Below, piece after piece: positions 1 through 31,096 of a stretch of 31,096 bases of DNA. This DNA comes from a virus (lineage: Duplodnaviria > Caudoviricetes): positions 1 through 31,096 of the IMG/VR virus record IMGVR_UViG_3300010052_000199, one strand, 5' to 3'. A program made the position numbers and the translations under genes. The notes beneath the pieces are model-generated. The model had not been told where the DNA came from and made no database searches. It saw only the letters and a list, made by a program, of their open reading frames with translations. How positions within the stretch are numbered: position 1 is the first letter of the stretch; every line of letters starts with the position of its first letter.

Positions 1-336
1 TCATACCCATCTGCCCTGAATTGTTTCAATCCATGTATTTTTTGAGATGATTTTAGTTCCATATTCTTTTAATCTTAAAAGAACATTGTCGTCTTTGACA
101 GCATAGGTAATCAGAGAAAATGCAGCTGCACTTGTTACAGGCACATAGTCCAATTCCTCTAATTCATCAAACTTTTTCCTGAAAACGGTTTTAAATTCAT
201 TGTTCCACAAAAATTTTATCGAAATATAATAGCCACATACATCACACTTCCAGTTGTTATTTATTTCTTCAAACGTTTTTGTTTTTTCACACTGAGAACA
301 TTTGTATTCTTCACCGCCAGTAATTCTAGCTATCAC
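1..336 (-). CDS. Hypothetical protein with N-terminal zinc ribbon
   Basis: CSQC...CDVC motif pair; GTG start overlaps the stop of 333..530 (GTGA), last gene of a coupled operon. Confidence 0.7.
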   Translation of the reverse strand: MIARITGGEEYKCSQCEKTKTFEEINNNWKCDVCGYYISIKFLWNNEFKTVFRKKFDELEELDYVPVTSAAAFSLITYAVKDDNVLLRLKEYGTKIISKNTWIETIQGRWV

Positions 337-530
337 TCACGTGTGCGTTTAGGTCTGTCATCCGCTCCAGAACCTTTTTTATCGATTTTGCTCCAATCAT
401 CTCCAGAACCTGTCCCCTTAGGACTTGGTAAATTTTTCGACCTGTTTTCACTTTTACCAGGAAGCGAGAATGTTCTCTTTTCACTCTTTTGTTCACCAGA
501 ACTCCTGTCTTTATTTTTATCGTCACTCAT
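333..530 (-). CDS. Small charged, probably disordered protein (65 aa)
   Basis: ATG start in ATGA overlap with the upstream stop and GTGA overlap downstream, implying translational coupling. Confidence 0.6.
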   Translation of the reverse strand: MSDDKNKDRSSGEQKSEKRTFSLPGKSENRSKNLPSPKGTGSGDDWSKIDKKGSGADDRPKRTRE

Positions 531-973
531 AATGAAATTGTTATAAAAAAGATTAATAATATAATTGCAACAGTTAGAAATAAGAAAGATATTTTGTTGA
601 GATTATTTGTCCAGAGAGTATATTTTGCCTTTGCTTTGTCATAAGCTTCTCGATTATCATTATCAAGAACTCCTTCAATTTCTTCAATTATCTGCCTAGT
701 ACAGTCAATATCATTTTTATTAGCATAGTAGCCAGTTCCTTGAGAGGATAAATTTGTAATCAACGCTAAGGAGAAAAATATCCAAGCTAATTCGAGTAAG
801 GATTTATCTGTGTATGGGAAATCTTTGAAAAATCCTGAACTTAATACAAGACCACCACTTGAAAGTGAAATGATAAGTATGTCAAATCTTTCGATAGAAT
901 ATCTTTTTTTACTTTCAGCTGTAACAAGATGAGCCTGTAACTTTTCAATATATCTTTTATCCCTCTCCGACAT
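527..973 (-). CDS. Membrane protein, about 3 TM helices
   Basis: Hydrophobic stretches ILIISLSSGGLVLS, LAWIFFSLALITNL, ISFLFLTVAIILLIFFITISL. Confidence 0.8.
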   Translation of the reverse strand: MSERDKRYIEKLQAHLVTAESKKRYSIERFDILIISLSSGGLVLSSGFFKDFPYTDKSLLELAWIFFSLALITNLSSQGTGYYANKNDIDCTRQIIEEIEGVLDNDNREAYDKAKAKYTLWTNNLNKISFLFLTVAIILLIFFITISL

Positions 974-1391
974 CTTCCAATTTTAAATATTGGGTTGCGA
1001 ATTTAGTAGCTTCATCTGTAGTGAAAATATTTTCAAAACTCGTTTTAATTCCCCATGTAACATCCCCAGATTCGAATTCGCAATGTATCATCAAATTGAC
1101 GATATTTCTATCTCTCATAGGAACAACGGGGAAATACTCAATTTTATTAATACCGCTCTCCTTTACAAAGATTATATATAGGTCACTATTATAATCATTT
1201 GCAGAGATATGAATATAATCAGTTTGAAGAATAGAATAATCTTCTCTTGGAAGCTGTCTTGTGAAAATTTCTTTTAATAATTGCTTATAGAAGTCGATTA
1301 GAAACTTTTGTATATATCTGGTAAAATCATCAGCTTCACCAATACCATCAATTACAAGTTTCTTATTTGCTAAATCTTTAAGTATTTTCAT
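957..1391 (-). CDS. Hypothetical protein, first gene of a 4-gene operon
   Basis: 144-aa ORF with ATG start just downstream of a TAnnTTTG box. Confidence 0.75.
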   Translation of the reverse strand: MKILKDLANKKLVIDGIGEADDFTRYIQKFLIDFYKQLLKEIFTRQLPREDYSILQTDYIHISANDYNSDLYIIFVKESGINKIEYFPVVPMRDRNIVNLMIHCEFESGDVTWGIKTSFENIFTTDEATKFATQYLKLEDVGEG

Positions 1392-1405
1392 ATGTAAGGT
1401 TTTAA

Positions 1406-1413
1406 CAAAAATA
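1406..1413 (-). promoter_or_regulatory. Bacteroidota housekeeping promoter -7 box (TATTTTTG)
   Basis: Matches TAnnTTTG on the minus strand, about 15 nt upstream of the ATG at 1391. Confidence 0.55.
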
Positions 1414-1450
1414 ATAAATTACCGATTAAAAATTAATATTGTTTATATTT

Positions 1451-1828
1451 TTAAGTTAGCTTGTTAAAATAGTCAAAGAGCAAATCAATTATTTTTTCAG
1501 AAATATTTTTATCATCTGATGTAGTCGGACAATATAATTGCAAATCAATAAACGTCTTTTCAGACTTGATTGTATCGGGGCCGCTGATGCTTAAAATATA
1601 TCTACCAGAGATACCTTTTTCTTCGAGTTCATTAAATAAAAATTGCCTTAGATTTTTTTGAATCTGTGAAAACTTTCTAGCACCAAATTTCTCTGGGTCG
1701 ATTGGAAAATGGTTGCCAAATGACAAATGAAAATGTGTTTTATCATCAATCATTCTCGAATAATTTACCTTCCTCCCCCTATAAATCCAAGACTGGTCTC
1801 TGAACTGTTTTCTTTTCTTACTAAGCAA
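1451..1828 (-). CDS. Hypothetical protein coupled to the replication initiator gene
   Basis: 125-aa ORF, TTG start overlapping the initiator stop by 8 nt. Confidence 0.65.
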   Translation of the reverse strand: MLSKKRKQFRDQSWIYRGRKVNYSRMIDDKTHFHLSFGNHFPIDPEKFGARKFSQIQKNLRQFLFNELEEKGISGRYILSISGPDTIKSEKTFIDLQLYCPTTSDDKNISEKIIDLLFDYFNKLT

Positions 1829-2543
1829 CTTGTTTCAATTGATTTAAAAAACCTAGGTAGGTTTCAATGTGTTCCTTTTTGTGATTTTGGACATACTCAA
1901 GAACATCTCGCAAATATTTTTCATCTGGGTTCAATCTCCCGAAACGCTCAAGGCAATTATTTCTGAAATGTTCAACAGATTTTACCAATTGAAGGGCCGC
2001 GACAAAATTGTATTCGAGTTCAAAAGCATTATCTATAATAGACATTTTTGGTGCTGGAGCTGGTTCAACAATTTGGTTGTAATCAAAGGCATCGTTAAAA
2101 AACTCATCACTTATCAAATCACCATCCTCATTTTCAGGATAGTCAAAAACGATTGGCTCGGTGGTTTCTATTGTTTTCTTGGAAATGGTTTCAGTTACTG
2201 TTGACTCAGGTTCAAGATTATCAGATGGGACAATTGCGACCTCATTTTTGGTCATATTATCAATGTTTGCGGTGATGTATCTTTTATTGTACCACTGTTT
2301 ATCCCCAGTCGTATGTTTCTTTTTTATAACTGTAGTTTGGATGTAACCGAGGGCAGCGAGTGACGCAAGAATACGTTTAATGGTAGAAATATCAACGCCC
2401 CAGTAATCAGCAAGCCATTTGTTTGTTGCGATAAAATCTTGGTCGTTGAGATTGAAACCGATGATTTGATTTAGGATAGCCTTCTCGGCCCAGTTAAGGT
2501 TTTTGTTTTGGTTCACCTGATTGGTTATTTGGAAGAAATTCAT
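1821..2543 (-). CDS. Winged-HTH replication initiator / replisome organiser-like protein (240 aa)
   Basis: LNWAEKAIL...ATNKWLADYWGVDISTIKRILASLAALGYI fits the N-terminal HTH of phage initiators; adjacent iteron array; ATG at 2543 preferred over the ORF-track start at 2741. Confidence 0.7.
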   Translation of the reverse strand: MNFFQITNQVNQNKNLNWAEKAILNQIIGFNLNDQDFIATNKWLADYWGVDISTIKRILASLAALGYIQTTVIKKKHTTGDKQWYNKRYITANIDNMTKNEVAIVPSDNLEPESTVTETISKKTIETTEPIVFDYPENEDGDLISDEFFNDAFDYNQIVEPAPAPKMSIIDNAFELEYNFVAALQLVKSVEHFRNNCLERFGRLNPDEKYLRDVLEYVQNHKKEHIETYLGFLNQLKQVA

Positions 2544-2613
2544 TTTTTTTATTCCTTTATTTCCTTCATCCAGTTGGATGATTATTTCCTTTTTTGTTAA
2601 CTCGGTAAAGGAA

Positions 2614-2637
2614 GCTGGTGGACATGACCCCACCAGC
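2614..2637. promoter_or_regulatory. Stem-loop in the 5' leader of the initiator gene
   Basis: GCTGGTGG-N8-CCACCAGC, perfect 8-bp GC-rich stem in AT-rich context. Confidence 0.5.
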
Positions 2638-2723
2638 AACCTAGGATTTTGAAAACTTTTCTGTTTTATATTATGAGCAATATTTCTAATTATAAACAAA
2701 AAAAATGAAAGAGTCAATACCCA

Positions 2724-2760
2724 TTTAATAATAAATATCACGAAAAATAGAAAAAGACAG
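2724..2760 (-). promoter_or_regulatory. Element-specific motif B, copy 1 (upstream of initiator operon)
   Basis: Minus strand CTGTCTTTT-N9-CGTGATATTTATTATTAAA aligns without gaps to 24283-24319. Confidence 0.5.
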
Positions 2761-2770
2761 AAAAAATTAG

Positions 2771-3006
2771 GTTAGGGTCAAAAATAAGCCTAGCTACAAG
2801 AAGTTGGGTTCAAAAATGAACCTATCTGTATGGGGTTGGGCTCAAATATGAACCTCTCTATACTAGTTAGGCTCAAAAGTAAACTTCAATACTTGAAGGT
2901 TGGGGTCATTTTTGAGCCTAACAATATAATTGGACACGGTGTTTTTATGTTGTTAAGGTGGGTTGGGGTCATTTTTGAGCCAAGGGTTGGGTTCATTTTT
3001 GACCCT
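2771..3006. repeat. Seven 21-bp quasi-palindromic iterons, consensus GTTRGGNTCA-W4-TRANCCT
   Basis: Copies start at 2771, 2803, 2835, 2866, 2899, 2962, 2986; spacings 32, 32, 31, 33, 63, 24. Confidence 0.85.
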
Positions 3007-3009
3007 TCA

Positions 3010-3085
3010 CTAATAATAAAGAAATAATAATAAGTAATAATATATATTATATATAATACTTAAGATATATATAAGGAAAATATTG
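3010..3085. other. AT-rich DNA-unwinding-element candidate of the origin
   Basis: Near-pure A/T tract (TAATAATAAAGAAATAATAATAAGTAATAATATATATTATATATAATACT) directly after the last iteron. Confidence 0.6.
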
Positions 3086-3395
3086 ACTCATTTTAGTTGG
3101 AAACTTTCACCAAACCTAAATGGAAGCTCGCAAAGCGAAAAAAAAAATGTAAACCCCAATACCACCGAAGGTGAGAAAGTACTTTAAATAGCTTTATTTC
3201 ATTTTAGAAATAATATCTAAATATATTTAAACCTCAATCCTTTTTTTTCTAAAACAACCTCCAACAGCGAAAGATTGGCAATGCCAATCCCTCACCCCCA
3301 GTTGCGCGCGGCCCCCTCTCCCAAAATGACCTGTCCTATTTTGTTTTCAGCTTACTGCGAACCTTGCACCCTTAATAATATTAAAATACAATATC

Positions 3396-3665
3396 ATGAG
3401 TTACCTGATGAGAGTCGAGAGCATATTAAATAATCCTAATTGTGCTTACAATCGAAACAATCTGTTGAACATACTTGATGAATTGAAGCGTAATTATCGA
3501 TTTGAAGATGATGATGAATTTGAGCTAATAAGAGTGAAAAAGGAAGTAGAGTCACTGGATTACTACAACCACTACACCCATGAAGTCGATTGGTCAAAAA
3601 AGCATTCATTCTTAAGCGCGACTCAGGAAGTGTATAGAATTTTATCTTATTATGAATTAAGATAA
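3396..3665 (+). CDS. Hypothetical protein (89 aa)
   Basis: ATG-started ORF with AT-rich leader; no recognisable motif. Confidence 0.65.
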   Translation: MSYLMRVESILNNPNCAYNRNNLLNILDELKRNYRFEDDDEFELIRVKKEVESLDYYNHYTHEVDWSKKHSFLSATQEVYRILSYYELR

Positions 3666-3673
3666 AGAAGAGA

Positions 3674-3701
3674 CTTTACATTCACCTGGCCCAACATTAT
3701 A
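3674..3701 (+). promoter_or_regulatory. Degenerate copy of motif A (putative late promoter)
   Basis: CTTTACAT-N10-CAACATTATA upstream of the MTase/endolysin unit; same spacing as the 6307 and 13924 copies. Confidence 0.4.
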
Positions 3702-3756
3702 TTTTGTTAAAGGCCCACAAGAGGCATAAGGCACATTTGGCTGCCAATATTAATAT

Positions 3757-4766
3757 ATGCACCTATCAACATTTTATCATTGTTTGACGGCATTAGTTGC
3801 GGTCAGATAGCATTAAACAGAGCTGGAATATAATATTCCAGCTATTATGCGTGTGAGATTGACCAGCACGCTATCAAGGTTACACAAACCAATTACCCAG
3901 ATACCATCCAACTAGGAAATGTTACCGAACTCGATGTAAAAAACCTCCCAAAGATTGACCTTATAATTGGTGGTTCACCATGTCAAGGTTTTTCATTTGC
4001 AGGAAAACAACTCAACTTCGATGATGAACGTTCAAAGCTATTCTTTGAGTATGTCAGAATACTTGATGAAGTAAGAGAAGTTAATCCCAATGTTCTGTTC
4101 ATGCTTGAGAATGTTGTGATGAAGAAGGAATATCAGGATGTGATTTCAGAATATCTCGGAGTTCAGCCAATTCTTATCAATAGCGCACTGGTTTCAGCCC
4201 AAAACAGGAAAAGGTTGTATTGGACAAACATTCCAAATGTTGAGCAACCAGCGGATAAAGGAATTTTGGTCAAGGATATTCTACAAACTGAGGGGCTTGG
4301 AATTCATATTTGTGGAAGAAAAATCAATCCAGAAACAGGTCAAAGAGAAGACAAAAACAAAGAGCTGCCTTACACTCAAATAGCCTACATTAAAGATGAT
4401 GGCAAAACGGGATGCCTAACAACTGTGACTAAAGACCATCTTGTGTATGACCTTGAAAAGGCAAAGCTATCTGATGATGCAATCAGATATATGGATGGTC
4501 TCAGAAATGGTAAGCAGAGATGGGAACATCATAAATATCCGCTTGACGGTAAAGCATCATGCTTGACTGCCAGCCATTCTAAGGGTGTACCCTATACTGC
4601 TATAAAAGAACTTCTAAGGCATCTTACACCAGTTGAAGCAGAACGTTTACAGACGGTGCCCGATAATTACACCAACTCTATAAGCAAAACCCAGCGGATG
4701 AAAGCTTTGGGTAATGGATGGACTGTTGATGTGTTAGCTCACATCTTCAAGAATATCCCTCAATAA
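3757..4766 (+). pseudogene. C5-cytosine DNA methyltransferase pseudogene
   Basis: Frame upstream of ORF 4101 reads PINILSLFDGISCGQIALNRAGI*YSSYYACEID...LIIGGSPCQGFS...LENV (motifs I, IV, VI) and ends LTPVEAERLQ...LGNGW (IX, X); in-frame TAA at 3831-3833, and the ATG at 3757 is out of frame. Confidence 0.9.
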
Positions 4767-4802
4767 TTATCCACCTCGGATAAAAAGGAAAAAAATTTAT
4801 GA

Positions 4803-5351
4803 TTGGATTTAATTACATTGGAAAGGATAAAACTGCTTCACCCAGCAGTCAGAAAAGAAGTGTTGGATATGTACACTCACGTCAACAACAAACTCCTCGG
4901 AAAAGGCGTTAGATTGCGTTTTGCATATACCTTAAGGACCAACAAAGAACAGGATGAGCTATATGCTCAGGGTCGAACAAAATTATTTGATAATACTGGA
5001 AAAAGACTTGGAAAGGTTACCAATGCTAAAGGTGGTCAATCAATTCATAACTACAGCTGCGCCTTTGATATTGTTCTATTACTAGATAAAAACGGTGATG
5101 GGATTTTTGAAGCCGTAAGCTGGGATATGAAAGCAGATTTTGATAAGGATGGTAAACCAGATTGGATGGAAGTGGCTGATTATTTCAAATCGAAAGGTTG
5201 GGAATGGGGAGGTGATTGGAAATTCAAGGATTACCCTCATTTTCAAAAAGATTTTGGTTTAAGCTGGCAACAGATGAAAGCTAAAATTGATAATGGTGAT
5301 TATACTGAAGAAGTTATTAATGGCCAAAAGATTAAGTATATAAATCTTTGA
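4803..5351 (+). CDS. Endolysin, M15 family Zn peptidase (L-Ala-D-Glu type)
   Basis: RTNKEQDELYAQGRT, VTNAKGGQSIHNYSCAFD (SxH...D), WEWGGDWK, DYPHFQ; TTG start. Confidence 0.92.
   Translation: MDLITLERIKLLHPAVRKEVLDMYTHVNNKLLGKGVRLRFAYTLRTNKEQDELYAQGRTKLFDNTGKRLGKVTNAKGGQSIHNYSCAFDIVLLLDKNGDGIFEAVSWDMKADFDKDGKPDWMEVADYFKSKGWEWGGDWKFKDYPHFQKDFGLSWQQMKAKIDNGDYTEEVINGQKIKYINL
5067..5222 (+). repeat. Direct repeat copy 1 (endolysin C-terminal catalytic half)
   Basis: 52 codons colinear with 5982-6137; first 26 bp identical. Confidence 0.95.
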
Positions 5352-5968
5352 TGGGGATTTACCAGATTACTTCCCCATCTGGTAAAATTTATATAGGGTC
5401 ATCTAAAAATATCGAACGAAGAGTTTGGTATTATTCAAAATTACAGTGTAAAAATCAACCCCGATTATATAATTCATTAAATAAATATGGGTGGGAAGGT
5501 CATAAATTAACAATAGTTGAGGAATGTAATTTTGAAGAACTTTATGAAAGAGAAAGATATTGGGGAGATAGTTTAAATGTATTGGGAGAAAATGGACTTA
5601 ATAGTATTTTACCAAAGGCAGGTGAAAACAAAAAAGGCGTAAGTGATGAGACTAGACTGAAGATGTCGATAAGTAAAAGAGGTATCTTAAACAGTAGTTA
5701 CGGAGTGCCTTTATCAGATAAACATAAAGAGGCTATTAGGAAAGCCCAAACAGGTAGAAAACATTCCCAAGAACATAGAAAAAAAGTGTCTGAAAACAAC
5801 GCAAAAAACCTTGCAAAAATTGTTATTGATTTGAAAACAGGAATCTTTTTCGAATCAGCAAAAGAAGCTGCTGAAGCTTACGGTATTAAACATTCAACAT
5901 TGATTTCAATGTTGAATGGAACTAATAAAAATAGAACTAATTTAATTTATGTTGATAATTATAAATAA
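5351..5968 (+). CDS. GIY-YIG homing endonuclease with NUMOD3-like repeats and C-terminal HTH
   Basis: GIYQITSPSGKIYIGSS; VSDETRLKMS and RKHSQEHRKKVSE motifs; FESAKEAAEAYGI; ATG overlaps the endolysin stop (TGATG). Confidence 0.92.
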   Translation: MGIYQITSPSGKIYIGSSKNIERRVWYYSKLQCKNQPRLYNSLNKYGWEGHKLTIVEECNFEELYERERYWGDSLNVLGENGLNSILPKAGENKKGVSDETRLKMSISKRGILNSSYGVPLSDKHKEAIRKAQTGRKHSQEHRKKVSENNAKNLAKIVIDLKTGIFFESAKEAAEAYGIKHSTLISMLNGTNKNRTNLIYVDNYK

Positions 5969-5969
5969 G

Positions 5970-6269
5970 AGTCTTGCTCTAGATATTGTTCTATTACTAG
6001 ATAAAAATGGTGATGGTGTATTTGAGGCTGTGAGTTGGGACATGAAAGCTGATTTTGATAAAGATGGCAAACCAGACTGGATGGAAGTAGCTGATTATTT
6101 CAAATCCAAAGGATGGGTTTGGGGCGGTGATTGGAAATCATTACCTGATGGTCCGCACTTTGAGAAAACCTTTGGTCATACATGGAGAACCCTTCAAGCT
6201 AAATATAATAAGGGAGAAACTTTTGATGAGATAATTGACGGTAAAAAATACACTTGGGTAAAAATTTAA
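5970..6269 (+). pseudogene. Orphaned 3' half of an M15 endolysin allele
   Basis: Begins SLALDIVLL one base after the endonuclease stop; lacks the N-terminal half including SxH; frame open to TAA at 6267-6269. Confidence 0.88.
5982..6137 (+). repeat. Direct repeat copy 2 (endolysin C-terminal catalytic half)
   Basis: 50 of 52 aa identical to copy 1; differences mostly at third codon positions. Confidence 0.95.
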
Positions 6270-6306
6270 CTCTGCAGATCTGAAGTAATATTTTTTTAGA
6301 GCAGCA

Positions 6307-6338
6307 CTTTACTTTATCAGAGTATGACACTATTGTTT
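6307..6338 (+). promoter_or_regulatory. Element-specific motif A (putative late promoter) upstream of the head operon
   Basis: CTTTACTT-N10-TGACACTATTGTTT; both boxes and spacing match 13924-13955. Confidence 0.7.
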
Positions 6339-6343
6339 ATGTA

Positions 6344-7489
6344 ATGATTGGAACTATTTACATAAATGGTATTGTTGGCCAAGACACTACCTTACTAGAT
6401 GTCATTAGACAGGTTAAAGCTTCAAAAGGTGCTACTGAATATCTTGTAAAGATTGATTCAGTAGGTGGTATTGTTGAAGCGGGTCAAGCCATTTATAATT
6501 ACCTAAAAGGTCTTGAAGCTCCTGTCACTACATATACTACAAAAGCGTTTTCAATTGCCAGCTATATATTTCTATCTGGTGATAAAAGAATCATTCCCCA
6601 AGGTACTCCAAATGCTTTAATGATTCACCTTCCTTGGACTGAGGTAAAAGGAACTTCTGATACACTCGCATCTCACGCAAAATATTTGAAGGATGTTGAA
6701 AACGAATTAGTAAAATTCTACGCCACAAGCCTTGAGATTGATGAAAGTGCTATCCAATCTCTTTTGTCCAAGGAAACTTATCTCGATGCAACACAAGCCC
6801 TTGAAATGGGGTTTGCAACTGAAATACAGCCACAAATGAAAGCTGTGGCAATGATAAATAACAAGAAAGAAGAAGATGAAAGTTTGATGAACAAACTAAA
6901 CAAAAAATTATCTCAAATCTTCAACAAGCTATCAGGTGCAAGAGCCGAGTTAATACTTCAGGATGCTACTGGCACTGAGCTGGTTTTTCCAGACCTTGAG
7001 CCAAATGATGTTGCTCAAATAGATGAGAAGGCTACTGTTGATGGAAAGGCAGCTGATGGCGAATTTGTAATGCCAGACGGGTCAACTATAAAGGTTGCTG
7101 GTGGTATTGTTAAAGAAATCGTTCCAGCGGAGGTTGAAGAAGATGAGCAAGCCCCTCTAGATGCCGAGAATGAAGAAAATGAGGACGCACCAGCTGACGA
7201 TAAGGATGCAAGAATTGCAGAATTAGAAGCTGAGAACGCTGAGTTGAAAGCTAAAATTTCAGAACTGGAAGGCAGCAAAACAGATGAGCCATCTGAAACC
7301 GAGAACAAAATGCTTGAGGTAGTAGCGATGGCCGCTGAAAAGGTGAATGAACTTGAAACTAAGTACCAAGCTCTAGCAAAAGCGGTTGGGAGCGATTACC
7401 AGCCGTCCAATAAAAAGGAAAATAAACCAACCGTTAAGGCAAGCGAGATAGCACTTGATAGAGCTTATCAGATACTTAACTCTAAATAA
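6344..7489 (+). CDS. ClpP-type (S14) prohead protease fused to a scaffold domain
   Basis: IDSVGG, AFSIAS (catalytic Ser), LMIHLPW (His), ETYLDATQALEMGFA; acidic coiled-coil C-terminus; precedes capsid. Confidence 0.9.
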   Translation: MIGTIYINGIVGQDTTLLDVIRQVKASKGATEYLVKIDSVGGIVEAGQAIYNYLKGLEAPVTTYTTKAFSIASYIFLSGDKRIIPQGTPNALMIHLPWTEVKGTSDTLASHAKYLKDVENELVKFYATSLEIDESAIQSLLSKETYLDATQALEMGFATEIQPQMKAVAMINNKKEEDESLMNKLNKKLSQIFNKLSGARAELILQDATGTELVFPDLEPNDVAQIDEKATVDGKAADGEFVMPDGSTIKVAGGIVKEIVPAEVEEDEQAPLDAENEENEDAPADDKDARIAELEAENAELKAKISELEGSKTDEPSETENKMLEVVAMAAEKVNELETKYQALAKAVGSDYQPSNKKENKPTVKASEIALDRAYQILNSK

Positions 7490-7515
7490 CAAGAAGTCTA
7501 ACCTTTAAAATATTA

Positions 7516-8436
7516 ATGGCTTATAATGTTGACAACTTAACTAATTACGTTGACGAACAAAGATTCCCGCTTTTAAAAGCGGCCGTGATGGGTGCTAAAA
7601 CGGCCCAGCTATTTGAAGTGCAAGCAGGTATTAAACATACAGCAGCACTTAATTACTTAAACACAAGTGTTGTTTTTCAAAACGATACAGAAGGTGCATC
7701 AACTGCTGGAGGTGGTGAAAGTACTTTTACACAAAGGTACATTACCGTTAGTCCGATATGCGTTAGAGAATTCTACGACCCTAAAAAATTAAATAATTTC
7801 TATACTCAAAGCCAACTTAAGGCTGGTTCTGCTGATGATGAATTAGCATTTGAGAAGGAAATAATGGAAGGCATAATTGAGCAAATCACTGAAAAGAATG
7901 AAATTGCTCTATGGCAAGGTAACACTACTCTAACTGGAGCTAGTAATTCTAACCTGAACAAGTTTGACGGTTATATCAAATTGATTGATGCTGAGCCAAG
8001 TGTTGTGAAAGTTACTGGAACAACTCTTACAACGCAGAATATTATTGAAAAAATAGATGCAATCTATCAAAACATACCTGTAAAAGTGCTTAAAGCAAGC
8101 GATATGACAATCCTTATGGGCGATGACCTTTACAGAACATACACAATCGCATTAAAAAATCAAAATATGTTCCATTATACTCAAGACGGTGGAGATTCAT
8201 TTGTATTGCCAGGCACTCAAGTTAAGGTACAATCAGTGCCAGGTCTTGTTGGTACAGGCAGAGTATTCGCAATGAGACTTTCAAATGGTGTTGTAGGTTG
8301 TGACCTTCAAGGTGAAGAGGATGATGCTAATGCAATCTACCTTCCTTATGAAGAAAAAGTGAAAATCAAAGTAGCTTGGAAATACGGGACTCAAATCAAA
8401 TTCCCTGCTGAAATCGTTACTTATAAAGCTAACTAA
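7516..8436 (+). CDS. Major capsid protein
   Basis: 306 aa directly after the protease/scaffold; FTQRYITV, ALWQG, FDGYIKLI motifs resemble Bacteroidota phage capsids; followed by a terminator. Confidence 0.85.
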   Translation: MAYNVDNLTNYVDEQRFPLLKAAVMGAKTAQLFEVQAGIKHTAALNYLNTSVVFQNDTEGASTAGGGESTFTQRYITVSPICVREFYDPKKLNNFYTQSQLKAGSADDELAFEKEIMEGIIEQITEKNEIALWQGNTTLTGASNSNLNKFDGYIKLIDAEPSVVKVTGTTLTTQNIIEKIDAIYQNIPVKVLKASDMTILMGDDLYRTYTIALKNQNMFHYTQDGGDSFVLPGTQVKVQSVPGLVGTGRVFAMRLSNGVVGCDLQGEEDDANAIYLPYEEKVKIKVAWKYGTQIKFPAEIVTYKAN

Positions 8437-8440
8437 ATAA

Positions 8441-8474
8441 AGAAAACTGGGGGCGGTTATAACCCCCATTTTCT
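8441..8474 (+). terminator. Intrinsic terminator after the capsid gene
   Basis: AGAAAA-C-TGGGGG-loop-CCCCCA-TTTTCT. Confidence 0.7.
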
Positions 8475-8517
8475 AATATTAGAATCAATAACATAAAGAA
8501 TAGACACACATATATAA

Positions 8518-9096
8518 ATGGAATGTATTCCTAAATTAATAAACAATATTGCCTTTGGTTGTGACCCATCTGTGAGAGCCAAAGCTGGTTTAGAAACCAG
8601 AGCGATAATTATAAACAAGTCTGACATTGACCTAGCAGCATTAACTACTTCTGGGGCCTCTATAACAAATATTTCTTTGGTTTCAGGTGCTACGGCATAC
8701 TCGATTGATTGGATAAAACAATTGGGGTCGGCAACTTCTGCATTTGCAGCGAATGATTCTGGTCTTGATACATTTACTCATGGCTTTGCTTGCCGTGTTT
8801 TCGGTCAGGGTGCGAAGGATGCCGAAACTATTAGCCAGTTGAGCAGAGGTGAATTCCTTGTAATAGCTGAAGGTAAATGGAAGGGAGAAAATAATACTGA
8901 GGCATTTAGAGTATTTGGTCTTGAAAATGGGCTAAGAATGACCGAAGGTGCTTACTCAACCCTCGAAAATGATGGCTCTTTTGTATTCACATTGTCTTCA
9001 ATGGAAGGCTTTGGTGAGACATATCCTTACCAAGTATGGAAAGAGGGAGCTTATTCAGTGCTTAAAGCCAAGTTCGACAACCTCATGGTTGACTAA
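8518..9096 (+). CDS. Probable major tail (tube) protein
   Basis: 192 aa, beta-rich, VFGLENGL motif; flanked by terminators as expected for an abundant virion protein. Confidence 0.6.
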   Translation: MECIPKLINNIAFGCDPSVRAKAGLETRAIIINKSDIDLAALTTSGASITNISLVSGATAYSIDWIKQLGSATSAFAANDSGLDTFTHGFACRVFGQGAKDAETISQLSRGEFLVIAEGKWKGENNTEAFRVFGLENGLRMTEGAYSTLENDGSFVFTLSSMEGFGETYPYQVWKEGAYSVLKAKFDNLMVD

Positions 9097-9125
9097 TAAC
9101 TAGACATAAAAGAAAGGAGATAAAG

Positions 9126-9159
9126 AAGGTGGTGGTTGTAATGGCTACCACCTTTTTTT
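9126..9159 (+). terminator. Intrinsic terminator
   Basis: AAGGTGGTGGTTG / TGGCTACCACCTT stem with G-U pairs, then a T-run. Confidence 0.8.
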
Positions 9160-9173
9160 CTAACGTTAAAAAT

Positions 9174-9422
9174 ATGGGATGTACAAAATGTAAAAAGAAG
9201 ACTGCCATTTCAGCAAGCACCGATATTGAAATCATGTCAGTAGATGCAATTGCAGAGGTTGTTTCAGAATATAAATTAAGGGATGGGATTTCATTTGACC
9301 AGATTGGTCTCAACAATCCAAATCATGCGGAGATTGAAGCATTTCTAATGGTCAATCCTAACAGGAAAAGCTTATTTAAGCATTTGCCAGATAACATGAA
9401 AGCAGGAATGAGCAAAGAATAA
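9174..9422 (+). CDS. Small phage protein (82 aa)
   Basis: ATG at 9174 (MGCTKCKKK) lies after the terminator; TAATG overlap with the portal gene. Confidence 0.7.
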   Translation: MGCTKCKKKTAISASTDIEIMSVDAIAEVVSEYKLRDGISFDQIGLNNPNHAEIEAFLMVNPNRKSLFKHLPDNMKAGMSKE

Positions 9423-10561
9423 TGAAGGTTAAATTAATTGATATAGATAACAGGCTTGCTATAAAATACGATAAGACCGAAGGCATATTCAAATGGAGCG
9501 ATGACAATGCATATCCCCAGCTAATTAAAAGCCTCATCGGTAGCTCTGTTACTGCTAAAAATTGCGTTGACATCAATAGCAAGTATATTTATGGCAAGGG
9601 ATTTTCATTTGCTGGTAATAGCTCTATTGTAAATAAAAAGGGTCTGTCTTTAAATAAGCTATTTAGACAAGCTTCAAGAGAGTTCAGTGAACAAAATAAC
9701 TTATTCTTCCATGTCAATTATAACGCGCTCTATCAAATTACCAGCGTTGAATTGATTTCATGCTCCGAGGCAAGGATTGGTAAGAGTGATTCAACTGGTT
9801 ACAGCGGTAAAATTATAGTTTATGATAATTGGGACAAGAGCCGTGGTAAGAAGGTTGAGAAAAAGGATTTTGAATTATTCGATATTTTCAACCCCAACCC
9901 ATCTGTAATTGAAGCTCAAGTTGAGGCTGTTGGTGGATGGAACAAATATAAGGGCCAGATTCTTCATGTTACTAGTGATTTCAATGACGTTTATAGCCTT
10001 TCAGATGGTGATTCGGTAATCTATGACATGAATGCCGAGTTTAAGGCTTCGGTATTCAAAGAGGCTGCACTGAGGCGTGGAAACTTTGGTAGTAAAATCT
10101 TTATCACCAAGCCGTTTTCTGACGATTATGAGAGAAAGGATTTCGATAAAACAATTCAAAATCTTCTAGGGGTAGAAAATACAAATGGAGTTTTGACATT
10201 GGAAGCAAATAATGTATCTGATAACCTTGATGAGCAATTCATCATTAAGAATTTGGATAGTGATTTTGATGACCAAAAGGTTGCTTACACAGAAACAAGC
10301 TCAGCAAAGAAAATCATGCAGGCATTTGGAGTTCACCCAATACTTATTGGTAATGATGATTCAGCAACGCTCTTTGGAAATTCAGGTGAATTGTACAAGC
10401 AAGCTCAAATCACTCATTGGAACAACAAGGAAGAAGAAAGAGCAATTATTGTTGAAGCATTTGAGACAATTTTCTCAAAATGGCATGAACCGATTAACCC
10501 AGCTAATGACTGGACAATAACATCGATTATAGCACTAGAATCTAATGCAACAGATAATTAA
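9422..10561 (+). CDS. Portal protein
   Basis: WSDDNAYPQLI...SSVTAKNCV...YIYGKG N-terminus and IMQAFGVHPILIG portal-like motif; 379 aa. Confidence 0.85.
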   Translation: MKVKLIDIDNRLAIKYDKTEGIFKWSDDNAYPQLIKSLIGSSVTAKNCVDINSKYIYGKGFSFAGNSSIVNKKGLSLNKLFRQASREFSEQNNLFFHVNYNALYQITSVELISCSEARIGKSDSTGYSGKIIVYDNWDKSRGKKVEKKDFELFDIFNPNPSVIEAQVEAVGGWNKYKGQILHVTSDFNDVYSLSDGDSVIYDMNAEFKASVFKEAALRRGNFGSKIFITKPFSDDYERKDFDKTIQNLLGVENTNGVLTLEANNVSDNLDEQFIIKNLDSDFDDQKVAYTETSSAKKIMQAFGVHPILIGNDDSATLFGNSGELYKQAQITHWNNKEEERAIIVEAFETIFSKWHEPINPANDWTITSIIALESNATDN

Positions 10562-11072
10562 TATTGATGATATAAAGCTTCTGAAAGATATTGGTAAAAA
10601 GGTAGATGCGGATAAATTTAATCCAATCATTAAACAAGCTCATGATGACCTGAGAGAATACCTTGGAATCAATTTTTATTTTGATGTATTAGCAAATACT
10701 AGCACTCCTGAATATCAAGATTTATTGAGCGGTTCATGCTTCACAATCGCAGGCCAGCACCCGCAAATTACCTACTATCAGGAAGGTCTTAAAGCAATGA
10801 TGATTGACCTTTTCATGGCAAGGTATATTACACAGCTAAATACTAATATTACCCCATTTGGAGCGACTGTGAAGCATTCAGATAATAGTGAGCCAGCTGA
10901 CCGTGCCACACTTCAAGACAGGTCAAAAGAACAATCCCAAATGGCTGGCTCTAAGTGGGAGTTGATTAAAATGTACCTCACTGAGAAAGCCGACACTTTC
11001 AAAGCATATAACACCTGCTCCAACACAATTACCACAGGTGAGAGAAAAATGAAATTAAGGAGAATAGCATAA
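10545..11072 (+). CDS. Head-tail adaptor-like protein (DUF6712-like)
   Basis: Follows portal; IKQAHDDLREYLG...YQDLLSG...GLKAM pattern. Confidence 0.6.
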   Translation: MQQIINIDDIKLLKDIGKKVDADKFNPIIKQAHDDLREYLGINFYFDVLANTSTPEYQDLLSGSCFTIAGQHPQITYYQEGLKAMMIDLFMARYITQLNTNITPFGATVKHSDNSEPADRATLQDRSKEQSQMAGSKWELIKMYLTEKADTFKAYNTCSNTITTGERKMKLRRIA

Positions 11073-12277
11073 TGCAAGTATTTCAAAACATTGATGCCAA
11101 GACCTTCACATACAACAATAAAAAGTATGTGAAGAATTTCATTTTGATGGCGATTGGTGATACACATGTGAGCGCATATAATGCTTTTGATGTAAAGCTC
11201 CAGCTATTACCACCAACACATTTTTCTGATGTAAGAGTTAATGGCCTTGATTATCCTACACAAACTCAATTGATGAATGTGCTGGCCCCGATAATCTTTG
11301 CAAAATCAGTTGAAAATGACCCATTACTACCATCATGGGGAACAATAACAGGCCTGCTCTCCAGCCAAACAGATTTGAATAATGCCTTGGCTGGGAAATT
11401 CAATATTCCAACTGGAACCACCGCCCAATATGTCAGAGGAAATGGAACACTTGCTACACTGCCCGCTGCCGCGATTTGGGGAAATATCACAGGTTCAATT
11501 TCTGGTCAGACTGATTTAGTAGGGAGCTTAAACAGTAAGCTTAACAAAAGTGGAAATACTGAATTTGAAAGGTTATCTGAATTGTCAGACATTCATTCAC
11601 CAGTATTATTTACCAGAACTGGTTCCCTAGCACGAAGTAATTCTTTAAGCTGGGATGAAGGTGTAAAGAAGCTAACAATTAAAGGTACACAGGCTATTTG
11701 GGAAGCTTCATCCGAAGTAACTTCTGGCAATATGGGAATTAAAGCTCTGTCAGGAGCAGCAGAATCATTTAAGATATTCGATAATTTCGGTAATTTCTTT
11801 TCAACTGGGACAATTAGCGGAAAGAAACAAACAAGAGTTTTTACGCCCTTTAGGTTAGTAAATGGGGTTTCATATTCCGAAACTGAATATAAAACAGTTG
11901 AGGCTTTGGGTGATACCGTACCAGTTGCTACTACAATTAAGGAAATTCAAGTACCACTGAATACACATGTGACAATTGATGTAAACAACATCAATATTGT
12001 AAATGTGGATAGTAAATCAATTATTGGTTCGGCCCAGTTTTCAGTAAAAAATGAAGGTGGTACAGTCACATCAACTAGTAGGGATGATTTAAGATATGGC
12101 AGACAATGGTCTTATATAAGAAATACCCCTAATTATGTTACCAGTGCTGATACAAGGATTGACCTTTCAATATCTGGTACAACTGCTAAAATCGAATTCA
12201 TTAACAATGTAAACAAGGTAACCAATGTGCATTGTGAAATCAAGCATAACTTAACTGAAATACCAACGACTATATAA
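11072..12277 (+). CDS. Fibre/appendage-like structural protein
   Basis: Internal repeat WGTITGLLSSQTDL / WGNITGSISGQTDL and PTGTTAQYVRGNGTLA fibre-shaft-like motif; beta-rich C-terminus. Confidence 0.6.
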   Translation: MQVFQNIDAKTFTYNNKKYVKNFILMAIGDTHVSAYNAFDVKLQLLPPTHFSDVRVNGLDYPTQTQLMNVLAPIIFAKSVENDPLLPSWGTITGLLSSQTDLNNALAGKFNIPTGTTAQYVRGNGTLATLPAAAIWGNITGSISGQTDLVGSLNSKLNKSGNTEFERLSELSDIHSPVLFTRTGSLARSNSLSWDEGVKKLTIKGTQAIWEASSEVTSGNMGIKALSGAAESFKIFDNFGNFFSTGTISGKKQTRVFTPFRLVNGVSYSETEYKTVEALGDTVPVATTIKEIQVPLNTHVTIDVNNINIVNVDSKSIIGSAQFSVKNEGGTVTSTSRDDLRYGRQWSYIRNTPNYVTSADTRIDLSISGTTAKIEFINNVNKVTNVHCEIKHNLTEIPTTI

Positions 12278-13143
12278 TGAATATTATTCAAGGATTACAA
12301 GTACAAGGATTGTCTTTAAGTACAGAGGAAAACTTTAATAGTATCCCAGGACTCACTCTCTGGATGGATGGTTCAGAGAGAAGACAGGATTATGCTGGTT
12401 TACCAAACGAGACACAATATTGGCAATCAAAGAAGGAACCATTTACCCAGTTCAGTATGTTTTCGGCAAATAGTTTCAGACCAGTAGGTCTGATATTTAG
12501 TGACCCCAAATGTGTTAGAACAATAACAAAGCAACTTACTCCAGAGGGTACAATTTTACGTGGTGCGCGTTTTAACACAGGAAATAATAATGGTATGTAT
12601 TCATTCATAAACAGTGGTGGTGCATTCGGTATATATTTAATCAGTCGATATAATTCACCTGTGGCCCTTCCAGATGCAGCAATTTCACCAATTATATTTG
12701 GTTCAAATACTACTGGTAATTCACAAGTACGTATCAATTACAGGATTAACGCAACAGCTGGTAATAGTTACAGAGTGGCATTTGCAGATAATGGTACTAC
12801 ATTTTATCAAATTTCACCAAACGGTAGTAGTATATTACCTATCAATCAAATTAATTCTTTCAGATACTTATTTAAGGGAAATGGGGTATCAAATAATCAT
12901 TCAGTATTTATTAATAATGCCAGTTCATTTACAGGTACACAAGACCTTGCATTTACACCAACTAATAATGTTACTGGGCCACAGTTAAATATTGCTGAAA
13001 ATCAAATTCAATTGGATAGATTAATTACACTTGAAGGTTATATGGTATTGGTATATAATTTTAATGGTATTAGTCCTACAGTTATTGATGATTATGACCT
13101 GAGAATAAGGACCCTTTTAGAAAAATATAAATTGACATTATAA
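12277..13143 (+). CDS. Putative lectin-like / receptor-binding virion protein
   Basis: IPGLTLWMDGS N-terminal motif seen in phage LamG-like domains; N/S/T/G-rich beta composition. Confidence 0.45.
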   Translation: MNIIQGLQVQGLSLSTEENFNSIPGLTLWMDGSERRQDYAGLPNETQYWQSKKEPFTQFSMFSANSFRPVGLIFSDPKCVRTITKQLTPEGTILRGARFNTGNNNGMYSFINSGGAFGIYLISRYNSPVALPDAAISPIIFGSNTTGNSQVRINYRINATAGNSYRVAFADNGTTFYQISPNGSSILPINQINSFRYLFKGNGVSNNHSVFINNASSFTGTQDLAFTPTNNVTGPQLNIAENQIQLDRLITLEGYMVLVYNFNGISPTVIDDYDLRIRTLLEKYKLTL

Positions 13144-13511
13144 TGGAAATAACTGCACAAAACGGCAAAACCTATGAAATTAGGTTTGATAATCTTGAGA
13201 ATATTGAGATTGAGAGGGACGATGAAATTACTGGATTAAGGAAGGTATTTGTTTTTCAAGATATTTCAATAGGAAATTTTGAAAGTGGTAGAAAAGAAGT
13301 GATATTTTATAGTTATGACATTTCTCCAACGGGCGAGAGAATAAACAAAGAAAGGCATAACTATTATGATACGGAAAATGAATTTGCATCCTTCCTCAAT
13401 TCTCATATATGGCAAAGCCTCACATCTCTTATAATTGGAGATTTTTTCAAAAAGATAGAATTCACCCATTTAGAAAATAATATAGAAAATAATACAGATA
13501 AATCAGAATGA
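13143..13511 (+). CDS. Hypothetical phage protein
   Basis: Coupled by TAATG and ATGA overlaps on both sides. Confidence 0.7.
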   Translation: MEITAQNGKTYEIRFDNLENIEIERDDEITGLRKVFVFQDISIGNFESGRKEVIFYSYDISPTGERINKERHNYYDTENEFASFLNSHIWQSLTSLIIGDFFKKIEFTHLENNIENNTDKSE

Positions 13512-13747
13512 TAGAGCAATTAGGTGGCTGGCTGCTTCAGCAATCTCCTGTTATCGTGGTTATGGGAGTAGTAATTTGGTGGCTGGCAAAAAGGCTGGAA
13601 AAATCTCAAGATGAGAAAGATACCCTTTCAAAAGATGTGATACGCCTTACCACTATTTGGGAAGAAAAATACGAGCAAGAGACAAATAAGGATGAAGAAA
13701 TAATTTCTCTTTTGACCGATATAAAAACGATTGTTTCAAGCCGATGA
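13508..13747 (+). CDS. Putative holin (single N-terminal TM plus coiled coil)
   Basis: LLQQSPVIVVMGVVIWWLA hydrophobic helix then charged tail; 79 aa. Confidence 0.5.
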   Translation: MIEQLGGWLLQQSPVIVVMGVVIWWLAKRLEKSQDEKDTLSKDVIRLTTIWEEKYEQETNKDEEIISLLTDIKTIVSSR

Positions 13748-13881
13748 AATTGTTTAAAACAATATTCTCCCAGAGAGATTGCTGCACTTACAGAGAGGCT
13801 TTAGAGAAGCTTAACCACGTAAAAAGACTGCTTGAGACACCAGCTTATAAGCAGATTTACATAACTGAATTCCATGATTAA
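13744..13881 (+). CDS. Small ORF (45 aa) below the ORF-track cutoff
   Basis: MKLFKTIFSQRDCCTYREALEKLNHVKRLLETPAYKQIYITEFHD; ATGA overlap with the putative holin and ends at the terminator. Confidence 0.55.
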   Translation: MKLFKTIFSQRDCCTYREALEKLNHVKRLLETPAYKQIYITEFHD

Positions 13882-13913
13882 TAAATAATGCCCGGGAACG
13901 GGCATTATTTATT
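13880..13913. terminator. Bidirectional intrinsic terminator
   Basis: Perfect 15-bp stem AATAAATAATGCCCG-GGAA-CGGGCATTATTTATT. Confidence 0.85.
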
Positions 13914-13923
13914 TGTATCAACT

Positions 13924-13955
13924 CTTTACTTCTGACCCATTTGACACTATTATTT
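13924..13955 (+). promoter_or_regulatory. Element-specific motif A (putative late promoter) upstream of the terminase/tail operon
   Basis: CTTTACTT-N10-TGACACTATTATTT directly after a terminator. Confidence 0.7.
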
Positions 13956-13977
13956 CCTTAGACAGAAATAAATAATA

Positions 13978-14559
13978 ATGGATAATAAAAAGCCAAAAAG
14001 GAAAAATAAGCTTGGAGCAGGGAGGCCTTTCAAAATGAAAATATGGGTTGAAGCTTTGAAAAAAGTAATCGATGAGAGAAAGGTTGCTTTCCTAACTCAG
14101 ACCGAATTAGTGTTTTTGGTTAATAAAGAAATTGAGGACAAGAATTGCCACATCACTGAACGAACTCTGAGAAATTGGGCTTCTGGTAAAACCGACCCCA
14201 AGGATGATGAAGTGGCTGATGAATTTCTTGACCTGTATAAAACTGCCCTAATTGAGCAAAAACTAGCGATTGTAGATAATATAATGGCGGGAAATGATAA
14301 ACTCTGGTACAGGTTCGGGTGGCTTGCAGAAAGGGTATTTTCTGAACAATTCAACCTCAAGCAAATTACCGAGGTAAAGCATACAAGCAACCAGCCGATA
14401 ATTCAAATACAAGCATCTAATGATGAACAAATCAAGTTGATTGATAACATTATCAACGGTGATAGCAGGGAAACTATTGATGCAGATTTCGAGATTGTTG
14501 AGCCGATAAAACTCCAAGTCAAGAATGATAATGAAAAGAAAGAAGAATATGATTTTTGA
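13978..14559 (+). CDS. terS: Terminase small subunit (probable)
   Basis: GAGRP N-terminal motif, HTH-like ITERTLRNW, WLAER; overlaps the large subunit start. Confidence 0.7.
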   Translation: MDNKKPKRKNKLGAGRPFKMKIWVEALKKVIDERKVAFLTQTELVFLVNKEIEDKNCHITERTLRNWASGKTDPKDDEVADEFLDLYKTALIEQKLAIVDNIMAGNDKLWYRFGWLAERVFSEQFNLKQITEVKHTSNQPIIQIQASNDEQIKLIDNIINGDSRETIDADFEIVEPIKLQVKNDNEKKEEYDF

Positions 14560-15722
14560 CACCAACAACCTGCTTCAACAAAATAGCATCTCTCACCAAG
14601 CCAATCCGAATTGTTCAGGGTGGAACCAGCGCGGGAAAGACTTATAGCATACTTCAATATCTCATTTATTTTGCGCTCAAGCGTGACCTTACAATAAGTA
14701 TCGTAGCTGAAAGTGTTCCAGTTCTAAAAAGAGGTGCTTACAAAGATTTCATATCGATATTGAAGAACCTAAATCTTTATGATGAGGCGAATCACAACCT
14801 TACCGATAGGAAGTACCAGCTTGGTAAGTCAACCTTTGAGTTTTTTGGTGCTGATAATCCTGATGGTCTTAGAGGTGGTAGAAGGGATGTACTTTTCATC
14901 AATGAATGTAATAATGTATCATTCGATGCTTACCAAGAACTATCAGTAAGGACAAAGCTTTTCACGTTTCTTGACTTCAACCCAACGGCCCCATTTTGGG
15001 CCACAACGGAATTGATTGACGATGAGAAAGCAGAACATCTTATTGTTACTTATAAAGACAATGAATTTCTTGAACAGAAAATCATAGATGAGATTGAGAG
15101 CTGGGAGATTAAGGGTGAATCAAGTGATTACTATGCCAATCGCTGGAGAGTGATGGGTCTTGGTCTTCTTGGTAAACAAGAAGGAGCAATAATTTCGGAT
15201 TGGAGCGAGATTAATGAATTACCAGCAGATGCTCAACTTATTGCCAGCGGCCTTGACTGGGGCTACTCAAATGACCCAACAACATTGGTTTCACTGTACC
15301 GCTATAACGGTGAACTCATTGTTGATGAAAAGCTCTATCTAAAGGGTTTGCTCAATAGCCAAATATCTGAAAAGGTTAAAGCTACAGATGCCAAGGATAA
15401 TATCATATACGCTGATAGTGCCGAACCTAAATCAATCGCTGAACTAAGGAATTACGGTTTATCAGTATTACCAGTTATAAAGGGTAAGGATAGCATCAAT
15501 TACGGATTATCCTTAATTCAGGAGCAGCCGATAAAAGTGACATCAAGAAGTGTCAACTTAATTAAAGAGTTACTGAATTACACTTGGGCCAAGGATAAAA
15601 ATGGAACGCCTTTGAATGTGCCGATTGACGCTTTCAACCACGCAATTGATGCCTTGCGATACATCTTCCTGATGAAGTTTGGGAATCAAAATACAAACTT
15701 TTCACTCAAATGGAGAAGATAA
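14556..15722 (+). CDS. terL: Terminase large subunit (PBSX/SPP1-like)
   Basis: Walker A QGGTSAGKT, LFINEC, DFNP, GLDWGYSNDP, ADSAEPKSI, NHAIDALRY. Confidence 0.95.
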   Translation: MTPTTCFNKIASLTKPIRIVQGGTSAGKTYSILQYLIYFALKRDLTISIVAESVPVLKRGAYKDFISILKNLNLYDEANHNLTDRKYQLGKSTFEFFGADNPDGLRGGRRDVLFINECNNVSFDAYQELSVRTKLFTFLDFNPTAPFWATTELIDDEKAEHLIVTYKDNEFLEQKIIDEIESWEIKGESSDYYANRWRVMGLGLLGKQEGAIISDWSEINELPADAQLIASGLDWGYSNDPTTLVSLYRYNGELIVDEKLYLKGLLNSQISEKVKATDAKDNIIYADSAEPKSIAELRNYGLSVLPVIKGKDSINYGLSLIQEQPIKVTSRSVNLIKELLNYTWAKDKNGTPLNVPIDAFNHAIDALRYIFLMKFGNQNTNFSLKWRR

Positions 15723-16303
15723 CCGATTACAGACTGAAAGATTTTCTAGCTCTGGGAGATGAACAATTGGTAAACGATTACATTCAAGTACTTGAGTTAT
15801 TACCAGCAGTTGATGAAGTTAATGACCCTGTACATCCAAGCTTCGGGAAACTCAAAATATGCCCCGCTAAAAACCTTTCACTTGCCGAGGTCATCACATT
15901 AAGGAACTTATTGAATGATGGCAGTATTGAGGCTATAATTGAAGCTGTTAGCATTGTAACAAAGCTGCCGATTGAATCGGTTTGGAACTTTACAATTGTG
16001 CCATTTTACTCTATCATTAATGGGATTGTTGCTCAGCTTATTGAACTTGGAAACATGGAACAAAATGAGCTTTCCAGTGAGGATGATGACATTGTTATGA
16101 TTGAGGCCCAGGCATCGGAACGCATGGCGAAATATGGAATCCTTAATACGATAGATAGCCTTGCTGGTGGAGATATTCTGAAATGGAAAGAGATTGAGAG
16201 ATTGCCTTACATGGTTGTGTTTACTAAGCTAATGATGGAGAAGACAAAGGGTGAGATAATGCTGGATGTCAAAGCCATCCAGCAAAGGAAAAACAAATTT
16301 TAA
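15710..16303 (+). CDS. Phage protein, possible tail assembly chaperone
   Basis: YGILNTIDSLAGGDILKWKEI...LPY motif; position in the tail operon. Confidence 0.5.
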   Translation: MEKITDYRLKDFLALGDEQLVNDYIQVLELLPAVDEVNDPVHPSFGKLKICPAKNLSLAEVITLRNLLNDGSIEAIIEAVSIVTKLPIESVWNFTIVPFYSIINGIVAQLIELGNMEQNELSSEDDDIVMIEAQASERMAKYGILNTIDSLAGGDILKWKEIERLPYMVVFTKLMMEKTKGEIMLDVKAIQQRKNKF

Positions 16304-16704
16304 TGCACGATTTTTTTAAAAATATAGCAATAGAAAATACTTGGATTTTTGAATATGGCAGACAGGATTATTTAAATCTCCATGATATTGAAGAGGGCAA
16401 GGTTCACCTGATGGTTGAGCCAATTACCTCTGACAGCTCATTCAGTGATGCAGGCAATGAAACCCTAACGTATTCGGGCAATCTATTTCTTGTTAAGTCA
16501 TCTGACGTTGATGAAGAGTACAGCGATAAATATGAGCAGTACATCAAGCCTTTATTTAATGACATGAGGACGGTCTTAACAAGTGCTTTTACTTGCAGCT
16601 CAACCTTTGAATTGAAAGCTTTTAAATCAACTGAGGTAATCAATCTGTTTGACCAAAATTGTGATGGTCTTCTAATCAATTATACCGCTAAGCAACTTGA
16701 TTAA
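16303..16704 (+). CDS. Putative tail terminator / completion protein
   Basis: 133-aa acidic protein in neck position; coupled start. Confidence 0.45.
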   Translation: MHDFFKNIAIENTWIFEYGRQDYLNLHDIEEGKVHLMVEPITSDSSFSDAGNETLTYSGNLFLVKSSDVDEEYSDKYEQYIKPLFNDMRTVLTSAFTCSSTFELKAFKSTEVINLFDQNCDGLLINYTAKQLD

Positions 16705-16706
16705 CT

Positions 16707-17174
16707 ATGATGAGTAATGATGAGAACAGGCAGATTTTGCAGGAAGAAATGGAAAGCATTAAAAATGATATCATCCAACTCTATAATGCTTCTGGAAAGA
16801 AGTCCTCGGGCGAATTTGAGCAGGGCCTTAAAATTGATTACAACGGGCTTACCGCGGTGCTTCAGGGTTACACATATCTAGGTGGCAGAAGGGCTGGGAA
16901 AATGCCTCCTATCAGAGCTATTGAAGAATGGATTAGAGCAAAAGGAATACGACCTTTAGAAGATAGACTCAGCACTTCATCTCTTGCATTTTTAATTGCC
17001 AGAAAAATTGCTGAAAGAGGTACAGATAGGGATAAACACCTTAAGATTTATAATCAGGTCATCACACCCAAGCGCATCCAAAAGATATTGGATAGAGTTT
17101 CTCAGCTGAATGCAAATGCCTTTGTTCAAGAGGTGGTAGCAACAATAACAAAATCATTCAATGAATTTCAATGA
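16707..17174 (+). CDS. Neck / tail-completion protein (HK97 gp10-like)
   Basis: GRRAGKMPPIRAIEEWIRAKGI...LAFLIARKIAERGT motif. Confidence 0.6.
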   Translation: MMSNDENRQILQEEMESIKNDIIQLYNASGKKSSGEFEQGLKIDYNGLTAVLQGYTYLGGRRAGKMPPIRAIEEWIRAKGIRPLEDRLSTSSLAFLIARKIAERGTDRDKHLKIYNQVITPKRIQKILDRVSQLNANAFVQEVVATITKSFNEFQ

Positions 17175-18283
17175 TAACCTTTTCAAAGGATTTATTACCA
17201 CTTAACCCAGCATATAATGACAGCATCATTCAATTTGAGAGTGATGTGATTTCTGGTGCAACTAAAGCTGTGATTACAGTTAATGGTATGCAGTTCGTAT
17301 CGGTACCAATCAATAACAAATTCACCTTTAATTTCAAGGAGATTGTAAAAAATCTTATCAATACAAATCGTTTTGAAGATACTATCCAGCCAAACCTTTT
17401 TGATGCTTTTTATTATGTAGATGATTCAATATTGCTTCATGCAGAGGTTAAGATTGTTGTACATAACCTTACTGCTAACGAGACGATTTATAAAGATTAC
17501 ACTTTCATAAGAAGTGTTGAGCAGCTTCCTAATTATCATAGGATGTCTCAAATCAACGCACCCGTAAGAATGTTGTTGCCGAGCGATAATTACATGGATT
17601 ATCATGTTAAGATGTTTGAAGGCTTTCCATTCGATATTGCCGTGTATGGTATTGAAAATGACCAGAAGTTTTTCTTTAGAAATATTGCTACCACCGAGCA
17701 AACGGCTGAGTACACAATGCAGGAGGATGGTGTAATCCGATTCTTTTTAAGTGATGGGGCTAACAGCGTTACTGACTTGGAATCGCTAATCCAGCCAAGC
17801 ACTTTAAACAGGCTAGAGCTTTGGGTTGACCAAGAACATAAGGCAAATATTAATATCAACAAGGTCGAATCGGATTGCGGTGTTTACCTCAAATGGCTTA
17901 ACGATAAAGGGAGTTATTCTTATTGGAAATTCGATAGCATATATAAGGACTTGACCAACCCAAAAACCATCGATGATTTTGAAGGCTATTATGATAATCT
18001 GCAAAATCTTACATCAACTAGCCACCTTATTGGAAAGACCGCAACAAGAACTATCCAAATTGATACAACCTTTGATAAAATTGATGCTCCTTATTTACAA
18101 GACCTAGTAACATCACCAGCGGTTTGGATGTATGTTCATACAACACCCTTCAACCAGCAACAGGAGTATGACTTCATCGGGGTTAAGGTTAATGATTCGG
18201 CATTCACCATTGACAATAAGAAGAGCAAGCATAAGCTAGGCTTGACAATAACATTACCAGAAGTAAACACCATCACGCAGTAA
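17171..18283 (+). CDS. Minor tail protein (distal-tail-like)
   Basis: VYLKWLNDKGSYSYWKF and LQDLVTSPAVW motifs typical of Bacteroidota siphophage tail proteins. Confidence 0.65.
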   Translation: MITFSKDLLPLNPAYNDSIIQFESDVISGATKAVITVNGMQFVSVPINNKFTFNFKEIVKNLINTNRFEDTIQPNLFDAFYYVDDSILLHAEVKIVVHNLTANETIYKDYTFIRSVEQLPNYHRMSQINAPVRMLLPSDNYMDYHVKMFEGFPFDIAVYGIENDQKFFFRNIATTEQTAEYTMQEDGVIRFFLSDGANSVTDLESLIQPSTLNRLELWVDQEHKANININKVESDCGVYLKWLNDKGSYSYWKFDSIYKDLTNPKTIDDFEGYYDNLQNLTSTSHLIGKTATRTIQIDTTFDKIDAPYLQDLVTSPAVWMYVHTTPFNQQQEYDFIGVKVNDSAFTIDNKKSKHKLGLTITLPEVNTITQ

Positions 18284-19881
18284 TGCAGATTTTTTTAAAT
18301 GGTCAAGAGCTTGACCTGAACGTGGGTGAAAAGGTGGCTATCACATTGCAGTTGAATGACCTGGGTGATTTGTCCAAGGCTAATACATCTTATACAAACA
18401 AGTTTAAAATTCCGAAAACACCTAAAAACGTTCAGGTAATGAATTTTCTTGGTGTGCCAGGTCAGCTATCTAGGGTACCTTATAAACTAAATAATGTAAC
18501 GATTATTGAGGATTCACTGCCCCTACTAATAAATGGATTCGCTGAGCTTTCAGACAATGATGAAAAGTCATATAACATGAATGTTTACGGTAGCGAGAAG
18601 ACCTTTTTTGAAAAGCTCAAAACACATACGTTGCAGGATGTTTATGGTCAGAGAAATATAGTTTGGACAGCTGAATCTCTGGTGCCGTATATAAACGGTG
18701 CTGGGATGAATGGCATAACATTACCAGTTGCTCAATATAATGCAAACACAACACATAGTGGCTCGTTACAATCCTTGGGAACTGTGTTTACTAGAACCCT
18801 TGTAACCCAAACATCACCACATTTCTATGTAAGGTTTCTTTTTGAAAAAATATTCACACATCTTGGTTACACCGTAACCTATCCGTTCATTTACGATGCA
18901 GTTTTTAATAGGTTGGTAATTCCATCAGCTAAAGGTGTAAGCCATTTTCAAGTCGGATACGGTGATACTTTTAATGTCCAACTTTGCTTACCAGAGGTCT
19001 CATGTGATGTGCTTGTAAAGGAATTAATGTACCGTTATGGTTTGGTCATTAAAGTTAATGAATTTGATAAGAAAGTAACCTTTACCAAACTTGATACGCT
19101 TCTTAAGAGCGGCCCTGTTTTGGATTGGACCGATAAATTTTCTGGTCTGAAAAATGAGAAATACAATATTGACGGTTATGGTCAAACCAACTATCTGAGG
19201 TACAAGGAAGATGTGATGGATGAGAATTATCCAACACTCGGGCCAGCTGATGCCTTGATGGGTTTATTTAAAATTGATAATGAAACCCTTAACAAAGAAA
19301 AAACAATAATTGATTCAGCATTTGTAAAGCCGCCACTATGTAGAGTGATTGAAAGTAACGATTGGGCCAAGGGTAGAATATTTCTTCATACCACTGGTAC
19401 AGATTCGTTTTTGTTAGACATTGCCGAGAATACACTTGAGAGCGGTGCAGAATTGCGCCCTAGAGAAATACCTTTTCAAATACAGTATTTAAAAAATCTT
19501 AGCGGTGTAGTTCAATTTCGACTCGAACGTCCGAATGGTACGTACACAACAACTAACGTCAATAATCCACTCGTAGGCTCAACAAATAATTTATCGTTCC
19601 AGACATTTTTAAATACTAATTACGGCCAGATAATAAATCTTTTGCAAACCATGCACGTCATTAAATGCACCATGAAATTATCTCTATTGGATGTTTACAA
19701 CTTTGATTTTCACAGTAGAATATATCTGGAACAGTTCGGGAGCTACTTCTATGTGAATAAAATAAGCAGCTACCAAAAGAATAAACTTGTAGAGGTCGAA
19801 CTTGTAAAAATTCCTCCAATAGTTCAAACAGGTGGTGGTTCGTACCAGTACGGTACATTAAACATGATTGGAACATTATAA
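18283..19881 (+). CDS. Tail tip / baseplate hub protein
   Basis: LQLNDLGDLSKANTSYTNKFKIPKTPKN N-terminus, LDWTDK, C-terminal FYVNKI...VEVELVK. Confidence 0.7.
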   Translation: MQIFLNGQELDLNVGEKVAITLQLNDLGDLSKANTSYTNKFKIPKTPKNVQVMNFLGVPGQLSRVPYKLNNVTIIEDSLPLLINGFAELSDNDEKSYNMNVYGSEKTFFEKLKTHTLQDVYGQRNIVWTAESLVPYINGAGMNGITLPVAQYNANTTHSGSLQSLGTVFTRTLVTQTSPHFYVRFLFEKIFTHLGYTVTYPFIYDAVFNRLVIPSAKGVSHFQVGYGDTFNVQLCLPEVSCDVLVKELMYRYGLVIKVNEFDKKVTFTKLDTLLKSGPVLDWTDKFSGLKNEKYNIDGYGQTNYLRYKEDVMDENYPTLGPADALMGLFKIDNETLNKEKTIIDSAFVKPPLCRVIESNDWAKGRIFLHTTGTDSFLLDIAENTLESGAELRPREIPFQIQYLKNLSGVVQFRLERPNGTYTTTNVNNPLVGSTNNLSFQTFLNTNYGQIINLLQTMHVIKCTMKLSLLDVYNFDFHSRIYLEQFGSYFYVNKISSYQKNKLVEVELVKIPPIVQTGGGSYQYGTLNMIGTL

Positions 19882-20765
19882 TGACAAATATTATTCAAAG
19901 TATCTGGACAAAGCCAATGCTTGCAGAACGTTGGAACATCACTGACCAAATAGAAAAGAACCTTTGGCTTTACGGTTACTCAGTTGATTACTTAAAAAGA
20001 ATCGGGCTGCCAGTAGAATTGTACACCGATACATATGGGGCCAGCATTTTCGACTGCCTTGGATATGATAACATTCATATTAAGCTAGATGAACTGGAAG
20101 ATGTAAATGAGAGGTTCTGGAGCGCAGGAAAGATTGTGGCAATTAGAGAAGCCCCACTCGGGTCAATACATATTGATGGTGACGTGTTCCTGAAGAAGGA
20201 AAGTATAATTCCACTACTAGAATTTCCAGACCATGACTGTATTGTGCAAATGGAAGAAAGATTATCAATCTTCATGGAAAGCTATGAGCAAGTTTTGCCA
20301 ATGTTTCGGGATGCTGTGGGAGATTCGGTTAAAGGATTTGGCTACTCGGCAACAACCAGTGTGAATTGTGGCATCATGGGATTTAATAATTCACTATTAA
20401 GAGATGCTTTCATAAATGGATATTTCCAAATATTAGAAATCTGTCAATCTGACCAGCACTTCATGAGCCTTTTAAAATATGACCTTAAGAAGCGAAACGA
20501 ACCAAATATTGTAATTGAACAATACTTTTTGAAAGGAATTGCTGATTTTGAGGGCTGTACAATCAAAAGTCTTCTTGAGATGAAGAGCGATAATTTCCAA
20601 GATGATATAGCTGATATGAATAACCAAGCAAATGAAATTGGTTTTGCTCACGCTTGGGGTAGTTCGAAGTACCAAATCATTGAGCCTATCAAAGATATTC
20701 TGGCTCAACGCAATCCAAAGCTACATCAAGCCATCCTCAACAAGATTGTTGAGATTAATCTATAA
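19881..20765 (+). CDS. GT-A-like protein (DUF6734-like) with DxD motif
   Basis: IIQSIWTKP, VELYTD, FWSAGKI, IHIDGDVFL, VNCGIMG, VIEQY, FAHAWG. Confidence 0.7.
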   Translation: MTNIIQSIWTKPMLAERWNITDQIEKNLWLYGYSVDYLKRIGLPVELYTDTYGASIFDCLGYDNIHIKLDELEDVNERFWSAGKIVAIREAPLGSIHIDGDVFLKKESIIPLLEFPDHDCIVQMEERLSIFMESYEQVLPMFRDAVGDSVKGFGYSATTSVNCGIMGFNNSLLRDAFINGYFQILEICQSDQHFMSLLKYDLKKRNEPNIVIEQYFLKGIADFEGCTIKSLLEMKSDNFQDDIADMNNQANEIGFAHAWGSSKYQIIEPIKDILAQRNPKLHQAILNKIVEINL

Positions 20766-20788
20766 CAAGAGTATAATATGAACATGAA

Positions 20789-23700
20789 GTGCCACAACAG
20801 GTTGAAATCCTTTCACTTAACATTGATACCAATGCATTAATTACAAAGCTTAGTGATACTAGAAGAGCAATTGAACAATTACAAGCCAGCCAAAGAACCT
20901 TACAACAAGCTGGTGATTCATCATCGCAACAATACATCCAGCAGGCGGCCCAGCTAAGAAATCTGCAGAGGCAGTATACTACTCAGAACAATGTTTTAAC
21001 CCAGCTTAACGCTGCCAATAATCAAGCCACAAGTGCTTTACAGGCAGTTAACACCGCGCTCAATAGAAACATTACATCTATTGCAGAAGCTACTGAAAAC
21101 AACCGTCAGCTAACAGCTGTAAGGAATCAGCTTAACCTTTCAACTCAGCAAGGTAGAGACGCGTTGGAAGCAATTAATAGAAGGCTTAACGAAAACACTG
21201 AATTCATTAGGACGAATGTCAGTGCGCAGGAGCAGCAGAGAATGAATATCGGTAACTACACCGAATCAATTCAAGAAGCTTTAGGAGCTATCAACCCGTT
21301 CAACGGTGGTATTGCAGGGTTTACTTCAAGAGCTCAAGCCGCTGGTGGGGCTGGAAATCTTTTGAGACAATCATTCTCTCAACTGGCAACTGGAATTGGT
21401 GGAGCTACAAGGGCCGCAGTGTCATTCATAGCTACTCCAATTGGTGCTGTGATTGCGGGAATAACCGCTGCATTCGCTGCTGGAAAAGCAATCTTTGATT
21501 ATAACGCGGGCCTACAAGAAGCGAATAAAGAACTGAAGGCGCTCGGTGTTAATGCTGGGGATTTATCCAAGGTCAGGAGCGAAATCACTGCAACAGCTGA
21601 TACATTCGACAAGGACTTCAAGGACATTGCCAGTAAAGCAAATTCGTTAGCTAAGGCTTACGGAATTTCCATGTCTGAAGCCAATGATATCATTGCACAA
21701 GGTCTTGCTTCAGGTGGAGCGCAAAATGAAGAGTTTTTGGATTCTCTTGGTGAGTATGACCAGCTATTTGCAAACGCTGGATATAGTGCTGAGCAGTTTG
21801 TAAATATTATCAATGCTGGATACGACCTTGGGGTATACAGCGATAAGCTTCCTGATGCTATTAAAGAAGTCGGGTTAAGCTTGACCGAGCAAACCAAAGC
21901 CACCAGAGATGCCTTAGTAAATTCTTTTGGTGCAACATTTACAGATGATATCCTTAAGAAGGTTAGAACGGGCGAGCTAACTGTATCAGAAGCCTTGAAC
22001 AACATTGCAAAGAAAGCTTCTGAAACCCAATTGACTCAACAGCAACAAGCCCAGCTTACTGCCGATGTTTTCAAAGGTGCTGGTGAGGATGCAGGTGGAG
22101 CAATGAAAGTACTAGAAGCGGTTAACGCTGCTGCCAATAAACAACTGGACGGGGCCGCAATGAAACAACTTGAGCTAGCTGATGCCAATGAAAGGCTTAA
22201 CAAAGCACAATCAGAGCTATTCGAGATTGAAGGGTTCGGTGATATCTGGACATCGGTTAAGGCTATGGCCACCGATGCACTAGCTGCCATGATGGAATAT
22301 ATTGCTGGTGTAAAGAAAGATATCCAGCCTCTAATTGATTTTGTTGGAATAATTTTCTCAAATGCATGGAATACGCTAAAGACCACGGTTAGTGCAGTAT
22401 TTAATGTAATCAAAGGCGGCTTTGCTGTAATGTCAAATACAATTGGGACATTCTTCAACTTCTTTAAAGCGTTGGTAACAGGTGATTTTTCGGGTGCTAT
22501 CAATGCCCTTAAAAATGGTTTTAATAATCTCTTATCAATTGTCGGCAACACGTTCGGACGTATCAAGAATAATATCATTGATGGCCTTAAAGGTATTGTG
22601 TCCAACGTTCAACCAATCCTTTCAGCACTTGGAGTAGATGTAGAGAAACTCCAAAAGAAACTAGACGGCCTCAAGTCTAAGAACATTGATGTAAAGACCT
22701 CAAATACTACTACCAATACTACAACCGCCACCAGCACCAGCAAGAACATTGTTGCCGATGTTGACCCGAATGCTGGTGCAAATGCAAAGGCTGCTGCTGA
22801 TGCTCAGAAGAAAGCTCTCGCTGATGCGAAAGAAGCCTCTGATGCCAAGATGAAGATTATTGATGCTGAGATTCAAAAACAAAATGAAGCCCTTAATCTT
22901 TTCATTGCTCAACAAGGCTATAAGAAAAAAGCATTAGCAGAGGAGCTTGCTTATGAAGAGCAGTTAATGAAGAAAAAGCAGGCAATCCTTGACACTCAAC
23001 TCAAAGGCGGTAAGATAAGTCAAACCGCTTATGAAACCGAAAAACTGAATCTCACCAACGCATTTGCAAAGAAGCAAGCCGAGGTAGCAGTTCAATTAGC
23101 GGCTGATGAATTAGCTCAAAAGAAAAGGGTTCTTGAGCAGCAAAAGCAGGATGATACTTTCTTCACAGAAGAAAAGCTGATGAACGCCTTCAAGCTCAAC
23201 AACGATATGGCTATGGCTGAAAGAGATTATCAGCTTGCCAGAAAAGAGGCTGGGTTAATTAGTGAGCAGGAATACTTGGATGCGGTTGATGCAATCAATG
23301 AAGCTAACAGGATTAAGAATGAAGAAGCTCAAGCTTTAAGAGATGAAGCCAAAAAAGAGCAGAAAGCAATTGACCTTGAAAATCAAAGAATATTAGATGA
23401 TGAGAAATTCACCAATGATTTTGACCGTCAATTAGCAGAAGAAGAAATACGTTATCAAGCCGAATTAAAGGCAGCTGAGAAAACTGGAGCTGACACTACC
23501 AAAATTCACGAAAAGCACGCCAATGCGGTAAAGAAAATAGAGCAAGCGCGAGAGATGGCAATACGTCAAGGCTATGCCGATACTTTTGGTCAGGTTGCAC
23601 AACTACTTGGTGAGAAGACAGCAGCTGGTAAGGCTGCTGCAATAGCTGAGGCTACCATGAACACGTATAATGGGATAACTCAAGTTTGGGCAGCAGATAG

Positions 23701-24193
23701 TATTCTACCAGAACCAGCGGCAACTATTGCTAAGGTTGTAAGTACAGGTGTAGTATTGGCATCGGGTCTTGGTGCTGTAAAGAAAATTACAGGAGTTAAA
23801 TTAGCAACTGGTGGTGAAGTACCAAGGCTGTCAGCTGGCGTTATCAATAACGGTAGCAACATAATCCCACTTTCTAATGGTGATGATACGCTTGCCTATG
23901 TTGGGCAAGGTGAGGTCATCCTCAATAAAACCCAACAAAGAAGAGCAGGTGGACCAGCGTTCTTTAGGTCACTTGGTGTACCTGGGTTTGCAGGAGGTGG
24001 TATGATTGGTGGATATTCACAGCTAGACAATATCACATCCAGCGCAAAGATTGATTATGATATTCTTGCAAGCAAGATTGGTCAAGAAGTCGGCAAGGCT
24101 AACTTGGCGTTACCATCACCAACTGTACAAGTTGATACTATAACCGAGGCCCAGAGCAGCAATGCAAGAATTGTAGCTGGAGCAGCACTTTAA
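20789..24193 (+). CDS. Tail tape measure protein (1134 aa)
   Basis: Longest ORF; Ala/Gln-rich helical and coiled-coil segments, RMNIGNY, aromatic-spaced repeats, C-terminal LATGG...GEVILN...FAGGG. Confidence 0.92.
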   Translation: MPQQVEILSLNIDTNALITKLSDTRRAIEQLQASQRTLQQAGDSSSQQYIQQAAQLRNLQRQYTTQNNVLTQLNAANNQATSALQAVNTALNRNITSIAEATENNRQLTAVRNQLNLSTQQGRDALEAINRRLNENTEFIRTNVSAQEQQRMNIGNYTESIQEALGAINPFNGGIAGFTSRAQAAGGAGNLLRQSFSQLATGIGGATRAAVSFIATPIGAVIAGITAAFAAGKAIFDYNAGLQEANKELKALGVNAGDLSKVRSEITATADTFDKDFKDIASKANSLAKAYGISMSEANDIIAQGLASGGAQNEEFLDSLGEYDQLFANAGYSAEQFVNIINAGYDLGVYSDKLPDAIKEVGLSLTEQTKATRDALVNSFGATFTDDILKKVRTGELTVSEALNNIAKKASETQLTQQQQAQLTADVFKGAGEDAGGAMKVLEAVNAAANKQLDGAAMKQLELADANERLNKAQSELFEIEGFGDIWTSVKAMATDALAAMMEYIAGVKKDIQPLIDFVGIIFSNAWNTLKTTVSAVFNVIKGGFAVMSNTIGTFFNFFKALVTGDFSGAINALKNGFNNLLSIVGNTFGRIKNNIIDGLKGIVSNVQPILSALGVDVEKLQKKLDGLKSKNIDVKTSNTTTNTTTATSTSKNIVADVDPNAGANAKAAADAQKKALADAKEASDAKMKIIDAEIQKQNEALNLFIAQQGYKKKALAEELAYEEQLMKKKQAILDTQLKGGKISQTAYETEKLNLTNAFAKKQAEVAVQLAADELAQKKRVLEQQKQDDTFFTEEKLMNAFKLNNDMAMAERDYQLARKEAGLISEQEYLDAVDAINEANRIKNEEAQALRDEAKKEQKAIDLENQRILDDEKFTNDFDRQLAEEEIRYQAELKAAEKTGADTTKIHEKHANAVKKIEQAREMAIRQGYADTFGQVAQLLGEKTAAGKAAAIAEATMNTYNGITQVWAADSILPEPAATIAKVVSTGVVLASGLGAVKKITGVKLATGGEVPRLSAGVINNGSNIIPLSNGDDTLAYVGQGEVILNKTQQRRAGGPAFFRSLGVPGFAGGGMIGGYSQLDNITSSAKIDYDILASKIGQEVGKANLALPSPTVQVDTITEAQSSNARIVAGAAL

Positions 24194-24211
24194 ATTCAAA
24201 TTATTTTTATC

Positions 24212-24247
24212 AATAGGAACCCTAGCATTTGCTGGGGTTTTCTATTT
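24212..24247. terminator. Intrinsic terminator ending the tail operon
   Basis: AATAGGAACCCTAGC / GCTGGGGTTTTCTATT stem. Confidence 0.8.
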
Positions 24248-24282
24248 GAAGCAGGATTATTTTCATTTTTTTTTTATAAAAA

Positions 24283-24319
24283 CAGTCTTTTCAGAAACTA
24301 CGAGATATTTAATAATAAA
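24283..24319 (+). promoter_or_regulatory. Element-specific motif B, copy 2 (upstream of the HNH/sigma operon)
   Basis: CAGTCTTTT-N9-CGAGATATTTAATAATAAA, colinear with the minus-strand copy at 2724-2760. Confidence 0.5.
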
Positions 24320-24326
24320 CACCATT

Positions 24327-24497
24327 ATGAATGAAGATGATGAACTATCAGATGAGCAGGTTGAGGAGATGTTTGAAAACCTTGCTGAGCTAATCAATAA
24401 TCTTAAGGCAAAGGCTGATGCAGCAAAGAACCGAAAGAAAAGCCTTCCAGCATGGCTTATTTATCTGCTGGAAAAGAATAAACCCTCACAAAACTAA
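24327..24497 (+). CDS. Small protein (56 aa) with acidic N-terminus
   Basis: ATG at 24327 preferred; the ORF-track TTG start at 24246 lies in the terminator. Confidence 0.6.
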   Translation: MNEDDELSDEQVEEMFENLAELINNLKAKADAAKNRKKSLPAWLIYLLEKNKPSQN

Positions 24498-25016
24498 ATG
24501 CGCGGGGCAATAGAATCATTATTAACTAAAATGAAAACACATGAGCAAGAACAGTGGAAAGCTGTAAAACAAAATGAAAACTATGAGGTCTCAAACCTTG
24601 GAAGAGTTAGGCATCATTACAAAAATGGTAAGACAAAGATTCTTTCTCCAATGAGTAACTGCCAAAATGATAACGATTACCTCTTCATCAACATTGATGG
24701 CAAGAAGTACTACATACACATTCTAGTTCTGGAAACTTTTATCGGTGAGAAGCCAATAGGGTACGAATGTGACCACAGAAATAGTAATAGACAAGATAAC
24801 TCCATCAGCAATCTAAGATACCTTACAAGGGCTGAAAATCGCTCACACAAGGGTTCAAAGCATGGGATGGCAAAGCTATCAGAAAAACTGGTTAAGACCC
24901 TAAAGAAATTACTCGATTTAGGTATGTCTCAAAAACAGGCTGCAGAACTGTTTGAAGTGTCTGCATCAACAATAAGCTCCATCGTTACGGGCAAGACTTG
25001 GACCCATGTAGTATAA
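24498..25016 (+). CDS. NUMOD4-HNH endonuclease with C-terminal HTH
   Basis: EQWKAV...YEVSNLGRVR; IHILV...CDHRNSNRQDNSISNL...EN; SQKQAAELFEVSASTISSIVTGKTW. Confidence 0.9.
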   Translation: MRGAIESLLTKMKTHEQEQWKAVKQNENYEVSNLGRVRHHYKNGKTKILSPMSNCQNDNDYLFINIDGKKYYIHILVLETFIGEKPIGYECDHRNSNRQDNSISNLRYLTRAENRSHKGSKHGMAKLSEKLVKTLKKLLDLGMSQKQAAELFEVSASTISSIVTGKTWTHVV

Positions 25017-25726
25017 TGAATCAGATTTATTACAACGAGCTGAGTATCATTCCAAGCCTTACAAGAGAAGAACAGCTGGACTTGGTATCAAAGGCCAAAG
25101 CAGGGGATAACACTTCAAGAGAGAGGCTTATAAACAGCCATTTGAAATTGGTGGTGCATTACGCAAAGCAGATGGAAAAGTTTCTAACACCTGATGGAAC
25201 GCTTACTATTGATGACTTAATAGGAGAAGGTAATATTGCGCTTATCGATGCAATTAAAGGTTACAAACCTGACAGTGGCACCACTCTTAGCTATTTCGCT
25301 GGGGTGGTAGTCAAGAGAAGAATTACATCGTTCATTTTGCAAAACAGTTCAGCGATAAGAACTCCAGAAAGAAAGATGAAAGCTTTACTAAAACTGGCAA
25401 AAGAGCAGGAATCGGTTGGTTTGGATGAAAGCGCGGGGGAAATACAAATACCAAGTAAAGTAATATTCCCAGATTTCATAGAAACAATAACAGATGAGAA
25501 CGATAATGAAGATATTTCTGAAATGTTGGATAAAATCCAAGCTGCCCTAAAATTGCTAAAGCCGAGGGAAAAAGAAATAATCGAATATTACTTTGGGATA
25601 AATGAGAAAGTAAAAAAGTCCCAAGTTCAAATTGCATCAGATATAGGAATAACTAAGAGTAGAGTTAATCAGATTATAACTTCTACGATAGATAAGATAA
25701 GAGTTAATCCAACCTTATCAAATTAA
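25016..25726 (+). CDS. Element-encoded sigma-70 family RNA polymerase sigma factor (236 aa)
   Basis: LTREEQ (region 1.2), RERLINSHLKLVVHYAK and DLIGEGNIALIDAI (region 2), LKPREKEIIEYYFGI...QIASDIGITKSRVNQI (region 4); ATG in TAATG overlap. Confidence 0.92.
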   Translation: MNQIYYNELSIIPSLTREEQLDLVSKAKAGDNTSRERLINSHLKLVVHYAKQMEKFLTPDGTLTIDDLIGEGNIALIDAIKGYKPDSGTTLSYFAGVVVKRRITSFILQNSSAIRTPERKMKALLKLAKEQESVGLDESAGEIQIPSKVIFPDFIETITDENDNEDISEMLDKIQAALKLLKPREKEIIEYYFGINEKVKKSQVQIASDIGITKSRVNQIITSTIDKIRVNPTLSN

Positions 25727-25737
25727 GTGACAGAACG

Positions 25738-26514
25738 TTAATAAGGGTAAAATTTTATAGTTTCAATTTCAGTTTTGTTATGTGCAGTAGAAATTTTTGT
25801 CAAAGTATCGTATGTGAATAAATATAATGAGGTTTCACCTATGAGTTTTTGCTTTGACTTATAACCCACATAATAATCTTTTTTACTAGTCGAAAAGGTG
25901 AGAGTTGTATCGCTGTTCTTTACTTGCCCCGCATCGATTGTAATAAGCATGTAAACCACGCCAAATACAAAAAGACTGACTTTAATAAACGCTAAACGTC
26001 CATTAATATATTCTTGTGGGTCTGAAACATCTGAATTTTGGTCTTTAACTACTTCTGCATTCTTAGGGATTTCGTAGTTATTTCCAATATCCATGACTAA
26101 CGTCCCGCTCATCAGTATTCCAAAAAACAAAGTATTGATTGGCAATTGATAAATTAATTCTGAAACAAGTTGTGTGTAATACCATGTAAAAACAATATGT
26201 GAAATTCCAATTAAAACCCAAGTCCAACTGTTACTATGTAACTCACGATTATACTTATATAGAACATTAGCAAATGAATCAATTATGAGATATCTAAATA
26301 AAAATAAATATGTTCCAAAAAGAATCAAGACCATTATGGTGTATAATAAAATATCAGTTAAGGTTAGGTAATACAGAATTGGAACATTAAAATTGTTATA
26401 ATAAATCACAAAAAAAGTAAAGCCAATTGACTGAATACCAATTGTAATAAGTAAAGTTTGTTTACTTAATAAAGAAAGAATATTTCGATTTGAGGTTTTG
26501 AATTCTTGCTGCAC
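25738..26514 (-). CDS. Multi-pass membrane protein (about 5 TM)
   Basis: Several hydrophobic helices followed by a soluble C-terminal domain. Confidence 0.8.
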   Translation of the reverse strand: MQQEFKTSNRNILSLLSKQTLLITIGIQSIGFTFFVIYYNNFNVPILYYLTLTDILLYTIMVLILFGTYLFLFRYLIIDSFANVLYKYNRELHSNSWTWVLIGISHIVFTWYYTQLVSELIYQLPINTLFFGILMSGTLVMDIGNNYEIPKNAEVVKDQNSDVSDPQEYINGRLAFIKVSLFVFGVVYMLITIDAGQVKNSDTTLTFSTSKKDYYVGYKSKQKLIGETSLYLFTYDTLTKISTAHNKTEIETIKFYPY

Positions 26515-26549
26515 GTAAGGTTGTATTAGATAAGTTATACTAAAGTAAT

Positions 26550-26570
26550 AAAAAAGCCCCTTAAGGGGCT
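26550..26570 (-). terminator. Intrinsic terminator of 26589..26918
   Basis: AGCCCC-TTAA-GGGGCT preceded by an A-run (U-tract on minus strand). Confidence 0.75.
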
Positions 26571-26588
26571 AAGTAATCTTAATAATCA

Positions 26589-26918
26589 TTATGCAGGCAA
26601 TATGGAACAGGAATAATTCCCGATTTTAGGATGCCTACCAGTAATTACGAGCTGATTACCTTCGAGTTTATATTCCTGGGCACTTGCCCAAAACTCTGAG
26701 GGAAAACTGTTGTAGTCAAATGACTTGTTTATCTCAATTACAACATTTCCAGAACTATAACCTGAAAACCAAATTCTCACATTTTGTTTGTCTTCAAGAA
26801 AATCATTGGGTGTGGTAATTACAATGTTCCCCTTGAAAGAAGACCAGCCATGACTTTTACTAAGCCCATGTAACTGTACAAAATCCGACAGAACGCTTAA
26901 ATTGTTTAATTTACTCAT
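26589..26918 (-). CDS. Hypothetical protein (109 aa)
   Basis: ATG ORF with its own terminator. Confidence 0.75.
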   Translation of the reverse strand: MSKLNNLSVLSDFVQLHGLSKSHGWSSFKGNIVITTPNDFLEDKQNVRIWFSGYSSGNVVIEINKSFDYNSFPSEFWASAQEYKLEGNQLVITGRHPKIGNYSCSILPA

Positions 26919-26997
26919 ATTTGTAATGTTTTAAATTTGGGATATATAACAAACAATCTCAAAAAAAGAAAATTCATTTACAAAATTTAAGATTATA

Positions 26998-27204
26998 CTA
27001 ATCACCACCTTTCATTAGTTCAATCAATTTCCCCTCCCATAAAGTGCTAGTTGGGATATCAATTTTTCTCATAAGTGTCAGTTTTTCTCTGTACTCATCA
27101 TCAAGGTCACTTTCGCTTTCGATAGAGTATTCTAAAATATAAGCGTACACTGAGCGAAATAAAAGCATGTAAAGTATTTCAAGTTCTTTGGGTGAAAAGT
27201 TCAT
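26998..27204 (-). CDS. Small hypothetical protein (68 aa)
   Basis: ATG ORF with plausible composition. Confidence 0.55.
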   Translation of the reverse strand: MNFSPKELEILYMLLFRSVYAYILEYSIESESDLDDEYREKLTLMRKIDIPTSTLWEGKLIELMKGGD

Positions 27205-27266
27205 ATCAATTAAATTATTTGTGAATCAAATATAGGTTTTCACCATAAATATTTCCCCTCAAAAAT

Positions 27267-27295
27267 AGAGGCCCTGCAATTAAGTGGGGCCTTTT
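27267..27295. terminator. Terminator-like hairpin
   Basis: AGAGGCCCTGC / GTGGGGCCTTT stem with A- and T-runs on the flanks. Confidence 0.6.
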
Positions 27296-27307
27296 GATTA
27301 TATTGAA

Positions 27308-27404
27308 CCTCACCCTCATGCGAGAAGCTGGATAAATAACATCTATTGAGGTCTGTGCATGAATAGGGTATAGTCTACTTGAGCAGGAAAATCCTGATGT
27401 GAGG
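27308..27404. ncRNA. Candidate structured RNA (three-way junction)
   Basis: Nested stems CCTCAC/GTGAGG, TCATGC/GCATGA, TGGAT/ATCTA, CAGGA/TCCTG; family not recognised. Confidence 0.3.
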
Positions 27405-27472
27405 ATATCCAAACCACCAGAAAATACTGGAAAAATAATTTACATTTTCCTGCAAATTATACCACCCTAACC

Positions 27473-27503
27473 TTGCAGGATTAAATCAATTTTTCTATCT
27501 TTG
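27473..27503 (+). promoter_or_regulatory. Bacteroidota housekeeping promoter for the 113-aa gene and resolvase
   Basis: TTG at 27473, 20-nt spacer, TATCTTTG at 27496-27503. Confidence 0.7.
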
Positions 27504-27557
27504 AATAGTTCAAATAAGGAACGCAAGTACTTTGAAATATTGAGATTACCACCAAAT

Positions 27558-27582
27558 AAAAAAGGGATGCGCTAACATCCCT
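27558..27582 (-). terminator. Hairpin in the 5' leader that reads as a minus-strand terminator
   Basis: AGGGATG-CGCTAA-CATCCCT preceded by an A-run. Confidence 0.55.
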
Positions 27583-27621
27583 CCCGTATCAAAGCTTACA
27601 CTTTAATACTTAAAAATAATC

Positions 27622-27963
27622 ATGACAAATATAAGAATAAGTTTTGAAACAGTGAATAAGCTGGCACAGCGTGAATTCAATACAGAAGAAACGCTAATAG
27701 TACTCAACAATCCTAGAGAAGTCTTTTGGAGTTGGGGCGTGTCAAAGGTCTTTAACTTTCATTCCAAGGCTCTACTGCTGTACGTTCAGGGCCATCATCA
27801 TAAAGGTTGGGTTGTTATTGCCCTAGCTTGGAATGATACTTACAGCTACTACCTTTTAAATCATGATGAAACCATCAAATCAGAGAAACATGAAGTTTAC
27901 TTTGACCAGTTGCAAGACCTGATTGATAAGGATGTAGAATATATAGATAATTACAGATACTAA
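27622..27963 (+). CDS. Mobile-element-type hypothetical protein (113 aa)
   Basis: FWSWG, VQGHHHKGWVVIAL...DTY, VYFDQLQDLID pattern recalled from Bacteroidota phage/ICE hypotheticals; function unknown. Confidence 0.85.
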   Translation: MTNIRISFETVNKLAQREFNTEETLIVLNNPREVFWSWGVSKVFNFHSKALLLYVQGHHHKGWVVIALAWNDTYSYYLLNHDETIKSEKHEVYFDQLQDLIDKDVEYIDNYRY

Positions 27964-28032
27964 TATTAACCAAGTGATATAGTTCTGATACGGGTGCTGG
28001 TGGTTTTCAATATCAAATCTTAATTTATTATC

Positions 28033-28677
28033 ATGAAAACAAAATCCATTGCCAGATACATTAGAGTATCAACTATTAACCAGAACACAGCATCCCAAGA
28101 AAAGACCAGTCCTGATGAGGTGGTATTCACCGATAAGGTTACAGGTACAATTCCATTTAAAGATAGACCAGCTGGAGCTAAACTCATAGAGGCTATTGAA
28201 TCGGGCCAGATAAAAGAGGTCCGTATCTACAGCGTGGACCGCTTTGGAAGGAGAGCATCTGATATATTAACTATGCTGGATTACTTTAAAGCAAAGGAAG
28301 TTAATGTATATGTGGAACAACTGAACATATCATCAATTGTAAATGGTACACCAAACTTATATTTTGAATTGGTTACTGGATTATTAAGCTGTATTGCACA
28401 AAGCGATAGGGAGAATATATTAGAGAAACAGGCAGCAGGAATCAAGGCTGCAAAAGCGTTGGAAGAAACCCAAGGTATTAAGGTTTACAAGGGCAGAAAG
28501 AAAGGGACGGGCTTAACAGATGAACAGCTTATAGCTAAATATCCGAAGGTTGCAAAAGAGATTAGACTTAATCCAAATCTTTCACTAGAGAAGCTTGCTG
28601 GTATTTGTAAGGTGGCACCGAATACGGTAAAGAGAGTTAAGGCTGCTATTGCTTCACGTTTAGCTGGTGAAGAATAA
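28033..28677 (+). CDS. Small serine recombinase (resolvase/invertase family) with C-terminal HTH
   Basis: YIRVSTINQ catalytic motif, DRPA, VDRFGR, YKGRKKG, SLEKLAGICKVAPNTVKRVK; 214 aa. Confidence 0.93.
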   Translation: MKTKSIARYIRVSTINQNTASQEKTSPDEVVFTDKVTGTIPFKDRPAGAKLIEAIESGQIKEVRIYSVDRFGRRASDILTMLDYFKAKEVNVYVEQLNISSIVNGTPNLYFELVTGLLSCIAQSDRENILEKQAAGIKAAKALEETQGIKVYKGRKKGTGLTDEQLIAKYPKVAKEIRLNPNLSLEKLAGICKVAPNTVKRVKAAIASRLAGEE

Positions 28678-28714
28678 CTAACATCTTATCATCAGGTGCA
28701 TAATTTTAAAATAA

Positions 28715-29227
28715 TTAAAAGCCTTCTTCTATAACTTTAGTTCTCAATGGTAGTTTAGTGATATTAATTATTAAACTACCATCAAGTTCGTGTTCTGGCT
28801 CATCGAACTTTGCATATTGTAACTGAACGGTCTGGGATTGCCATAAATATTCCCAGAGCCAACCTCCTTTGCCCTCAGTCCAACTATTCGGCTTTCCAAA
28901 AAGTACCTTAAGATTCTGCCCTAATTCAATTTCTGAATCTTTATCGGTCTTATTAATGTAGACTTGAATTTTATAAAGTTGGTCTTTATAAAAAGTCATT
29001 AGAATTGCATGAATACCAAGACTATAAATTTCTTTAATGTCGTCTCCTTGGTAAGAATAACATTTTATTTTCCCTTCATCTGAAACTAATGATAATGGTC
29101 CGCAGAGTGATGAGTTTGTACCTAATTTAAACTTATTAAAGCCGTTTTTTTCCTCAAGCTTTGATAAAGTTTGTGACAGCATTGGTGTACTTACTAGGAT
29201 ACTGATTATGATGATAAGGTATTTCAT
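28715..29227 (-). CDS. Secreted hypothetical protein (170 aa)
   Basis: Signal peptide MKYLIIIISILVSTPMLS-Q; ATG at 29227 preferred. Confidence 0.8.
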   Translation of the reverse strand: MKYLIIIISILVSTPMLSQTLSKLEEKNGFNKFKLGTNSSLCGPLSLVSDEGKIKCYSYQGDDIKEIYSLGIHAILMTFYKDQLYKIQVYINKTDKDSEIELGQNLKVLFGKPNSWTEGKGGWLWEYLWQSQTVQLQYAKFDEPEHELDGSLIINITKLPLRTKVIEEGF

Positions 29228-29248
29228 AAGATATAATTTCAAAATAAA

Positions 29249-29271
29249 TGAGGGAGCCAAAAGCCCCCTCA
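29249..29271 (-). terminator. Intrinsic terminator of the small peptide gene
   Basis: Minus strand TGAGGGGGC-TTTTG-GCTCCCTCA followed by TTTATTTT. Confidence 0.7.
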
Positions 29272-29288
29272 AACTACGTTGTTAGTAA

Positions 29289-29393
29289 CTACTTTTTGTT
29301 TGCTGAAAGAGCAGCTAAAATAGCTGTCCCAACTGAAGCAACTCCTGTTGCTACCGCAACTGTAGTAGCAAGGATTTTTGTAAACTTTTCCAT
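29289..29393 (-). CDS. 34-aa hydrophobic peptide
   Basis: MEKFTKILATTVAVATGVASVGTAILAALSANKK; own TATATTTG box (29485-29492) and terminator. Confidence 0.65.
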   Translation of the reverse strand: MEKFTKILATTVAVATGVASVGTAILAALSANKK

Positions 29394-29527
29394 TGCGTAA
29401 TAAGTTTTAAAGTTAATAAATGATTTCAATATAATTAACAATAAAAAACAACTTAAATCATGAACATCAACCAAAAACTTGTGTCAAATATATTAATTTT
29501 TACTAATAGGTATTTAATAGTAAAAAA

Positions 29528-29560
29528 AAAATAAAGGTAGCGTGTTGCTACCTTTATTTT
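29528..29560. terminator. Terminator overlapping the stop of 29554..29832
   Basis: 14-bp stem AAAATAAAGGTAGC-GTGTT-GCTACCTTTATTTT. Confidence 0.8.
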
Positions 29561-29832
29561 AATTTTGCGCTAAAAAACTTATGAACCTTTTTAAATTGTT
29601 CTTCTACATGTTTAGCAGACCATTTTTTACGGTGCATAAATCCCAATGTAAGTTCATCAAACTCTTCTAAAGTAACTTTTTCTTTTTCCGCGAATTTCCG
29701 AATCTCTTTCGCTCTATCCTCATCAAGTTTGTGTCCTGCAAAAATTCCATCTTGGTCTCCAAACATTCCTCCAAACCTTGTTCTGATATCATTTAAAGCT
29801 GTATATCTCTTTGCTTTTTCAGTTTCAGTCAT
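29554..29832 (-). CDS. Hypothetical protein (92 aa)
   Basis: ATG ORF ending in a terminator. Confidence 0.75.
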   Translation of the reverse strand: MTETEKAKRYTALNDIRTRFGGMFGDQDGIFAGHKLDEDRAKEIRKFAEKEKVTLEEFDELTLGFMHRKKWSAKHVEEQFKKVHKFFSAKLK

Positions 29833-29884
29833 AATATAAATTTTTCTCTAATTTATAAATATAAAATGAAATTGCAAACCTTTA

Positions 29885-30328
29885 CTAATCCCAACCTTCC
29901 GATAAGCAGCCGCCATTAAATCTCAAGCAACCATTTTCAAAAGTTAAGCCACCTCCACGTTTTAAACCCAAATCAACATCCTCTATTGCTAAAAAGCGAT
30001 ACTTGGCTCCATAAGTGTCTCTGGCAATATCTGACAAATAATAACTATGCACTTTCTCAGGTTCTTGCTTCCATTCCCATTGACCAAAGCGGGTCCAATA
30101 TTTTATTTCATTTTCGCTTATCTCAAATCGGTAATACCAAGTTGTTCCAAGGTCAGTAAAGCTGGTTGACCATTTGCCGATAATCACTTCTTTAATTGAA
30201 CCTGCATTTTCTATATCAATATTGGAACTACCCGAGTCGCTTTTCATGGTGTCCTGACATTTACTTATTAGTAAAAGGATACCAATCAGAAATATTGCAC
30301 CAATTCCAGTTAATATTTTATCTCTCAT
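29885..30328 (-). CDS. Membrane-anchored protein or lipoprotein
   Basis: N-terminal hydrophobic helix ending SKCQD; IIGKW lipocalin-like strand. Confidence 0.75.
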   Translation of the reverse strand: MRDKILTGIGAIFLIGILLLISKCQDTMKSDSGSSNIDIENAGSIKEVIIGKWSTSFTDLGTTWYYRFEISENEIKYWTRFGQWEWKQEPEKVHSYYLSDIARDTYGAKYRFLAIEDVDLGLKRGGGLTFENGCLRFNGGCLSEGWD

Positions 30329-30333
30329 GACTC

Positions 30334-30750
30334 TTATAATTCGACTTTAAATTTCTTATTTATTGGTTGATTCGGTAGTGTTGACAGAAGCGAAAAGGCT
30401 TTGTTCCTGCTATCGCCCCAGTCAACAACATTATTAAGTTGCATCCTAACAAAAGTTTGGGCATGGGGATAAGCGTTCGTACCACTGTTAACATGAACAC
30501 TATCACCCAGCTTTACAGGAAATCTCCAATTTTGTAATTGTTTTTCAACCCAAGGGCCATTGCCAGTTTTTGTTTTGTATGTGAAATCCTGGGTTTCAAG
30601 ATTGCTTTCACTTACAAACATTTTGAATTGCTGTGCTGGAGTTGGTTCAGCGGGATAGTTATTTTGAGGGTTAACAGGTGCTGCATCATCTGAGGAGCAT
30701 CCAATAGCTGATAATAGACCAGCAACTAAAAATAGTTTTAATTTATTCAT
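30334..30750 (-). CDS. Surface lipoprotein (138 aa)
   Basis: MNKLKLFLVAGLLSAIG-CSSDD: SPII site with acidic Bacteroidota export signal; ATG at 30750 preferred. Confidence 0.85.
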   Translation of the reverse strand: MNKLKLFLVAGLLSAIGCSSDDAAPVNPQNNYPAEPTPAQQFKMFVSESNLETQDFTYKTKTGNGPWVEKQLQNWRFPVKLGDSVHVNSGTNAYPHAQTFVRMQLNNVVDWGDSRNKAFSLLSTLPNQPINKKFKVEL

Positions 30751-30771
30751 ACTTAAGTTATTAATGTAGCA

Positions 30772-30856
30772 CAAATATAAAAAATATAAATAAATCCAGT
30801 CATATATGACTGGTTAAATACGTTACATTCTTTTTGTGGGGTAGTATTTACATTTG
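30772..30856. promoter_or_regulatory. Divergent promoters with a palindromic operator
   Basis: TATATTTG (minus, 30772-30779), perfect palindrome CCAGTCATATATGACTGG (30796-30813), TACATTTG (plus, 30849-30856). Confidence 0.7.
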
Positions 30857-30862
30857 GTATTC

Positions 30863-31096
30863 ATGGAAAGGAAAAAAGAAATACCACCAATTGTTGCACA
30901 GGTCGGGGCCAGAATTCAAGAAATCATAACTGAAAAAGGTCTGAAGGCGCGTGTAGTTGCGCACAATTCAGACCTTGATGATGAAGCCCTAAGGCGTTAT
31001 ATGAAAGGCAAGCAGATAATGGGTATAGATAAGATATACCGAATTGCTAACGCTCTTGAGGTTGAGATTTCCGAGCTGTTTAAATCAGAATCTTAA
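30863..31096 (+). CDS. XRE-family HTH transcriptional regulator (77 aa)
   Basis: VGARIQEIITEKGL...IYRIANALEVEISELF; ATG at 30863. Confidence 0.9.
   Translation: MERKKEIPPIVAQVGARIQEIITEKGLKARVVAHNSDLDDEALRRYMKGKQIMGIDKIYRIANALEVEISELFKSES

Follow-up and report, generated by a model that had tools for sequence, protein, structure and literature searches.

The closest described systems to the locus reported here are the mORF gene hybrids of fungal mitochondria, which, in the accessible part of the published account, are known from atp6 of Allomyces macrogynus and from atp6, atp9, cox2 and nad3 of Glomus (PMC3630166). In phages, intronless homing is described for the seg endonucleases of T4, in the pairs SegA/uvsX, SegF/gene 56 and SegG/gene 32 (PMC2988022, PMC12724721), and genes-in-pieces are represented by mobE in nrdA of Aeh1 and by mobA in the topoisomerase gene of T4 (PMC2988022). 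Endonucleases near essential genes have also been treated (PMC10448857), in a text in which no word begins with "lysin", and the literature that we searched, mostly open-access papers without their supplements, yielded no phage description of a lysin-splitting cassette.

Here we analyse a locus in a virus record of the Caudoviricetes (IMGVR_UViG_3300010052_000199), of which the window is the whole stretch of 31,096 nucleotides. According to CheckV the record, a provirus, is 42% complete; a module of head and tail genes follows the lysin locus downstream, and an M15 gene is the sole lysin recognised by Pfam and PHROGs among the ORFs scanned. Relatives of this lysin are found in phages of Riemerella, Cellulophaga and Flavobacterium and in Bacteroidota genomes, which makes a flavobacterium the likely host.

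Anatomy of the interrupted lysin gene

The first-pass annotation had claimed the order endolysin, GIY-YIG gene, second endolysin 3' half, and this order is indeed seen at 4803-6269:

4803-5351, plus strand: M15 endolysin, whole hybrid gene; TTG start, 182 aa.
4803-5054, plus strand: M15 endolysin of the L-Ala-D-Glu peptidase type, native 5' half; begins with TTG and finishes in ...GQSIHNY; 75/84 aa shared with locus L381 and 73/84 with L090; PHROGs endolysin.
5055-5066, plus strand: resident junction codons S-C-A-F, predicted to be a likely cleavage-resistant half-site; divergent in nucleotides from the downstream copy and from L381.
5067-5222, plus strand: middle of the resident 3' half, sharing its lineage with the displaced copy; identical to 5982-6137 at 137/156 nt and 50/52 aa.
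5223-5351, plus strand: foreign 42-codon lysin tail, adjoining the nuclease and holding Asp143 and His146; 35/42 aa shared with L226; set apart also by its GC.
5351-5968, plus strand: free-standing GIY-YIG/NUMOD3 homing endonuclease, 205 aa; Pfam and PHROGs (homing endonuclease) matches, catalytic residues kept.
5970-6269, plus strand: displaced native 3' half of the lysin, 99 codons, the predicted right homology arm; tail 32/42 aa shared with L381, no internal stop.

The nuclease ATG at 5351 overlaps the lysin stop, the nuclease stop occupies 5966-5968, and a single G at 5969 separates it from the copy that begins SLALDIVLL. Deleting the 915 bp from 5055 to 5969 preserves the frame and joins ...GQSIHNY to SLALD..., confirming the earlier claim that this removal restores an M15 gene with the junction inside its SxH...D motif; the insert boundary can slide 2 nt rightward because 5055-5056 are the same in both copies. 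The two copies share a repeat of 157 nt (5067-5223 and 5982-6138; 88% identity, blastn E ~1e-53), and the count of 2 amino-acid and 15 synonymous codon differences over 52 codons given previously is exact for codons 5-56, the total over codons 1-56 being 4 and 17 when the first four codons are included.

Peptidase_M15_4 is matched in both lysin copies, and the nuclease matches GIY-YIG and NUMOD3 (Pfam). The upstream lysin is full length, carries all motif residues and aligns to Ply500 and LysB4 across SxHxxxxAxD and DxPH, the two motifs of M15 L-Ala-D-Glu peptidases of the Ply500/LysB4 type, whose residues we take to be metal ligands, with His82 presumably the first zinc ligand. A gene in pieces is split so that neither part is complete; here the upstream lysin is whole.

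Comparing endonuclease-free alleles by their C-terminus, as the first-pass annotation had proposed, points to the downstream copy as the native one. The best relative of the 5' half, L381 of genome G001, which is nuclease-free, has a tail that shares 32/42 aa with the downstream copy and 20/42 with the resident copy. The lysin's 5' half is matched at 80% identity or more in 29 of the 119 nearest proteins, and the tails of these 29 are nearer to the downstream copy in 22 cases, nearer to the resident copy in 4 and tied in 3. Furthermore, at the syntenic locus L090, which also has a TTG start, the lysin is followed by a Clp protease, with neither nuclease nor insert. Together these observations indicate that the 5' half plus the downstream copy make up the old gene, and on this comparison the downstream copy is the displaced native 3' half.

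The resident half, judging from the same alignments, is a mosaic: its 4 junction codons are divergent, the next 52 codons are of the downstream copy's lineage, and the tail of 42 codons is foreign. At the junction (5055-5066) 7/12 nt differ from the downstream copy, compared with 19/156 beyond it (P 2e-4 to 5e-4), and the resident junction codons have a nucleotide identity of 0.42 to the downstream copy and 0.42 to L381, as against 0.83 between the latter two. The middle segments of both copies match L381 equally well (120 and 121 of 156 nt) and, with pS 0.61 and pN 0.016 over the 52 codons, only 2 of the 19 changes between them are non-synonymous where ~82% would be expected under neutral decay (P 2e-11), so that both lysin copies diverged as parts of working genes. 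L226, the best match of the resident tail, has a 5' half only 40/69 like that of the window, and the tail has a GC of 0.29 compared with 0.38 upstream, sharing the low GC of the nuclease. The initial description of a replacement 3' half therefore holds for the foreign parts, 4 codons at the junction and ~42 at the end, and fails for the middle 52, which belong to the lineage of the displaced copy; correspondingly, the native-downstream, foreign-upstream order of mORF hybrids is found in junction codons and tail, the middle 52 codons being uninformative. In this historical anatomy as such, namely a native 5' half, an inserted half with nuclease and a displaced half, we have high confidence.

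Two other origins were considered. Tandem duplication followed by decay is ruled out by the 2/19 non-synonymous changes and the foreign tail. Site-specific integration of a lysin-tail circle appears unlikely, given the distance of the only recombinase found (28033-28677) and the lack of an identical core at the crossover.

Several further features of the window were recorded. Upstream of the lysin, at 3732-4766, a C-5 cytosine methylase frame with an in-frame TAA at about 3831-3833 and no ATG at the expected start is likely a pseudogene; its stop hints at prophage decay, which counts against a homing reading. A second free-standing nuclease (HNH, phrog_59; 24498-25016) overlaps the start of a sigma-factor-like gene at 24998, and a serine recombinase/DNA invertase gene lies at 28033-28677. 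An out-of-frame ATG four bases before the lysin TTG opens a 38-codon ORF (4799-4915); L090 keeps the TTG and not the ATG. The 3' end of the nuclease gene contains a perfect 13-bp inverted repeat (5891-5918) and, at 5951-5969, runs ~4 codons longer than in most relatives, its V-D-N-Y resembling the lysin I-H-N-Y 7 nt before the duplicate. The stretch 5951-5962 has 2 mismatches to a degenerate I-H-N-Y motif, a score reached at 38/31084 background positions but also in 1/8 relatives' ends; this end may just possibly be a scar of the join. A promoter scan gave 5 matches compared with 7.9 expected, no more than chance.

Lysin-linked relatives of the nuclease and its predicted target

The nuclease is predicted to be an intact GIY-YIG homing endonuclease, with the catalytic Arg, Glu and Asn and a C-terminal DNA-binding region: Y4, Y14, R24, E68 and N84 are invariant in an alignment of 31 relatives, and R24, E68 and N84 align to R27, E75 and N90 of I-TevI (PDB 1mk0, 1ln0 and 1i3j being among the structures compared). 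A protein search placed its close group at about 50-65% identity. Among 69 distinct GIY-YIG ORFs collected from viral scans and from the flanks of other loci, 9 including that of the window score at least 257 bits, the next one scoring 207. All 8 nearest nuclease loci lie directly behind a lysin, 0-104 nt away, and these lysins are of M15 (L302, L306 and L304, the last of a different subfamily from the window's), CHAP (L301, L303, L305), GH19 (L300) and phage lysozyme (L424) type. By comparison, of the 60 distant GIY-YIG ORFs, 56 have an upstream ORF and 1 of these 56 is a lysin, although most of the 56 control genes have no Pfam match and an unrecognised lysin may be among them. On these gene orders, the nearest relatives of the nuclease are free-standing genes directly behind lysins of four unrelated families. 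The nine lysin-adjacent nucleases form a group in the tree with weak support (83/56), in which the sister of the window's nuclease is the GH19-linked one of L300 (97/84). Outside the close group, at L087:3435-4570, a distant GIY-YIG gene stands directly behind a Peptidase_M15_3 gene.

The nuclease genes of this group are optional, intergenic and patchily distributed, as expected of the seg type. No nuclease was found in any of the 195 M15 loci from the lysin search with at least 300 nt downstream, and among 39 GH19 and 76 CHAP loci with the same minimum it was present only at the seed locus. A duplicated lysin tail was absent from all 7 non-window close loci tested, and the flanks of L424 match a single-lysin relative. 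In bacterial genomes, relatives of the nuclease amounted to 1 partial match in 401 genomes of G001's genus and none in 401 genomes of its phylum; a phage collection gave 3 distant records and the P0008 query 2 distant loci. The context of 30 close nuclease proteins is known only where the viral scans reached them.

Within the locus set, the residues that span the junction (83-86) hardly ever depart from N-Y/F-G-L/F, and the three nuclease-linked lysins of the window's M15 subfamily read NYSC (window), VFGI (L302) and QWSL (L306). That locus set under-sampled a lineage with His85, and the motif statistic based on it is superseded by a departure statistic on 333 pooled sequences (157 clusters at 80%, 169 residue windows). 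The shared departure of the three linked lysins from the family profile, a test with n=3, peaks at 83-86 out of the 169 windows, on both sides of the junction; a peak of this size turns up anywhere in 193 of 20000 random triples and in 11 of 20000 random pairs. None of the 157 cluster representatives reaches the departure of L302 or L306 at 83-86, and 5 reach that of the window. Moreover, no more than 1-2 nt separate the junction from the G of the Gly85 codon, which is usually conserved, and I-TevI and I-BmoI require a G right after the top-strand nick, according to the part of PMC5009752 consulted.

Some observations count against the target reading. L302 and L306 are divergent throughout and have their own top windows elsewhere, although the usual 83-86 motif survives in 9 of 10 nuclease-free lysins of similar divergence. 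Residue 85 is also less fixed than the locus set implied, His85 occurring in 70 of the 119 nearest proteins and Ser85 in 9, with Cys86 in 2 and the combination of Ser85 and Cys86 in none. The linked CHAP and GH19 lysins speak for the target reading: they have no such patch (ranks 43 of 43 and 18 of 27), as expected if they are immune by being unrelated. With the two other endonuclease-adjacent M15 lysins as independent support, the junction codons are likely the target of the nuclease. That SCAF is a cleavage-resistant allele is plausible, and weaker than it first appeared, given Ser85 and Cys86 in relatives. In a large M15 lineage (P0140-P0240; L092:3542-4093) the zinc-motif residue that is usually Gly85 is His, possibly through an old escape from such a nuclease.

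Homing model and its rivals

We consider it probable that the window holds a splice-free homing cassette in a prophage M15 endolysin, whose nuclease likely cuts the His-Asn-Tyr-Gly codons. In this model the targets of the nuclease would be M15 alleles free of it, cut at or close to the His-Asn-Tyr-Gly/Ser-Leu codons; the HNY-SCAF gene of the resident would be immune, and so would the downstream copy, in which the left half of the site is missing. The 5' half would provide the left repair arm and the displaced 3' half the right one, and with these arms the cassette would need homology to the lysin only, not shared flanking genes. The cassette may have originated when a free-standing lysin-plus-nuclease donor repaired a cut allele, through a homologous join on the left and an illegitimate one at the break on the right. 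Later recombination, with alleles of the same lineage or with the downstream copy, would have replaced the middle 52 codons while sparing the protective junction codons and the tail, the tail presumably because it was too diverged to recombine. The 88% middle repeat, a point against the model, could then act as a decoy, so that a broken end is repaired off the resident copy without gaining the nuclease, and as a substrate for deletion of the nuclease, which may explain both the rarity of the unit and its homogenised middle.

The first-pass annotation had proposed looking in phage genomes for triplets of gene, endonuclease and duplicated 3' end. For this lysin, no second triplet occurs among 247 loci with matches to all lysin parts (viral, genome and metagenome scans) or in 30 further loci of the genus with 1.5-kb flanks. 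It also counts against homing that the nearest empty alleles, L090 and L381, stand at about 75% nucleotide identity and that no second filled allele was found in these loci. Duplications of a related kind were seen at other genes. At L370:3596-4955 a deaminase (118 aa, dCMP_cyt_deam) is followed by a GIY-YIG gene (3998-4774) and, a few bases after the nuclease stop, by a duplicate of about the last 55 deaminase codons (57% aa over 54), a second half-gene example; at L092:55-989 the last 19 codons of a GIY-YIG gene duplicate the end of the upstream gene in an in-frame fusion (81% nt over 58). These two cases suggest that the arrangement is probably not rare in phages.

The rival that fares best, and that we nevertheless regard as unlikely, is an accident: illegitimate recombination or a transposition-like event would have brought in the lysin tail and the nuclease, with a junction that is no target, a nuclease that cuts at some other place or not at all, and a downstream half that is an inert leftover of recent date. 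It would suit the single instance of the triplet, the separate occurrence of Ser85 and Cys86 in close relatives and the 8 nuclease relatives that sit behind lysins without duplication, as well as a nuclease-adjacent CHAP lysin 94.5% identical to a nuclease-free allele, which shows that the nuclease can arrive without altering the lysin. An accident does not account for a breakpoint that coincides with the residues recoded in two independent nuclease-adjacent M15 lysins, for the 7/12 differences exactly at the junction, or for the intact catalytic residues.

A downstream half kept for a function of its own seems decidedly improbable. Its frame is open and an in-frame ATG at 5949 would yield a 106-aa product, which might serve as an inactive partner or regulator; alternatively, the half might be a silent cassette for swapping tails via the 157-nt repeat. 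The product would, however, be without His82, and the low pN/pS between the copies, which fits such a function, would follow equally if the half came from a working allele. A complete gene already stands upstream, unlike the split genes needing reassembly in the available account (PMC2988022), and such a second half is absent from all relatives surveyed (247 + 30 loci).

A group I intron with an internal endonuclease, whose 915 nt would be spliced out and the 5' half joined to the downstream half, can be given very little credence. Excision does restore the frame, the piece ends in G, and several nuclease relatives carry the JGI label "group I intron endonuclease". Nevertheless, the claim that the insert is fully coding, with no room for an intron core, holds to within one base, 914/915 being coding and 1/915 non-coding; a third of the insert is lysin copy, and no register in 5045-5222 offers both a terminal U for the 5' exon and a terminal G for the intron. 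With Rfam, a cutoff of E<=5 brought out no intron at the locus (3 sub-threshold matches, unrelated), nor was there one at the gathering threshold in 9 related loci. The listed holders of the stretch include no RNA dataset. An assembly artefact joining two phage alleles is just as hard to credit, because 4300-6900 lies in one piece, without differences or joints, on one contig in each of 2/2 runs (which may be the window's own source and are thus not independent support), the longest exact match between the lysin copies is 26 nt, and the reading frames are kept at both junctions.

The homing model can be extended, more tentatively and with rather less than even confidence, to the whole nuclease lineage, as a gene drive against M15 endolysins in phages of Bacteroidota in which cutting at the zinc motif forces three escapes. 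The active-site loop may be recoded (L302, L306); an unrelated lysin (CHAP, GH19, lysozyme) may be paired with the nuclease and then replace the M15 gene (L424 versus L120); or the nuclease may insert at the cut with a duplicated half as built-in homology arm, as in the window, which would thus be a snapshot of a free-standing endonuclease becoming a self-sufficient, intron-like, splice-free element. In L424 the lysozyme and nuclease occupy the place of the L120 M15 gene (HNYGMAFD) from start codon to stop, the flanks being 85% identical before the start codon and 84% after the gene, beginning with the stop. The pairing of L303 with L092 is looser, and L092 already has His85. Lysin swaps were counted at 5/113 nuclease-free CHAP/GH19 loci versus 2/6 nuclease cassettes (P 0.04). 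Because lysins also swap without a nuclease, the replacement is illustrative rather than decisive. The CHAP lysins L301:3536-3976 and L485:1501-1941 are 94.5% identical from start to stop between unrelated flanks, and lysins therefore move as exact cassettes. Lysin replacement between unrelated enzyme families is usually ascribed to host adaptation; if the extended model is true, it would be driven in part by a selfish nuclease, and lysin mosaicism would have such nucleases among its causes.

Comparison with known systems

Like the genes-in-pieces of the accessible account, the window has an intron-less endonuclease insertion in a functionally critical region of a phage gene (PMC2988022). Genes-in-pieces give two polypeptides that reassemble, whereas the window keeps a complete gene and its second half is redundant (PMC2988022). 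With I-TevI and I-BmoI it shares a catalytic domain joined to a NUMOD3-type DNA-binding part and a predicted target in conserved active-site codons; it differs in being without a self-splicing intron, the host gene being rescued by duplication.

The T4 seg genes, in the sections available to us, resemble the present group in that an intergenic GIY-YIG gene lies beside its presumed target and the donor is resistant through sequence difference, a pattern that L302 and L306 fit. In those sections, seg cleavage falls hundreds to thousands of bp away from the insertion site and homology is required on both flanks (PMC2988022, PMC12724721), whereas the window has its predicted cut site at the very edge of the insert, and the duplicate would be the right arm. 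Distant cleavage of the seg type is accordingly predicted to fail at the right edge of the insert in the window and to apply to L302 and L306. The parts of the T4 seg accounts consulted (PMC2988022, PMC12724721) mention no pairing with analogous enzymes of unrelated families (CHAP, GH19, lysozyme).

The likeness to mORF gene hybrids goes further, and by its organisation the window appears to show their structural features, as far as the accessible parts of PMC3630166 and PMC6279837 set them out. A native 5' part, an inserted C-terminal part, an endonuclease ORF and a displaced C-terminal part are common to both (PMC3630166), as are a displaced copy nearest to the relatives and the absence of an intron (PMC3630166), and the GIY-YIG type recurs in Glomus atp9 (PMC3630166). 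In the window, by contrast, the host is a phage lysis gene, the junction lies inside a metal-binding motif, over half of the gene is duplicated and the inserted half is itself a mosaic, while the likely precursor state can be seen in nuclease relatives that stand free and have no duplication.

What our comparisons suggest to be new is the lysin-associated group to which the nuclease belongs, the recoding of residues 83-86 in M15 lysins of the same subfamily and the start-to-stop exchange of an M15 gene for a lysozyme with its nuclease in L424; this lysin-linked group and the predicted cut site are the most valuable part of the analysis. Besides introns and inteins, the locus would represent a third way in which a homing endonuclease can sit harmlessly on the active-site codons of a phage gene that it targets; its likely precursor, the free-standing relatives behind lysins, can be seen beside the product.
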